Below are positions 1 through 64,000 of a stretch of DNA of 64,000 bases, one piece after another (position 1 is the stretch's first letter; each line of letters starts with the position of its first letter). Below the pieces are notes generated by a model that was not told the DNA's origin, ran no database searches, and worked only from the letters and a program-made list of their open reading frames with translations. The position numbers and the translations under genes are program-made. The DNA comes from an uncultured Bifidobacterium sp. (GTDB taxonomy: Bacteria > Actinomycetota > Actinomycetes > Actinomycetales > Bifidobacteriaceae): the NCBI RefSeq assembly GCF_959020145.1, contig NZ_CAUEQY010000004.1:13433-77432 (forward strand), given 5' to 3'.

Positions 1-1276
1 GATCGCCCACATACTTGCGGGCATCTGATACCGACGAGAACTTCTTGTGCACGATCAACGGTTCGGCCACGTTTTCCGCGATGGTCATCAGCGGATTGAA
101 CGAGCTGCCCGGATCCTGGAACACGAAGCCGATGTCGGCGCGCTTGGGCTTGAAATCACGTTCCTTCACACCGTTCATTTCTATGCCTAGAACGTTCAGG
201 GAACCGCCGGAAACCTTCTGCAGGCCTGCGATGGCACGGCCAGTGGTGGATTTGCCGGAACCGGACTCGCCTACCAGACCGAGCACTTCGGAACGGTGGA
301 TGGTGAAGTCGATGCCGTCCACGGCCTTGAAATCAGGCTGCATGAGATGACCCGGATACGTGATGGTCAGTCCCTTGGCCTCGACCGCGATGGGCTGATC
401 GCGCCAATCCTTCTCACGTTCGATGACCTTGCCATCGGCATCCTTGACGACCAGTTTCTGGCCAATACGCGGCACGGCGGCAAGCAGACGCTTGGTGTAG
501 TCGTCCTTCGGCGAGTAGAAGATCTGCTCGACGCTGCCCTGTTCGACGACGTGGCCGCGGTACATGACCACGACCTCATCGGCGATGTCGGCGATCACGC
601 CCATGTTGTGGGTGATGATGAGCACGGATGCGTCGAACTCGTCGCGCGCCAGACGCAGCAGGTCGAGGATTTCGGCCTGCACGGTCACGTCGAGGGCGGT
701 GGTCGGCTCGTCGGCCAGAATCAGGCCGGGGTTGAGCACCAGGGCCATGGCGATGACGATGCGCTGCTTCTGGCCGCCGGAGAACTGGTGTGGGTAGTAG
801 TCGATGCGGGTTTCCGCGTCCGGAATGCCGACCTTCTTGAGAATGTCGATGGACTTGGCACGGAGTTCCTTCTTGTCCTTCATGCCATGGGCGCGAAGGC
901 CTTCCTCGATCTGCCATCCGATGGTATACACCGGGTTGAGCACCGAATTGGGCTCCTGGAACACCATGGCCGCTTCGGCGCCGCGCATTTCGCGCAGCTG
1001 TTCGCCGGACAGCGACAGCACTTCCAGCTCCTCGGTGCCCGCGCGGTTCGACAGGTACACCGCGCCGGAGGTCGTAGCGGTCTCCGGCAGCAGCTTGATG
1101 AGGGAGCGTGCGGTCACGGACTTGCCGGAACCGGACTCGCCCACCACGCCGATGACCTTCTTACGGGGAATTTCGAAGCTGATCTTGTCGATGGCTTTGA
1201 TGGAACCGGCGTCGGTCATGAACGAGACGCTGAGGTCCTTGATCTCGGCGAGATTGCCTTCCTTGATTTCACTCAT
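1..1276 (-). CDS. Dipeptide/oligopeptide ABC transporter ATP-binding protein, fused double ATPase (3' end runs off the window)
   Basis: Read manually on the minus strand from ATG 1276 (MSEIKEGNLAEIKDL). Two Walker A motifs (GESGSGKS, near 1140 and 270), a FSGGQKQR signature and DEPTTALD. Follows the dpp permeases. Confidence 0.9.
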   Translation of the reverse strand, partial: MSEIKEGNLAEIKDLSVSFMTDAGSIKAIDKISFEIPRKKVIGVVGESGSGKSVTARSLIKLLPETATTSGAVYLSNRAGTEELEVLSLSGEQLREMRGAEAAMVFQEPNSVLNPVYTIGWQIEEGLRAHGMKDKKELRAKSIDILKKVGIPDAETRIDYYPHQFSGGQKQRIVIAMALVLNPGLILADEPTTALDVTVQAEILDLLRLARDEFDASVLIITHNMGVIADIADEVVVMYRGHVVEQGSVEQIFYSPKDDYTKRLLAAVPRIGQKLVVKDADGKVIEREKDWRDQPIAVEAKGLTITYPGHLMQPDFKAVDGIDFTIHRSEVLGLVGESGSGKSTTGRAIAGLQKVSGGSLNVLGIEMNGVKERDFKPKRADIGFVFQDPGSSFNPLMTIAENVAEPLIVHKKFSSVSDARKYVGD

Positions 1277-1280
1277 CGGT

Positions 1281-2456
1281 TCACTCCCCTTCCTCGGAAG
1301 CCCATTCGGAAGCCACGAATGACGGATCACGGTCGGTGACGGTCACCGGTTTGTCGCTGGCTCCCATCGGATTCTTCGCCGCCTCAAGTTCGGCGACGAC
1401 CTCGTTGCGCTTGCCTGGCTCCTGGCTGGGGTCCACGGACGTGTCTTCGATGGAACCCACCACTTCGCCTGCGGACTTGCGGGCGCGCAGACGCGGATCG
1501 GCCAGATCGTTCAGCGATTCGCCCACCAGGGTGATGCCCAGCACGATGAGCACGATGGCCAGACCCGGGAACACGGCGGTCCACCAGATGCCGGCGGTCA
1601 CATCGGAGACGGCGCGGTTGAGGTCGTATCCCCATTCGGCGGCCGCGGTCGGTTCGATGCCGAAGCCCAGGAAGCCCAGGCCCGCAAGGGTCAGGATGGC
1701 TTCGGAGGAGTTCAGCGTCAGGATGACCGGCAGGGTTCGTGTGGAGTTCTTGAACAGGTGCTTGGTCATGATGCGCCACGTGGAGGCGCCGACCACGCGG
1801 GCGGATTCCACGTACGCGGATTCCTTGATGCGGATCACTTCGGCACGGATGGTACGGAAGTATTGCGGAATATAGACCACGGTGATGGAGATGCCGGAGG
1901 CGAAGATGCCGCTCCACAGGCCGGACTGGCCGTGGGAGATCATGATCGCCATCAGAATCGCCAGCAGCAGCGACGGGAAGGAGTACACAGCGTCGGCGAT
2001 CATGACGAGCACACGATCGACCCATCCGCCGAAATAGCCGGAGACCAGGCCGAGCAGCACGCCTGCGAAAATCGACAGCAATACCGCGACGACGATGGCG
2101 ATGACGGCGGTGCGGGCACCCCAGACCACACGGCTGAACACATCGTAGCCACCTGCAGTGGTGCCCCAGATGTGTTCGGAGGACGGTGCCGCCTGGGCCG
2201 GGAAGGAAACGCCGTCGGCGCCCTTGAGCTGCGCGTAGCTGTATGGCGCGATGAGCGGCGCGAAAATGGCGACCAGCAGGAAGAACGCCGTGAGCACGAG
2301 GCCCGTGATCAGCATGCCTTTCTGCCAGCCGACTGCGACGCGTAGTTCCTTGATGATCGGAATCTTATGCCAGAATGGCGTCTTGTTGCCGAGCTTGAGC
2401 TCGTCCAGACGATTGTCGCCTGGAACGGTGACCTTGTTGGCAGATGCTGCGGTCAT
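1281..2456 (-). CDS. dppC: Peptide ABC transporter permease (DppC/OppC family)
   Basis: HIWGTT..GYDVFSRVVWGAR, EAA-loop YVESARVVGAS, LGFLGFG..P...EWG. Confidence 0.92.
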   Translation of the reverse strand: MTAASANKVTVPGDNRLDELKLGNKTPFWHKIPIIKELRVAVGWQKGMLITGLVLTAFFLLVAIFAPLIAPYSYAQLKGADGVSFPAQAAPSSEHIWGTTAGGYDVFSRVVWGARTAVIAIVVAVLLSIFAGVLLGLVSGYFGGWVDRVLVMIADAVYSFPSLLLAILMAIMISHGQSGLWSGIFASGISITVVYIPQYFRTIRAEVIRIKESAYVESARVVGASTWRIMTKHLFKNSTRTLPVILTLNSSEAILTLAGLGFLGFGIEPTAAAEWGYDLNRAVSDVTAGIWWTAVFPGLAIVLIVLGITLVGESLNDLADPRLRARKSAGEVVGSIEDTSVDPSQEPGKRNEVVAELEAAKNPMGASDKPVTVTDRDPSFVASEWASEEGE

Positions 2457-2457
2457 G

Positions 2458-3531
2458 TCAGTACCTCACTCTCGGGTCGACCAACGCGGCGATGACGTCG
2501 ACGATGAAGTTGACGACGGCCACGATGATGGCGATTAGGATAACGATGCCCTGCACGGCCACGAAGTCGCGTGCCTTCAGGTACTGCGACAGCATGAAGC
2601 CGAGTCCCTTCCATTCGAAGGTGGTTTCGGTGAGCACCGCGCCTGCGAGCATCAGGGCGATCTGCATGCCCATGACGGTGATGATTGGAATCAACGCCGG
2701 CTTCCATGCGTGCTTGTTGAGCAGACGCTTCTCGGAGACGCCGCGGGAACGTGCCGCTTCGACGTAGCCGGAATTGTAGGTGGCGATCACGTTGGTGCGC
2801 ACCAAACGGATGAACACGCCGGCGGTCAGCAGGCCCAACGCAAGGGCCGGCAACACAGCGTGACGGAGCACATCAAGCAACACGGACATATCACCCAACT
2901 GGATCGCGTCGATGATGTAGAAGCCGGTCGGCGAGACCAGTCGGGAGAACTGCATCTCGCTGCCAAGCGATGAGCGCCCGGATGCCGGCAGCACGTTCAG
3001 CCAGATGGCGAAGATGAGCTTCAGAATCAGGCCGAGGAAGAACACCGGGGTGGCATAGCACAGGATGGCGAAGGTGCGGATGCCCGCATCGGCCGCGTGG
3101 TCACGCTTGCGTGCGGCGATGCGTCCCAAGCCGATGCCGACGATGAGCGCGACGATGAGCGCGAGGAACGCCAGCTCGAATGTAGCGGCACCATAGTGAG
3201 TAAGGATGGTACTCACTTTTTGGTTATCGGTCAATGTGGTGCCGAGATCGCCATGCAGCAGGCCGCCAAGATAATCGATGTACTGCACGATGAGCGGACG
3301 GTCATAACCGGCCGCGTGGATACGCTTCTGCAGTTCCTCGGGAGTGAGACGGCCACCAAGAGCGGCGGAAATCGGATCGCCGGTAGCGCGCATCACGAAG
3401 AAGACGATGGTTACAAGAATAAATACTGTAGGAATGATCAGCAGAAAGCGTGTGAGCACGAAACGGAAGAATCCGCTTGAAAGCTTGTTTTTCTTGGCTT
3501 TCGGCTGAGCCTCGGTTGCGCTTTGCGTCAC
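2458..3531 (-). CDS. dppB: Peptide ABC transporter permease (DppB/OppB family)
   Basis: GDP..., GDLGT, YVEAARSRGV, VLTETTFEWKGLG, DPRVRY C-terminus. Confidence 0.92.
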   Translation of the reverse strand: MTQSATEAQPKAKKNKLSSGFFRFVLTRFLLIIPTVFILVTIVFFVMRATGDPISAALGGRLTPEELQKRIHAAGYDRPLIVQYIDYLGGLLHGDLGTTLTDNQKVSTILTHYGAATFELAFLALIVALIVGIGLGRIAARKRDHAADAGIRTFAILCYATPVFFLGLILKLIFAIWLNVLPASGRSSLGSEMQFSRLVSPTGFYIIDAIQLGDMSVLLDVLRHAVLPALALGLLTAGVFIRLVRTNVIATYNSGYVEAARSRGVSEKRLLNKHAWKPALIPIITVMGMQIALMLAGAVLTETTFEWKGLGFMLSQYLKARDFVAVQGIVILIAIIVAVVNFIVDVIAALVDPRVRY

Positions 3532-3573
3532 GTCGGGCTCCTTTTCCTTATTGGTGTTTTAGATACAAATTGA

Positions 3574-3607
3574 GCCCCTGCCTGACTTAGGCGGGTCAGG
3601 CAGGGGC
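3574..3607 (-). terminator. Hairpin between the substrate-binding gene and the permease (mRNA stabiliser or partial terminator)
   Basis: 13-bp inverted repeat GCCCCTGCCTGAC / GTCAGGCAGGGGC. Confidence 0.6.
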
Positions 3608-3622
3608 GGTCAAAGCCTTCCG

Positions 3623-5248
3623 TCAGGCCTTGGTCACGGACGAGTAGCGGAAGCGGAAGGAAGCGTCAAGGACGACACCCTTCACATTAGAACCGGTGAC
3701 CGCAACCTGGGCACCCTGCAGCAGCGGGATGGTGGACAGGTCATCGGTTTCGAGCTTCTGGATTTCCTTCAACAGGTCCTCACGGGCCTTGGCGTCAGTC
3801 TCTCCGGCCTGCTTGACGATCAGATCGTTGACTTCCTTGTTGGAGTATCCGTTGTTCACGAAGTTGCCGTCACGGAAGAATGGGGACAGGTAGTTGTCCG
3901 GATCGGAGTAGTCAGGGAACCAACCGAGCTGGTAGACCGGGTAGGAACCATCGGAATCCTCGGTGACCACACGGTCCTTGTTGAACTGGGTCCATTCGGT
4001 GGACTGCAGGTCGACCTTGAACAGGCCGCCTTCCTCGAGCTGGGCCTTGATGGCCGCATACTCGTCGGCGGAGGACTGGCCGTAGTGGTCCGGGTTGTAC
4101 TGGAGCTTCAGGTCTACCGGGGTCTTCACACCGGCGGCTTCGAGGGTCTTCTTGGCCTTGGCCGCATCCGGCTTGCCGGAACCGTCGCCATAGGCTTCCT
4201 TCAGGGTGTCGTCGTGGCCGGACAGGCCATCCGGAATGAAGGAGTACAGCGGGGTGTAGGTGCTCTTGTAGACCTTGGTGGCCAGCTCGTTGCGGTCGAT
4301 CAGGCTTGCAACGGCCTGACGCACGGCCTTGGCCTTGTCGGCGTTCGGCTCGCTGGACTTCTCGCCGTACGGCATGATCTTGAAGTTGAAGGCAAGGAAG
4401 CGCTCTTCGCCGCCCGGTCCCTTGACGACCTTGACCTTGTTGTCCTTGGACAGGTCCTCGACGTCGGTCGGGGTCATGGAGCGGTAGGCCACGTCGACCT
4501 GGCCCTGCTGCACGGCCATCTTCAGGTTGGAGGAATCGGCGAAGTACTTGACCTGCACAACGTCGTTCTTAGCTGGGGTCAAACCCTTGTAGGAAACGTT
4601 CTTGGCATATGCCAGGGCCTCGTTCACCTTGTAGGAGGTGAGCTTGTACGGGCCTGCGAAGGCGTTGTCCTTGACGATGGTGTTGGCATCGGTCAGCTTG
4701 TCGGCGGAGAAGGACTCTTCGTCGACGATCGGGCCGGCCGGGCTGGAGAGCACCTGCTTCAGGGTCACGTCGTCCTTGACCGCGGAGTGGAACACGACGG
4801 TGGTGTCATCCTTGGCCTCGACGGACTCGATGTTGGCCAGCAGGGAGGACGGACCGTTCTCGTCGTTGATCTTCTTGATACGGTCGAAGGAGAACTTGAC
4901 GTCGGAGGCGGTCAGATCGTGGCCGTTCGCGAACTTCAGGCCCTTCTTGAGCTTGACGGTGAACTCGGTGCCGTCGGCGCTCCAGGTGCCGTCATCGGCG
5001 GCGATGTCCGGAGACAGCTCGGAAGTGTTGTAGTTCTGCGCGTACAGGAACGGGAACACCTGAATCTGCACGGCGTAGGAACCGTTGTCGTAGGAGCCAG
5101 CCGGATCAAGGCTGGTGATCTTATCGGTCGTGCCGACGGTGATGGTGTTGCCAGTTGCGGCGCCACCGTCCTTCACGCCGCCGCAGGCGGCCAGGGAAGC
5201 CAGAGCCGCGACAGAAGCCAGAGCGGCGATAACTTTCTTGCGATTCAC
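3623..5248 (-). CDS. dppA: Family 5 peptide ABC substrate-binding lipoprotein
   Basis: Lipobox LAAC, SLDPA, KFANGHDLTASDVKFSF, GPYKL, GWFPDYSDPDNYL. Confidence 0.92.
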   Translation of the reverse strand: MNRKKVIAALASVAALASLAACGGVKDGGAATGNTITVGTTDKITSLDPAGSYDNGSYAVQIQVFPFLYAQNYNTSELSPDIAADDGTWSADGTEFTVKLKKGLKFANGHDLTASDVKFSFDRIKKINDENGPSSLLANIESVEAKDDTTVVFHSAVKDDVTLKQVLSSPAGPIVDEESFSADKLTDANTIVKDNAFAGPYKLTSYKVNEALAYAKNVSYKGLTPAKNDVVQVKYFADSSNLKMAVQQGQVDVAYRSMTPTDVEDLSKDNKVKVVKGPGGEERFLAFNFKIMPYGEKSSEPNADKAKAVRQAVASLIDRNELATKVYKSTYTPLYSFIPDGLSGHDDTLKEAYGDGSGKPDAAKAKKTLEAAGVKTPVDLKLQYNPDHYGQSSADEYAAIKAQLEEGGLFKVDLQSTEWTQFNKDRVVTEDSDGSYPVYQLGWFPDYSDPDNYLSPFFRDGNFVNNGYSNKEVNDLIVKQAGETDAKAREDLLKEIQKLETDDLSTIPLLQGAQVAVTGSNVKGVVLDASFRFRYSSVTKA

Positions 5249-5563
5249 TATGGAATCCTCTCTTTTCTATCCGAATCGCCCCTGTGCAAGGCGATATAGT
5301 GACAAGAATCGGCGCGCAATGTTAACCGTACGTTTCATTGGAGGCCGTTTTACCCACCTACCTTATATTCGCCGTTTTCTGCTATGCATTAAAACGGCGA
5401 AATTCCAACGTTTTAACGACTAGTGAAAGAAAATAAGAAAAACCAGCCATTTTATGAGACGGACCCAGCCAAAGTCGCATTCAAGGTCTACGTCCTTCTT
5501 TTTCACTCATTGCTTTCGCACAGAGAGACCCAGATAAGCGCGCGACACGCGGCACAACACGAA

Positions 5564-5597
5564 TTGCATTAATCAATTAACGGCGTTAATATATTAA
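5564..5597 (+). promoter_or_regulatory. Sigma-A promoter of the ROK operon overlapped by an AT-rich palindromic operator
   Basis: -35 TTGCAT (5564-5569), 17-bp spacer, -10 TAATAT (5587-5592). Palindrome TTAATCAATTAAC-GGC-GTTAATATATTAA (5569-5597), 11/13 arm match. Confidence 0.65.
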
Positions 5598-5639
5598 GAA
5601 GTTCAACGAGGGTCCATGCACTGTCGCAAGGAGGTGAGC

Positions 5640-6842
5640 ATGAGTAGGTACAGCGCCCAACAGTCATCGATCTCGGAAAACAACCGTTCCCGCATCCTGC
5701 AATACCTGTACCACAATGGCATCTGCTCACGCGCGCAGATCGCCAAAGCCATCAAGCTCACTCCGGCGGCAATCACCAAAATCACCGCGAAACTGCTGGC
5801 GCAGGGCATCATCGAAGAAACCGGCGACATGGACGGAGACAAGAACCGCCGTTCCATCGGTCTGAATCTCAATTGCGCCAAATACCACATCATCGGCGTG
5901 AAGTTCGCCCGCAGTCTGGTGCAAATCGCGGTCTTCGACCTCAAGTGCAACCGTATCTTCCTGTCCGACTTGCCTACCGTCAGCGAAGAGCACATCCCCG
6001 AAACGGTGGAGCGCATTCGAGATACCGTACGCCAGCTCATCAAGGACGACCCCAGCATCGTGGCCGTCGGCATGGCGGTTCCGGGGCCCTATTTAAAGGA
6101 CGAAGGACGCACCGCTTTGGTCTCCTCCATGCAGGGCTGGAGGCAAATCAACTTCATCGACGAATTCAGCAACGCATTCAGCGTCCCCGTGTTCGTCGAA
6201 CAGGACGCCCGCGCCGGCGCGCTGGCGCAGTTCCTGTTCAATCCGGAACTGTCGGAAGGTTCCCTCGCCTACTATCTGCTTGGCGAAGGCATCGGCCTCG
6301 GAGTCATCGACAACGGCACCATCTACTACGGCGAGCACGGCACCGCCACGGAAATCGGACACGTCTCCATCGACGTGAACGGCAAGCCATGCGACTGCGG
6401 CAATGTCGGATGCCTGGAACGCTACTGCTCCGCCAACGCCATCCACGAACAACTCAACGCCAACCCGAGCATCGTTCCCGGATGCGAGACGATGACGCAT
6501 GCGCAGGCTTGCGCAGCACTGTTCGCCAAGGCGAACGCGGGAGACGAGACCGCGACGCTTCTGATGCTCGATGTTGCCCGATACGTTGGGTACGGCGCGG
6601 TCACCATCATCAACGCTTTCAATCCGACACACATCGTTCTTGGAGACATCATCGCGCAAGCCGGCCAGCCGTTGCTCGACGAAGTCACACAAGTCGTGCG
6701 CGAACGCACGATCCCCGAAATCGGGCGCAACACCCGAATCACCCTGTCCGCCCTGCCCACCGACGCCACCGTCACCGGTGCCGCCGCCGTGGCCATCACC
6801 AATTTTTTGGAACATCCATCGATGTTCTTCGACGTCGCATAG
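5640..6842 (+). CDS. ROK family (NagC/XylR-like) transcriptional repressor
   Basis: N-terminal HTH (SRAQIAKAIKLTPAAIT), EIGH and the CDCGNVGCLE zinc motif. GGAGG RBS before ATG 5640. Confidence 0.92.
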   Translation: MSRYSAQQSSISENNRSRILQYLYHNGICSRAQIAKAIKLTPAAITKITAKLLAQGIIEETGDMDGDKNRRSIGLNLNCAKYHIIGVKFARSLVQIAVFDLKCNRIFLSDLPTVSEEHIPETVERIRDTVRQLIKDDPSIVAVGMAVPGPYLKDEGRTALVSSMQGWRQINFIDEFSNAFSVPVFVEQDARAGALAQFLFNPELSEGSLAYYLLGEGIGLGVIDNGTIYYGEHGTATEIGHVSIDVNGKPCDCGNVGCLERYCSANAIHEQLNANPSIVPGCETMTHAQACAALFAKANAGDETATLLMLDVARYVGYGAVTIINAFNPTHIVLGDIIAQAGQPLLDEVTQVVRERTIPEIGRNTRITLSALPTDATVTGAAAVAITNFLEHPSMFFDVA

Positions 6843-6872
6843 CACGCCGCCCACCAAAGAAAGGAACCACCC

Positions 6873-7772
6873 ATGTCCAAGCCAATCGTCATCGCCCTCG
6901 GTGAAATCCTGTGGGATATGCTCCCCACCGGCAAGCGCGCCGGCGGCGCTCCCGTCAACTTCGCCTACCACGCGTCCCAGAACGGCGCAGAAAGCTACGC
7001 CATCAGCGCCGTCGGTAACGACGAGCTGGGCGCCGAGCTGCTCAACGATGCGCACAAGGCCGGCATCAACACGCTGGTGCAGACCAACGAATACCCGACC
7101 GGCACCGTCGCCGTGGCACTGACCAACGGCATTCCGGAATACACCATCGTGCAGAACGTAGCTTGGGACCACATCGGCTACACCGACGAACTCGCCGAGG
7201 CCGTGTCCAAGGCCGACGCCATCTGCTTCGGCACGCTGGGTCTGCGTTCCCAGGAATCGCATGACACCATCATCAAACTGCTCCAGCATACCAAGGAAGG
7301 CGCGCTGAAGTTCTTCGACATCAACCTGCGCGCCAACTTCTACTCCAAGGAGCTGATCGAGGAGCTGCTGGGATACGCCAACATCTTCAAGATCAACGAC
7401 GACGAGCTCATCATGATGCGTGAGATGTTCTCCATTCCGGAGGGCAACGACGAAGAGGCCTGCAAGTGGTTCATGGATCGCTTCGATCTGGAGTACACCA
7501 TCCTGACCGGCGGCGCGACCTTCAGCACCATCATCGCCAAGGACGGCGAGACCTCCACTCTGCTGACCCCGCATGTCGAGGTGGCCGACACCGTCGGAGC
7601 CGGCGATTCCTTCTCCGGCTCCTTCACCGGTAAGATCCTGTCCGGTGCCTCCCTCAAGGAAGCGCATCGCGCGGCCGTGAACACCGCCGCCTACGTGTGC
7701 ACCAAGGAAGGCGGCTGGCCGGCCTACCCGACCGAAGGCGTTCCGGATTACCTCGCCGCAGCAGCCAAGTAA
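6873..7772 (+). CDS. PfkB family carbohydrate kinase (fructokinase-like)
   Basis: GEILWD, GGAPVN, DINLR, DTVGAGDSF PfkB signature. Confidence 0.92.
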   Translation: MSKPIVIALGEILWDMLPTGKRAGGAPVNFAYHASQNGAESYAISAVGNDELGAELLNDAHKAGINTLVQTNEYPTGTVAVALTNGIPEYTIVQNVAWDHIGYTDELAEAVSKADAICFGTLGLRSQESHDTIIKLLQHTKEGALKFFDINLRANFYSKELIEELLGYANIFKINDDELIMMREMFSIPEGNDEEACKWFMDRFDLEYTILTGGATFSTIIAKDGETSTLLTPHVEVADTVGAGDSFSGSFTGKILSGASLKEAHRAAVNTAAYVCTKEGGWPAYPTEGVPDYLAAAAK

Positions 7773-7799
7773 GCGTATCTTTTCCTTTCATCATCACCG

Positions 7800-7839
7800 A
7801 TTCCGCATGCCGTCAAATAACGGCATGCGGAATTTTTTT
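7800..7839 (+). terminator. Rho-independent terminator
   Basis: ATTCCGCATGCCGT / ACGGCATGCGGAAT stem followed by a T run. Confidence 0.85.
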
Positions 7840-7962
7840 ACCGGTTTTGCGAAGTTTCGTCGGTATGATGAATCGCCGATAGCATAATTTGGTTTGTCGG
7901 ATAAACCGTGGTATCTTGAAATTTCTGGCTATAAAGCCGGAAGGTTTGATAATTCAATATTT

Positions 7963-8356
7963 GGGGATGATCGGTTTCGACGGTGACCTGTTCGTCGCAG
8001 GGAAGCGTGCCGAGAACGTAGGGTCCGCTCGTGGATGCCCCCTACAAAAGAATAAGTGCTAAATCTAACCGCACTGAGTTCGCTCTCGCTGCCTGAGCTT
8101 CGCGCCAGGATTAACCAGTGAGCAGCCGCTCCGTTCACTCCCCCTCGTCTTTGGGGGGATGTTGAGCGTCGTTTAGAAGACTTGCCTTACCGGCTGAGCC
8201 ACAGGGCCGGCAAGGGACTTTTACTGTAGATATGCTCGCCATCAGTTGTCTGCGACATCGATGGGGGCAGAAAAACCGCCGCACGGCCAGCAGACTACGC
8301 ACGTAGAAGACTGAGGGTTCGGTCATCGGACCGGGGTTCGATTCCCCGCATCTCCA
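7963..8356 (+). ncRNA. ssrA: tmRNA
   Basis: 5' GGGGATG pairs with 3' CATCTCC(A). T-arm GGTTCGATTCC. Tag reading frame 8058-8096 encodes AKSNRTEFALAA*. Confidence 0.97.
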
Positions 8357-8363
8357 CGGATTG

Positions 8364-8393
8364 AAAGCCGCCAGAAATGGCGGCTTTTCCTTT
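8364..8393 (+). terminator. Terminator downstream of ssrA
   Basis: AAAGCCGCCA-GAAA-TGGCGGCTTT followed by a T-rich run. Confidence 0.75.
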
Positions 8394-8646
8394 ATTTCCA
8401 ACGGTTTCCACCACTTTTGCAATTCGCTGCAATTCACCCTTTATCGCGATATTTCTCAAAAACATGGGCAAAATGTGGGCACGAATCATGCGTCAGCAAT
8501 GACGGCTTTTTGTATTTGCAATCACATTTCTCGTTTGGTGAAACAACGCATGTCGGCAGCAACGCCTCCGTATCATCGAAATAACCGTCCGGCGCCTTTC
8601 AATATTGCAAGCCGCCGGCCAGCCAACCATCGAAAGGGACGATATC

Positions 8647-9051
8647 ATGGCGAAGCTTACAGAGGAAATGAAGGATTTCATCAGCAGCAATCTCGCTTGG
8701 GTGGCCACCATCGGCAAGGATGGACACGTCGATTTGGGGCCGAAAATGAGCACGTTCGTCATCGATGACACTCATATCGGCTATCACGAGCGTACCGCCG
8801 GCCAAATGTACCGTAATCTGCTCGACGGCAGCGAACTGGTCATCGCAGTGGCCAATCTTGAGCAGAAGCGAGGTTATCGTTTCCGTGGCAACGTCACTCT
8901 GCATTCCGATGATGCGATCTACGATGAGCAGGTCGCTGTGGCCGAACATAACGGCACGAAGAAGCCCATGACCATTCCCGTTCTGGAGATCACGGAGATT
9001 CAGGACTTGACGCCAGGGGCGACCGCAGGCAAGACCATCGTCAAGGACTGA
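8647..9051 (+). CDS. Pyridoxamine 5'-phosphate oxidase-like FMN-binding protein
   Basis: 134 aa. WVATIGKDG.VDLGPK, GQMYRNL, GYRFRG pattern of the PNPOx-like split barrel. AAAGGG RBS. Confidence 0.8.
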   Translation: MAKLTEEMKDFISSNLAWVATIGKDGHVDLGPKMSTFVIDDTHIGYHERTAGQMYRNLLDGSELVIAVANLEQKRGYRFRGNVTLHSDDAIYDEQVAVAEHNGTKKPMTIPVLEITEIQDLTPGATAGKTIVKD

Positions 9052-9094
9052 CGCCCGTTCAACGCATACGGCTAATACCATCCATCCAAACGCG

Positions 9095-9148
9095 GAAACG
9101 CGCTCTGGCCCTCCCTTGGAAAGAAGGTCCAGAGCGCGTTTCGTTTTT
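9095..9148 (+). terminator. Terminator between the convergent PNPOx gene and ftsQ
   Basis: 14-bp stem GAAACGCGCTCTGG / CCAGAGCGCGTTTC plus TTTTT. Confidence 0.8.
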
Positions 9149-9216
9149 CTGTCAAGACAAAAAGAGCTAGATCAAAGTATTTCCGCTCCGTCATGCAGTG
9201 ACGTTGCGCAATAACG

Positions 9217-10206
9217 CTATTTGATGATCGGTCTCAACGGCGCGGACACGTCCACGTTATGCTTGTCTCCAATCACGTTCGGATCATTGACGATCTTGTC
9301 CACCACCGCTTTCTTGAGCTTCAGGTCCGAGGAATCACCCCATACGATCACGCGGTCTCCCCCATTGAGTTCCGTGGTGATGGAATCCTGGGTCGCCGCG
9401 GTGACCTTGGTGATGGAATTGCGCATCGATTCCGGCAGTGAGCTGAGAATCTTCAACGCTTCCTTGATAGGACGCCTAGACAGGCTCGCATCGACGTTCT
9501 GCACTTCGATGACGGGAATGCCTTCCACGGAAACGCCGCTGACGGAATTGAGCACGCGGCCCTTGCTGTCGACCGCCGTCATATGGTCCTCGCTGGTTTT
9601 GAGCATGGCCGCGGGTTTCTGCGCCTTGATCGTCACTTCAAGCGAGTTCGGCAGCTGTTTCTTCGACTTGGCTGACGTGACTCCCGGAATCGCCTTGATC
9701 TGCTTCTCCACGGCTCCATCCGAAACCAGGAACAACGATTTTCCGGACTGCTGCCTCGCGATGTCAAGCACCTGCGATTCGCTCACCCATTCGTTGGCGC
9801 CGACCACGCTGATGTTGCCTGGCTCCAAACGGAACACCGACGAGAAGAGGAACAGCCAGACGACAGCTCCCAAAACCACGGCTACGACAAGACCGATGAG
9901 CACGCGCAGGACTATGGCTCGCGCGCCGGCCTGACGGCGTTCCTTGAGCCGTTCGCCGAAATCAACCACTTTCGGACGTGTCATGATGCCGATCGTGCCG
10001 GTGGTCTCCTGCAGGGTTTTGGAAACCAGGTCCTCGCTTTGCAAACGTCGCGCGTCTACGAAGCCTTCGGCTTTTGAACGGTCCGCGTACCCTTCAATCG
10101 ACCGTCCTTCGGCATGCTCCGATGAGATGGACCGTCCGGAACGTCGTCCGCCCGACTGGTCCGTCTCCTGCACATCCTTGCCGGAACTGATGACCCGTCG
10201 AGCCAT
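9217..10206 (-). CDS. ftsQ: Cell division protein FtsQ/DivIB
   Basis: Single TM, POTRA-like region, VIVWGDSS..KLK, DVSAP. TGATG overlap with the murC stop. Confidence 0.88.
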   Translation of the reverse strand: MARRVISSGKDVQETDQSGGRRSGRSISSEHAEGRSIEGYADRSKAEGFVDARRLQSEDLVSKTLQETTGTIGIMTRPKVVDFGERLKERRQAGARAIVLRVLIGLVVAVVLGAVVWLFLFSSVFRLEPGNISVVGANEWVSESQVLDIARQQSGKSLFLVSDGAVEKQIKAIPGVTSAKSKKQLPNSLEVTIKAQKPAAMLKTSEDHMTAVDSKGRVLNSVSGVSVEGIPVIEVQNVDASLSRRPIKEALKILSSLPESMRNSITKVTAATQDSITTELNGGDRVIVWGDSSDLKLKKAVVDKIVNDPNVIGDKHNVDVSAPLRPIIK

Positions 10207-11771
10207 CAGCCCTCGCAATCCCAACGATGCGCTTCAAGAGCATGCAGGATGACCTCGTCCATCTGCGTGATGTCGCCGGCGCCTACGGTGAAGATGACGT
10301 CGCCATGATGCGCGCGCATCACCATCATCTGGGCCGCGGTGTGCATGTCTTCGACGCCACGGATCCAGTCCTTGGCCGGTTCATGCTCAAGCTTGAGCGC
10401 CTCGTCCACGATGGTGGCCGGAGTCACGTCGGGGAAATCCTCCTGCTTCTCGCGCGCGGGGAAGATGCCGGTAACGATGACGTCATCGGTCTTGGCAAGC
10501 GCCTGCGCGAATTCAGAGCTGAAGAAACGCGTGCGGGAGAACAGGTGCGGCTGGAAGATCACACGGATCTTGGACTGCGGGTAGCGGCGACGGGCCGCAT
10601 CCAGCAGCGCAGCGATTTCGGTCGGATGATGCGCGTAATCATCGACGACCGTCACTTGGCTGACGGTGCCACGGACCTGGAAGCGGCGTGCGGCACCGAG
10701 GAACGAGGTGACCGCCGCGGAGGCACGTTCGACGTCCATGCCCAACAGCGCGGCCGCGATAATCGCCGCGGAGGCGTTGCGTGCGTTGTGGATGCCGGGA
10801 ACGGTAAGCGTCACGGCGATGCGGCGCTCCTCTTCGCCGATCAGTCCGCCCGGAATATGCAGCGTGAAATGTTCGGCGCCGCTTTCGGCGGTTTCGCTTT
10901 CCGATTCGATGCGTACCAGCGTGGCACCGTTCAGGTCGCCCAATTCGGCGGCGTTCCGTGTTGAATAGACGATCGTGCGTCCGGCCACGGTGGCGTCAAG
11001 CGCACGTAGCACGGCAAGGTTGCCTTCGTCGTCGCCGCACATGATTACGGCTTTGGTGGCGTGTCCGGCATGGTCCACGAATACGGCCCGATAATTGTCC
11101 TGCGTGCCGTAGTGGTCAAGGTGGTCGGCTTCGGAATTGGTGATGATGGCGATTTGCGGATGGTATTTGGCGAAGCTGCCGTCCGATTCGTCGGCCTCGG
11201 CCACCAGCACGTTGCCCTTGCCGGCATGGCCGCCGTCCAAAATGGCACCGTCTTTGCCTTGGATGGAACCGCCGATGGCGTAGCTCGGATCGGCGAGTTC
11301 GCCTTCTCCGGCGTTCACGAGAATGTGCGCCAGCATGGAGCTGGTCGTGGTCTTGCCGTGGGCGCCGGCCACGGTCACCGCACGTTTCGCGTTCATCAGC
11401 AGGGCGAGGATGTCGCTGCGGTGCACGATGCGCTCCCCTGCCTCATGCGCGGCGACGATTTCCGGATTGTCCGGCTTGATGGCGCTGGAGAACACGACGG
11501 TGTTCTTGCCTTCGACGTTCTTCGCCTGCTGGCCGAATTCGACGGTGATGCCGAGGCTTTGCAGACGGTCGGTTTTGGCGCTTGGCTCGCGGTCCGAACC
11601 ATCGACCTCGACACCCTGCTCATGCAGCATTTCAGCGAGCACGCTCATGCCTGCGCCACCAATGCCGATGAAATGCGTGGCACCTAGGTCATGCACCGTC
11701 TCTTCAGGTGCGAACGACGCATGGGTTGGGTCAAGAATTATGGTACCGGCTTCACGCTGGTTGTCAGACAC
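10206..11771 (-). CDS. murC: UDP-N-acetylmuramate--L-alanine ligase
   Basis: HFIGIGGAGMS, GAHGKTTTS, EADESDGSF, DDYAHHPTEI, FQPHLFSRT. Confidence 0.97.
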   Translation of the reverse strand: MSDNQREAGTIILDPTHASFAPEETVHDLGATHFIGIGGAGMSVLAEMLHEQGVEVDGSDREPSAKTDRLQSLGITVEFGQQAKNVEGKNTVVFSSAIKPDNPEIVAAHEAGERIVHRSDILALLMNAKRAVTVAGAHGKTTTSSMLAHILVNAGEGELADPSYAIGGSIQGKDGAILDGGHAGKGNVLVAEADESDGSFAKYHPQIAIITNSEADHLDHYGTQDNYRAVFVDHAGHATKAVIMCGDDEGNLAVLRALDATVAGRTIVYSTRNAAELGDLNGATLVRIESESETAESGAEHFTLHIPGGLIGEEERRIAVTLTVPGIHNARNASAAIIAAALLGMDVERASAAVTSFLGAARRFQVRGTVSQVTVVDDYAHHPTEIAALLDAARRRYPQSKIRVIFQPHLFSRTRFFSSEFAQALAKTDDVIVTGIFPAREKQEDFPDVTPATIVDEALKLEHEPAKDWIRGVEDMHTAAQMMVMRAHHGDVIFTVGAGDITQMDEVILHALEAHRWDCEG

Positions 11772-11860
11772 GATTGCTCCTCGTAAATTGTTTTCAAGCT
11801 CATTTCATTATGGCCGCACCCATGGTCTCCCACGGGGTGCGGCCATGATTGTTCGGCCGG

Positions 11861-13042
11861 TTAATCAGCTGGCTGATCGATTAGCGCGAGCACGCGCTTC
11901 GCCATGACTTCGGCGGCGTCGCGGATGCCGTATTTCCACGCGTTGGCACCGTATCGGGACAGCTTGTCCGGATCGGCAAGCAGTTCCGGCACATGGCCAC
12001 GGACCCAATCCGGGGTGAAATCGCCATCCGCCACCATCAAGCCCCCTTCCGCGTCGACCACGGGCTGCGCGTTGAAACGCTGCTCGCCATTGCCGATCGG
12101 CAGAGGCACGTAAATCGCCGGCAGTCCCAAAGCCGTCAGCTCGCTGACCGTGCCGGCTCCGGAACGGCAGATGATCAGATCGGCGCAGGCGAACGCCAGA
12201 TCGATGCGTTCCAGATAGGGAGCCACACGGTAGTCGCCATCCGAAACGTGGTCGGGGCCAAGCTCGCCGAGCACGTCCTCTCCGGCGCTTACCGACACCA
12301 AGGAACGCACTTCGTCGTCTTTGCCCTTACCGGTCAGATGAATCACCTGGGCGTGCGCAAGCAGATCCTTGGCGGAAGCGGCCACAGCCCTGTTCACGTT
12401 CACCGCGCCCAAGGATCCGCCGGTGATGACCACGAGCGGACGGTCCGGATCGACACCAAGCTGCGCCGCGGCGGCTTTACGAGTGGCGGTACGGTCATGT
12501 TCCAGATCGGACGCCAATCGTGCGATTGCCGGACGAAGCGGCAGGCCCACGCGTTCGACTTCGACGCCCCTGCGTGGTTTCAGTCCTGGCTGGGCGTATG
12601 CGGCACCGATCATGGACGCCCAACGCGCGCCCAGCTTGTTGGCCATGCCCGCACGTGCGTTCTGTTCGTGAATCGCAATCGGAATTCCCATGCTGTGCGC
12701 GGCCGCGTATACGGGTGCGGACGTGTATCCGCCGAAACCGACGACCACTTGGGCCTGATGCCGGGTGAGGATGTCACGTACTTTGGCCTTCTCGGCCTTC
12801 CATTTGGCTGGAAACTGCAACGCAGCCTTGTTGGGCCTGCGCGGGAACGGCACTTTTTCGATGGTTTCCAGTTCGAAACCGGCCTGCGGAACCAAATCAC
12901 GCTCCAGACCGACGGCGGTGCCCACCACCGCGATATCCGCTTCCGGTTCAAGCTCGCGAATCACATGCGCCACGGCGAGCAGAGGATTGACGTGGCCTGC
13001 CGTGCCGCCACCGGCAAGAACGATATGCTTCTGATTGCTCAT
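11861..13042 (-). CDS. murG: Undecaprenyl-PP-MurNAc-pentapeptide GlcNAc transferase
   Basis: [32 protein letters not shown]. Confidence 0.97.
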
Positions 13043-13163
13043 AATCCACGAGCTTAGCCCACCATGCGGCGGCAGGCCACGCGGCATACCGCCGCCGATG
13101 CAGATACTTACATTTCGTCTACTTTTCTTTTGCTTGCTTCGCAACTCGCATGACGGGAACCGA

Positions 13164-14417
13164 TTACAGTATGCGGTTCTCGGCTTTGACCTGCGGCTGC
13201 TCCTTCATCAGGCTGATGGCCACGCCGGCGGCCCCCAGACACATGATAAGAGACGATCCGCCTGCTGATACGAACGGCATCGGCACGCCCATGACCGGCA
13301 GCAGGCTGACGACGACGCCGATGTTGACAAACGCCTGGCCGACGATCCATACCGCGATGCACACCAACGCCATGGTGATGTACCGGTCGCGGACCTGCAC
13401 GGCCACCATCAGCATGCACCACGTCATGACGATGAACAGCAGAATCACCATGGCTGCTCCGACGAATCCGGTTTCCTCGCCGATGATGGCGAAGATGAAA
13501 TCGTTGTGCGCTTCGGGAAGATAGCCCCATTTCTCGCCGGAATTGCCGATGCCGACGCCCAACAAGCCGCCGGATGCGATCGCGTATTTGCCGTGGACCG
13601 CCTGATAGCACACGCCCTGCAGGTCGGACGGAGAGCAGGTCCGGTAGGCCGCCATGATGCGGCCGAGTCGGTTGGGGCTAGTCAGAATGAATCCGACGAT
13701 ACCGCATATGCCAAGCAGCGCGGCTCCGGCAAGCCATTTGCCGGGGAATCCGCCAAGCAGCAATGCAATGCCGCCAATTGCGAGAATAATCAAGCCCGTA
13801 CCAAGATCCTTGCCGGACATGACCAGGCAGAACGCGCACAGATAGCCGAGAATAAGCTTGGAGTACGCGCGGGGCGCGCCGACCTTCTTCACCTGCTTGC
13901 GCGCGTTGATCAGCTCGTTCGGCATCCAGATGCATAACGCCAGCTTGACGATTTCCGCGGGCTGCATGGTGAACACGCCCGGAATGCCGATCCATCCTTT
14001 GTTGCCGTTGACTTCGACGCCCAATGGCGTCAGTGTGGCGGCCTGCATGACCATGGCGCCAAGCAGGAACCAGAAGCTGATCTTTCGGTAGAAGCTGGCC
14101 GGCAGCATCATCGTGATGAATGCTATGACCAGGCCGAACACGCAGTACATGCCCTGTTTCAGCGCCTGCGCCCATGGCGACTGCCCGTTGGCGATCATGT
14201 TCACCGAAGAGCTGGAGAACACCATGATCACGCCGAAGATCGTGAGGATGATCACGCATAGGCGGAATCCGTGGAAGCACCATAACGGGTTGGCGAGATT
14301 ACGCGTTCCGCCGTTCTTCAACGGTTCTCGTGTCTGTGCCGCGGCGCCGTCCGTCATGTTCGGGCGGCTTGCGGAAGACGTGATGCTACGGCTGGCCTCA
14401 GGCTTCCCCATGCTCAT
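13164..14417 (-). CDS. ftsW: SEDS peptidoglycan glycosyltransferase FtsW
   Basis: [39 protein letters not shown]. Confidence 0.95.
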
Positions 14418-15840
14418 TCACCCAACGCTGAGCCTGCTGCGCGAACTGGTTTCCGCGATCGGCGTACGACTTGAACTGGTCCATGGACGCGCAGGCCGGA
14501 GCCATGAGCACCACATCGCCGGATTGCGCGTAGGTGCCGGCAGCGTCGATGGCGCGGGCCATGACGGTGTCGTTGTCCGTGGGATCGATGATGGACATGG
14601 GAATGTCGGGAGCGCTTGCCTTGAACGCGTCCAGCATTGGCTGCTGGTCCTTGCCGATGATGATGGCCGCCTTGATGGTGTGCGCCTGGTCGGCGACGAG
14701 CTGTTCGAAACGGCTTCCTTTGGCAAGTCCGCCGGCGATCCACACCACGGACTTGTCCGCGAAGCTGTTAAGCGACGCCTTGGCCGCATGCGCGTTGGTG
14801 GCTTTGGAGTCATCCACGAAACGGATGGTGCCACCGTCGGACGTTTTGGCGACGGCGACGGTCTGGATGCGGTGGCCGCCCGGCGTGAACTGCTTGAGCG
14901 CGGCCAACGCCTTGTCTTTGTCTGCTCCGAGACCCAACACCAGCGCCAACGCGGTCAGGGCGTCGGCGAGCAGATGCGGGTAGACCGTGCCATCCGGCTC
15001 GGTCAGATGCGTGAAATCGGTGACCTTCGCCACTTGGAACGGCTTTCCCGCTTCTCCGCCGCCAATGCCGGACATGTCGACGATCCAGCCATCTTTCACA
15101 CCGATCTGCCCGTCCTTCGGCTCGGCCAACGTGAAGCCGATCCGGCGGCATTCCGGCGCGGTCTGGGCCGCGAACGCCAGTTTGGTGACGCGTTCGTCGT
15201 CGGCGTTGTAGACCAGCGCCTTCTTGACGTTGTGGAACACCTTCGCCTTGTCGGCGGCATAGTTCTCGATGCCGCCATGCCAATCGAGATGGTCGTCGGC
15301 GATGTTGGTGATCGCCGCGCAGTCGAGTTCCAGAGAATAGGTGAAATGCAGCTGGAACGAGCTCAGTTCGACGCAGAGCACGTCGTTCGCGGGGTCGACG
15401 GCGGCATGCGACACGGCTTTGCCGATGTTGCCGACGGCGGGAGCGGCCAGGCCGCATGCGGTCAGCATTTCGGAGGTCATTTCCGTGGTCGAGGTCTTGC
15501 CGTTGGTGCCGGTGATGCCGATCCACTGCGCCGGCTTGCCGGTGGTGTTGCTGTTCACGCGCAGCTGCCAGGCCAGTTCGACTTCGCTCATGACCGGTAT
15601 GTTGCGTTTCTGCGCCTCAAGGATGAATGGCGTGCGCGGGTTGAAGACCGGCGAGGTCATCACCATGTCGGTATTGTCCCAATCGATTTGGTCGAAGGAA
15701 TGCAGGTCGGCGTCCGGCTTCTTCTCATCCACGCCCAGCACTCTGCCGGCACGGGAGCCCAGCACTTCCATCATGCTTTGCCCGGAGACACCGAGACCAG
15801 CCACGATTACGGTCTTGCCATCCATATTCATATCCATCAC
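14398..15840 (-). CDS. murD: UDP-MurNAc-L-Ala--D-glutamate ligase (start could be 15831-15840)
   Basis: [40 protein letters not shown]. Confidence 0.96.
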
Positions 15841-15913
15841 CCTTCAATCGGAAACGTCATTTGCCGTGATAGCACACTCATATTGCGGGCGTAAAGCCGC
15901 GCCCGCAATCGTG

Positions 15914-17011
15914 TCATAGGCCGGAACGGGCCACCCAATCGCCGTAGAACAGCACCAAGGCGATCAGCACGAACAGCATCTCGATCATCCAGAACCGGAC
16001 CACGACCTTCACTTCCGGCCAGCCCTTCAATTCGAAATGATGATGGATCGGAGCCATCTTGAAAACGCGCTTGTGGGTCATCTTGAAGTAGCCGACCTGG
16101 ATGATGTCGCTCATGGTCTCGATGACGAACAGACCGCCAAGGATGATCGCCAGGAATTCGGTGTGCGTGGCGATGGACATGGCTGCGAACAGACCGCCAA
16201 GCGCCAAGGAGCCGGTGTCTCCCATGAAGATGGAGGCCGGATTGGAGTTGTACCACAGGAAGCCGAAGCAGGCTACGGCCGCGCACGCCGCGATGATGGT
16301 CAGGTCAAGAGGATCGGACACCGCATAGGTGAAGCCTGGATGGTCCGAACCCTTGAGGTGGTAGAACTCCCAGAACGCGATGATCGCATAGCCGATGAAG
16401 GCGATCATCGAGGAGCCGGCGGCCAAGCCGTCAAGACCGTCGGTCAGATTGATGGCGTTGGTCCATGCGGTCATCAGGAAATTCACCCAGATCACGAACA
16501 GCACGATGGCCACGACACGACCGGCGAATTCAAAGCTGAAGAACGGCTTTTCGATGAAGCTCATGCCGGCCTGGGCGCTGGGGAAGCCGGATTTGGTCGG
16601 CAGAATCAGCGCCAGCACCGCGTATATGGTGGCGAGGATGAACTGTCCGATGAACTTGCCCTTGACGGTCAGTCCCTCGCTCTGCTTCTTGCGGACCTTC
16701 GCGAAATCGTCGATGAATCCCAAGAATCCCATCGACAGCATGGCGAACAGCACCAACACCGCGGACCACGACGGCACCTCTCCCCTGGTGAGGAACCGAT
16801 ACAGTGCCGAGGAGCACCAGCCGAGCACCACCGCGAGGTTGATGACCACGCCGCCAAGCGTCGGCGTGCCGCGCTTGACGAGATGCGACTTCGGGCCATC
16901 CTGACGGATGTACTGTCCGTAATTGAGCTTGTGCACCAACTTAATCAGCAGCGGAGTGCCCACAATCGTCACGACGAGCGACACCATAATGCCGATGATG
17001 AGTGAAATCAC
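15914..17011 (-). CDS. mraY: Phospho-N-acetylmuramoyl-pentapeptide transferase
   Basis: KRGTPTLGG, NLTDGLDGL, IFMGDTGS, MAPIHHHFEL. Confidence 0.97.
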   Translation of the reverse strand: MISLIIGIMVSLVVTIVGTPLLIKLVHKLNYGQYIRQDGPKSHLVKRGTPTLGGVVINLAVVLGWCSSALYRFLTRGEVPSWSAVLVLFAMLSMGFLGFIDDFAKVRKKQSEGLTVKGKFIGQFILATIYAVLALILPTKSGFPSAQAGMSFIEKPFFSFEFAGRVVAIVLFVIWVNFLMTAWTNAINLTDGLDGLAAGSSMIAFIGYAIIAFWEFYHLKGSDHPGFTYAVSDPLDLTIIAACAAVACFGFLWYNSNPASIFMGDTGSLALGGLFAAMSIATHTEFLAIILGGLFVIETMSDIIQVGYFKMTHKRVFKMAPIHHHFELKGWPEVKVVVRFWMIEMLFVLIALVLFYGDWVARSGL

Positions 17012-17060
17012 CTGATCTTCTCCGTTTCAGTCAGCTATGATCGGCACGACGCCGATTCCG

Positions 17061-18545
17061 TCAGTTTTGCGTCCAACGCTCCGCCAGAGCGCTCAATCCG
17101 GACGCGTGGGATCCTTTCAGCAACACCACTGTACCCTCATGGTCGGTCGCAAGCCGGGTGACCATTCGGTCGGCCTGTTCGGCATCATGCGCCCATTGCA
17201 CCATCGTCGGGTCGGCGGCAACCGCCTTGCCGCCCTGCGCCATGGCCTCGGCAAGCGCGTCCAACGCCTCGTCGGAAGTGCTGCCGACCGTCACAAGCGC
17301 GTCCGCACCGCCCTCGACGGCGTATCTGCCGACGTCCTCATGCAGGCGATGCTCATCCGGTCCGAGCTCCAGCATGGCTCCGAGAACCGCTATTCTGAAC
17401 GGCTGCTGCTCGGCGCCGGCATGCCAGCGCGACAGGCCATCGAGTCCGGCCTTCATGGAATCGGGGTTGGCGTTGAACGAATCGTCGATCAGTGTGAACG
17501 ACGTTTCGGGCTTGGTGACGGTGGACACCGCCATGCGATGCGGGCTGATGCTCGTCACGTCGGATAGGCCGGAGGCCACGTCGTCAATCGGCATGCCCAA
17601 CGTCATCGCCACCGTGGCTGCGGCAAGCGCGTTCATGACGTTGTGCTGTCCGCAGATGCCGAGCGTGACGTTGGCGTGCCGGCCTGTCTTGTCTTCCAGT
17701 ACGAATGACGGATGGTCGAGATCGTCGCAGCGCACGTCGAGCGCGGTCGTGTCCAGTTGCGCGTCTTCTTTCTGCGGCAGGCCGAACCACAGCACATCGG
17801 CCGGAGCGATGGCGCTCATCGCGGCCACATGTTCGTCGTTGGCGTTGAGGATGGTCAGGCCGCCCGGCACCAGTCCGCGTACGATTTCCGATTTGGCTTG
17901 GGCGATGCGTTCCGCAGAGCCGAATTCTCCCAGATGCGCCACGCCCACCTTGAGCACCACGGCGATGTCCGGCGGAACCAGGGAGGTGAGGTTGGCGATT
18001 TCGCCCACGTGATTGGCGCCCATTTCCGCCACCAGGAAACGCGTGCCGGCGTTCACCTTGAGCGACGTCAGCGGCAGGCCGATCTCATTGTTGAACGATC
18101 CGACCGGAGCGACGGTGTCGCCCATTTTGGACAGCAGCGATTTGAGCAGATCCTTGGTGGTGGTTTTGCCGACGGAACCGGTGATGCCGATGACGGTGAA
18201 CGGCGATTCCAGCGCGCGCCGACGCTCGATATTATGCTTGGCGAGCGCTCCCAACGCCTTGACGGTGTTTTCTACGACGATCTGCGGCACCTGCGCGCCC
18301 GCGATTTCGTGGTCGACCAGTGCGGCCACAGCCCCCTGCGCGCCGACCTTCGGCACGAAATCATGACCGTCGACGCGTTCGCCGGCAATCGCCACGAAAA
18401 CGGATCCCGGCACGATCTGGCGCGAATCCGTGAAGGCGCTGATGGCCACCGGTTCGTCGGTCGGCACGGTCATCGGCATCAACCGTCCATCAACCGCCTG
18501 CGCGATCTCCGTCAGGCTCATCGGCATCATGGTCGGGCTGCTCAC
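17061..18545 (-). CDS. murF: UDP-MurNAc-tripeptide--D-Ala-D-Ala ligase
   Basis: DSR, ITGSVGKTTTK, SFNNEIGLP, DDSFNANPDSM, KGS. Confidence 0.96.
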   Translation of the reverse strand: MSSPTMMPMSLTEIAQAVDGRLMPMTVPTDEPVAISAFTDSRQIVPGSVFVAIAGERVDGHDFVPKVGAQGAVAALVDHEIAGAQVPQIVVENTVKALGALAKHNIERRRALESPFTVIGITGSVGKTTTKDLLKSLLSKMGDTVAPVGSFNNEIGLPLTSLKVNAGTRFLVAEMGANHVGEIANLTSLVPPDIAVVLKVGVAHLGEFGSAERIAQAKSEIVRGLVPGGLTILNANDEHVAAMSAIAPADVLWFGLPQKEDAQLDTTALDVRCDDLDHPSFVLEDKTGRHANVTLGICGQHNVMNALAAATVAMTLGMPIDDVASGLSDVTSISPHRMAVSTVTKPETSFTLIDDSFNANPDSMKAGLDGLSRWHAGAEQQPFRIAVLGAMLELGPDEHRLHEDVGRYAVEGGADALVTVGSTSDEALDALAEAMAQGGKAVAADPTMVQWAHDAEQADRMVTRLATDHEGTVVLLKGSHASGLSALAERWTQN

Positions 18546-18605
18546 TGTCGTTACTCCTCTAATGGTTGGGTTTGTGTTTGATGTGGAGAATGTTTCGTTC
18601 CACGT

Positions 18606-19484
18606 TTAGTTCAGGTCACGCGAGACGCGTAACGCGCTTTTGATGTTGGCTTTCCTCACGCCGGCGGCCAGCACCATGGCGATGGACAGGGACAGCGAAC
18701 GGCTGTCCGTCTGGCCGTATGCCGTCGCGGCCTGCGCCGCAAGCAGGTCGGATTCCTGGGTTCGTCCCGCGATGCGGGTCTGTTTGCCGACCGCGCATCC
18801 GAATTTTGCGACGAGTTTCGCAACCTCGGCATCGCTCAAACCATTGTCATCGCAGGCAAGCACATCGACGCTGACCGATTGCAACGCGTCCTCACGCAGG
18901 GTCTCTTCATCCAACGCGAGGATCACAGCGGCTGCGCCGTCTTCGGCGCACACCGCCATGGTACGTTGCACATCGATGGCCGACAGAGGATATTCCAGAT
19001 TGAGGAAGCGTTCCAATGACTGTGAATCGGACGAGCTGATCACGCCGACGGGGTTGCCCAGCATGTGCAGGAAATCCGCGAGGTTCCTCACTTCGGATTC
19101 CACGATCTCCCTGTTCTTCCCCGTGATGGCGAATACGGCCAATGCGTCGGACGGATTGCCGGCCATGTCGCTCACCAGTTTGCCGAGCTGTCCCATGGTG
19201 GGTTCGGCGTAGATGAGCGGAATCTGGATGTCGTCGGTTTGACCGCGCAGCGCATGGGGCACAATCGCGCCATATGCTCCCTGCTCCTGAGCCTGCGACA
19301 ACTGGTGCACGTCCACATCGGCGGACGGGACGAACAGTGCGCCGGGACGCACCGATTCGACATCATCCGCGATGGAAGTGATCGTCACTTCAGCCGCCGA
19401 CGTCGGATCAAGATCGAAACCGTATCGGCTGGCAAGCAGCCCTAAAGTCATTCGTCTGTTCATGGATTCGCTGACCGCGCTCAC
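18606..19484 (-). CDS. Short degenerate MurE-like protein (Mur ligase N-terminal and partial central domain)
   Basis: Occupies the murE slot between ftsI and murF. VRPGALFV and GNPS..LAVFAITG resemble MurE, but the P-loop reads GKNREIV and the protein is only 292 aa. Confidence 0.7.
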   Translation of the reverse strand: MSAVSESMNRRMTLGLLASRYGFDLDPTSAAEVTITSIADDVESVRPGALFVPSADVDVHQLSQAQEQGAYGAIVPHALRGQTDDIQIPLIYAEPTMGQLGKLVSDMAGNPSDALAVFAITGKNREIVESEVRNLADFLHMLGNPVGVISSSDSQSLERFLNLEYPLSAIDVQRTMAVCAEDGAAAVILALDEETLREDALQSVSVDVLACDDNGLSDAEVAKLVAKFGCAVGKQTRIAGRTQESDLLAAQAATAYGQTDSRSLSLSIAMVLAAGVRKANIKSALRVSRDLN

Positions 19485-19518
19485 CTTTCCGCCCCTCCGT
19501 GTCTGAATACGTATTCGC

Positions 19519-21321
19519 TCACCAATTCACCGGAATAGCATCCGTGCGAGGTGAAGACGCCGGCACTTCATACTTCTGCATAAGGAATTCACCAATCTCC
19601 GCGGTGACAGGACCCGCCGTCAAACCGCCGAAGCTGCCTTGGGGGTCTTTGAGCACCACGGTGATGACGAAGCGTGGATTATCCGCGGGAATGATCGTCG
19701 AGTAATCGCTGATGATCGAGGTCAGTTGGCCGTTCGCTCCGGCGACTTCTGCTGTGCCTGATTTCGCCGCCATACGATAGCCGTCGACCTTCACGAAAGT
19801 GTTGTAGTGTTCAGCGGACGATTCCATGGCGTTGAGCATCTGGCTCGCCACGGATTCGTCGATGACGCGTGTCGCCTCGCCCTTGGACTGCTGCTCTTCG
19901 ACATGCCCCGCGGTGTCGGTGATGGACTTGATGATGCGTTGCGGCTTTTTGACGCCCTTGTTGGCTATCACCGAAACCGCGTTGGTCAGCTGCATGACGT
20001 TCACCGTGTACCCTTGACCGAACAGCACGGTGTTGCGGGTTCGCCTGTCCCAGCTATCCGAGGGGTGCAGCACGCCTTCGGATTCGCCTGGCAGGTTCAG
20101 TCCTGTGGCCTGTCCGATACCGAATTTGCTGATGAAGTTGTACCGCTGCTCGTTGGTCATCTTGTCTCCGGCAATGACCATGCCAACGTTCGACGACTGT
20201 TCGAGGATGCCGGCGAGCGTCCAATGTTCGTTGCCATGGTCCACCGCGTCCTTATAGGTCTGTCCTTCCACGGTCACCGTGTTCGGTACCGTGAATTTGT
20301 CATCGACCTTGTGCAATCCCAGTTGCAGCATGCCCGACATGGCCAGCACCTTGCCGATGGAGCCAGGTTCGAAGGTCTCGCTCACCGCCCGGGAGGCGCC
20401 CATCTTCGCCTGGTCGCTTCCGGCCTCGGTCGTATCGCTGTCCGCCAAAGCGAGGATGTCGCCCGACTGCACGTCCTGGACCATGGCGATGCCCCAAGCG
20501 GAATGGTATTTGTTTTCGCTGTCGCTCAGCACTTTCTCGGTGTACCACTGCACATCCCGATCGATGGTGAGGGTGACGTCGGATCCGTTGACCGCGTCTT
20601 TGGATTCGGTCATGGTTCCGGGGATTTCGACGCCGCTGTTGCCCTGTTGGTACACCTGGTAGCCGTCACGGCCCGTCAATGTCTTGTTTTCCATCTGCTC
20701 GATGCCGGCCACGCCCTTGCCGTCGGCGTCGACACCACCCAATAGCGAACCCATCAAAGTGCCGTTGGAGTACAGACGTTCGTTGCTTAGTTCCGCGTAG
20801 ACGATGCCGCCGAGGTTCAGCTTGGAGATTTTACGCTTGACCGCAGGCGTCACGTCCTTCTTCAATACCACGTATTGCCCGCTGATCGACAGTTTGGCGC
20901 CCAGTTCCGTGGCGTCCATGCCCAATACGGGGGCCAGCAGACGAGCCACGGCTGCGGCTCCCGTCACGCCGACCGGCTTGCCGTTGATCTGGTGGCAGTT
21001 GCTGCCGGTCTGTTTGGTGCAGGTGGTCGGTATGAACGCCTGCGCCTGTTCGGGGTTGCCGATGATGGTGTAGCGTTCGACACTTTGCGCGAGAATCGCG
21101 CCATTGGTATCCATGATCTTGCCGCGTCGAGCCTTCAACGTCACGGTGGTGGTGCGGCTTTGCGCCGCGGCCTGCGCCATCCCTTTGCCGTTGACCAGTT
21201 GAATATTGGCAAGTTGGATAAGGCAGGTGGTGCCCATCAGCGCCAGAACGACGCCGATGGCCATGGTTTTCGTCAACAGGTTCTTGTGGAAGAACGTGTA
21301 GATCCTGCGGATAGGGTTCAC
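19519..21321 (-). CDS. ftsI: Class B penicillin-binding protein (FtsI/PBP3)
   Basis: RGKIMDTNG, GSDVTLTID, catalytic motifs EPGSIGK, SSN, KSGTA. Confidence 0.95.
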   Translation of the reverse strand: MNPIRRIYTFFHKNLLTKTMAIGVVLALMGTTCLIQLANIQLVNGKGMAQAAAQSRTTTVTLKARRGKIMDTNGAILAQSVERYTIIGNPEQAQAFIPTTCTKQTGSNCHQINGKPVGVTGAAAVARLLAPVLGMDATELGAKLSISGQYVVLKKDVTPAVKRKISKLNLGGIVYAELSNERLYSNGTLMGSLLGGVDADGKGVAGIEQMENKTLTGRDGYQVYQQGNSGVEIPGTMTESKDAVNGSDVTLTIDRDVQWYTEKVLSDSENKYHSAWGIAMVQDVQSGDILALADSDTTEAGSDQAKMGASRAVSETFEPGSIGKVLAMSGMLQLGLHKVDDKFTVPNTVTVEGQTYKDAVDHGNEHWTLAGILEQSSNVGMVIAGDKMTNEQRYNFISKFGIGQATGLNLPGESEGVLHPSDSWDRRTRNTVLFGQGYTVNVMQLTNAVSVIANKGVKKPQRIIKSITDTAGHVEEQQSKGEATRVIDESVASQMLNAMESSAEHYNTFVKVDGYRMAAKSGTAEVAGANGQLTSIISDYSTIIPADNPRFVITVVLKDPQGSFGGLTAGPVTAEIGEFLMQKYEVPASSPRTDAIPVNW

Positions 21322-21779
21322 CGGGTCTTGTCTCCACTTGCGTTTGCCTGATAGCCGTTCAGATCGATGGTCAATGCGCCTTTCTGCGGGACCATGCCCA
21401 TCTCTTCGGCCTTGCTCGGCAATGAGGCGTCAAGTTCGTCGAGCTTGGCCTGATCGTCCTCGACGTCCTGGGTCAGCTGGGTGATATGCGTTTCGATTTG
21501 GCTCGCCTCGAAGGAATTCTGCACCATTTGGGTACGCAGCATCAGTGAGCCCAGCAGGCATACACCAAGGAACACCGCGGCGATGACCAGGTGCAGCAGC
21601 GGCGTGCTGCGGGTCCGCGTCCATGTGATGAGTTGTTCGAAGCCGTGACGGATGCCGTTGCCTTCGACTCTGGTCCCTTTGATGACGTGCAGTTCGGGAC
21701 GCGTGGTGCCGATGGTCTCGGTCTGGCTTTTGCGGCCGGCCGGAGCCGCATTCGAAGCGATCGTTCTTGGTGCCGCCAC
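21318..21779 (-). CDS. ftsL: Cell division protein FtsL-like
   Basis: Single TM plus coiled coil ending AEEMGMVP; lies between rsmH and ftsI. Confidence 0.75.
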   Translation of the reverse strand: MAAPRTIASNAAPAGRKSQTETIGTTRPELHVIKGTRVEGNGIRHGFEQLITWTRTRSTPLLHLVIAAVFLGVCLLGSLMLRTQMVQNSFEASQIETHITQLTQDVEDDQAKLDELDASLPSKAEEMGMVPQKGALTIDLNGYQANASGDKTR

Positions 21780-21780
21780 T

Positions 21781-22812
21781 TCAGTCCCTTCTTCCTTGTC
21801 TGGTCATGCTTGCGTAATCCGCGCCTTGGTCGAACCGTTTGCGCCATCGTGCGGGAATCGGTCTGGTCAATTCCACCGCGCGCAATCTGACGGACGCCGA
21901 TCGTGGATTGTTGGCGATTTCCTCCGCGTCCGCCTTGATGGCGCCGCGGGTCAGTTCCTTGAAGAACGGCATCATGTCGGGCGGCACCACGGGCATATCC
22001 GCCGGAGCGTCGACCTTAAGCCCTTGGTTCATGAAGGCTTTGACGGTTTTGTCTTCCAACGAGTGGTACGACTCCACCACCAGACGTCCTCCCACTGCAA
22101 GGTGGTTGGCGATTTGCGGCAGCGTGCCGGCAAGCTTGTCCAGTTCGCCGTTGACTTCGATGCGCAGCGCCTGGAAGACGCGTTTCGCGGGGTTGCCGGC
22201 GGGACGGTGGGCCTGCGGCACGACCTCGTCCACCAAACGATTGAGCTGGCCCGACGTGGTCAGCGGCTCGGTTTCACGCCGGCGTACGATTTCCCGTGCG
22301 ATCTGCTTGGAGAACCGCTCCTCGCCGTATGTGCGGAAGATACGCACCAAATCGGCGAACGAATATTCGGCGAGCACCTGCTCTGCGGTCAGGGGCTGCG
22401 TCACGTCCATACGCATGTCGAGCGGCGCGTCATGGGAATAGGAGAAGCCACGTTCCGTCTCATCGATCTGCAGGCTGGACAATCCGAGGTCCATGAACAC
22501 CGCGTTGACCTTGTCGACGCCTTGGTCGGAAAGCACTTGGGAGAAGTCGTCGAATGCCGCGTGCACGGGCGTGAAACGGTCGGCAAGGCCTTCCATTTCC
22601 ATGCGTTTCGTGGCGAGCGCGAGCGCCTCGGTGTCCCGGTCGATGCCGATCAGGCGGGCGTTGGGGCTTGCTTTGAGGAACGCTGTGGAATGCCCGGCGA
22701 GGCCGAGTGTGCAATCCACCGCGATCGAGCCGGGCTTCGCCAATGCCGGTGCCACCAGGTCCACGCAATCGCGGAGCAGCACCGGCTGATGAATCGTCGT
22801 CACGTCTGTCAT
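21781..22812 (-). CDS. rsmH: 16S rRNA m4C1402 methyltransferase
   Basis: HQPVLL, DCTLGLAGH, DLGLSSLQID, FQALRIEVNGE, SYHSLED. Confidence 0.97.
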   Translation of the reverse strand: MTDVTTIHQPVLLRDCVDLVAPALAKPGSIAVDCTLGLAGHSTAFLKASPNARLIGIDRDTEALALATKRMEMEGLADRFTPVHAAFDDFSQVLSDQGVDKVNAVFMDLGLSSLQIDETERGFSYSHDAPLDMRMDVTQPLTAEQVLAEYSFADLVRIFRTYGEERFSKQIAREIVRRRETEPLTTSGQLNRLVDEVVPQAHRPAGNPAKRVFQALRIEVNGELDKLAGTLPQIANHLAVGGRLVVESYHSLEDKTVKAFMNQGLKVDAPADMPVVPPDMMPFFKELTRGAIKADAEEIANNPRSASVRLRAVELTRPIPARWRKRFDQGADYASMTRQGRRD

Positions 22813-23327
22813 TAGAACTCCATCGCCGGCAATACGTCATCGGCAATGTCGGAATATCCTTGTTCCTTGTCGGCCAAGTAATCCTCCCATGCCTGTCTGT
22901 TCCAAATCTCGGCCCGGGTTCCCACGCCGATCACCACAATGTCGCTGCCCAGATTCGCGTAATCGCGGAGCATCTGCGGCACAAGCACACGTCCTTGCTT
23001 GTCTGGCTCCTGGTCGACCGCGCCGGAAAGGAACACACGCAGGTAGTCGCGTGCCGCCTTGTTTCCCATGGACGTGCGTTGGATCTGCACCGCGATCCGT
23101 CTGAATTCCGATTGCGGCAGCAGGTAGACGCATCGTTCCTGGCCTCTTGCCATCACCATGCCGGAGCCCAGTTGGCTGCGGAACTTCGCAGGCAATGCCA
23201 TACGTCCTTTGGCGTCGATTTTCGGAGTGTAGGTGCCCAGCAGCAATGGCGGCAAGTCCGCCATCATGCCGCCGGATTGAGCCGGGTCATCGTCGGAGAC
23301 GGATTCTGTTCCAATGTCATGGACCAT
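22812..23327 (-). CDS. mraZ: Division/cell wall cluster transcriptional repressor MraZ
   Basis: Two DxKGR motifs (IDAKGRMALP, DKQGRVLVP). AGGAGG RBS. Confidence 0.96.
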   Translation of the reverse strand: MVHDIGTESVSDDDPAQSGGMMADLPPLLLGTYTPKIDAKGRMALPAKFRSQLGSGMVMARGQERCVYLLPQSEFRRIAVQIQRTSMGNKAARDYLRVFLSGAVDQEPDKQGRVLVPQMLRDYANLGSDIVVIGVGTRAEIWNRQAWEDYLADKEQGYSDIADDVLPAMEF

Positions 23328-23345
23328 TACCGCACCTCCTTTTTG

Positions 23346-23413
23346 CCCACACTCGGCCCACCAATCCGAGACACTTTCCCCACTCTACCCCACTGCTCAC
23401 CATTTTTCCCCAC
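23346..23413 (-). promoter_or_regulatory. MraZ-binding direct repeats
   Basis: GTGGG on the minus strand at 23379, 23389 and 23409 (degenerate at 23399), a 10-bp period. Extra copies at 23346 and 23357. Confidence 0.7.
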
Positions 23414-23587
23414 GAAAAAGCAAAAATGCCTCAAAATATTGTCGATTTCTCCCCATATTTGAGATTGCGCGTCCGCACCGTACAGTTCCGTCGCTGTCAG
23501 ACCGTCGCGATTCGCCGCGATCACTCGCCGCTCGTAGAAGCCTTGGGGTACATTAGAGTGCCTTAAGTTTTTGATGAAGGGACAGCA

Positions 23588-25867
23588 ATGTCGAGTTATT
23601 CCGCCCAGTTGCGTGAGGAGCAACAGGCCGTCAGCCGCGCATATGATCGTCTGGACGCGTTGAGGGCGCAGGCTCGGTCGCGTCTCGACACGGTCCGGGC
23701 CGCAGGATCGCACGGTTCGCCCACGCAACGCACCGAACGCGATTCCTTCGCCACCATGTACGAGGACCGTCTCACCCAGCTTCGTGCGGTGGAGGATCGT
23801 CTGGTTTTCGGCAGGCTCGACGACGTGCATGGCGCGCATCGCTACATTGGGCGTATCGGCCTGTCCGATGAGGATCATGAGCCGATTCTCACCGACTGGC
23901 GTGCCGACGCGGCACGCCCGTTCTATGAGGCGACGCCTTCGAATCATGGCGACATCGTCATGCGCCGGCATATCACGTTGAGTTTCCGGGAAGTGGTCGG
24001 CGTCGAGGATGAGGTGCTCGACGTGCATTCCGATCAGGTCGGCGAGGCGTCCTCCAATGGCACATTGACCGGCGAGGGTGCTCTGCTTGCGTCGCTTAAC
24101 GCCAAACGCACCGGCAAGATGACCGATATCGTGGCCACCATCCAGGGCGAGCAGGACCGTATCATCCGTGCGGACCTCAACCAGGCGGTGGTGGTGCAGG
24201 GCGGTCCGGGAACCGGCAAAACCGCGGTCGCGTTGCATCGCGCGGCCTACCTGTTGTATACGCATCGTCGCGCGTTGCAGCGTTCCGGAGTGCTGGTGGT
24301 CGGCCCCAGCTCGACGTTCCTGCATTACATCGACCAGGTGCTCCCCTCGCTGGGTGAGACGGGTGTGGTCAGCCGTACCATCGCGGATCTGATTCCCGGC
24401 ATCATCGCCACCGCGCATGACGACCCGTATGCGGCCAAGCTCAAGGGTGAACGCCGTATGGCCAAGGCGATCGCCAATGCCGTGGCGGCTCGTGAACGCG
24501 TGCCTTCGCATCTGCCGGTCATCCGCATCAACGGTTTCAACGTGCCGATGGTGCGTGCGGATATCGAGCAGGCCATCGCCGATGCCAAGCGCACGCGGCA
24601 GCCGCATAACAAGGCGCGCGAGACCTTCGTGCGCGACATGCTGTCGGCCATGCGCAACCGGTACGTCGAACGGCTTGACTACGAGCCGGAGCAGGCCGAG
24701 CTTAACGATGTGATGCAGCAGTTGCGTATGAACGACGATTTGTGCAAGACGCTGAACCTCGCATGGCTGCCGATGACCGGCGAATGGCTGGTCGACCAGC
24801 TGTTCGCGAAACCGCAGCAATTGCGCCGTTTCGCCCCCTGGCTCGAAGAGCGTGACATCGAGACGCTGACGCGTCCGAAGGGCTCGCCCTTCACCGTCAG
24901 CGACGTACCTCTGCTGGATGAGGCCATGGAATTGCTTGGACCGGATCCGAAGGCCGTGGCCAGGCAGAAGGCGTTGGATGCCAAGCGCGCCGAGGAAGAG
25001 CAGTTCGCCAAGGACACGCTGGCGCAGGCCGGTATCGGTTCCGGCATCGTCACTTCGCAGATGCTGGTGGACAATATCAATGGCATGGACGCCGAATTGA
25101 CCGCGCAGCGCGCCGCGGCCGACCGCGAGTGGACGTATGGCCATATCGTGGTGGATGAGGCGCAGGAGCTGACCGCGATGGATTGGCGCATGCTGATCCG
25201 TCGTTGTCCGTCGCGCTCGTTCACGATTGTGGGCGACGTGGCGCAGACCTCCGCGTTGGGCGGCACCCGGTCCTGGCGTCGCATGATGGATCCGCTGTTC
25301 GGCGAACGCAACTGGCAGCTCAACGAGTTGACGATCAACTACCGCAATCCGAAGGAGGTGTCACAGCTCGCCAGCGATTTCGCCTCGTCCGAAGGCCTGT
25401 ACATCTCCACGGTGAACGCCGTGCGTGGCGTCCCGGATTCAGTCAAGCGTCTCACCTTGCGTGACGATAGCCTGATCGGCGACGCCGTCGCGCAGCAGAC
25501 CGTCGAGTTGGTGCGCGCCTACGTTTCCTCCGACGGTACCGGTCGTGTGGCGATCATCGCGCCGGACGATATGCTCAAGCCGTTGCGCGCACGCGTATAC
25601 GCACAACTTCAGGATGAGCTCGACCCGAAGGAATTCGACAGGCTCGATGCCCAGAGTTCCTGGGACGAGCAGGTCACCGTATGTTCCACACAGACCGTGA
25701 AGGGTCTGGAGTATGATGCCGTGATGGTGGTCCAGCCCGGACGAATCGAGGAGAACGCGCCGTCGCGTATCGTAGCGGCCTCCGATTTGTATGTCGCCAT
25801 GACGAGGCCCACGCAGCGTCTGCTTATACTGCGGACAAAAGACGACGAAAAGCTGCTCAAGCTATAA
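23588..25867 (+). CDS. helD: HelD-family RNA polymerase-associated SF1 helicase-like ATPase
   Basis: FGRLD, YIGRIG, DWRA, DIVATIQGEQD, GGPGTGKT, VDEAQE, GDVAQ, NYR, KGLEYD, YVAMTR. Confidence 0.85.
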   Translation: MSSYSAQLREEQQAVSRAYDRLDALRAQARSRLDTVRAAGSHGSPTQRTERDSFATMYEDRLTQLRAVEDRLVFGRLDDVHGAHRYIGRIGLSDEDHEPILTDWRADAARPFYEATPSNHGDIVMRRHITLSFREVVGVEDEVLDVHSDQVGEASSNGTLTGEGALLASLNAKRTGKMTDIVATIQGEQDRIIRADLNQAVVVQGGPGTGKTAVALHRAAYLLYTHRRALQRSGVLVVGPSSTFLHYIDQVLPSLGETGVVSRTIADLIPGIIATAHDDPYAAKLKGERRMAKAIANAVAARERVPSHLPVIRINGFNVPMVRADIEQAIADAKRTRQPHNKARETFVRDMLSAMRNRYVERLDYEPEQAELNDVMQQLRMNDDLCKTLNLAWLPMTGEWLVDQLFAKPQQLRRFAPWLEERDIETLTRPKGSPFTVSDVPLLDEAMELLGPDPKAVARQKALDAKRAEEEQFAKDTLAQAGIGSGIVTSQMLVDNINGMDAELTAQRAAADREWTYGHIVVDEAQELTAMDWRMLIRRCPSRSFTIVGDVAQTSALGGTRSWRRMMDPLFGERNWQLNELTINYRNPKEVSQLASDFASSEGLYISTVNAVRGVPDSVKRLTLRDDSLIGDAVAQQTVELVRAYVSSDGTGRVAIIAPDDMLKPLRARVYAQLQDELDPKEFDRLDAQSSWDEQVTVCSTQTVKGLEYDAVMVVQPGRIEENAPSRIVAASDLYVAMTRPTQRLLILRTKDDEKLLKL

Positions 25868-25877
25868 GGTAGGAACC

Positions 25878-27077
25878 ATGCCTAAAGCATTGTTACTTGA
25901 AAACATCCATCCCGACGCGGCGCAGTCGCTGCGCGACCATGGCTTCGAGGTCGAGTGCCTCAAGGGAGCCCTGAGCGAGGACGAGCTGATTGATGCGTTG
26001 GAAGGTGTCGACCTGCTCGGCATCCGTTCCAAGACCAGTGTGACCCGCAAGGTCATCGACGCGCGTCCGACGCTCACCGCGGTCGGCTGCTTCTGCATTG
26101 GCACCAACCAGGTGGATCTCGAATACGCGGGCAAGAACGGCATCGCCGTCTTCAACGCGCCGTATTCGAATACCCGTTCCGTGGTGGAGCTGGTGATCGG
26201 CGACATCATCTGCCTGATGCGCCGCATTCCCGCGCACACCCATCATATGAAGCACGGCATGTGGGATAAGTCCGCCTCCGGCTCCCATGAGGTCCGAGGC
26301 AAGACGCTCGGCATCATCGGCTACGGCAACATCGGCTCCCAGCTTTCCGTCGTCGCCGAGGCGCTTGGCATGCGCGTGCTGTTCTACGACATTGAAGAGA
26401 AGCTCGCCATGGGCAACGCCCACCGTTGCGACACGCTCAACGAATTGCTGGAACAGTCCGATGTGGTCACGCTTCATGTGGATGGACGCAAGTCGAACAC
26501 GGGATTCTTCGGCGAAGACCAGTTCGAGCATATGAAGCAGGATGCCATCTTCATCAACCTGTCCCGTGGTTTCGTGGCGGATTTGGATGCGTTGAAGAAG
26601 CATCTGGATTCCGGCCATCTGTCCGGCGCGGCGGTGGACGTGTTCCCAATCGAACCGAAGAAGACCGGCGACGAGTTCCTGACCGACCTTGCGGACGAGG
26701 ACAACATGATCCTCACCCCGCATATCGGCGGCTCCACGCTTGAGGCGCAGAAGTCCATCGGACAGTTCGTCTCCCAGCGTCTTGAGGATTATTGGTTCAA
26801 GGGTTCCACCATGTTGTCGGTGAATCTGCCGCAGATCACCCTGTCCGACATCAAGTCGAATTTCCGCATCGCCCACCTGCATGCGAATCTTCCGGGTGTG
26901 CTGGCACGCGTCAACCGTGTGCTGGGCGAGGACGGCATCAACATCGCCGCCCAGGCCTTGGGCACGGAAGGCGAGATCGGCTATGTGGTCACCGATGTGG
27001 CACAGCGCCCGGACCAGAGGGCTCTCGACCAGCTCGCCTCCATCGAGGGTACGATCCGCATGCGCGTGATCAGCTGA
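25878..27077 (+). CDS. serA: D-3-phosphoglycerate dehydrogenase with ACT domain
   Basis: GCFCIGTNQVD, NAPYSNTRSV, GIIGYGNIG, TPHIGGST, C-terminal ACT. Confidence 0.95.
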   Translation: MPKALLLENIHPDAAQSLRDHGFEVECLKGALSEDELIDALEGVDLLGIRSKTSVTRKVIDARPTLTAVGCFCIGTNQVDLEYAGKNGIAVFNAPYSNTRSVVELVIGDIICLMRRIPAHTHHMKHGMWDKSASGSHEVRGKTLGIIGYGNIGSQLSVVAEALGMRVLFYDIEEKLAMGNAHRCDTLNELLEQSDVVTLHVDGRKSNTGFFGEDQFEHMKQDAIFINLSRGFVADLDALKKHLDSGHLSGAAVDVFPIEPKKTGDEFLTDLADEDNMILTPHIGGSTLEAQKSIGQFVSQRLEDYWFKGSTMLSVNLPQITLSDIKSNFRIAHLHANLPGVLARVNRVLGEDGINIAAQALGTEGEIGYVVTDVAQRPDQRALDQLASIEGTIRMRVIS

Positions 27078-27099
27078 GCACGCAATACGAAACGTTACG

Positions 27100-27150
27100 A
27101 TAATGCGGGCGGGGTTCCAACCATCAGGATTGGAACCCCGCCCGCATTAT
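27100..27150. terminator. Long hairpin between convergent serA and nrdR
   Basis: Perfect 21-bp stem ATAATGCGGGCGGGGTTCCAA / TTGGAACCCCGCCCGCATTAT with a 9-nt loop. Confidence 0.8.
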
Positions 27151-27193
27151 ATATGCTGTATTTGCTTACGGATGCGGCACCCGTCTCACACCA

Positions 27194-27646
27194 TCATTCG
27201 GAACTTGCGCCCTTCAGCTCGTCGATGGCCCTTTGGAAGTCCTCCAGATTCTCGAAATTCTGGTAGACGCTGGCGAAGCGCATGTACGCCACCATGTCCA
27301 AGTCACGCAGCGGCTTGAGAATCGCCTTGCCGACCTCATCAGATTTGACTTGGGCCAATCCTCGTGAACGAAGATCTTCCTCGACCTTCTGCCCCAGCAT
27401 CTTCAGATCGTCCTCGTTGATGGGACGGCCCTGGCATGCCTTGCGCACGCCGGAAATCACCTTATTGCGGTCGAATTGCTCGACGTTTCCGGAACGCTTC
27501 ACGACCAATAGCATGGTCGTCTCCAATGTGGTGAATCGCTTGGAGCATTTCGGGCATTCGCGCCTGCGACGGATGGAGTGACCATCGTCGCTAATACGGG
27601 TATCGACCACCTTGGTGTCTGGATTCTGGCAAAACGGGCAATGCAT
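27194..27646 (-). CDS. nrdR: Transcriptional repressor NrdR
   Basis: [25 protein letters not shown] cone, AYMRFASVY. Confidence 0.97.
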
Positions 27647-27695
27647 GTTGTCCAGAATAGACTGAGCCCTTGAAATAAGCCACGCTTGGCGGCCC

Positions 27696-28001
27696 CTACG
27701 CCTCATGGGGAACAATGAGGCGCTGCCCCGCATGCAAAGACACCGTATCAAGGTTGTTCAGCCGCATCAGTTCATCCACCGTATCTCCGACATTGCCACC
27801 CTCCGGAGTGATGCTCGCCGCATACCTCCACAAGGTGTCGCCGGGTTGCACCGTATACACGGCGACAGCGGTGGAATCCGGCGCGGACTGCGCACTTCCG
27901 GGCGCGATGAATCCAAAAAGACACCAGGCAAGACCGGCCGCCATGATCGCCATGGCGATTCGATTTGCCACATTTCCGATATTCGCCGCACCGTTCACCA
28001 C
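27696..28001 (-). CDS. Membrane-anchored LysM protein, probable SOS cell-division inhibitor (YneA/ChiZ-like)
   Basis: TM followed by LysM ([10 protein letters not shown]...LNNL...[10 protein letters not shown]). Divergent from lexA, with SOS boxes between. Confidence 0.8.
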
Positions 28002-28014
28002 GCCACTCCTTTTC

Positions 28015-28094
28015 GAACAGCTGTTCTATCGAACGCTTGTTCCAAGTATGGCACATATGTTCGATAAACGCAAACACACCTCGAACAGATGTTT
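28015..28094. promoter_or_regulatory. Four LexA (SOS) boxes
   Basis: GAAC-N4-GTTY at 28015-28026, 28031-28042, 28051-28062 (GCAC variant) and 28083-28094. Confidence 0.85.
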
Positions 28095-28148
28095 GATTTT
28101 ATCGGCGTTTCGCGTTATGCTTCTAAGGAACTACGAAAGGAGCCCATC

Positions 28149-28862
28149 GTGAGCACCATCCCCTTCACGCCCAAGAAGAGCGACGAGCGTCCGGATGAAA
28201 GCACGTTGACCGACCGCCAGCGCAAGGTGCTTGACGCCATCAAAACGCATTTGGCCAAGCAGGGATTCGCTCCTTCGTTCCGTGAGATTGGTGAGGCCGC
28301 AGGGCTTAAAAGCCCGTCATCCGTCAAACACCAGCTTCAGGTTCTTGACGAAAAAGGCTTCATCCGCATGAACGCGAACAAGGGGAGGGCCATCGAAGTG
28401 GTGAACCTCAATGACGAGGAGCCGAATGGAAAAGTCGCCCAGGTCATCCCGTTCCCCAGTCAGGACGACGCATGCGGCTCCATCATGGCCTCGCATGACG
28501 TTCCACTGGTCGGGCGCATCGCCGCCGGCGTGCCGATCACGGCCGAGCAGCATGTCGATGATGTGATGAGGCTTCCCGAACGGCTTACCGGCACCGGCAA
28601 TCTGTTCATGCTTGAAGTGCACGGTGATTCCATGATCGACGCCGCCATTTGCGATGGTGATTTCGTGGTGGTCCGCGAGCAGAACAGCGCGGAGAATGGC
28701 GATATCGTCGCCGCATTGCTGGATGACGAGGCCACGGTCAAGACGTTCCGCAAGGATCACGGCCATGTCTGGCTGATTCCGCACAATCCGGCCTACTCCC
28801 CCATCGACGGCACGCATGCCGAGATCATGGGCAAGGTCGTCACCGTGCTGCGCAAGATCTGA
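28149..28862 (+). CDS. lexA: SOS repressor LexA
   Basis: LTDRQ, PSFREIG, cleavage site IAAG, GDSM, EATVK. GTG start after GAAAGGAG. Confidence 0.97.
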   Translation: MSTIPFTPKKSDERPDESTLTDRQRKVLDAIKTHLAKQGFAPSFREIGEAAGLKSPSSVKHQLQVLDEKGFIRMNANKGRAIEVVNLNDEEPNGKVAQVIPFPSQDDACGSIMASHDVPLVGRIAAGVPITAEQHVDDVMRLPERLTGTGNLFMLEVHGDSMIDAAICDGDFVVVREQNSAENGDIVAALLDDEATVKTFRKDHGHVWLIPHNPAYSPIDGTHAEIMGKVVTVLRKI

Positions 28863-28881
28863 TTGCTTTCACACGTTAAAC

Positions 28882-28932
28882 GGCAAAGGGCGTCGAACAT
28901 ACCATTTTGAGGCATGTCCGACGCCCTTTGCC
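28882..28932. terminator. Hairpin between convergent lexA and the CDF gene
   Basis: GGCAAAGGGCGTCGAACAT / ATGTCCGACGCCCTTTGCC, 18/19 match. Confidence 0.65.
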
Positions 28933-29041
28933 ATACCCTTTGCCATACCGCGCGGTTGTGCATTCACCTTGCGAATCCATCAAGAATGAACGCGAGGGCA
29001 TTTCAAAATGTCGTCGCATTCTTGAAGTTCGGGAGCACGGT

Positions 29042-29983
29042 TCAGGAATGCAGTTCCTTGCGGCTGTCCGAATCGTATCCTTCAGGTTCAAGCTGGAAGG
29101 TGGTGTGCGGCACGGATACGGGGAAGTGCTCACGCAGGCAGTTCTGCAATTGGGAGAGGATGTCGGCGGCATCATCCATGGTCAGCCCGCGCTCCACTAC
29201 CACATGGGCCATGACGACGGGCATGCCGGTAGAGACGGTGCTGGCGTGCAGGTCGTGCACGGCCACCACGTGCGGCACCTGCTCAAGATGTTCGCGCACC
29301 TCGTCCAGATCGAGTTCCTGTGGGGTTTCCTCCAGCAGCACGCGCACGGCGTTGCGCAGCAGCACGAACGCCCGGGGGATCATCATCAATGCGATGATGC
29401 CGCCCGCGACGGCATCGAAGCCGACCCAGCCCGTTGAGATCAGCACGATGGCTGAAACGATCACGGCCACGGACCCCAATGCGTCGTTCATGACTTCGAG
29501 GAACGCGGCTTTCATGTTCATGTTGTCCTCGCTTTGCCCCGCGAGGATGAAGATCGAACCGACGTTGGCGGCAAGGCCGAGTATGCCCATGAACAGCAGC
29601 AACCGCACGTCGTGCACTTCGTCGGCGGCTCCGCCGAACAGCCTCATGCCGGCTTCGACGAGCGCGTAGATGCCGACGATCAGGAGCACGAGCGCGCCGA
29701 CCGCGGCGGTGAGCACTTCGAGTCGCGCCCATCCCCAGGTGCGTTTGTTGCTAGGTTTGCGTTGCATGAGCACCGCGGTGACGGTGGAGGCGATCAGCAC
29801 CGACATGTCGGTGAGCATGTGGCCGGCGTCGACCAGCAGCGCCAGCGATCCGGTGACGATGGCGCTGACCACTTCGGCGATGAACACCGTGGAAGTCAGC
29901 CCCAATGACATCATGAGTCTTTTCTGGTGTTCGGCCCCGCTTGCGGCGGTCGTGGCGTCCACACCCGCATGGCTGTGTGCCAT
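29042..29983 (-). CDS. Cation diffusion facilitator (Zn/Co/Cd efflux, CzcD/ZitB-like)
   Basis: SLALLVDAGHMLTD, TWGWARLE, NMKAAFLEVMNDALGS, HDLH, HTTFQLE. Confidence 0.92.
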   Translation of the reverse strand: MAHSHAGVDATTAASGAEHQKRLMMSLGLTSTVFIAEVVSAIVTGSLALLVDAGHMLTDMSVLIASTVTAVLMQRKPSNKRTWGWARLEVLTAAVGALVLLIVGIYALVEAGMRLFGGAADEVHDVRLLLFMGILGLAANVGSIFILAGQSEDNMNMKAAFLEVMNDALGSVAVIVSAIVLISTGWVGFDAVAGGIIALMMIPRAFVLLRNAVRVLLEETPQELDLDEVREHLEQVPHVVAVHDLHASTVSTGMPVVMAHVVVERGLTMDDAADILSQLQNCLREHFPVSVPHTTFQLEPEGYDSDSRKELHS

Positions 29984-30022
29984 GATGGGTTTCCTTTCGT
30001 CGTCTTTGGTTCGATCCGCGGC

Positions 30023-30043
30023 TATTGAAACCGCTTCTCAATA
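30023..30043. promoter_or_regulatory. Putative Zur box
   Basis: TATTGAAACCGCTTCTCAATA, a 21-bp imperfect palindrome resembling the actinobacterial Zur consensus TATTGAAAATNATTTTCAATA, 40 bp upstream of the CDF start. Confidence 0.6.
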
Positions 30044-30060
30044 CCATTTTCATTCGTCTC

Positions 30061-30098
30061 AAAACGCAGGAAACCCCAGTCCGAAGGCTGGGGTTTCC
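30061..30098 (-). terminator. ldh terminator
   Basis: GGAAACCCCAG / CTGGGGTTTCC stem followed by TGCGTTTT on the minus strand. Confidence 0.75.
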
Positions 30099-30157
30099 AA
30101 GTTCTGCTGACAGTCTAGCGGCTCACCGCTCCCCTGTCAATAAAGTCAAACCGTCAA

Positions 30158-31195
<1,038 letters not shown>

Positions 31196-31272
31196 TTATC
31201 CATACAGCATGACGTTTCGCCGTGAATCCGCATGATTTGCAACCACTGAAAAGTGATTTTCGTCACAGCTTT

Positions 31273-31286
31273 TGTGAGCGCTCACA
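31273..31286. promoter_or_regulatory. LacI-family (AraQ-type) operator upstream of ldh
   Basis: Perfect palindrome TGTGAGCGCTCACA, matching the bifidobacterial AraQ consensus. Confidence 0.75.
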
Positions 31287-31381
31287 TACACTGCGCCCGT
31301 TGAAATGCAGCTGTTGCAATCCGTTGCAGCGTTTGCACGGCCGCTCCGGTAAACGTCATCGGGAACGGCTTGCGCGGAAGC

Positions 31382-32878
31382 TCAGTCGATGGCCTGCTCC
31401 ACGATCTGCGCGGCCAGCTGGTCGTCGACCTCCGCTTCGAGCATCATGCCGTCGTCGCGGTATTCGACGTTGATCACCTTGCCGTATTCGCGCACGCGGG
31501 ACATGAGCGAGCCGGCTGTGTACGGCAGCAGCGCCTCGACGTGCACGTTCGGCGTGGGCAGCATCGATTCCACGTGCTCGCGCAGTGCGTCGACGCCCTC
31601 CCCTGAAAACGCGGAGACGATGTGCGCTTCCGGCATCAGCGCCTCGATACGTTCGCGTGCGGCCTCGTCCATACGGTCGGCTTTGTTGAACGCCACGATC
31701 GTGGGGATCGTCTCGACGCCGTCGATGTCGGACAGCACGTCGTTGACGGCGTCGATCTGGGAGAACGGGTCGGGATGCGAGCCGTCGACCACGTGCACGA
31801 TCAGGTCGGCGTCGGCGACTTCCTCCAACGTGGATTTGAACGCTTCGATGAGCTGCGTTGGCAGGCGGCGCACGAAACCGACGGTGTCCACATACGCGTA
31901 CAGTCGCCCGTCCTTGGCTTTCGCACGGCGTACGGCGGTATCCAAAGTGGCGAACAGCGCATTCTCCACCAGTTCCGCGGAACCGGTCAGCCGGTTGGTC
32001 AACGACGATTTGCCGGCGTTCGTATAGCCGACCACGGCGACGGTCGGCAGGCCGAAGCGACGGCGCGCGCCACGTTTGACGTCACGCGCGGGCGCCATCT
32101 GTGCGATCTGCCGGCGTAGTTTGGCGATTCTGCTGCGGATCACGCGACGGTCCATTTCGATTTTCGTCTCACCCGGACCACGCGAGCCGATGCCCGCGTC
32201 GCCTGCCGCGCGGCCGCCCGCCTGACGCGACAGCGACCCGCCCCAGCCGCGCAGTCGCGGCAGCATGTATTCGAGCTGTGCCAGCTCCACCTGCGCCTTG
32301 CCTTCGCGCGAAGTCGCATGCTGTGCGAAGATGTCGAGGATGACGGCGGTGCGGTCGACCACCTTCACTTTGGTGGCGTCTTCCAATGCGCGTCGTTGGC
32401 TCGGCGGCAGATCATCGTCGACGACGATGGTGTCCGCCTCGTCCTGCGCCACGATGCCGGCCAGTTCACGCGCCTTGCCGGAACCCACGTATGTGGCCGC
32501 GTCCGGCTTGATGCGGTGCTGCAGCAGGCCGTCGCACACCACGGCGCCCGCGGTTTCGGCGAGCGCGGCGAGTTCTCGGAGCGATTCCTCGGCCGCGGCC
32601 TGCGTGGTCTCGCGGCTGGACCATACGCCTACGAGCACGACGCGTTCGAGCCTGACTTTACGGTATTCGACTTCGGTGACGTCCTGGATCTCGCCCAGAC
32701 CCGCCACATGCTTCAATGCGTTGCGGGATTCGCGTTCCTGCCACTGTTCGTCGTGGGTTTCGCGAAGGTGTTCCCCGCCGTCGGTATCAAGCAGCACGTC
32801 GGATTGGTCGGCGAGCACTCCCCCGACGTCGCCTGCGGTCATGCTCTGCTCGATATCGTTCTCTTGGCTCAATGGCAC
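31382..32878 (-). CDS. hflX: GTPase HflX
   Basis: DRTAVILDIFAQHA, GPGETKIE, GYTNAGKSS, LFATLD, DTVGF, NKAD. Confidence 0.97.
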   Translation of the reverse strand: MPLSQENDIEQSMTAGDVGGVLADQSDVLLDTDGGEHLRETHDEQWQERESRNALKHVAGLGEIQDVTEVEYRKVRLERVVLVGVWSSRETTQAAAEESLRELAALAETAGAVVCDGLLQHRIKPDAATYVGSGKARELAGIVAQDEADTIVVDDDLPPSQRRALEDATKVKVVDRTAVILDIFAQHATSREGKAQVELAQLEYMLPRLRGWGGSLSRQAGGRAAGDAGIGSRGPGETKIEMDRRVIRSRIAKLRRQIAQMAPARDVKRGARRRFGLPTVAVVGYTNAGKSSLTNRLTGSAELVENALFATLDTAVRRAKAKDGRLYAYVDTVGFVRRLPTQLIEAFKSTLEEVADADLIVHVVDGSHPDPFSQIDAVNDVLSDIDGVETIPTIVAFNKADRMDEAARERIEALMPEAHIVSAFSGEGVDALREHVESMLPTPNVHVEALLPYTAGSLMSRVREYGKVINVEYRDDGMMLEAEVDDQLAAQIVEQAID

Positions 32879-33004
32879 CTCTCACGGTTGAACTATGGTG
32901 TCTTTATTATCATCATTGTCTAGAGACATGGGCATCACCGTTTTCGCCACGTGGACGCGATTACCGCGCGGATGCCGGAGGACGAACGTTTGCAAGGAGA
33001 GAGC

Positions 33005-33616
33005 ATGGCACAGGCCGAGCAGTATTTCGCGGCGGAACCGCAGTCGAAGGACGTGCGCAGGAAGCTGCATGTCACGTTGCGTGGCAATGAGGCGGATGTG
33101 GAAGTGTCGAACGGCGTGTTTTCCGGCAATCGTGTGGATTTGGGCACGTCGGTGCTGCTTCGCCAGGCGCCGGAACCGCCGGAGGAGGGCACGTTCCTTG
33201 ATCTGGGCTGCGGTTGGGGTCCGATCGCGCTGACGTTGGGTTTCGAATCGCCCAAGGCCGATATCTGGGCGTTGGATGTGAACGAACGCGCGCTTGAGCT
33301 CACGCGCCGCAACGCCGAGTTGAACGGCATGGGCAATATCCATGCCGTCACCGCCGAGCAGGTTCCGGCCGTTCTCATGTTCGATCTGATCTGGTCGAAT
33401 CCGCCGATCCGCGTCGGCAAGGAGGCTCTGCACGAGCTGCTGATGACGTGGCTGCCGCGGCTTAACGCGGGCGGTGCCGCCTATCTGGTGGTGCAGAGGA
33501 ATCTGGGTTCCGATTCGCTGATTCCGTGGCTCGCCACGCAGTTGGGCGACGGGTTTGAAGTGGGCAAGTACGCGAGTTCGAAGGGCTTCCGCGTCATCGA
33601 GGTTGTGAAGGCATGA
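33005..33616 (+). CDS. Small SAM-dependent methyltransferase (RsmC/MTS family)
   Basis: GVFS..VDLGT, LDLGCGWG, SNPPIRVGK. Confidence 0.9.
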   Translation: MAQAEQYFAAEPQSKDVRRKLHVTLRGNEADVEVSNGVFSGNRVDLGTSVLLRQAPEPPEEGTFLDLGCGWGPIALTLGFESPKADIWALDVNERALELTRRNAELNGMGNIHAVTAEQVPAVLMFDLIWSNPPIRVGKEALHELLMTWLPRLNAGGAAYLVVQRNLGSDSLIPWLATQLGDGFEVGKYASSKGFRVIEVVKA

Positions 33617-36600
33617 AATTCGAATATCCTTCCGAACTGCCGGTTTCCGCGGCTCGCAGCGACATCGCCGAAGCCGTCAGGTCAAGCCAGGTGGTGATCG
33701 TCTCCGGCCAGACGGGCTCCGGCAAAACCACGCAGCTGCCGAAGATTCTGCTGGAACTGGGCCGTGGATCGCACGGCAGGCAGATCGTGCACACGCAGCC
33801 GCGCAGGCTTGCCGCACGTACCGTCGCCGAACGAATCGCCAGCGAAATGGGCGTGACGTTGGGTGAGGAAGTCGGCTATCAGGTGCGGTTCACGGACGAA
33901 AGCTCGCCGAAGACGCGCCTGCGCGTGGTGACGGACGGTATTCTGCTGGCACAGATCCAACGCGATCCGAAGCTCATGCAGTACGACACGATCATCATCG
34001 ACGAGGCGCATGAGCGCAGTCTGAACATCGATTTCCTGCTCGGCTATCTGACGGCGCTGCTGCCCAAGCGGCGCGACCTGAAGCTCGTCATCACGTCCGC
34101 GACAATCGATTCGGTGAAGTTCCAGGAGCATTTCGAACACGCGCTGCACACGAAGGTGCCGGTCATCGAAGTGTCGGGACGCACGTATCCGGTGCAGATC
34201 GTGTATGAGCCGTTGGGCACCGCGCCGGCGCTGATGCGTTCCGTGCCGGGTTTCGAAACGGGCGCGATGCCCGGCGACGCGGATTACGAGGCGCTGTCGG
34301 CCGCGCCGGATGGCAGGGACGGCCGCGATTCGCGCGACACGAACGTGGACATGCCCACCGCGGTGGCGCGCGCCTGCGCCGAATTGGTGATCCATTCCAC
34401 GCACGACCGTGGTCCGCGCGACATTCTCGTGTTCGCTTCCGGCGAGCGCGACATCCACGATTTCGAGAACGCGCTGCGCCGCCATTACGGTCCGCGCGCG
34501 GCGGATATGCGCAGGCCGGATGCGATCGAGATCGTGCCGTTGTTCGCACGGTTGTCTTCGAAGGAACAGCATAAGGTGTTCGAACCGCATACGCATCAGC
34601 GTATTGTGATCGCCACGAATGTCGCCGAAACGTCGCTGACGGTGCCGGGCATCCGATATGTGGTCGATCCGGGCACGGCGCGTATCTCCCGCTATTCGAA
34701 GACGGCGAAGGTGCAGCGTCTGCCTATCGAGCCGATCAGCCAGGCGAGCGCGAACCAGCGTTCGGGCCGTTGCGGCCGTATCGCCGACGGCATTGCGATC
34801 CGCTTGTATTCGCGTGAGGATTTCGAGACGCGTCCCGAATTCACGGAGCCGGAGATTCTGCGCACGTCCCTGGGCGCGGTCGTGCTGCACATGCTGTCGG
34901 TGGGTGTGGCGCGTACGGCGAAGGATGTGACGGATTTCGGTTTCATCGATCCGCCGGATATGAAGGCCGTGTCGGATGGTTTCAACGAGCTGACCGAGCT
35001 GAAGGCCGTGGCGCGCAAACATGGCGAGGTGGTGTTGACGCATACCGGCCGTCTGCTGGCACGTATTCCGATCGACGTGCGTTTGGGCCGTATGGTCATC
35101 GAAGCCGCGAAGTCGACCACGCCGAACACTCTGGCGGCGGTGCTGGTAGTAGTCGCGTTCCTGAGCCTGCAGGATCCGCGCGAACGTCCCGACGAGAACC
35201 GTGAGGAGGCGGATCGGATCCACAACCGGTATGCGGACCCGACCAGTGATTTCCTGACCGCGTTGAACCTGTGGGACCGCGTGTTCCAAGCGGATGGCGA
35301 GCCGAGCAATTCCGCGCTGCGCCGCATCTGCAAGACCGAGTACTTGAGTTGGCTGCGCATGCGCCAATGGAAGGATTTGGTCGCCCAGCTGCGCGAAATG
35401 TGCCAGGAGTTCAAATTCAAGCTTGGCGAGCCGATTCCCGTGTCCCGTCCACCGTTGGAGATCCGCCAGCTGCCGCTTAACCAGCAGGCAGCGCATTCGC
35501 TGTGCTGCTCATGGGACGCGCAGGGCATCCACACGTCCATGCTTTCCGGCCTGCTGTCCATGATGGGCATGCAGGTCACGCGCGAGCCGAAGGCATCCGA
35601 TTTCGCTGGTTTGAAGGGTGCGGCACGCGCTCGTGCGATGAAACGCGCGCAGAAGATGGCGAAGAACGACTATCAGGGCGCGCGCGGCACGCATTTCGCC
35701 CTGTTCCCCGCCTCCGCCGTAGCCAAATCGACACCGCAATGGGTGATGAGCACCGAACTGGTGGAGACAAGCCGACTGTGGGCGCGGTATTCCGCGCAGA
35801 TTGATCCCGCATGGGCGGAGCCGCTCGCCGGAGCACTCACCCGTACCACGTACGCGGATCCGCACTGGTCCGGTTCGCGTGGCTCGGCCGTGGCGAGCGC
35901 GAAGGTGCTGTTGTACGGCCTGCCGATCGTGCAGGACCGCACCGTGCAATGGGGGCGCATCAACCCGCTCGAGGCACGCGACTTCCTCATCCGCCAAGGC
36001 CTGGTGGAAGGCGACATCCAGCAACGGTTCCCCTACGACGATTTCGTCATGCGGAACCGCGACATCCTCGAAGACGCGGCCGACGACGCGAGCCGCACCC
36101 GCCAGGTGGCGCAGACCGTCGGCGACGAGGACCTGTTCGACTTCTACAACGCCATCATCCCCAACACCGTCACCAGCGTGGCCGACCTGGCGAAATGGTG
36201 GAAGACAAGGCACGACGAACAACCCGACCTGCTGGATTTCGACCCGGACAAGGTGGAACGCCTCGCCGACTCCGATTCGGTGTCCTTGGACGACTATCCC
36301 GACCATTGGCATACGCTCGGCACCGACGGCTCCCCCATCGACCTAAGGTTGAGCTACATCTACGATCCGCACGACCCGAACGACGGCGTCACCGTGCACG
36401 TGCCGTTGAAGGCGCTGTCGCGGCTGACCCCGGAACAGTTCACATGGAACGTGCCGGGACTGCTGGACGAGCTCATCATCGGCATGATCAAATCATTGCC
36501 GAAAACCCTGCGCGTACAGTTCGTACCCGCCCCGGACACGGCACGCAGGATCCGCGCCTGGATCGACGAACGCTACCCCGACCTTCCCGGCTCCGGAAGC

Positions 36601-37722
36601 CAGCAAAAACCAAACCTGGCCCCCGAAAACGAGGATGGCGTCGCCACATGGCCCGACCTGCCACACGCGTTCACCCAAGCGGCCATCAGCATCGTCGGCG
36701 CGCAAATCCACCCGGAAGTCCTCACCGGAGAACTATGGAACAAGCTCGCACCATACCTGCGCATGACCTTCGCCGTGGAACAGCAGCTGCCGCCCAACCG
36801 CAAGAACCAGCACGGCAGACGGCACGCGCGAGGCCCCGTCAAAACACTCGGCACCGGCAAATCACTCGTCGAACTGCAACGCAGATTCGCCGAACAAGCC
36901 AAAGCCTCCGCACGCCACATGGTCGAAAAACAAGCCCGAAACGCAGGAGACCAAGGCAAGTTCGTCGAACAAGCCAACCTGCTCAACAAAGCGGGAGCGA
37001 CCACCGAAGCACGCGCCACCATGCTCTGGCAAGGCGCGCTCGACACGCTGCGCCTGCCCGGTGAACGCATCTCCTCACGCTGGCTCGGCACGGAAGCGCT
37101 CATGCTCGCCTCTGCCCCCTACAAGTCCACGAAGGAGCTCACCGAAGACCTGCAGCTGGCAGCCGTCAAACGGCTCCTGCCCAACATCGACCAGCTGCCC
37201 GACGACGAAGCGCTCGCCGACGCAGTGCTCGATGTGCGCGAAGTGTACGAGGACACCGTGTACGCGGTGGCGCATGACGTGATCGCCATACTGAAACGGT
37301 ATGCGGAAGTCGACAAAGCCGTGTCCGGCAAAGCGGACCTGCCACTGCTGAGCGTGCTGCAGTCGATCCGCGAACACATCGCCACACTCGTATACCCCGG
37401 TTTCATCGGCAAGACGCCGCCAGAGGCATTGCCGTCCATCGAACGATACCTGCACGCCGACCTGCTGCGCCTCACCAAGGCGAAAAACGACAAGAACCGC
37501 GACGTGCGATGGGCTTGGGAAGCCAACGAAGCCAAACAACTTGCCGACAAGGCCGTGGCGAAAGCACAACGTGAACCAGCCGGCCCACGCCACGAAACAC
37601 TGATGAAGCAGGCGGAAACCGTACGTTGGATGCTGGAGGAATTCTACGTGTCCCTGTGGGCACAGGAACTCGGCACGCCGAAACCGATCAGCCTGCAACG
37701 CATCAAAAAGGCGATCGCCTAG
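33613..37722 (+). CDS. hrpA: ATP-dependent RNA helicase HrpA
   Basis: GQTGSGKTTQLPK, DEAHERS, SAT, QRSGRCGR, C-terminal WMLEEFYVSLWAQELGT. Confidence 0.96.
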   Translation: MKFEYPSELPVSAARSDIAEAVRSSQVVIVSGQTGSGKTTQLPKILLELGRGSHGRQIVHTQPRRLAARTVAERIASEMGVTLGEEVGYQVRFTDESSPKTRLRVVTDGILLAQIQRDPKLMQYDTIIIDEAHERSLNIDFLLGYLTALLPKRRDLKLVITSATIDSVKFQEHFEHALHTKVPVIEVSGRTYPVQIVYEPLGTAPALMRSVPGFETGAMPGDADYEALSAAPDGRDGRDSRDTNVDMPTAVARACAELVIHSTHDRGPRDILVFASGERDIHDFENALRRHYGPRAADMRRPDAIEIVPLFARLSSKEQHKVFEPHTHQRIVIATNVAETSLTVPGIRYVVDPGTARISRYSKTAKVQRLPIEPISQASANQRSGRCGRIADGIAIRLYSREDFETRPEFTEPEILRTSLGAVVLHMLSVGVARTAKDVTDFGFIDPPDMKAVSDGFNELTELKAVARKHGEVVLTHTGRLLARIPIDVRLGRMVIEAAKSTTPNTLAAVLVVVAFLSLQDPRERPDENREEADRIHNRYADPTSDFLTALNLWDRVFQADGEPSNSALRRICKTEYLSWLRMRQWKDLVAQLREMCQEFKFKLGEPIPVSRPPLEIRQLPLNQQAAHSLCCSWDAQGIHTSMLSGLLSMMGMQVTREPKASDFAGLKGAARARAMKRAQKMAKNDYQGARGTHFALFPASAVAKSTPQWVMSTELVETSRLWARYSAQIDPAWAEPLAGALTRTTYADPHWSGSRGSAVASAKVLLYGLPIVQDRTVQWGRINPLEARDFLIRQGLVEGDIQQRFPYDDFVMRNRDILEDAADDASRTRQVAQTVGDEDLFDFYNAIIPNTVTSVADLAKWWKTRHDEQPDLLDFDPDKVERLADSDSVSLDDYPDHWHTLGTDGSPIDLRLSYIYDPHDPNDGVTVHVPLKALSRLTPEQFTWNVPGLLDELIIGMIKSLPKTLRVQFVPAPDTARRIRAWIDERYPDLPGSGSQQKPNLAPENEDGVATWPDLPHAFTQAAISIVGAQIHPEVLTGELWNKLAPYLRMTFAVEQQLPPNRKNQHGRRHARGPVKTLGTGKSLVELQRRFAEQAKASARHMVEKQARNAGDQGKFVEQANLLNKAGATTEARATMLWQGALDTLRLPGERISSRWLGTEALMLASAPYKSTKELTEDLQLAAVKRLLPNIDQLPDDEALADAVLDVREVYEDTVYAVAHDVIAILKRYAEVDKAVSGKADLPLLSVLQSIREHIATLVYPGFIGKTPPEALPSIERYLHADLLRLTKAKNDKNRDVRWAWEANEAKQLADKAVAKAQREPAGPRHETLMKQAETVRWMLEEFYVSLWAQELGTPKPISLQRIKKAIA

Positions 37723-37745
37723 CCACCAGCCAAAACCCCAACGGA

Positions 37746-37794
37746 TTGTTCCGTTTCTTCAAACCCGTCAACGCTTCTTGAAGAAACGGAACAA
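37746..37794. terminator. 17-bp hairpin at the hrpA/island junction, overlapping the permease 3' end
   Basis: TTGTTCCGTTTCTTCAA (37746-37762) / TTGAAGAAACGGAACAA (37778-37794). Confidence 0.6.
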
Positions 37795-38844
37795 CTGCGA
37801 TTCACGAATCAACAACCCCACCAATAGACTCGCCACCATGACACCGGCGAACACAGCCAACGGCGTGCGCACCGCAGCCGCCAACACCGCCACCCAATCG
37901 GACCGGCTCATCCGCACCGCATACGCCAACAACAACGCACACGAAGCAAACGTAGCCAGCCCGGCCCAAACACCGGTCTCCACACCAATACCCAGCAACT
38001 GCGCACCCTTCGACTGCCCCGAATGCAACGCACCCGCATACTCCAACCTACGCCGGCGCACACCAAACACACCAACCAACACGCCAATCGCCAACCCCAC
38101 CCACGGCATCCACCGCGTCGAACGATTCAGATACGACGCACGCGCGTCATAATGCGCATCAAACCCCTTATTCACCTGCGTCACACCCGCATTCGACGAG
38201 CCGGAACCCGCCACCAACGTGGCATACAGCAGATTTTCCATCTGTCCATCGGCCGGCCACCGCTTGACCCAACATTCGTTGAACGTCGAGGCGCTCGCCG
38301 ACACCGGCACGATGAACGCGTAGGCGAAACGCGTGTCACGCCCATCGTTCGGCCAGTCGAACACACCAGCCACACGTGTGGTGCCTTCGCGTGTCCGCAA
38401 TGCGCTGCCCACGGCGAGCCCGAAGTCCTTGGCCACGTCGCGCGGCACCCATACGCCGGACACGTCGGCCTTGGCATTGCCGGCGATCAGCCGGATCATA
38501 CCAGGCGTCACGTCATACGATGAGATGTCCTTGCCGGGTGTCGCGAGTGGCACGACCTGTTCGCCGGCACGCATCGCACCAGCCAAGGTTCCCGTCATTC
38601 CATCGCCGGCGTCGGACAACCGGTCGCATGCGGTGCCATCCACCGTTCCACCGACGATGGCGTTGACGTCAACGTACGCGTTGATGCGCTGCACGGCCTG
38701 CGATTCCAAGTCAATCACGGTCATCGCCTCATATCCGCCCAGCAGCGTTCCGGAGAGCAGCACTGCGAGGAACATAGCGAACGCGCGGCTCACGCCCGAA
38801 CCGATGTTGCGCAGCGCTTCGGAAAGCACCGATCCAAGTCTCAT
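37768..38844 (-). CDS. ABC transporter permease (FtsX/MacB-like topology)
   Basis: One N-terminal TM, a large extracellular loop, three C-terminal TMs, RRRLEYAGALHSGQS motif. Last gene of the ABC operon. Confidence 0.7.
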   Translation of the reverse strand: MRLGSVLSEALRNIGSGVSRAFAMFLAVLLSGTLLGGYEAMTVIDLESQAVQRINAYVDVNAIVGGTVDGTACDRLSDAGDGMTGTLAGAMRAGEQVVPLATPGKDISSYDVTPGMIRLIAGNAKADVSGVWVPRDVAKDFGLAVGSALRTREGTTRVAGVFDWPNDGRDTRFAYAFIVPVSASASTFNECWVKRWPADGQMENLLYATLVAGSGSSNAGVTQVNKGFDAHYDARASYLNRSTRWMPWVGLAIGVLVGVFGVRRRRLEYAGALHSGQSKGAQLLGIGVETGVWAGLATFASCALLLAYAVRMSRSDWVAVLAAAVRTPLAVFAGVMVASLLVGLLIRESQLFRFFKKR

Positions 38845-38925
38845 ATACGCTCCCTTATTGGCGGTTTCATGCGGTTTTCACACTGTTTGGCGAAGCTCAA
38901 CGGTTTCTTGCGATTCATCCGCCGA

Positions 38926-40014
38926 CTATTTGCAAACCAGCCCGTTGAGCCCGCTGCCGATTTCGACGTTGGCGATCGCGGACACGTCGGCATCCTGCGT
39001 CTGCACCAGACTCACGCCCAGCTCGCTGCCCACAATCGTCACCTTCGCCGGCGTATTAGACGCATTGTGGGATTTTGGTACGATGCAGCCGCTGCTGCCG
39101 TCGATGCCAAACACCGCTCCCGCCGGCACACGCAGCACCTGTAATGGTTCCTTCAATGCCACGGTGGCATCGAGACCGGCCTTTTTGGTCTGCATGTCCA
39201 TGGACTGGAACGTCTCGCTTGCCGACACATTACGCAGGAATTCGGCGTCGGTGATTTCCGTGCTATCGGCCGGCAATATTCCATTGACGCCATACATGCT
39301 TATGGTGCGATCCTGTCCTACCGCCGCGCCGTTTTTCACGGTGAGTTTCGTCAACGCTCCCGGTATTTTTCCGATTGCCGTACCGCCCGTCACCATGGAA
39401 CCGGTGGTGGCCGTCCACTCGTCGACCGCGACTGCGTTTTCAGGAATCCACATGGTGTCGGCAAGCGCAAGCGTGCCGTCGGAGGGGTTGCCGTTGTCGT
39501 TCATGAGTTGCCGCCAGCCGTCGGATGTTGCCCACCAGTAGGTGTCGGAACCGGCCACGCTGTTGTATCCGAGTCGGCTCAGCTCGTTGTTCAGTGCGAG
39601 CACGTCGTCGCCCTTGTCTCCGGTTTTGAGGTCACGGTATAGGGGTGTGGCAGTGTTCAAGGCCACGACCACGCGGTCGTTGACTTTGTATGCGCCTTTG
39701 CCGGAGGCGAGTCCGTCTGCGGACCAGTCGGCGGTGACGGTGCCGTTGGCGTTGCCGAGAAGATTACGTTCGGTGGAGATAGTGGGCACAACCGTCACTT
39801 GCTGGCTGCCGGAGTATTCCTGCACGCTGGCTGGCGCGGTGGTCGTCTCCCCTGCCGAGCCGAGCAATGCCGGCGCGCGATCCGGCAGGAGCAGCGCGCA
39901 TGCTCCCACGGACACGCAGATGGCGGTTGCCACGGCGAGCAGGCTCCAAGCCCATGCGAGTCGTCCGCGTCCGGCACCGTTCGTCACGGCTGTGGCGTTA
40001 TGTTTCTTTCCCAT
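38926..40014 (-). CDS. Membrane-fusion/adaptor-like protein with peptidoglycan-binding domain
   Basis: N-terminal TM, PLYRDLKTGDKGDDVLALNNELSRLGY (PG_binding_1-like), C-terminal VPAGAV...VTIVG...GL typical of adaptor proteins. Confidence 0.75.
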   Translation of the reverse strand: MGKKHNATAVTNGAGRGRLAWAWSLLAVATAICVSVGACALLLPDRAPALLGSAGETTTAPASVQEYSGSQQVTVVPTISTERNLLGNANGTVTADWSADGLASGKGAYKVNDRVVVALNTATPLYRDLKTGDKGDDVLALNNELSRLGYNSVAGSDTYWWATSDGWRQLMNDNGNPSDGTLALADTMWIPENAVAVDEWTATTGSMVTGGTAIGKIPGALTKLTVKNGAAVGQDRTISMYGVNGILPADSTEITDAEFLRNVSASETFQSMDMQTKKAGLDATVALKEPLQVLRVPAGAVFGIDGSSGCIVPKSHNASNTPAKVTIVGSELGVSLVQTQDADVSAIANVEIGSGLNGLVCK

Positions 40015-40036
40015 GAGTCGATGCCTTTCTATTCGT

Positions 40037-40678
40037 CTATTCTTCCAATTCCGGTTCCTGCGATTTGCTGCCGCCTGGCGCGTAGTCGGCGAGGTCGAGC
40101 ACACGGTCGCAGGCGTCGCGGGTGTCGGGATCGTGTGTGGCCACGAGCACGATCATGCCTTGGCCGGAAAGGTTGTTCAGCACATGGCTGACGGAATGCG
40201 CGGTGCGCGTATCCAATTGAGCGGTCGGCTCGTCCACGAGCAGCATGTCGGGTTTGGAGCAGACGGCGCGTGCCAGCATGAGACGTTGCGCCTCGCCGCC
40301 GGAGAGGTCGGAGAACCGGCGGTCGGCCGCGTATTCGAGGTCGAACAGCCCCATGGCTTCCAAGGCTTTGAGCTCCGCTTCCTTGCGCCGCATGCCTTTG
40401 GCGAGCAGCGGGAACACCACGTGGTCGAGCGCGGTGCGTTCCGCCACACCGTACGGGTTTTGAAACACCCATCCCACACGGTTCACGCCTTCACGGGTTA
40501 CGGTTCCGGCATATGGTTTCTCCCAACCGGCGAGAATCGACAGCAATGTCGATTTACCACAACCGGATGGTCCGCATACCGCGATGGTGGAGCCAGGTTC
40601 CGCCACGAAATCAAGATGCTCGAACAGCAGGTCTGTCCCCGGGAACCGGTGGGCCAGCCCTTCCACAACCACTCGCAT
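40037..40678 (-). CDS. ABC transporter ATP-binding protein (LolD/MacB type)
   Basis: GPSGCGKS, VFQ, LSGGEAQR, DEPTAQLD, VATHD. Confidence 0.93.
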   Translation of the reverse strand: MRVVVEGLAHRFPGTDLLFEHLDFVAEPGSTIAVCGPSGCGKSTLLSILAGWEKPYAGTVTREGVNRVGWVFQNPYGVAERTALDHVVFPLLAKGMRRKEAELKALEAMGLFDLEYAADRRFSDLSGGEAQRLMLARAVCSKPDMLLVDEPTAQLDTRTAHSVSHVLNNLSGQGMIVLVATHDPDTRDACDRVLDLADYAPGGSKSQEPELEE

Positions 40679-40700
40679 ATGAGCCCCTTCGCGCATCAGA

Positions 40701-41417
40701 CTACTTCAGCGGATACCAGACCGTCTCATCCGAGGCGGTCACGTTCACTCCGGCCGTCACCAAGCAGGTCAGCGCCTTCCTGTTATCGCGCAGTCCTGCG
40801 CTTTCTCCGGATTCCAAATCCTTCTCCAGCTTATCGGCGGTGTAGTCTTTGGGCTTTATGCCTTCCTTGCGCAGACAGTCGGCCGCCACCTCCTTGTCAT
40901 TGAGCAGCAGCTTCGGATTGCCCAACTGGAGCCTGTACACGGTGTTGATATCCGTGACATGCAGCATACTGCAGGATGTCAGATCGTCATTGAGTTTGCG
41001 GATCGCCTCTTTGCTGGCACCATCGGTGTTGTACGAGGGCAGAGCGTAAATGCCGTTGTCGTACTTGTCGAACGTCGGCTCGGCATAGCCTTTGTCTATG
41101 ATGCACTGCTTGTAATCCGCCCATGCGCGTTCGTAGTCGGCCTGACTCACCTTTCCGCCCGAAGCGGCCTTCTCCAGTGCAGACTTCTGCTGATCGGATA
41201 TTTTGCCGCCGTCGGAATCCAACAACGATCGCGCATAATCCTTCAGCGACGACGCGATTCGTTCACCCTGTTGCGATGATTGACCCTGCTGGGATTGACG
41301 CTCCCGTCGCGAGCTTTCTTTCAGTGCCCCGCAGCCCGTGCAGCCGACAAGCAAAGCGAGACAGCATATGACGGCAATAGCTTTGCCACGCATGCCCGTT
41401 TTCCTCGACATCGTCAT
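40701..41417 (-). CDS. Lipoprotein with four conserved Cys (paralog 1)
   Basis: Basic N-region, hydrophobic stretch, LVGCTGC lipobox. GAGGGG RBS. Aligns by eye with 43275-44015. Confidence 0.8.
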   Translation of the reverse strand: MTMSRKTGMRGKAIAVICCLALLVGCTGCGALKESSRRERQSQQGQSSQQGERIASSLKDYARSLLDSDGGKISDQQKSALEKAASGGKVSQADYERAWADYKQCIIDKGYAEPTFDKYDNGIYALPSYNTDGASKEAIRKLNDDLTSCSMLHVTDINTVYRLQLGNPKLLLNDKEVAADCLRKEGIKPKDYTADKLEKDLESGESAGLRDNRKALTCLVTAGVNVTASDETVWYPLK

Positions 41418-41505
41418 CAGCCCCCTCACAAACGACGCAGCCGTCAGGCCGCCATGGCCCGCTTTACCCCTATTCTATACCCCCAAGACCTGCCGTCACG
41501 CGCGG

Positions 41506-41524
41506 CATACCCAATATGGGTATG
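41506..41524. promoter_or_regulatory. Putative response-regulator binding palindrome (copy 1) upstream of the ABC operon
   Basis: CATACCCA-ATA-TGGGTATG. Minus-strand -10 TAGAAT at 41477-41472. Confidence 0.7.
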
Positions 41525-41595
41525 TGGAACCAGGTGTTCCCCAGCATCATCCACCGGCTCGTTGCATTTACCCCGTTCTCCGCGCCGGAAAGCCA

Positions 41596-42083
41596 TCAGT
41601 CAAACGGAATGCGCGCGTGGAACATCCATATGCCGTTCTCGCAATCGGTGGAAAGACTTCCTCCGATATGCTCGATTTCAGCCGCGAACTGTCTGAGACC
41701 ATGGCCACCGGGCAGGCTGCCGGAATGCCGGGCACCCATATCATTCACTTCGGTGATTTCCAAGGAATGCGCCTTTACCAGAACCGACACCTCGTACTTG
41801 CCTCCGGAAGGCGCATGACGCGAAACGTTCGCGTACACCTCGCCAATCAACCGGCCGATCACATCCTTATGATAGGCATACGGACGCGCGCACGGGACCA
41901 GAAATAGGCGAGACCGGTCAGCATAATCTGCATGACGGTAAACATCAATGCCATTGGCGAACCGGGGTAACACACCGCCTCATAGACCATCAGAAGTTCG
42001 CACGTCATGATGGCCGCAAGACGGAACGGATGTTTGATTCGCGGCATATCCGGCCACCGGAGCTCTTTGTTCTTTCCGGTCAT
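41596..42083 (-). pseudogene. Sensor histidine kinase with internal deletion and frameshift
   Basis: An N-terminal frame with two hydrophobic segments (ATG 42083, stop 41859) is out of frame with a HATPase C-terminus (EVYANVSRHA N-box, GGHGL G-box, stop 41596). No H-box region is present. Confidence 0.8.
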
Positions 42084-42084
42084 G

Positions 42085-42741
42085 TCAGCGCTCGTTCCCA
42101 TGTTTCAACCATGTGATGATGGCTTGCCGTTGCGTACGGCAGTTCAGTCGTTTGACGATGTTCTGCATGTGCTTGCGCACAGTGGCGATGGATATGCCGA
42201 GTCGTTCGGCTATCTCTCCATCCGTCAGATATTCGTTCGCGCACAGGTTCATGATGGTTTCTTGCGTGTTGGTGAGCGTGGACTCCGCTCGAGCATCGCA
42301 TTTCAGCCTCGCGTAAGCCGCCATCGGAGTTTCAAAACCGGGCAGGAAACATCCTGAAAGGACACGGGAGACGGCTTGTTCGAGCTGTGTCTCGTCACCT
42401 TTACCGACAAGCCCTTGCGCGCCAGCCGCCGCCAGCGGCACGCGATACCGGTTCAGACTGAAGCTGGTCATGCCGAGAATCGGCGTGGAACAGTCTGTCA
42501 GCCGCATGCGACGGCAGACTTCCGGGCCTTGCATACCTTCCAACGACATATCAAGCAGCACAAGAGCATATTGGTCGGCATTTGATGCAAACAATTCCAA
42601 AGCCTCAACTCCGCTGGTAGCCGAATCGACGATACCCACCGCCGGAAGAATCCGCTTGAATAGGTCGGCCAGCGCTTCGATGACGATTTTGTCATCGTCA
42701 ACAAGCAATATCTTCGGACCACCAACCGTTTTCCCCGTCAT
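42085..42741 (-). CDS. NarL/LuxR-family response regulator
   Basis: ILLVDDD, LVLLDM (phospho-Asp), MTS, GLVGK. HTH EIAERLGISIATVRKHMQNI. AAGGAG RBS. Confidence 0.92.
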   Translation of the reverse strand: MTGKTVGGPKILLVDDDKIVIEALADLFKRILPAVGIVDSATSGVEALELFASNADQYALVLLDMSLEGMQGPEVCRRMRLTDCSTPILGMTSFSLNRYRVPLAAAGAQGLVGKGDETQLEQAVSRVLSGCFLPGFETPMAAYARLKCDARAESTLTNTQETIMNLCANEYLTDGEIAERLGISIATVRKHMQNIVKRLNCRTQRQAIITWLKHGNER

Positions 42742-42811
42742 GGTACAACGCTCCTTCCCCCGGGAAACATCCCCCTGCCGCAATACAATACATCATTTCA
42801 TCACCACCCCT

Positions 42812-42826
42812 TACTCATATTGAGTA
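42812..42826. promoter_or_regulatory. Putative response-regulator binding palindrome (copy 2) upstream of the secreted peptide operon
   Basis: TACTCA-TAT-TGAGTA, 13/15 identical to the reverse complement of copy 1. Confidence 0.7.
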
Positions 42827-42912
42827 GATCGTTCGCAATAACCCCGTAAAACAACTCATATCATATGAATCACCGGGCCAAGGCAGTTCGATATGATGAT
42901 GAAAGGTGGACG

Positions 42913-43260
42913 ATGATGTCCTGGATGAAACACAATAAATTAGCGAAAACAATTGCCGCATCAATAGCAGCTGTCGGAATATGCTTCGGCGCCACTGCCG
43001 TGGCGAGTGCTGCATGTCGGTACCCTGTCACCAGTGGCTCATATAGCGAAGGCCCTTATCATGTTGAATGGAGTGTGCAACCGACAAGTTCATATGTAAG
43101 GACTCAAACCGATTACCATAACCAATATTGCTACGCACAGCAAGATAGGACGCAACATTCGCAGACAAGCAGAGCGCTCGCTAAGCAACATTGCTCCGCC
43201 TCAGTCAGCGGAGGCTCTTCATTGACTCAAAATGATTATGTTGAATATTATCAGTATTAG
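42913..43260 (+). CDS. Small Sec-secreted protein, candidate bacteriocin or signal (lactococcin-972-like resemblance, unverified)
   Basis: GAAAGG RBS. Signal peptide ending ASA (about 33 aa), mature chain about 82 aa, Ser/Gln/Tyr-rich, 3 Cys, ends YVEYYQY. Visibly lower GC. Confidence 0.7.
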   Translation: MMSWMKHNKLAKTIAASIAAVGICFGATAVASAACRYPVTSGSYSEGPYHVEWSVQPTSSYVRTQTDYHNQYCYAQQDRTQHSQTSRALAKQHCSASVSGGSSLTQNDYVEYYQY

Positions 43261-43274
43261 GAAGCTCGATCACC

Positions 43275-44015
43275 ATGCGGAATGGAATAGTCCATGTGTT
43301 GAGAAACATCACCACATGCTTGGTAGGCATAACTCTTATCGGCTGCGCGGGCTGTGGGGTGGCTGTCGACCAGCAGGATACGAAACAGCCGACCGGAAGT
43401 GTCGGCAGCGACACATCCAAAGCCAAAATCGCGAATTCGATACCGGATTACATCGATTTCCTTCTTGATTTGGACGCCAAACCCGATACCAAATATCCCA
43501 TGAGTGACGCACAGAAAACGATTCTGAAACGTTCCAGGAAGTCGGGAAGCGTGTCGAAACCGGATTACGAACTCGCCTGGTCGAATTACAAGCAGTGCGT
43601 GACCGGCTATGGGTATACGACACCTGTGCTCAAGCAGTTCTCCAATGGCCTGTACATGATCGCCATGCGCGACACGACAGGCATGAGCGACCAGCAGCGC
43701 AGGAAGTTCAACGAGGATGAGAACAAATGCTATAACACTGAAGTCATTGCGGTGACCGGCGTGTACCAGATGCAGATCGGCAATCCCGGCATGCTTTCCG
43801 ATGGCGACCAGGCCATGGTCGATTGCCTGCATAAGGCCGGTATCGTGCCGAAAAACTACGACAAGGAAGCGTACAAGAAGGATTTGGACGCGCACGCCAA
43901 AAACCAGCCCACCACTGTGGATTTCTCGAATGCCGAAATGCAGAGCTGCTGGGTGGCGAACGGCGCGTCGTTCGGGGACGTCAATGACACCGATCAGTGG
44001 AAGCCGCTCGGCTGA
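43275..44015 (+). CDS. Lipoprotein with four conserved Cys (paralog 2)
   Basis: LIGCAGC lipobox. AWSNYKQC..GY, QIGNP, DCLHKAG, WKPLG match paralog 1. Confidence 0.8.
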   Translation: MRNGIVHVLRNITTCLVGITLIGCAGCGVAVDQQDTKQPTGSVGSDTSKAKIANSIPDYIDFLLDLDAKPDTKYPMSDAQKTILKRSRKSGSVSKPDYELAWSNYKQCVTGYGYTTPVLKQFSNGLYMIAMRDTTGMSDQQRRKFNEDENKCYNTEVIAVTGVYQMQIGNPGMLSDGDQAMVDCLHKAGIVPKNYDKEAYKKDLDAHAKNQPTTVDFSNAEMQSCWVANGASFGDVNDTDQWKPLG

Positions 44016-44030
44016 CCACCGTGTTCCCCG

Positions 44031-45236
44031 TCATATATCAGCATAGAAGTCTCGTTCCTGCGCGACGAACGGGCGCAGGAACGTGGTGATGGCGATGGCG
44101 CATACCAGGAACAGCGCGCCGACGGGGCCGAGCCACATCAGTCCGAAATGGCCGTTGATTAGACCTCCGACCGCGGAACCGATCGCGATGCCGATGTTGA
44201 ACGACATGGAGTTGAGCGACGCGGCCAGGTTCAACGATCCGGGATGCGACTGCGAGGCGACGTCCATATACAGCACTTGGGACGCGGAATTTTGCAGGTA
44301 CATGAACATGCCGAGCACCACCAGCAGCAGCGCGCCGTATACCGGTACCCAATGCGCCACGACAAGCGACGCCATGAGCACCGCATGGGCGCAGTAGATG
44401 GGACGGATGTGCGTCAGCGGCTCCACTCCCCTGCCCCGGTCCGCGAGCTTGCCGCCATACAGGTTGCTCCACAGGCAGGCCGCGCCGAAGATCACCAGTC
44501 CGACACTCAAGTACTGTTCAGGCACATGCACTTCATCGCGCATGATCGGAGTCAGGTATGTGTAGAACACGTAGCTGGCGGCCGCGCCGCACACCACGTC
44601 GAGCACGCCCAACTGGATGCGGCGGTCGAAGAACAGGCGGAACTGCGGCAGGAATCCGATCTTCACGATGTGGCTGTTGCGCGGCAGCACCATGACCATG
44701 CCGATGATGAGAACGATGGTGAGCACATTGATCATATGGAACGCCCAACGCCAACCGAACGTGTTGGCCACCCATGTGCCGACCGGCACGCCCACCACGG
44801 ATGCGATGGAGAAGCCGGAGAACACCCATGCGATGAATTTCGTACGGAATCTGTCCGTTGTCACATCGGGCGCGTACGTCATAGCCACAGCCACCAACGT
44901 TCCGGATACCAAGGCGATCATGATGCGCGCCACCACCAGAACCGCGTAGTTGGGCGCGAACGCGCATAGGATGTTGCCTGCGAGGAATATGCCGATCAGC
45001 GTCAGATGCGTAGCGAATCGCGGGAACCGTGCCGACAGCGCGGATCCGAGCGGGGTGACGGGCGCATACACGAAGGCGAACAGGGACACCAGATTGCCGA
45101 CCGTCACCTCCGATATCTTCAGATCGGCTGCGATGTCGGGCAGGATGCCCACCACGATGAATTCACTCATGCCAAGCATGAAACTCGAGGCGATCAGGAT
45201 AAGCACCGGAAGATTGAAGAACCGTTCCTTTGCCAT
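44031..45236 (-). CDS. MFS efflux transporter (DHA1/PbuE-like)
   Basis: About 12 TMs. FMLGMSEFIVVGILPDIA, GVPVGT, FNIGIAIGSAVGG. Confidence 0.88.
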   Translation of the reverse strand: MAKERFFNLPVLILIASSFMLGMSEFIVVGILPDIAADLKISEVTVGNLVSLFAFVYAPVTPLGSALSARFPRFATHLTLIGIFLAGNILCAFAPNYAVLVVARIMIALVSGTLVAVAMTYAPDVTTDRFRTKFIAWVFSGFSIASVVGVPVGTWVANTFGWRWAFHMINVLTIVLIIGMVMVLPRNSHIVKIGFLPQFRLFFDRRIQLGVLDVVCGAAASYVFYTYLTPIMRDEVHVPEQYLSVGLVIFGAACLWSNLYGGKLADRGRGVEPLTHIRPIYCAHAVLMASLVVAHWVPVYGALLLVVLGMFMYLQNSASQVLYMDVASQSHPGSLNLAASLNSMSFNIGIAIGSAVGGLINGHFGLMWLGPVGALFLVCAIAITTFLRPFVAQERDFYADI

Positions 45237-45327
45237 GCCGCATCTCCCTTCCACACCGGGACATCAATCGATTGACGTAACCAATCCGAGGCAACATTAT
45301 GCCATGCGCGATACAATATGACGCACG

Positions 45328-46254
45328 ATGACACGCAAGACGAACAGCACGCGCAAAGCACGGAAAACCCGCAATCGCAAGCCCCTCAATCTCAAGAATC
45401 TCCGCACCATGTGGCGGAAGGCGAATCCCATCGCACGCATCGGCATGGTCGCCACCGCGACCGTGGCAGCGATCGCGGCGATCGCCATCATCGTGGGGGC
45501 GGTGCGCTTCATCGGCTGGCGCGTGCAGGTGAACGAGGCGCTCACCGCGCAAAGCCAGTCGCAGTCGCAATACGACTTCAATCCCGGCAACATCATTTCC
45601 GACGGCACGTTCTTCAACGGCAATGCGTTGAGCGAGCAGCAGGTCAGCACCATCATCGAACAGCAGGGCGTGGCCTGCAGTGGCGAACGATGCCTGAAGT
45701 CCATGACGTTCAGCACCGAATCGCAGTCCGCGGACGAATATTGCCAGGCTTATGATGGTGGCCCGAACGAAAGCGCGGCGGCGATTGTCTACAAGGCGGG
45801 CAAGGCATGCGGCATCAGCCAGAAGGTGCTGCTCACCGTGTTGCAAAAGGAGCAGCATCTGCTCACGGCCACCAATCCAAACGATTTCCAATTCAAAGCG
45901 GCGATGGGCCTGAGCTGCCCGGATGATGCGAACTGCGACCCCACCTATGCCGGCTTCTTCAAACAGGTGTACGGCGCGGCCAAACGGTACCAGTACTATC
46001 TTCGGCACGAGGGACGCTACGGCTACCATGCCGGACGGCTCAATTACATCCAGTACAATCCAAATGCCAGCTGCGGCGGCAGCAACGTGTACATCGAGAA
46101 CCGAGCGACCGCGCTGCTGTACATATACACCCCGTATCAGCCGAATGCCGCGGCGCTCGAAGCGGGGGCCGGTGAAGGCGATTCCTGCTCGTCATACGGC
46201 AACCGCAATTTCGCGATTATCTACCATTCGATGTTCGGCAGCCCGCGAGGCTGA
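45328..46254 (+). CDS. Membrane-anchored extracellular Cys-rich protein, possible lysozyme-like peptidoglycan-modifying domain
   Basis: Basic N-terminus, one TM, then FNPGNIISD, SAAAIV..AG.ACGI, LQKEQ, CPDDANC, ATALLYIYTPY, YGNRNF. 8 Cys. Confidence 0.65.
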   Translation: MTRKTNSTRKARKTRNRKPLNLKNLRTMWRKANPIARIGMVATATVAAIAAIAIIVGAVRFIGWRVQVNEALTAQSQSQSQYDFNPGNIISDGTFFNGNALSEQQVSTIIEQQGVACSGERCLKSMTFSTESQSADEYCQAYDGGPNESAAAIVYKAGKACGISQKVLLTVLQKEQHLLTATNPNDFQFKAAMGLSCPDDANCDPTYAGFFKQVYGAAKRYQYYLRHEGRYGYHAGRLNYIQYNPNASCGGSNVYIENRATALLYIYTPYQPNAAALEAGAGEGDSCSSYGNRNFAIIYHSMFGSPRG

Positions 46255-46356
46255 TGCATCCCAATGAGGATATGCCGTTCGAGCATATCCTCGACCAGTC
46301 CGACACCGATTCCCCGTGGCCTTTCCGCCATAGACGTGTGCGAAACGCACGAGCAA

Positions 46357-46391
46357 GGCCGCCGCCCGGTTTATGTTCCGGACGGCGGCCT
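46357..46391. terminator. Hairpin downstream of glnA, between convergent genes
   Basis: AGGCCGCCGCCCGG / CCGGACGGCGGCCT. Confidence 0.6.
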
Positions 46392-46425
46392 CGTGTATGA
46401 CGTTTTTTCTATCGATGGTCCGCGA

Positions 46426-47763
46426 TCACAGCTTCGGCAGATACTTCTTCAGCTCGAACGGGGTGACCTGCTTGCGGTACTCATCCCATTCCTGATGCTT
46501 GTTGCGCAGGAAGTATTCGAACGCATGCTCGCCGAGCACATCCGCCACGAAGTCGGATTTCTCCATGATCTTCAGAGCCTCGTCAAGCGATTCCGGCAGC
46601 GGCTGGATGCCCATGGCCTGGCGTTCGGCGTCGGTGAGCTCCCACACGTCGTCACTGGTCGGCTCCCCCAGCTGCATCTGCTTATCGATGCCATCGAGTC
46701 CGGCGGCCAGCAGCACGGAGTATGCGAGGTACGGATTGGCGACCGGGTCCAACGCGCGGAATTCCATACGGGCGGAGTTGCCCTTACCTGGCTTGTACTG
46801 CGGGATGCGCAGCAACGCGGAACGGTTGTTATGGCCCCAGCAGATGTAGCTCGGCGCCTCGGCACCGCCCCACAGCCTCTTGTAGGAGTTGACGTACTGG
46901 TCGGTGACCGCGCAGATCTCGGCCGCGTGGTACAGGATGCCGGCGGCAAACTGACGTGCGGTGACGGACATGTTGAATTCCTGCCCGGCCTCGTAGAACG
47001 CGTTGGCGTCACCTTCGAACAGGCTCAAATGCGTGTGCATGCCAGAGCCCGGAGCGTCGGCGAGAGGCTTCGGCATGAAGCTGGCATGGATGCCTCGCTC
47101 CAGCGAAATCTCCTTGACGACAGTGCGGAAGGTCATGATGTTGTCGGCCGTGGTGAGCGCGTCCGCATATCGCAGATCGATCTCGTTCTGGCCTGGCCCC
47201 GCCTCGTGGTGCGAGTACTCCACCGAGATGCCCATCTGCTCGAGCATGTTGACGGTGGCGCGGCGGAAGTCCATGCCGGGGCTGCGCGGCACATGGTCGA
47301 AGTAGCCGCCCTCATCGATCGGCTTCGGAGTCTGCGCCCAGTCATCCTGCTTTTCAAACAGATAGAATTCAATCTCCGGATGCACGTAGAAGGTGAAACC
47401 CTTCTCCTTGGCCTTGGCCAGCGCTTGCTTGAGCACGTGGCGCGGGTCACCCAACGATGGCTCGCCATCGGGGGTGAGCACGTCGCAGAACATGCGCGCG
47501 GTGCCCTGAGGACCACCTCTCCAGGGAAGAATCTGGAACGTCGACGGATCGGGTTTGACGATCATGTCGTCTTCGGACACGCGGGTAAGGCCTTCCACGG
47601 CGGAACCGTCGAATCCGAGCCCTTCCTCGAATGCGGCTTCCAGTTCCGCCGGCGCGATGGCCACGGACTTCAGTGTTCCCAACACATCCGTGAACCATAG
47701 ACGAATGAAGCGCACGTCGCGTTCCTCGACCGTGCGCAAAGCAAACTCTTGCTGTTTATCCAT
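46426..47763 (-). CDS. glnA: Glutamine synthetase type I (GlnA2-like)
   Basis: FDGS, HPEIEF, HHEAGPGQNE, FMPKP..GSGMHTH, NRSALLRIP, NPYL. Confidence 0.93.
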   Translation of the reverse strand: MDKQQEFALRTVEERDVRFIRLWFTDVLGTLKSVAIAPAELEAAFEEGLGFDGSAVEGLTRVSEDDMIVKPDPSTFQILPWRGGPQGTARMFCDVLTPDGEPSLGDPRHVLKQALAKAKEKGFTFYVHPEIEFYLFEKQDDWAQTPKPIDEGGYFDHVPRSPGMDFRRATVNMLEQMGISVEYSHHEAGPGQNEIDLRYADALTTADNIMTFRTVVKEISLERGIHASFMPKPLADAPGSGMHTHLSLFEGDANAFYEAGQEFNMSVTARQFAAGILYHAAEICAVTDQYVNSYKRLWGGAEAPSYICWGHNNRSALLRIPQYKPGKGNSARMEFRALDPVANPYLAYSVLLAAGLDGIDKQMQLGEPTSDDVWELTDAERQAMGIQPLPESLDEALKIMEKSDFVADVLGEHAFEYFLRNKHQEWDEYRKQVTPFELKKYLPKL

Positions 47764-47825
47764 AGTGTCCAATCGTTCCATGCGCATGTTACGAACGTCG
47801 TTAACACATGCCGTGTCGCGACATG

Positions 47826-48551
47826 TCAGCGTGCGACTTCGAGGGCTTCCTCCAACGTGAAGGCGCGCGCGTACAGCGATTTGCCGAGAATCGCGGCGTC
47901 CACGCCCAGTTCGGCGAGCTCCTTGATGTTGCGCAGGTCGTCGAGCTTGGAGATGCCACCGGATGCGGTGACCTTCGCGTCGGTGCGGGACGCCACTTCG
48001 CGCAGCAGCTCGATGTTCGGGCCGCTCATCATGCCGTCGCGTGCCACGTCGGTGACCACGTAACGGGAGCAGCCGACGGAGTCGAGGAACTTCATGGTCT
48101 CGAACAGGTCGCCACCTTCCTTCACCCAGCCGCGGGCCGCGAGGGTGTGGCCGCGCACGTCAAGGCCGACGGCCACGCGGTCGCCGTACTTCTTGATGAC
48201 GGAAGCGGTCCAGTCGGGGTTCTCCAGAGCCGCGGTGCCGATGTTCACGCGGACCGCGCCGGCTTCGAGCGCCGCGTCGAGCGAGGCGTCGTCGCGCACG
48301 CCGCCGGACATTTCGATGTTGACCTTGTCGCCCAGTTCCTTGACGATGGCGCGCAGCTGGTCACGGTTGTTGCCGGTGCCGAATGCGGCGTCGAGATCGA
48401 CGAGGTGGATCCATTCCGCACCCGATTCCACCCACGTGCGGGCGGCTTCCAGCGGGGAGCCGTAGTCGGTTTCGGAGCCGGATTCGCCTTGGCGCAGGCG
48501 CACGGCCTTGCCATCACGGACGTCGACGGCGGGAAGCAGCGTCAAAGACAT
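47826..48551 (-). CDS. hisA: Phosphoribosyl isomerase A (HisA, probably bifunctional PriA)
   Basis: [37 protein letters not shown]. Confidence 0.94.
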
Positions 48552-48662
48552 GTCATACCTTTCGTTGCGTTGAACGGTTTTCGGCCGTTCAACGGATCTT
48601 GCGATTACCGATTTGAATTTACGATTTTGCGATTGTTGCGATTGCCTTGCGCGAATCCGCGT

Positions 48663-49310
48663 TCAGAACGTCGCAACCCAGTTACGCAGCAGCTGCGCGC
48701 CGGCTTCGGCGGATTTCTCCGGATGGAACTGCGTGGCGAACAACGGTCCACGTTCGTAGGCGGCCACGAATCGGCTGCGCCCGTAGGTGCACCACGTCAC
48801 ATGCTCTTCCGCGTCGCCGAAGTCCAGCTGGTCGGCGGAGGTGTCGGCAGGCAAAGCGCTCATCGCGGCAAAGGAGTGCACGAAATAGAATCGTTCGTTC
48901 TCCACGCCCTTGAGCAGCACGGAACCTTCCGGCGCTTCGACGGTGTCCCAACCCATGTGCGGCACCACGTCGGCGTCGAGCAGCTCGACATCGCCCTTGA
49001 TCAGACCGAGACCGGGCGTGCCGTCGCCATGTTCCATGCCACGTTCGAACATGATCTGCTCGCCCACGCAGACGCCGAGCACCGGGCGGCCGGCGCGCAG
49101 ACGGTCTTTGATGACCCTGTCTCCGCCGACGCTTTTCAGTCCTTCCATGCATGCGCCGAACGCGCCCACACCCGGCACCACCAGTCCGTCGGCTTCCAGA
49201 GCCTGACGATGGTCGGACGTGAGGGTCACGTCGAGGTCGAGATTGGCCAACGCGCGCACCATGGAACGCACGTTGCCGAAACCGTAATCGAACACCACCA
49301 CGGAAGTCAT
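48663..49310 (-). CDS. hisH: Imidazole glycerol phosphate synthase glutaminase subunit
   Basis: DYGFGN, PGVGAF, GVCVG, PHMGW, QFHPEKS. Confidence 0.96.
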   Translation of the reverse strand: MTSVVVFDYGFGNVRSMVRALANLDLDVTLTSDHRQALEADGLVVPGVGAFGACMEGLKSVGGDRVIKDRLRAGRPVLGVCVGEQIMFERGMEHGDGTPGLGLIKGDVELLDADVVPHMGWDTVEAPEGSVLLKGVENERFYFVHSFAAMSALPADTSADQLDFGDAEEHVTWCTYGRSRFVAAYERGPLFATQFHPEKSAEAGAQLLRNWVATF

Positions 49311-49361
49311 GGGCGCTCTCCTTCTTTTGCTTGCCGAAGAATCCATCCTTCGGGGAAAAAC

Positions 49362-50132
49362 TTATTCGATGCTTGACGAACCACGACCGAATCGCGTGTG
49401 CTCGGCGAGGATCTTCATGGCGTCATCACGGGTCAGGCTTGCGGAATCGACGGTTTCCACGCCGGAATCACGCACCCCCTGAACGTCGGTGATGCCCAGC
49501 AGCAGGTCTTCGACGAACGGCGCGGTGGAGGTGAACAGCACCGGTGGCGCGAACGTCTGGCCGACCTTGCCTTGCAGGTACATCGTCGCCTCGAGCTTGT
49601 CCGCACGGTTGATCGCGAGGACGGCAGGCATGCCGGAGACCACGGTGGTCAGATCTTTGATGGCCGCTTCCGGGCCATCGCCGTCGAGATTGCGTAATAC
49701 AGCGACCGCGCCTTGCGGTGAGGCGAGGCATTGCGCGGAGATGTCGGACAGTTGGCAGAACGCGGCGAACAGGCGTGCGGAGGCAAGTCGGGTGATGATC
49801 ACCGCGACTTTCGCACGGTTGCCCAGCAGTCCCTGCAACTCGTCGTCGAATGACAGCGAGTTCTCGGCTTCGGACAGTACCGCGTCGGCTTCCTTCGATT
49901 GCAGGCCGTCCTGCGATTCGTCGGAAGACGCATCGGAATTAACCGTCTCATCCGGCTGATCGAATGGCACCTGCGCGGGAGCATCGTTCTGTTGGGCAGC
50001 TTCCTCGTCCTGGAATTCCTTTTCGAAGCCGGCCATGGCCGCTTCCAGCTCCTCTTCGCTGAAATGCATGCCGTCGTCGTTGGTCTTCCCCAAGCCGTCG
50101 AAACCGTTCAAATCGTCCTTGTCGTCGGACAT
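49362..50132 (-). CDS. Conserved hypothetical protein in the his cluster, acidic N-terminus
   Basis: ATG 50132 overlaps the hisB stop (TGATG). Host-like codon usage. Confidence 0.75.
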   Translation of the reverse strand: MSDDKDDLNGFDGLGKTNDDGMHFSEEELEAAMAGFEKEFQDEEAAQQNDAPAQVPFDQPDETVNSDASSDESQDGLQSKEADAVLSEAENSLSFDDELQGLLGNRAKVAVIITRLASARLFAAFCQLSDISAQCLASPQGAVAVLRNLDGDGPEAAIKDLTTVVSGMPAVLAINRADKLEATMYLQGKVGQTFAPPVLFTSTAPFVEDLLLGITDVQGVRDSGVETVDSASLTRDDAMKILAEHTRFGRGSSSIE

Positions 50133-50731
50133 CACAGCGCGCCCTTCGTGCTGGGAATGCCGTCGACGCGCGGATCGGGTTCGATGGCGAAACGCAATGC
50201 GCGGGCCAAAGCCTTGAATTCGGCTTCGGCGATGTGGTGCGGGTCGCGGCCGGAAATCACGTGCAGGTGCAGGCAGATGCCGGCATGCATGGCGATGGAT
50301 TCCATGACGTGGCGAACGAGCGAACCGGTAAAATGCCCGCCAATCATGCAGTATTCGAAGCCTTCCGGCTCTCCGGTGCACACGCAGTACGGGCGGCCGG
50401 AAATGTCGACGACGGCTTTGGCGAGTGCCTCGTCGAGCGGCACGGTGGCGTCGGCGAAACGGCGGATGCCACGCTTGTCTCCGAGGGCCTGCTTCAGAGC
50501 CTCGCCGAATACGATGGCGATGTCTTCGACGGTGTGGTGCGCGTCGATGTCGGTGTCCCCGGTGGCTTTGATTTTCAGGTCGATCAGCGAATGCTTGCCG
50601 AGCGCCGTCATCATGTGATTGTAGAACGGCACGGATGTGTCGATGTCGGTTTTGCCGGTTCCGTCGAGGTTGAGACTCAGCTCCACCTTGGATTCGCTGG
50701 TTTCACGAACGATGGTTGCAGTACGTGCCAT
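50132..50731 (-). CDS. hisB: Imidazoleglycerol-phosphate dehydratase
   Basis: [27 protein letters not shown]. Confidence 0.97.
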
Positions 50732-50744
50732 GTTGCGACTCCTT

Positions 50745-50786
50745 TTGCGATGTTGCAGTTGCGATATTACAGCTACGATATTGCGA
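50745..50786. repeat. Degenerate 14-bp tandem repeat (x3) in the hisC-hisB spacer
   Basis: TTGCGATGTTGCAG / TTGCGATATTACAG / CTACGATATTGCGA. Confidence 0.6.
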
Positions 50787-50901
50787 TTGCGGTGGTTGCG
50801 TCTTCCGCAGCCACCGCGATTCTGTTCTGTTTCAAGCTTATTGCCGAATACTGTCACGAACTTCCGTTCCGGACAGTATCCCAGCTTGCGTTCCGGCTTG
50901 T

Positions 50902-52077
50902 TCAGCCCTGTTCCACGATGCGCAGCACTTCGACCAACGCCTCACGGAACCGTGCCATTTCCTCGTCGGTGCCCATGCACACTCGCATCCAGCCTTCCGG
51001 ACCGACGACGCGGATGAGCACGCCGCGCTTCAACAGTTCGTCGAAGATGCGGTCGCGGTCGTCGAAATGGCCGCCGAAGAGAATGAAGTTCGACTGGGTT
51101 TCGGCCACTTCGAGCGGCTGGCCCTTGTAGGTCTGCTCCTTGAGCCATGCGGAGGTGGCGTTGCGGGTTTCGCGCAGGTGCGCCACGCGGCTCAGCTGTT
51201 CGTCGGTGTGTTCGAACGCGGCGAGGGCGGCGGCCTGGGTGACGGCGGACAGGTGGTACGGCATGCGCACGATGCGCACGCAGTCGATGATGCCCTTGTT
51301 GGCGGCCAGGTAGCCGACGCGTGCGCCGGCGAAGGCGAACGCCTTGCTCATGGTGCGGCTGACGGCGAGGTTTTCGTATTCGCCGATGAGTTCCAGCGCG
51401 GTGGGCGTGCCCGGATCTCGGAATTCGATGTACGCCTCGTCCACCACGACCACCGGATGCACGCCTTCGGCGGCGCCTGCCACTTCGGCGGTACGGGCGG
51501 CTTCGAGCACGCGCTTCAGATCTTCCGGCTTGAGCGGGGTGCCGGTCGGATTGTTCGGGCTGGTGAGCACGATCATGGCCGGCTTGACCTCTTCGATCGC
51601 CTTGATGGTGGCGTCCACGTCAAGCGTGAAGTCGGCGTTACGATGCGCAAGCTTCCACGTGGTGAACGTGTCGCGCGCGTATTCCGGATACATGGAGTAC
51701 GTCGGATCGCAGCCGAGCGCGATGCGGCCGGGGCCGCCGAACGCCTGGAACAGCTGCAGCATGATCTCGTTGGAGCCGTTGGCGCCCCACAACTGGTCGA
51801 CGCTGAGCTTCACGCCCGATTCGCGTTCCAGATATGTGGAGAACGCCTTGCGCAGTTCGATGTGCTCGCGGTCCGGATAACGGTTGAGCGTCGGGGCGAT
51901 CTCCTTGACACGCTGGGCGATGGTTTCCACCACGGCCGGTTCGGGCGCGTACGGATTCTCGTTGACGTTGAGGCACACCGGCACGTCGAGCTGCGGCGCG
52001 CCGTACGGTTCTTCGCCGATCAGGTCGTTGCGCAGCGGCAGATATGCCGGAATCGCGTTGCTGGAAGTCTCGCTCAT
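50902..52077 (-). CDS. hisC: Histidinol-phosphate aminotransferase
   Basis: [44 protein letters not shown]. Confidence 0.96.
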
Positions 52078-53474
52078 CGGAGGCCGGCCTGCTCTTCCTG
52101 TTCCTTGATGGTCGCCTTGTTGTACGGGTCGTCGATGAAGCGGCTCAGCACGCATTCGCCGTGTGCCGGCAGATCTTCGGAGACGGCGAAGGCGTTCACA
52201 CGGGCGGCGAGGGTCTTCAGTCCCTGCTCGTCGTATTCGATGACTTCGACCGGCTTCATGAAGGTGTGCACGCCGAGGCCGGCGGCGAAGCGCGCGGTGC
52301 CGGAGGTCGGCAGCACGTGGTTGGAACCGGACATGTAGTCGCCCAGCGGAACCGGGGAGTACGGGCCACGGAAGATGGCGCCGGCGTTGCGGATCTTGGC
52401 GATCACGGCATCCGGATCAGCGGTCTGCACTTCAAGGTGTTCGGCCGCGTACGCGTTGGCCGCGTCGATGGACTGTTCGATGCCGTCTGTGAGGATGATG
52501 CCGGACTGGCGGCCGCGCAGCGACGTGTTGACGCGCTCGGCGTGCTCGGTGCGAGGCACGCGGTACTTGAGGCTCTCCTGCACCTTGTCGGCGATGTCTT
52601 CGCTGTCGGTGATAAGCACGGAACCGGCGAGCTCGTCATGTTCAGCCTGGCCGATCAGATCGGCGGCGAGCCAGCTTGGGTTGGCACCCTTGTCGGCGAT
52701 GATGGCGATTTCGGTCGGACCGGCGACGGCGTCGATGCCGACGATGCCGGAGACCATGCGCTTGGCGGTGGCGACGAAGATGTTGCCCGGGCCGGTGATC
52801 TTGTCCACCGGATCGCACAGAATCTCGCCGTCCTGCGGTTCGGAGCCCTTGGCGCCGTAAGCGAACATGGCGATGGCCTGAGCGCCGCCGACCGCGTACA
52901 CCTCGTCCACGCCGAGGATGGCGCAGGTGGCGAGGATGGTCTTGTCCGGCAGGCCGTCGGAGTTGCTGCGGCTCGGCGGGGTGGCGATGGCCAGCGATTC
53001 GACGCCTGCGGCCTGCGCCGGCACCACGTTCATGATGACGGAGCTCGGGTAGACGGCCTTGCCTCCCGGCACGTACAGGCCGACGCGCTGCACCGGAATC
53101 CAACGTTCGGCGACGCGCGCGCCTTCGGCCAGGCCGGTGTGGAACGGGGCCGGCACCTGGGATGCGGATACGGCGCGGCAGCGGCGCACGGATTCCTCGA
53201 TGGCGGCGCGCACTTCCGGATCGAGCTCGTCGACGGCGGCCTTCATGGCCTCGACCGGCACACGCAGATGCTCGGGACGGATATGGTCGAACTTCTCCGC
53301 GAAGTCGCGCAGGGCCGCAGCGCCGCGGGCCTTCACATCATCGAGAATCGGCTGTACGAGCTCAGTGGCCTCGTTGGTGCCCATCTCGGCGCGGGGCATG
53401 GCTTCCAGCATTTCAGCTCGAGTCAGCTTCTTGCCGCGCAGGTCAATGATTCGCATATAGTTTTCTTCGCTCAT
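52074..53474 (-). CDS. hisD: Histidinol dehydrogenase
   Basis: GLYVPGG, GGAQAI, GPGN, AGPTE, QAEHD, EHL, GSNHVLPT. Confidence 0.97.
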   Translation of the reverse strand: MSEENYMRIIDLRGKKLTRAEMLEAMPRAEMGTNEATELVQPILDDVKARGAAALRDFAEKFDHIRPEHLRVPVEAMKAAVDELDPEVRAAIEESVRRCRAVSASQVPAPFHTGLAEGARVAERWIPVQRVGLYVPGGKAVYPSSVIMNVVPAQAAGVESLAIATPPSRSNSDGLPDKTILATCAILGVDEVYAVGGAQAIAMFAYGAKGSEPQDGEILCDPVDKITGPGNIFVATAKRMVSGIVGIDAVAGPTEIAIIADKGANPSWLAADLIGQAEHDELAGSVLITDSEDIADKVQESLKYRVPRTEHAERVNTSLRGRQSGIILTDGIEQSIDAANAYAAEHLEVQTADPDAVIAKIRNAGAIFRGPYSPVPLGDYMSGSNHVLPTSGTARFAAGLGVHTFMKPVEVIEYDEQGLKTLAARVNAFAVSEDLPAHGECVLSRFIDDPYNKATIKEQEEQAGLR

Positions 53475-53666
53475 AACGCCCCATGGTAACAACGCCAAGT
53501 CACGAGAACGTCCCGTCGTCTCACATTCAGCCGCATTGTGAGACACGCAGATCCGCCGTTTTCCATGCCATGCCGATTTCCGCGAAAAATATATGCCGGT
53601 CGACGCCATTCAGCATCGGCCGGCAATCAAAAACCTGTTCAGGTCAAACCGTTCAAGTCAAACCGC

Positions 53667-56600
53667 TCAGGCCAACGGAAGCGAGCTCGGTCCGAAGAGA
53701 ATCTTGATTTCGGCGAACAGCGACGTGTCGCGTTTGACGCGGAACCGGTCTCCGAACGTCAGCACCTTGGCGTTGCCTTTGTCGTCCATCAACGCCAGTT
53801 TCACCTCGCACGGGCCGGGATGGCTGGTCAGAATCTGCCCGAGCCGCCGCACATGCGACTGGTCGAGCGCGATCGGCGGCAGCACAATCGTCAGCGGACG
53901 TTCATCCTGCGCCTCCAACGTCGGCACGGTGAATTCGGTGGCGCGCATGCTCACTGTCTCATCGCGCTTCTCCACCTGGCCGCGGATCTGTACCACGGTG
54001 TCGACGGCGAGCTCGGGCGCGGCGGCCTCGTACACCTTGCCGAAGAACATGCATTGGATGGAACTTTCCAGATCCTCGACGGTTACGATGGCCCACGGAT
54101 TGCCCTTTTTCGACACGCGGCGGTCCACGTTCGTGATCAGGCCCGCGATCGTCACCTGCTGGCCGTCCGGCATGCTTCCCGCGCGGTCGATCAGGTGCGC
54201 TATCGACATTTCGCGCAACGACACCAGAATCGACTGCATGCCGCTCAACGGATGGTCGGACACGTACAGGCCAAGCATCTCACGTTCGAAGTTGAGCTTG
54301 GTTTTCTTGTCCCACTCCTCCACGTCGGGCACCTGCACCATGGCGTCTCCCATGGCGGAATCGTTCTCTTTGGAATCGTCCAGGTCGGCGAACAGGTCGA
54401 ACTGGCCTTCCGCCTGCTTGCGTTTCAGGCCGACGACCGAATTGATGGCCGTTTCGTGGATGGTGAACAGCGCACGACGGTTCGGGTCGATCGAGTCGAA
54501 CGCGCCGGCCTTGATCAGCGATTCCACCAATCGCCTGTTCAGCGCCTCCAACGGCACGCGTTTGATGAAATCGGTGAAGTTCACGTACTTGCCGTGGCCG
54601 TTCTCACGTTCCGCGATGATCGCATCGACCGCGTTCTTGCCGACGTTGCGGATGGCGCCGAGGCCGAATCGCACGACGTCGCCGACTGCCGAATACTCGT
54701 ACACCGACTCGTTCACGTCCGGAGAAAGCACCTGGATGCCCATGCGTCGCGCCTCGCCCAAGTACAGCGCGGTCTTGTCTTTGTTCGTGCTGGCGCCTTG
54801 CAGCAGGGCGGCCATGAACTCCACCGGATAATGCGTTTTCAGATACGCGGTCCAGTAGGAGATCAAACCGTATGCGGCCGAATGCGCCTTGTTGAACGCG
54901 TAGCCGGAGAACGGTACGAGGATGTCCCACACGGCCTGCGCGGCCTCTTCGGAATATCCATGCTCCTTCATGCCGGCGAAGAACGGAATCTTCTCCTTGG
55001 CCAGCACTTCCGGCTTCTTCTTGCCCATCGCTCGACGCAGCACGTCTGCCTTGCCCAGCGAATAGCCGGCGAGGATTCGCGCCGCGGACTGCACCTGCTC
55101 CTGGTAGACGATCAGACCGTAGGTCTCGTCGAGCACTTCCTTAAGCGGTTCGGCCACTTCGGGGTGGATTGGCGTGATCTTCTGCAGACCGTTCTTGCGC
55201 TTCGCATAGTTGGTGTGCGAATCCATATCCATCGGACCTGGACGGTACAGCGCGATCAGTGCGGAAATATCGTTGAAGTTGTTCGGCTTCAACGTTTTCA
55301 GCAGCGAGCGCATGCCGTCGGAATCGAGCTGGAACACGCCGAGCGTGTCGCCACGGGACAGCAGGTCGTAGGTGGGGCGGTCGTCCAGCGGAATCTTCGT
55401 ATGGTCGATGCGTTCCTTGCCGTTCGCCTCGATATTGTTCAGGGTGTCTCGGATCACCGTCAAGTTGGAAAGTCCGAGGAAGTCCATCTTGACCAGACCG
55501 AGCGTTTCGCACGTATGGTATTCGAGCGTGGTGGTGACGGTGCCGTCGGTACGTTCCAGCAGCGGCGACGTGTTGGTGATCGGCTCGCTGCCCATGATGG
55601 TGGCGCAGGCGTGCACACCGGTCTGACGAATCAGACCTTCGATGCCCATCGCCTCGTCCGTGATGCGTTTCGCGTCCGGGTCGGAATCGTACAGTTCGCG
55701 GAATTCGCGTGCTTCCGCGTATCGTTTCGCGCTTGGGTCGAAGATGTCGTGCAGCGGAATGTCCTTGCCGCCGGTCTGTGCGGGAGGCAGGGCTTTGGTG
55801 ATCTTGTCTCCGACGGAGAAGTCGTATCCCATGATGCGGGCGGAGTCCTTCAGCGCCTGCTTGGTTTTGATGGTGCCGTAGATCACGCACTGCGCCACTT
55901 TGTCACGTCCGTATTTCTCACCCACGTAGTCGAGCACGCGTCCACGACCGTCCGGGTCGAAGTCGACGTCGATATCAGGCAGTGAGACACGTTCCGGATT
56001 GAGGAATCGTTCGAAGATCAGACCGTGTTCAAGCGGATCAAGTTCGGTGATGCCCATCGCATACGCGACCATGGCGCCTGCGGCGGAGCCACGGCCCGGC
56101 CCCACCATCACGCCGTGGGCCTTCGCCCAGTTGATGTAGTCGGCCACGACGAGGAAGTAGCCGCAGAACTGCATCTGGCAGATCACGCCGCATTCGTAGT
56201 CGGCCTGCCGCAGCACTTCGAGCGACGGCTTGCCGTTGTACCGGCGTTCCAGGCCTTCCTCGACCTTCTTCAGGAACAGCGACGTCTCGTCCCAGCCTTC
56301 CGGACAGTCGAATTGCGGCATGAACGCGCCGTCTTCATGATCGTCGAACATGACGTTGCAGCGTTCGGCGATCTCCAACGTGTTGTCGCACGCTTCGGGA
56401 AGGTCTTTGAACAGTTCGCGCATTTCCTCGGCGGATTTGATGTAGTAGCCGGTGCCGTCGAATTTGAATCGGCCCGGCTCGTCCAGCGTGGAGCCGGAGT
56501 TGATGCACAGCATGGCGTCCTGCGCGCCGGCGTCTTCGGCACGCGTGTAATGGGAATCGTTGGTGGCCAGCAGCGGCGCGTTGAGCTTTTTTGCGATGTC

Positions 56601-57257
56601 GAGCAGCCCGTCGGTCACTTGCTTTTCGATTTTCAGGCCGTGGTCCATGAATTCGATGTAGAAATTATCGCGGCCGAAAATGTCTTGGAATTCGCCGGCG
56701 GCACGCAACGCGTCATCGAACTGGCCCAGGCGCAGACGAGTCTGGATGATGCCCGACGGGCAGCCGGACGAGGCGATGATGCCTTTCGAATATTTGGCGA
56801 GGATTTCCTTATCCATACGCGGATAGCGCATGACTCGGCCTTCAAGGTTCGCGTCGGTGGAGGCTTTCATGAGGTTGACGAGGCCTTCGTCGTTTTCTGC
56901 CCACATGGTCAGGTGGGTGATGACACCGCCGCCGGACACATCATCCGGGTTACGGCGGCGATGCAGCGGATCCAGATCCGGATTCCAGTTGGTGTCCCAG
57001 CTCACACGGGTGGGGTCCTGACGTGCGGTTTCCGGCGTCACATAGGCTTCGATGCCGATGATCGGCTTGATGCCGGCGTTGACCGCGGCGCTCCACATCT
57101 CATACGCGCCATGCATGTTGCCGTGGTCGGTGATGCCGACGGCCGGCATGCCCAGTTCCTTGGCGCGCTTGACCAGATCCGGTATTTTCGATGCGCCGTC
57201 GAGCAGCGAATAATGCGTGTGATTATGCAGTTGCACGAAATTTGCGGAAGTAGCCAT
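53667..57257 (-). CDS. dnaE: DNA polymerase III alpha subunit
   Basis: PHP domain HNHTHYSLLDG, GPGRGSAAG, PDIDVDF, FNKAHS, OB fold. No intein evident. Confidence 0.98.
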   Translation of the reverse strand: MATSANFVQLHNHTHYSLLDGASKIPDLVKRAKELGMPAVGITDHGNMHGAYEMWSAAVNAGIKPIIGIEAYVTPETARQDPTRVSWDTNWNPDLDPLHRRRNPDDVSGGGVITHLTMWAENDEGLVNLMKASTDANLEGRVMRYPRMDKEILAKYSKGIIASSGCPSGIIQTRLRLGQFDDALRAAGEFQDIFGRDNFYIEFMDHGLKIEKQVTDGLLDIAKKLNAPLLATNDSHYTRAEDAGAQDAMLCINSGSTLDEPGRFKFDGTGYYIKSAEEMRELFKDLPEACDNTLEIAERCNVMFDDHEDGAFMPQFDCPEGWDETSLFLKKVEEGLERRYNGKPSLEVLRQADYECGVICQMQFCGYFLVVADYINWAKAHGVMVGPGRGSAAGAMVAYAMGITELDPLEHGLIFERFLNPERVSLPDIDVDFDPDGRGRVLDYVGEKYGRDKVAQCVIYGTIKTKQALKDSARIMGYDFSVGDKITKALPPAQTGGKDIPLHDIFDPSAKRYAEAREFRELYDSDPDAKRITDEAMGIEGLIRQTGVHACATIMGSEPITNTSPLLERTDGTVTTTLEYHTCETLGLVKMDFLGLSNLTVIRDTLNNIEANGKERIDHTKIPLDDRPTYDLLSRGDTLGVFQLDSDGMRSLLKTLKPNNFNDISALIALYRPGPMDMDSHTNYAKRKNGLQKITPIHPEVAEPLKEVLDETYGLIVYQEQVQSAARILAGYSLGKADVLRRAMGKKKPEVLAKEKIPFFAGMKEHGYSEEAAQAVWDILVPFSGYAFNKAHSAAYGLISYWTAYLKTHYPVEFMAALLQGASTNKDKTALYLGEARRMGIQVLSPDVNESVYEYSAVGDVVRFGLGAIRNVGKNAVDAIIAERENGHGKYVNFTDFIKRVPLEALNRRLVESLIKAGAFDSIDPNRRALFTIHETAINSVVGLKRKQAEGQFDLFADLDDSKENDSAMGDAMVQVPDVEEWDKKTKLNFEREMLGLYVSDHPLSGMQSILVSLREMSIAHLIDRAGSMPDGQQVTIAGLITNVDRRVSKKGNPWAIVTVEDLESSIQCMFFGKVYEAAAPELAVDTVVQIRGQVEKRDETVSMRATEFTVPTLEAQDERPLTIVLPPIALDQSHVRRLGQILTSHPGPCEVKLALMDDKGNAKVLTFGDRFRVKRDTSLFAEIKILFGPSSLPLA

Positions 57258-57320
57258 GCGTTCCAATTTAGCTGGGCTTCATGACGGCGTGGAGTCGTTT
57301 CTGGCCGTCCGGCCACACTT

Positions 57321-58250
57321 TTATAGGGACTGGTCGGCGTGCCGTGCGCGCATCACGTCAAGCGCATGCTGCAGGTCGGCGGGATAGTGCGATTTCACCG
57401 TGGTCCACACGTGCGTACGCGGATGGCGGAATTCCAATTGCATGGCGTGCAGCCATTGCCGTTCAAGGCCAAGCGCCTCGCTCAGCTGCGGATTCGCGCC
57501 GTACATGGCGTCCCCCGCCAACGGATGCCCGATGGATGAGAAATGCACGCGGATCTGATGGGTGCGGCCGGTTTCCAGGTTCACGGATACGAGCGTGGCT
57601 TCGCCGAAACGTTCCATCACGTCCCAATGCGTGATGGCCTCTTTGCCGGCCGGTGTCACGCAGAAGCGGAAGTCGGAGACTTTGGCGCGTCCGATCGGCG
57701 CTTCGATGGTGGCTTTGTCTTCTTTGAGATTGCCCTGCACGAGTGCGTGATATGTTTTGACGACCTCATGTTCGGCGAACTGCCGGCGCATCTCCACGTA
57801 CGCAAGATCGGACTTGCATACGAGCATCAGTCCCGATGTGCCCACGTCGAGTCGTGACACGATGCCTTGACGACCTGCCGCGCCATATGACGTGATGTGC
57901 ACTCCCCTGTCGATCAGGCTGCCAAGCACCGTCGGACCGGTCCATCCGACGGATGCGTGCGCGGCGACGCCGACCGGCTTGTCCACCACGACCACATCGT
58001 CGTCCTCATAGACGACGGCCATGTCATGGGCGATCGGTTCCGGTTCGGACCGTTCCTCGACGATGTCGAATTCTACGGTTTCGCCTGCCTGCAGGGTCGA
58101 CGATTTGGAAATGTCCCTGCCGAGCACGCGCGCCTGTCCGCTTTCGATGAGGTCGGCCGCCTTGGCCCGGGAAATGCCAAGCATTTTGGCGACCGCGACG
58201 TCGAATCGTTTGCCGACGAGCGCGTCGGGAGCGGGTACGAGACGGCTCAT
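57321..58250 (-). CDS. rluD: RluA/RluD-family pseudouridine synthase
   Basis: S4-like N-terminus, DKPVG, SRLDVGTSG, TGRTHQIRVH, LHA. Confidence 0.9.
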   Translation of the reverse strand: MSRLVPAPDALVGKRFDVAVAKMLGISRAKAADLIESGQARVLGRDISKSSTLQAGETVEFDIVEERSEPEPIAHDMAVVYEDDDVVVVDKPVGVAAHASVGWTGPTVLGSLIDRGVHITSYGAAGRQGIVSRLDVGTSGLMLVCKSDLAYVEMRRQFAEHEVVKTYHALVQGNLKEDKATIEAPIGRAKVSDFRFCVTPAGKEAITHWDVMERFGEATLVSVNLETGRTHQIRVHFSSIGHPLAGDAMYGANPQLSEALGLERQWLHAMQLEFRHPRTHVWTTVKSHYPADLQHALDVMRARHADQSL

Positions 58251-58822
58251 GCTGCTTTCGCCCCGTCGTCGGTTGCGTTCGCATCATCACCAAGCGTCTT
58301 GCCGTTGGCCTCGTCAAGGTCCTTTTGGCTGAACGGTTCCCCGAGGAACAGCAGCAGCACCGCCGCAACGCCCGCGAGCATGAGGAAGATGTCCGCCACG
58401 TTGCCGATGGACCATCCGTAGTTCAGGAAATCCACGACCTTGCCGTTGAGGAACCCTTCCGCGTAGATGACGCGGTCGATGAGGTTGCCGAACGCTCCTG
58501 CGAAGGCGAAGGCGAACAGCACCGTCCATTTCATGGAAATGGTGCGGACGGCAAGTACGACCAACGCCACGCAGGCCGCCATCGCCAGCAGGGAAATCAG
58601 CCACGTCATGCCGGAGCCCATGCCGAGCGAGGCGCCTGGATTACGCACCAATGTCAACGAAAGCAGGCCGGGAATCACGCGTATGGTACGGCCATCGGCC
58701 AATGCGGACAAAGCCCACATCTTGGTGAGCTGGTCAATCGCGATCGCCGCGATCGCAATACACGCAAAGACGGCCACGCGGTCGCGCAGCCGTCTTTGAT
58801 CATTCTTCATGATGTCAGACAC
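58247..58822 (-). CDS. lspA: Lipoprotein signal peptidase
   Basis: DQLTK, NPGAS, GAFGNLIDR, VVDF, NVAD. Confidence 0.95.
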   Translation of the reverse strand: MSDIMKNDQRRLRDRVAVFACIAIAAIAIDQLTKMWALSALADGRTIRVIPGLLSLTLVRNPGASLGMGSGMTWLISLLAMAACVALVVLAVRTISMKWTVLFAFAFAGAFGNLIDRVIYAEGFLNGKVVDFLNYGWSIGNVADIFLMLAGVAAVLLLFLGEPFSQKDLDEANGKTLGDDANATDDGAKAA

Positions 58823-58831
58823 AGGCTAATC

Positions 58832-60430
58832 TCAGTCGTTGTTGTCCTGAGGGTCCTGGTCGTAGTTGTTCGTATCGGACACCTGGTTGACGAGCTGGCC
58901 GAGGAAGTCGGTGAGTCGTGCACGGTATTCGGTTTCGAACTGCTTGAGGCCCTTGATGTTGCCTTCGATGACCTTGGTCTGGGTCTCGAGGTTGTCGCGG
59001 ACCTGCTGGGCGTAGTCGTCGGCAGCGGTACGGGTCTTCGAATCGTAGTCGAAGGCGCGCTTCTGCACTTCGGCCTCGTAGTTGTCGGCCTCGGTGTGCT
59101 TGTCGGAGAAGTACGTGTCGGCGTCCTGGGTCTTCTGAGCCAGGTAGCCGTCGCCCTCTTCCTGCTTCTGCGCGAAGTAGGCGTCGCCCTCCTGCTGCTT
59201 CTGCTCCAGATAAGCGTCGCCATCCTGCTGCTTGCCGGCCAGATAGGCATTGCCTTCCTCGGTCTTCTGCGCAAGGTAGGCGTCGCCCTCCTCGGTCTTC
59301 TGGTTCAGGTACGCATCGCCATCCTGCTGCTTCTGTGCCAGATAGGCATCGCCATCCTGGGTCTTGCCGGACAGGTAGTTGTCGGCGTTGGCGCGGGTGT
59401 CGGTGGAGTACTGGTCAGCCTCGGAACGAGTGCGGTTGGAGTAGTCGTTGGCGCTGCCGATGATCTCTTCGTACTTGCGCTGGCTTTCCTCGGTGATCTC
59501 CTTGGCCTTGGCCTTGCCCTTGTCGACGTACTGGTCGTGCAGCTGCATGGCCAGCGTCAGCATGGCGGTGGCGCGCTCCGGCTCGGTATTGGCGCTTGCC
59601 GCGGCACCTGCGATCTTCTGCAGGCTGCCGGTTTCGGTGCTCGGCTCGGACTTGGCGACCTGTTCGCGCAGCTGTGCCTCGCGAATCTGGGAATCCTTCA
59701 GCTGCTGGACAAGCTGCTGGATCTGCATGGCCTGCTGCTTCACCTGGGCATCCTGCTGCTGGGACTGGGCAGCATGCTCCTGAGTGAGCTGCTGGGCCTG
59801 AGCGACCTGGTCCTGCGCTTCCTGAAGCTTTGCGGTGAGCTGATCGATCTGCTCCTTCTGACGCTGAGCCACGACCACCTGCTCCTGGGCCGATGCCAGC
59901 TGACGGGACAGGTCCTCGGTCTGTGCGCGGAACGTGTCACGCTCGTGCTGCACGGCGGTAAGCTGCTCGCCAAGGTCGGCCTGACCGGCCGCTTCGGCTG
60001 CCTGGGCGGTGAGCTGATCGACCTGCGCGGACAGACGATCGATCTGCCCCTTGAGCTGCTCGTTCTGGGAAGACAGCGCACGATTGCTTTCCTCTGCCTC
60101 GGAAAGCTTGGCGGCCGCGGCCTGAGCGGCCTGAGCGGCCTGGTCTCCCGCACCAGCTGCCTGCTCGGAGGCGGACTTCAGCGTCGCGTTCTCCTGCTGC
60201 AGGGACTGGATCTGAGCATTCAACTCGGAAATCTTGGAATTGAGTCCTGCGACATCCGGGCCAAGAGACTGCGTGGCCTGTCCGCCGGCAACTGCCTGCT
60301 TGCCAAGGGCTTCCACCGTCTCGGTTACCTGATCGAGGAAGTCATCGACTTCATCGACGTCATAGCCTTCCTTGAACCTTACGGTCTGGAAAGTATGCTC
60401 CCTAATATCTTTCGGCGTCAACAGAGCCAT
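58832..60430 (-). CDS. divIVA: DivIVA/Wag31 family protein, extended
   Basis: LTPKDIREHTF..FKEGYDVDEVDDFLD, long coiled coil, C-terminal FETEYRARL. Confidence 0.93.
   Translation of the reverse strand: MALLTPKDIREHTFQTVRFKEGYDVDEVDDFLDQVTETVEALGKQAVAGGQATQSLGPDVAGLNSKISELNAQIQSLQQENATLKSASEQAAGAGDQAAQAAQAAAAKLSEAEESNRALSSQNEQLKGQIDRLSAQVDQLTAQAAEAAGQADLGEQLTAVQHERDTFRAQTEDLSRQLASAQEQVVVAQRQKEQIDQLTAKLQEAQDQVAQAQQLTQEHAAQSQQQDAQVKQQAMQIQQLVQQLKDSQIREAQLREQVAKSEPSTETGSLQKIAGAAASANTEPERATAMLTLAMQLHDQYVDKGKAKAKEITEESQRKYEEIIGSANDYSNRTRSEADQYSTDTRANADNYLSGKTQDGDAYLAQKQQDGDAYLNQKTEEGDAYLAQKTEEGNAYLAGKQQDGDAYLEQKQQEGDAYFAQKQEEGDGYLAQKTQDADTYFSDKHTEADNYEAEVQKRAFDYDSKTRTAADDYAQQVRDNLETQTKVIEGNIKGLKQFETEYRARLTDFLGQLVNQVSDTNNYDQDPQDNND
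58994..59455 (-). repeat. 14 x 33-bp (11-aa) tandem repeats within divIVA
   Basis: Core unit (D/E)GDAYLAQK(Q/T)(Q/E), with Tyr at position 5 of every unit. 462 bp = 14 x 33. Confidence 0.85.
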
Positions 60431-60539
60431 AAATCCTTACACCTCGCTTTGGGCTTGATGCCTTACTGTTGTTGCTTTCAGTGTTCGACTCTAGCACGAA
60501 ACCATAGATATTTTGCGGAAAAACGGTTTTTTAGAGGTG

Positions 60540-60821
60540 CTAAATAAGGAAATCAATGACCACAAGAACGAAATAAAGCACAAGATACGCGACGTCAAAA
60601 TAGATCGGTCCGAGCGGAACGGGACGAATATACTGCCGCAACCACCTTAACGGCGGCTCCGTCAGCTGGTAGATGGCGTCGAACAACGAGGCCACGATTC
60701 CGCTTGGCCGCCACGTCGGCGACAATGCCAACACCCAGTCGAGAATCATGCGGACGAACAGCACCAGGATATAGGCGTTGACCAGAAAATGGACGACGCT
60801 ACCAATTATCGAGAGAATCAC
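60540..60821 (-). CDS. YggT/YlmG family membrane protein
   Basis: YILVLFVRMILDW, LTEPPL..LR..I. Between sepF and divIVA. Confidence 0.88.
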   Translation of the reverse strand: MILSIIGSVVHFLVNAYILVLFVRMILDWVLALSPTWRPSGIVASLFDAIYQLTEPPLRWLRQYIRPVPLGPIYFDVAYLVLYFVLVVIDFLI

Positions 60822-60912
60822 GTTGCCACTGTATCAAGCGCGCATAACAAAATGCCCCCGCTTTCAGTGGGGGCATAATCGTCTGATTTGTGCTTGCTCT
60901 GTGCTACACGGC

Positions 60913-61395
60913 TCAGTCGGCGAACAGGTCGTGGGCCGGACCCTTGTCTTCAGGCTCCTCGACCTTGATGTTCACTTGGGCCGGGCTCAGCAGGAACACG
61001 CGCGGAGTGACGCGTTCGATGGAGCCGCGCACGCCGAACACCACACCGGCGGAGAAGTCGACGATGCGGTATGCCACGGCTTCGGCCACACCTGTCAGGT
61101 TCAGCACCACCGGAATGCCGTCACGAATGGCGCGACCGACCATCTGCGCATCGTCATAGGTCTTCGGATGGATGGTGGTGATGCGGCTCACTCTACCCCC
61201 CTGGAACGGGTTGGACTGCTCACGCGGAGCGGACGGCGTGGAAGCGGAAGCCGAAGAGGAAGGCATCGGGGTGACGGAATGATCCGAATCGAACGAGGTC
61301 TCGCCGGTGTCGACGTCATCCTCGAAATCATCCTCACCCTCGGCGACGTCGGACATTCCCAAGTACGACATCGCGTTCTTCATGAAACCTGCCAT
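60913..61395 (-). CDS. sepF: Cell division protein SepF
   Basis: YLG, ITTIHPKTYDDA, PVVLNL, RIVDFSAG, VFLLSP. Confidence 0.95.
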   Translation of the reverse strand: MAGFMKNAMSYLGMSDVAEGEDDFEDDVDTGETSFDSDHSVTPMPSSSASASTPSAPREQSNPFQGGRVSRITTIHPKTYDDAQMVGRAIRDGIPVVLNLTGVAEAVAYRIVDFSAGVVFGVRGSIERVTPRVFLLSPAQVNIKVEEPEDKGPAHDLFAD

Positions 61396-61425
61396 GTATG
61401 TTCCTTTCGCGTCTACGCGTTGACT

Positions 61426-62658
61426 TTAGCGCAGGAAATCCGGAATATCGAGGTCGCCCGGATCGTTAGCCGAAACCACTTCATGCTCGGTGGTCTGGTC
61501 GAACGAGGCGACGTTCTGGTCCGGAGTGGACGGAATGTAGCTGGACAGCGGCTGCACCTGCGGCACCGCCGGAGTCTGCACCGGCTGCGGCTGCTGGGCG
61601 GGAGCCTGCACGCCGGCGGACAACGCGGACAGCGGTACCGTGTTTTCCTTGGCCGCGGCCGGCTTTTCTTCGGCCGGCTGGTCGGGCTTCTTAGAATTGG
61701 CATCGAAACCTGCCGCGATGACGGTGACACGCACCTCGTCGCCGTAGGCGTCGTCCAGGGACAGGCCCCAGATGATCTGCGCTTCCGGATGGATGGCCTT
61801 CTGCACCAGCGCGACCGCGGCTGCGGCTTCCTGCAGCTTCAGGTCGGTCGGACCGGCGATGTTGATCAGTGCGCCATGCGCACCCTCGATGCTTTCCTCC
61901 AGCAGCGGCGAGCTGATGGCGATTTCCGCGGCCTGCGTGGCGCGGTCCTCTCCCCGAGCGGAACCGATGCCGAACAGCGCGGTGCCGGCACCACGCAGAA
62001 TCGCGTTGACATCGTTGAAATCAACGTGGATGTACGAATTCGAGGTAATCAGGTCGGTGATGCCCTGCACGCCGGCCAGCAGTGCGGTGTCGGCGGTCTT
62101 GAACGCGTCGACGATGCCAATGGTGCGGTCGGACAGTTCCAGCAGTCGGTCGTTCGGAATGACGATCAGCGCGTCGACTTCCTTGCGCAGGTTCTCGATG
62201 CCGAGCGCGGCGGAAGCGGAACGCTGCGGACCTTCGAAGCTGAACGGACGGGTCACCACGGCGATGGTCAGCGCGCCCTGCTGGTGGGCCGCACGTGCCA
62301 CGATCGGGCTGGCGCCGGTTCCGGTGCCACCGCCCTCACCGCAGGTGACGAACACCATGTCGGAGCCCTTAAGCGCCTCTTCGATGTCGGACTGGTGATC
62401 CTGCGCCGCCTTGGCACCCTTTTCCGGGTCGGCGCCAGCGCCCAGACCACGGCTGGAGGCATCGTTCAGCGAGATCTTGACATCGGCGTCGGATCGCAGC
62501 AGATCCTTTGCATCAGTGTTGATCGCAATAAATTCGACGCTTTGAAGACCCTCCGCAATCATGCGATTGACAGCGTTGCCTCCGGCTCCACCGACACCGA
62601 CGACCTTGATGTTGGTCTTGTCGTTGAAATTGTCAGTCTGGGCAATCTCGCTCACCAT
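61426..62658 (-). CDS. ftsZ: Cell division protein FtsZ
   Basis: GVGGAGGNAVNRM, GGGTGTG, VDFND, C-terminal DLDIPDFLR. Confidence 0.98.
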   Translation of the reverse strand: MVSEIAQTDNFNDKTNIKVVGVGGAGGNAVNRMIAEGLQSVEFIAINTDAKDLLRSDADVKISLNDASSRGLGAGADPEKGAKAAQDHQSDIEEALKGSDMVFVTCGEGGGTGTGASPIVARAAHQQGALTIAVVTRPFSFEGPQRSASAALGIENLRKEVDALIVIPNDRLLELSDRTIGIVDAFKTADTALLAGVQGITDLITSNSYIHVDFNDVNAILRGAGTALFGIGSARGEDRATQAAEIAISSPLLEESIEGAHGALINIAGPTDLKLQEAAAAVALVQKAIHPEAQIIWGLSLDDAYGDEVRVTVIAAGFDANSKKPDQPAEEKPAAAKENTVPLSALSAGVQAPAQQPQPVQTPAVPQVQPLSSYIPSTPDQNVASFDQTTEHEVVSANDPGDLDIPDFLR

Positions 62659-62834
62659 TGTCTCCTGTTCACTCACGTATATGAACAACTCTATCGCAAT
62701 CGCGCCGATGATACGCGCACTTTTCCAGGCGTGTACCACCGTTTTTTCACTTTTTTGCTGTCAGCATGTTCATTCTGCCTGCGTTGACCCCTTCAGTCAT
62801 TTGTACACGGCTCTTCGAACATGCGTGACGGGCT

Positions 62835-64000
62835 TTAGTAGCTGGCATCCATCGGGTCATCCCCGAACAGCGCCTCACGCTCCTCGTGCGTGGTTTCCCG
62901 GGATTCCAACCATCCGTAAGGCAGATGCACCTTTTTGGCGAAGCGCACGCGCCCCCTTGGCTTGTCGGCGATGCGTTCTGGGAACCGAATGTTCGGGTCG
63001 AGTCTGCCTATCTCGCGCCGGACATCCTCAAGATTTTCACATTCCATGAACGCACGGCGTGTGGAACCGCCCACGGGGAAGCCCTTCAGATACCACGCGA
63101 CGTGCTTGCGCAGGTCATGCACGGCCATCCGCTCGTCGCCATCATAGAATTCGGTCAGCAGTTCGGCATGCCGTTCGATCACGCGGCACACGTCGCCCAG
63201 CGTGGGGTCGACGCGCTCGTCACTGCCGGCGAACGCGTTCTTGATGTCGGCGAACAACCATGGACGGCCTTGGCAGCCGCGGCCGATCGCAACACCCGCG
63301 CAACCGGTTTCGGCGACCATCGCCAACGCGTCGTTGGCACCCCAAATATCCCCGTTGCCGAAGACGGGAATATCAAGCTCGGAAACCAGCTCGCCGATGC
63401 GGGACCAATCGGAATGCCCACCGTAATATTCGGCGGTGGTGCGCGCGTGCAGGGTGACGGCCTTGCAGCCTTCCTCCTGCGCGATGTGCCCGGCTTCGAG
63501 GAACGTCTCGTGTTCATGGTCGATGCCGACGCGGATTTTGGCCGTGACCGGCACGTTGGCCGCGTCGCACACCTTGACCACGCGTTGGATGATCTCACGG
63601 AACAGGTCCGTCTTCCATGGCAGCGCGGATCCGCCGCCACGACGCGTCACCTTGGGCACCGGGCAGCCGAAGTTGAGGTCGACATGGTCGGCCATGTTCT
63701 CGTCGATGACGATTTTCGCGGCCTGCTCCACAATCGAGGGATTGACGCCGTACAGCTGCAGCGAGCGAATCTTCTCGCTGGGTGCGAAACGGCATAGGCG
63801 CAGGGCTTTCGGATTGCGGGCCACCAATGCGCGCGCGGTGATCATTTCCGCCACGTACAGACCGTCGGGACCGTAGCTTTCGCAGATCACGCGGAACGGC
63901 CAGTTGGTGACGCCCGCCATAGGCGAAAGCACCACCGGCGTTTCGACGTGCACCGGACCCAAATCAACGGGCTTTATAACGGGAGGAACCGACGGCCGTT
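62835..64000 (-). CDS. dus: tRNA-dihydrouridine synthase (5' end beyond the window)
   Basis: SPMAGVT, DLNFGCP, KIRVG, LHART, GNGDI, IGRG. Frame stays open to the window edge. Confidence 0.92.
   Translation of the reverse strand, partial: RPSVPPVIKPVDLGPVHVETPVVLSPMAGVTNWPFRVICESYGPDGLYVAEMITARALVARNPKALRLCRFAPSEKIRSLQLYGVNPSIVEQAAKIVIDENMADHVDLNFGCPVPKVTRRGGGSALPWKTDLFREIIQRVVKVCDAANVPVTAKIRVGIDHEHETFLEAGHIAQEEGCKAVTLHARTTAEYYGGHSDWSRIGELVSELDIPVFGNGDIWGANDALAMVAETGCAGVAIGRGCQGRPWLFADIKNAFAGSDERVDPTLGDVCRVIERHAELLTEFYDGDERMAVHDLRKHVAWYLKGFPVGGSTRRAFMECENLEDVRREIGRLDPNIRFPERIADKPRGRVRFAKKVHLPYGWLESRETTHEEREALFGDDPMDASY

Follow-up and report, generated by a model that had tools for sequence, protein, structure and literature searches.

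Organization of the locus

The window analyzed here is a 64,000-nucleotide stretch from an uncultured gut Bifidobacterium sp. A sequence-only reading had placed between hrpA (ending at position 37722) and an MFS gene (44031 to 45254) a single island with twin lipoproteins, ABC genes and a regulator, and we confirmed every part of it at its coordinates. Operon A, on the minus strand, is headed by lipoprotein 1 (40701 to 41411; longest open reading frame from 41429), which has no small gene in front of it and is followed by an ABC ATPase (40037 to 40696; PF00005, E = 2e-26), a single-TM, membrane-anchored adaptor-like protein (38926 to 40014, starting at the ATG at 40014; TM at residues 26 to 44) and an ABC permease of 358 amino acids (37768 to 38844). 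Operon B, on the plus strand, consists of a gene for a small protein with a signal-like N terminus (42913 to 43260; longest open reading frame from 42865) and its partner gene, lipoprotein 2 (43275 to 44015). Between the operons, both on the minus strand, lie a NarL/LuxR-type response regulator (42085 to 42741; REC PF00072, E = 3e-17; GerE PF00196, E = 9e-10) and what remains of a kinase, split into two pieces that are out of frame with each other, N-terminal (41869 to 42101) and C-terminal (41596 to 41868). That each operon carries one member of the same lipoprotein family is borne out by 33% identity between the two (E = 3e-44) and by four cysteines that are invariant in all 63 aligned family members.

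The gene cluster is accessory in relatives. Among 13 loci of relatives cut at the hrpA end, the MFS gene directly follows hrpA in seven, the module is present in four and neither is found in one, while the remaining locus carries a deletion scar with the permease tail joined to a cut MFS gene. The compositional contrast of the cluster is modest, since the G+C content is 52 to 57% at 41001 to 44000 versus 53 to 66% over the 1-kb blocks of the window. A survey of co-occurrence found module genes together in many genomes; across 60 related loci, lipoprotein, adaptor and permease were found together in 38 and two-component genes in 30.

Predicted fold of the small protein

The small protein had been taken for a short secreted peptide but appears instead to be a folded domain of about 82 residues (from about 43012) behind a Sec-type leader, which we assigned by inspection from a basic N terminus, a hydrophobic segment and, in the aligned family, an Ala-x-Ala motif preceding the conserved domain. 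Its model (pLDDT 92.3) is predicted to adopt the β-sandwich fold of Lcn972. The best of 48,161 chains in VIA was Formosin D (PDB 9HKJ; Z 8.9, rmsd 3.3, 79 residues aligned), deposited as a lactococcin 972 family bacteriocin, and the second was Lcn972 (PDB 2LGN; Z 8.8, rmsd 2.0, 66 of 66 residues aligned); the next match after these two lactococcin-972-family structures reached a Z of 5.1. Lcn972-named clusters were also the top two in an Atlas language-model search (0.89 and 0.88), which we treat as a lead only. Foldseek against PDB and BFVD returned nothing at E ≤ 0.001 for this model, and its top weak rows (a fungal toxin and designed Ig domains, rmsd 3.4 to 6.9) were rejected as generic β-sandwich matches. 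A small β-sandwich can be common to proteins without a common function.

At the sequence level, the profile PF09683 matched neither the window small protein nor any of 50 relatives, and nothing in genome G000; hhalign of the small-protein profile against PF09683 gave probabilities of 0.1 to 2%, and a PDB sequence search with the same profile gave nothing meaningful. The conserved residues of the family (S27, Q44, G67 and D75) differ from those of Lcn972-type proteins. A first iterative search in which signal peptides were kept gathered PF09683 proteins together with unrelated lipoproteins and was discarded, the link to PF09683 being a signal-peptide artifact since it was gone when only mature domains were used.

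Of the two roles proposed earlier, toxin or pheromone, the bacteriocin-like predicted fold favors the former. The other role would make the locus a signaling system, in which the small protein is secreted to signal identity or density and a lipoprotein receptor relays this signal to the membrane kinase, inducing both operons. A mean net charge of the mature domain of only +0.6 would suit such a signal; the Lcn972-type proteins of the genus are, however, near neutral too (0 to +1 in five of six), and the structurally characterized relatives of the fold are bacteriocins. Together with the two-component evidence discussed below, this leads us to regard signaling as unlikely.

Pairing and joint divergence with the lipoprotein

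The small-protein family occurs in about 20 of 151 genomes of the genus. At E ≤ 1e-6 it was found at 39 places in 20 genomes, all 39 with a lipoprotein gene directly downstream (38 mapped and 1 by coordinates), in a search that favors finding pairs since its profile was seeded from lipoprotein neighborhoods. The idea that the secreted protein and its adjacent lipoprotein diversify together held up, with r = 0.81 over 32 pairs and 0 of 2000 permutations reaching it; linkage by itself would also make the two diverge together, and kin among the pairs are not independent. In partial correlations over 16 pairs, r was 0.77 between small protein and lipoprotein given the adaptor and 0.22 between small protein and adaptor given the lipoprotein. 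Mean identity is 31% for the small protein, 37% for the lipoprotein and 53% for the adaptor. At the same chromosomal site in genome G046, the permease and adaptor are 72% and the ATPase 88% identical to those of the window, versus 35% for the lipoprotein, and the alignment of the small proteins covers no more than 42 residues. Alleles have a common leader (28 to 29 of 32 residues) and a divergent mature part (53 of 81 and 26 of 73 residues); the one metagenome scan returned only the allele type of the window and no partners for the two other alleles (P0004 and P0005). No charge complementarity between small protein and lipoprotein was found (rho = -0.03). Such allele-matched divergence would fit the specificity of a receptor as well as that of an immunity protein.

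Among 104 full-length lipoproteins, 37 lie behind a small gene and 67 do not. Nine of the latter share at least 94% identity with a lipoprotein that is paired with a small gene at another locus, which is what the loss of toxin genes with retention of immunity would produce. The same pattern is reported for pneumococcal streptococcin B loci, where the figure given in part of that study is 27.5% immunity-only (10.1101/2024.10.01.616058). Exceptions to the rule of no toxin without immunity do exist. In genome G108 the small gene is intact and lipoprotein 2 has a stop codon; in 4 of 38 metagenome loci (L075, L077, L093 and L106) the small gene is intact and lipoprotein 2 is frameshifted through a 1-bp loss in a CC run, with further 1-bp losses in three of the four; and in G081 a weak small-protein fragment has no lipoprotein within 1.5 kb. 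In 27 of the 60 related loci no small gene was detected although lipoproteins are present, in most cases alongside ABC or two-component genes, and the main role of the lipoprotein may thus lie with the transporter or the kinase.

The lipoprotein matches no named family and has no CxxC motif in its consensus. A PDB sequence search with its profile found nothing meaningful, and Foldseek gave no match to its model at E ≤ 0.001. In VIA the all-helical model reached at best a Z of 5.7, with unrelated helical bundles that barely covered residues 137 to 196, and NisI and SpaI were not among the fold matches.

The ABC module

The likeness to MacAB and YknXYZ proposed earlier is weakly supported by the separate ATPase, adaptor and permease in one operon and by weak MacB_PCD matches, but not by any match between sequence and solved structure. 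The permease family matched MacB_PCD in 6 of 34 members (best E = 3e-4) and FtsX in 1 of 34, the window copy matching neither; its layout, with one N-terminal TM segment, a large outside domain and C-terminal TM segments (three TM segments called in a hydropathy scan), is MacB/FtsX-like with weak support. Neither the permease nor the adaptor profile matched PDB structures of YknX, YknZ or Spr069x, the permease profile matching no other PDB structure either, and the permease had no match to TIGR01654. The ATPase scored below the cutoff for TIGR03608 (126.6 versus 254.85 bits). A peptidoglycan-binding domain had been read in the adaptor, and we place it near residues 129 to 183; PG_binding_1 is found in 15 of 32 family members, and weak PDB matches were to peptidoglycan-binding domains, but Pfam detects none in the window's own copy. 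No HlyD/MFP family match was found for the adaptor family.

The frequent co-occurrence of lipoprotein, adaptor and permease allows for a reading in which the lipoprotein helps with folding, display or export alongside the ABC-adaptor complex and the small protein is its nontoxic, secreted or surface-held cargo, such as an adhesin or a host-directed protein. In four distant genomes the gene before the adaptor encodes a weakly related lipoprotein and no small gene is present, and both partners contain cysteine pairs. This reading is nevertheless quite improbable. Genome G030, with eight small-family matches, has different small protein-lipoprotein pairs without the ABC module; arrays of such pairs also occur in G558 and G283. 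The lipoprotein moreover varies almost as fast as the small protein and faster than the adaptor, which would be unusual for a general chaperone, and its lack of CxxC also speaks against this role.

Single genomes have 8 to 15 copies. In other genera, unrelated-looking small secreted genes precede the lipoproteins, and hhalign matches the distant small proteins of G558 to neither the window family nor Lcn972. A wider reading, which we put forward only tentatively, is that Actinomycetota have an undescribed polymorphic system for antagonism or kin recognition. In it, this lipoprotein family, with a possibly new fold, would be an allele-specific immunity scaffold for many fast-diversifying Sec-secreted β proteins, the Lcn972-fold family being one cargo.

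Regulation and selection

The two operons were said to carry the same palindrome upstream. The motif TACYCA-N3-TGRGTA occurs exactly twice in the 1,969,741 bases of the genome, at 41508 to 41522 (palindrome A, TACCCA-N3-TGGGTA) and at 42812 to 42826 (palindrome B, TACTCA-N3-TGAGTA, in the gap that separates the regulator gene from the oppositely oriented small gene); the looser TACNCA-N3-TGNGTA also occurs exactly twice, with 20 sites when up to one mismatch is allowed. The motif is conserved: in the 60 related loci, the 47.6 kb that lie upstream of module genes contain 34 sites and the other 1,002 kb contain 7, an enrichment of about 100-fold, though it is found in only 25 of these loci. Of 33 distinct sites, 19 have a TTG 4 to 9 nt away toward the gene and 3 have one on the far side. 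Judged from these sequence patterns, the palindrome is likely the response-regulator site for both operons. The promoter-like -35/-10 pair of operon A (41472 to 41499, minus strand) is a consensus match only (9 of 12), from a search that gave 5 such sites versus 3.3 expected in shuffles.

The kinase had been called a remnant. It is indeed in two pieces, but it is more than degenerate: compared with a natural intact allele of 397 amino acids (L091), a frameshifting deletion at 41868/41869 has removed 685 bp and with it most TM segments and the region of the phospho-accepting histidine. The kinase call rests on motifs, position and weak matches of the C-terminal piece to MctS and UhpB, and the intact allele reached no Pfam or NCBIfam family. 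The deletion is present in 33 of 34 related contigs, and the kinase is wholly absent from G108. Autoinduction, as proposed before, is unsupported in the window strain because the kinase has lost these parts. An intact paralogous two-component system lies on contig C19, and a quick regulator tree with weak support places its regulator among the module regulators, a position that does not in itself establish cross talk. For signaling, the intact kinases of related loci have only two to five predicted TM segments before the histidine region, which makes an accessory sensor plausible, and half of the related loci carry two-component genes. Against it, 18 of 33 small-gene loci, some of them cut by contig ends, have no complete two-component pair nearby.

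The mature small protein is under purifying selection in this lineage despite the deletion. Its pN/pS is 0.10, compared with 0.09 for hrpA, 0.77 for the N-terminal and 0.26 for the C-terminal kinase piece, and all intact module genes range from 0.10 to 0.30 versus the 0.77 of the N-terminal piece (Fisher P = 0.0001 to 0.02). Such constraint in a lineage with no functional kinase on 33 of 34 contigs argues against the signaling reading, and against the idea that the module, whatever its earlier role, is a silent relic decaying after kinase loss. Decay would account for the deletion itself, for the loss of the module at the site in 8 of the 13 relatives' loci, for a natural fusion of small protein and lipoprotein by deletion (P0006) and for broken frames in 11 of 37 small-protein, 9 of 30 lipoprotein 2, 7 of 22 adaptor and 5 of 24 ATPase copies, which include multibase deletions and two nonsense changes; the polymorphism behind the pN/pS values may also predate the deletion, and the value of the C-terminal kinase piece is itself low. 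Most 1-bp losses, however, lie in 2-base runs and come from a small number of contigs in which the MFS control gene is broken as well. Many of them are therefore likely assembly errors, and we downgraded frameshift counts as proof of decay after this homopolymer check. Both palindromes are perfect, and we consider a silent relic improbable. Contigs assembled from RNA runs cover the module and its flanks alike and so carry no information on expression.

Proposed function and relation to known systems

The small protein and the lipoprotein are likely an overlooked weapon-and-antidote pair. Our preferred reading, to which we give a probability of about 0.55 and which leans on the modeled fold, is that the locus encodes a divergent bacteriocin of the lactococcin 972 fold and a cognate lipoprotein that confers immunity, with a MacAB-like ABC module and a NarL-type regulator in support. 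The bacteriocin-fold protein would be exported by Sec and lose its leader; the released 82-residue domain, which probably has one closing disulfide, would attack the cell wall synthesis of related bacteria, by analogy with the lipid II binding of Lcn972. The surface lipoprotein is predicted to bind and neutralize its cognate allele, while lipoprotein 1 and others that lack a small gene would cover alleles made by other strains. The ABC-adaptor complex, rather than serving in secretion, would be a second line of defense that clears bound protein from the membrane surface. The regulator likely switches on both operons through the common palindrome; as the cognate kinase is dead in this lineage, expression there would be basal or in trans, possibly via the C19 system.

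The closest known systems are the lactococcin 972 loci (PF09683; Lcn972, Formosin D, mediterrocin, streptococcin B and bifidococcin 664), which likewise encode a Sec-type leader and a mature part of 65 to 90 amino acids, have ABC genes nearby and keep immunity-side genes longer than the structural gene; the small-protein model superposes on the β-sandwich of 2LGN. The window family differs in lacking a PF09683 match and in having an extra N-terminal strand and a Cys pair, whereas Lcn972 is described in sections of PMC8538875 as containing no Cys. Canonical loci encode a multipass membrane immunity protein, and passages of PMC12345188 give a DUF1430/TIGR01654 membrane protein as the neighbor; here the next gene encodes a lipoprotein. 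At the true PF09683 loci of the genus, 4 of 5 full-length neighbors scanned resemble TIGR01654 or FtsX-type proteins, and none of 10 such loci has a lipoprotein of the four-Cys family within 1.5 kb.

YknWXYZ of Bacillus, AS-48EFGH of Enterococcus and Spr0693-0695 of Streptococcus pneumoniae likewise combine a separate ATPase, a permease with a large outside domain and an anchored adaptor beside a Sec-exported antagonistic protein (predicted for the window), and YknXYZ and AS-48EFGH protect producers against their own peptides, as set out in portions of PMC5985334. The cluster lacks a membrane protein like YknW or AS-48E, and a lipoprotein heads the operon instead. NisI and SpaI are precedents for lipoprotein immunity in the excerpted account of PMC8538875, and with NisFEG/SpaFEG and NisRK they likewise place a lipoprotein, an ABC transporter and a two-component system around an antibacterial protein (here predicted). 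A promoter-like site in the 3' end of the small gene, just before lipoprotein 2 (43222 to 43251, plus strand; consensus match only, 10 of 12), recalls PnisI as portrayed in that account (PMC8538875). The window protein is, however, unmodified and no lantibiotic, the lipoprotein model is all helical and the regulator is NarL type.

Polymorphic toxin-immunity pairs with arrays of orphan immunity genes are a general concept. They likewise have adjacent variable pairs, a conserved leader with a variable mature part, and tandem partnerless lipoproteins; the window small protein differs in having neither a delivery domain nor an enzymatic toxin domain. In the literature searched, mostly papers available without subscription and without their supplements, we found no description of the small protein-lipoprotein pair or of Formosin D.

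Few bifidobacterial bacteriocins are characterized, according to the part of 10.1101/2022.01.27.477972 that addresses them. Bacteriocin mining relies on profiles such as PF09683, by which the small-protein family is missed entirely. The natural allele series, the immunity-only strains and the natural intact-kinase allele allow direct tests of our reading. If it is true, this would be the first lipoprotein-type immunity for the lactococcin 972 fold in the literature we searched, on a scaffold without a solved structure, and a hidden polymorphic bacteriocin family would be present in about one-eighth of the genomes of the genus (20 of 151 with strong matches), with candidate immunity genes in 62 of 151, which would matter for how strains compete in the gut and for the compatibility of probiotics.

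Results

Between hrpA and the MFS gene, we located every member of the gene set that the sequence-only reading had placed there. The minus-strand operon encodes lipoprotein 1, the ABC ATPase, the adaptor-like protein and the permease; the plus-strand operon encodes a small, putatively secreted protein and lipoprotein 2 (33% identical to lipoprotein 1); and between the two operons are a REC+GerE regulator and a kinase remnant in two pieces. In the window, every module gene except the kinase is intact, and the counterpart of lipoprotein 2 in one fetched locus (L209) is 98% identical. The cluster is accessory: among 13 loci of relatives, hrpA is followed directly by MFS in 7, the module is present in 4, one has a deletion scar and one has neither.

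The surroundings also vary. Positions 41553-41578, beside palindrome A, are a variable insertion site where relatives have 640 to 860 additional bases (L021:10135-10991 and several metagenome loci); in L021 the insertion has an ORF on the opposite strand, about 240 aa long and containing two hydrophobic segments. At 45328-46254 (plus strand) lies a gene whose 308-aa product is of secreted type, has a single TM segment and matches nothing in Pfam; in many related contigs its identity falls to about 80% between flanks of at least 95%, suggesting allele exchange. A second, unrelated lipoprotein gene adjoins the module in four genomes (L031:7494-8213, L032:6059-6751, L051:12955-13647 and L053:11528-12247).

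Relatives of lipoprotein 2 were found in 62/151 genus genomes. A 63-sequence lipoprotein profile matched in 44/121 family genomes (9/17 genera) and in 2/401 genomes at the phylum level, where a broader profile matched in 12/401. The proposed neighbourhood survey showed that the module genes co-occur across many genomes: among 60 mapped lipoprotein-containing loci, picked mainly from the strongest matches and some truncated by contig ends, 38 had the adaptor and permease, 30 the regulator and kinase (or its remnant), 33 the small gene, and 10 the ABC pair, two-component pair and small gene together. Gene order is freely shuffled, yet the small gene has a lipoprotein gene after it.

A genus-wide search for the small protein gave 45 places in 26 genomes (E<=1e-4). 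The lipoprotein gene was directly downstream in all 39 places at E<=1e-6 (20 genomes), a count to be read with the profile having been seeded from lipoprotein neighbourhoods, so that free-standing small proteins could be under-found. Three of the six weaker places also had the lipoprotein downstream, two were mostly signal-peptide matches, and the last was a fragment with no lipoprotein within 1.5 kb. Conversely, 67 of 104 full-length lipoproteins were not preceded by a small gene; nine of the 67 shared at least 94% identity with a lipoprotein that has its partner at another locus. Co-diversification of small protein and adjacent lipoprotein had been proposed as a check, and the two do diverge jointly (r 0.81; 0/2,000 permutations) over 32 pairs, 10 of the original 42 being set aside for short or broken members; linkage alone may explain part of this. 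The partial correlation over 16 pairs was 0.77, versus 0.22 with the adaptor, so the partners track each other more than the adaptor. At the same site in genome G046, identity is 72-88% for the transporter genes, and the lipoprotein and small protein are far more diverged. That the pair is a helper and its cargo strikes us as distinctly improbable.

The small protein had no Pfam or NCBIfam match of note. Its mature-domain profiles describe a family in which S, Q, G and D residues are conserved and two Cys are usual, with 45 representatives among 1.84 billion proteins. The mature-domain model, built from 69 sequences, has seven strands (pLDDT 92.3) and, against 48,161 solved chains, two clear matches only: Formosin D (Z 8.9), entered in the PDB as a bacteriocin of the lactococcin 972 family, and lactococcin 972 (Lcn972) itself (Z 8.8, rmsd 2.0, 66/66 residues aligned), the third-ranked chain having Z 5.1. 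A Foldseek search with the model did not recover this likeness, profile-profile comparison with the lactococcin 972 type gave a probability of 0.1-2%, and 0/50 scanned relatives matched the corresponding Pfam family, PF09683. Given these fold matches the small protein is predicted to share the Lcn972 fold, and, because neither PF09683 nor the profile comparison matched, it fails the sequence test for the family. Public assemblies hold three alleles (clusters of 157, 31 and 35) with a common leader and mature identities of 65% and about 36%. A further cluster (P0006, of 11) is a natural in-frame fusion of the small protein N-terminal half with the lipoprotein 2 C-terminal part, likely a deletion product.

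PF09683 genes occur in 18/151 genus genomes, and the window's own genome (G000; 1.97 Mb, 83 contigs) has none. Unlike the module, 0/10 fetched PF09683 loci of this genus had a nearby four-Cys family lipoprotein; 4/5 full-length neighbours scanned there resemble TIGR01654 or FtsX-type membrane proteins, the neighbour described for the canonical lactococcin 972 arrangement (PMC12345188). Bifidococcin 664 is reported as an Lcn972-type protein, found by profile, with modest activity (10.1101/2022.01.27.477972). Our literature searches gave no account of the small protein-lipoprotein pair; the supplementary tables of a gut bacteriocin survey (PMC12648112) might list members.

The lipoprotein model is all-helical (pLDDT 95.2), and the four Cys are invariant. 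Sequence and fold searches against solved structures gave no convincing match, Atlas matches were unnamed actinobacterial lipoprotein clusters only, and relatives are annotated as 'hypothetical protein' or 'lipoprotein'. The family has a weak internal repeat (hhalign 43%). Genome G558 (L167-L171) has 15 distant lipoprotein matches, and 6/11 inspected lipoprotein genes there follow small ORFs whose leaders are nearly identical; these ORFs are otherwise hypervariable, Cys-containing and unlike the small-protein family in sequence. Judged by eye, similar small secreted ORFs lie ahead of lipoprotein genes in G283, G466 and G496. G283 (L188, L200, L202-L207) has at least 8 distant lipoprotein genes, mostly directly behind differing small secreted ORFs, some in tandem. 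The same adaptor also lies behind weakly related actinobacterial lipoproteins in L193, L195, L196 and L198; a Cys-Met-Arg motif is repeated in these proteins, and no small gene accompanies them.

The palindrome said to be shared by both operons, TACYCA-N3-TGRGTA, has just two copies in G000, one ahead of each. The motif derived from these sites (TACNCA-N3-TGNGTA, at most one mismatch) was seen in 25/60 loci, with 34 copies in the upstream regions of module genes, 47.6 kb in all (5 belonging to the window and its two closest relatives) versus 7 in the remaining 1,002 kb. A -35-like TTG lies on the gene side of 19/33 distinct sites versus 3 on the far side, a placement that would fit an activator site, and we infer that the regulator binds the palindrome. 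Compared with the intact allele in L091, which encodes 397 aa, the window kinase is missing 685 bp; the deletion recurs in 33/34 metagenome loci spanning the junction (38 fetched), and G108 has lost the gene entirely. Contig C19 of G000 has an intact paralogous regulator-kinase pair (L024:8579-10616, minus strand) with no output genes; its regulator is 47% identical with a nearly identical recognition helix, and orthologues at 50-83% occur in G077, G108 and G046. It is possibly a trans-acting partner, or the remnant of a former module. A two-mismatch palindrome copy lies just beyond the C19 kinase end (L024:8481). Ligand-receptor signalling by the small protein and lipoprotein is a clearly less probable account.

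Frames were broken in 11/37 small genes, 9/30 lipoprotein 2 genes, 7/22 adaptors, 5/24 ATPases, 4/35 regulators, 3/17 permeases and 1/27 lipoprotein 1 genes. Many 1-bp losses are likely errors, since they fall mostly in two-base runs and cluster in few contigs where MFS is broken too; multi-base deletions and nonsense changes stay after discounting them. The pN/pS ratio was 0.10 for the mature small protein, 0.15-0.30 for other intact module genes, 0.09 for hrpA, and 0.77 and 0.26 for the N- and C-pieces of the kinase remnant; substitutions in the intact module genes reflect purifying selection. That the module is a relic in this lineage appears improbable.

Discussion

We give a probability of roughly 0.55 to the reading that the small protein is a bacteriocin and the lipoprotein its immunity. 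It draws on the solved relatives of the fold being bacteriocins, and the pairing, the asymmetry of lipoproteins without a small gene and the fast joint divergence fit it. Orphan immunity arrays are a general concept. Counted against the bacteriocin reading are the missing sequence link and the few cases in which the small gene is intact and lipoprotein 2 is broken (G108, L075, L077, L093 and L106), a state that could be tolerated only with a silent operon or with protection from other parts. Lcn972 is reported to bind lipid II (PMC8538875). Gram-positive MacAB-like systems are described as shielding producers of Sec-exported peptides (PMC5985334), and streptococcin B loci include immunity-only variants and rewired promoters (10.1101/2024.10.01.616058), both of which favour a toxin-immunity pair.

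In conclusion, the module is real, conserved and polymorphic, and in it the small protein would act as the bacteriocin and the lipoprotein as the immunity partner.
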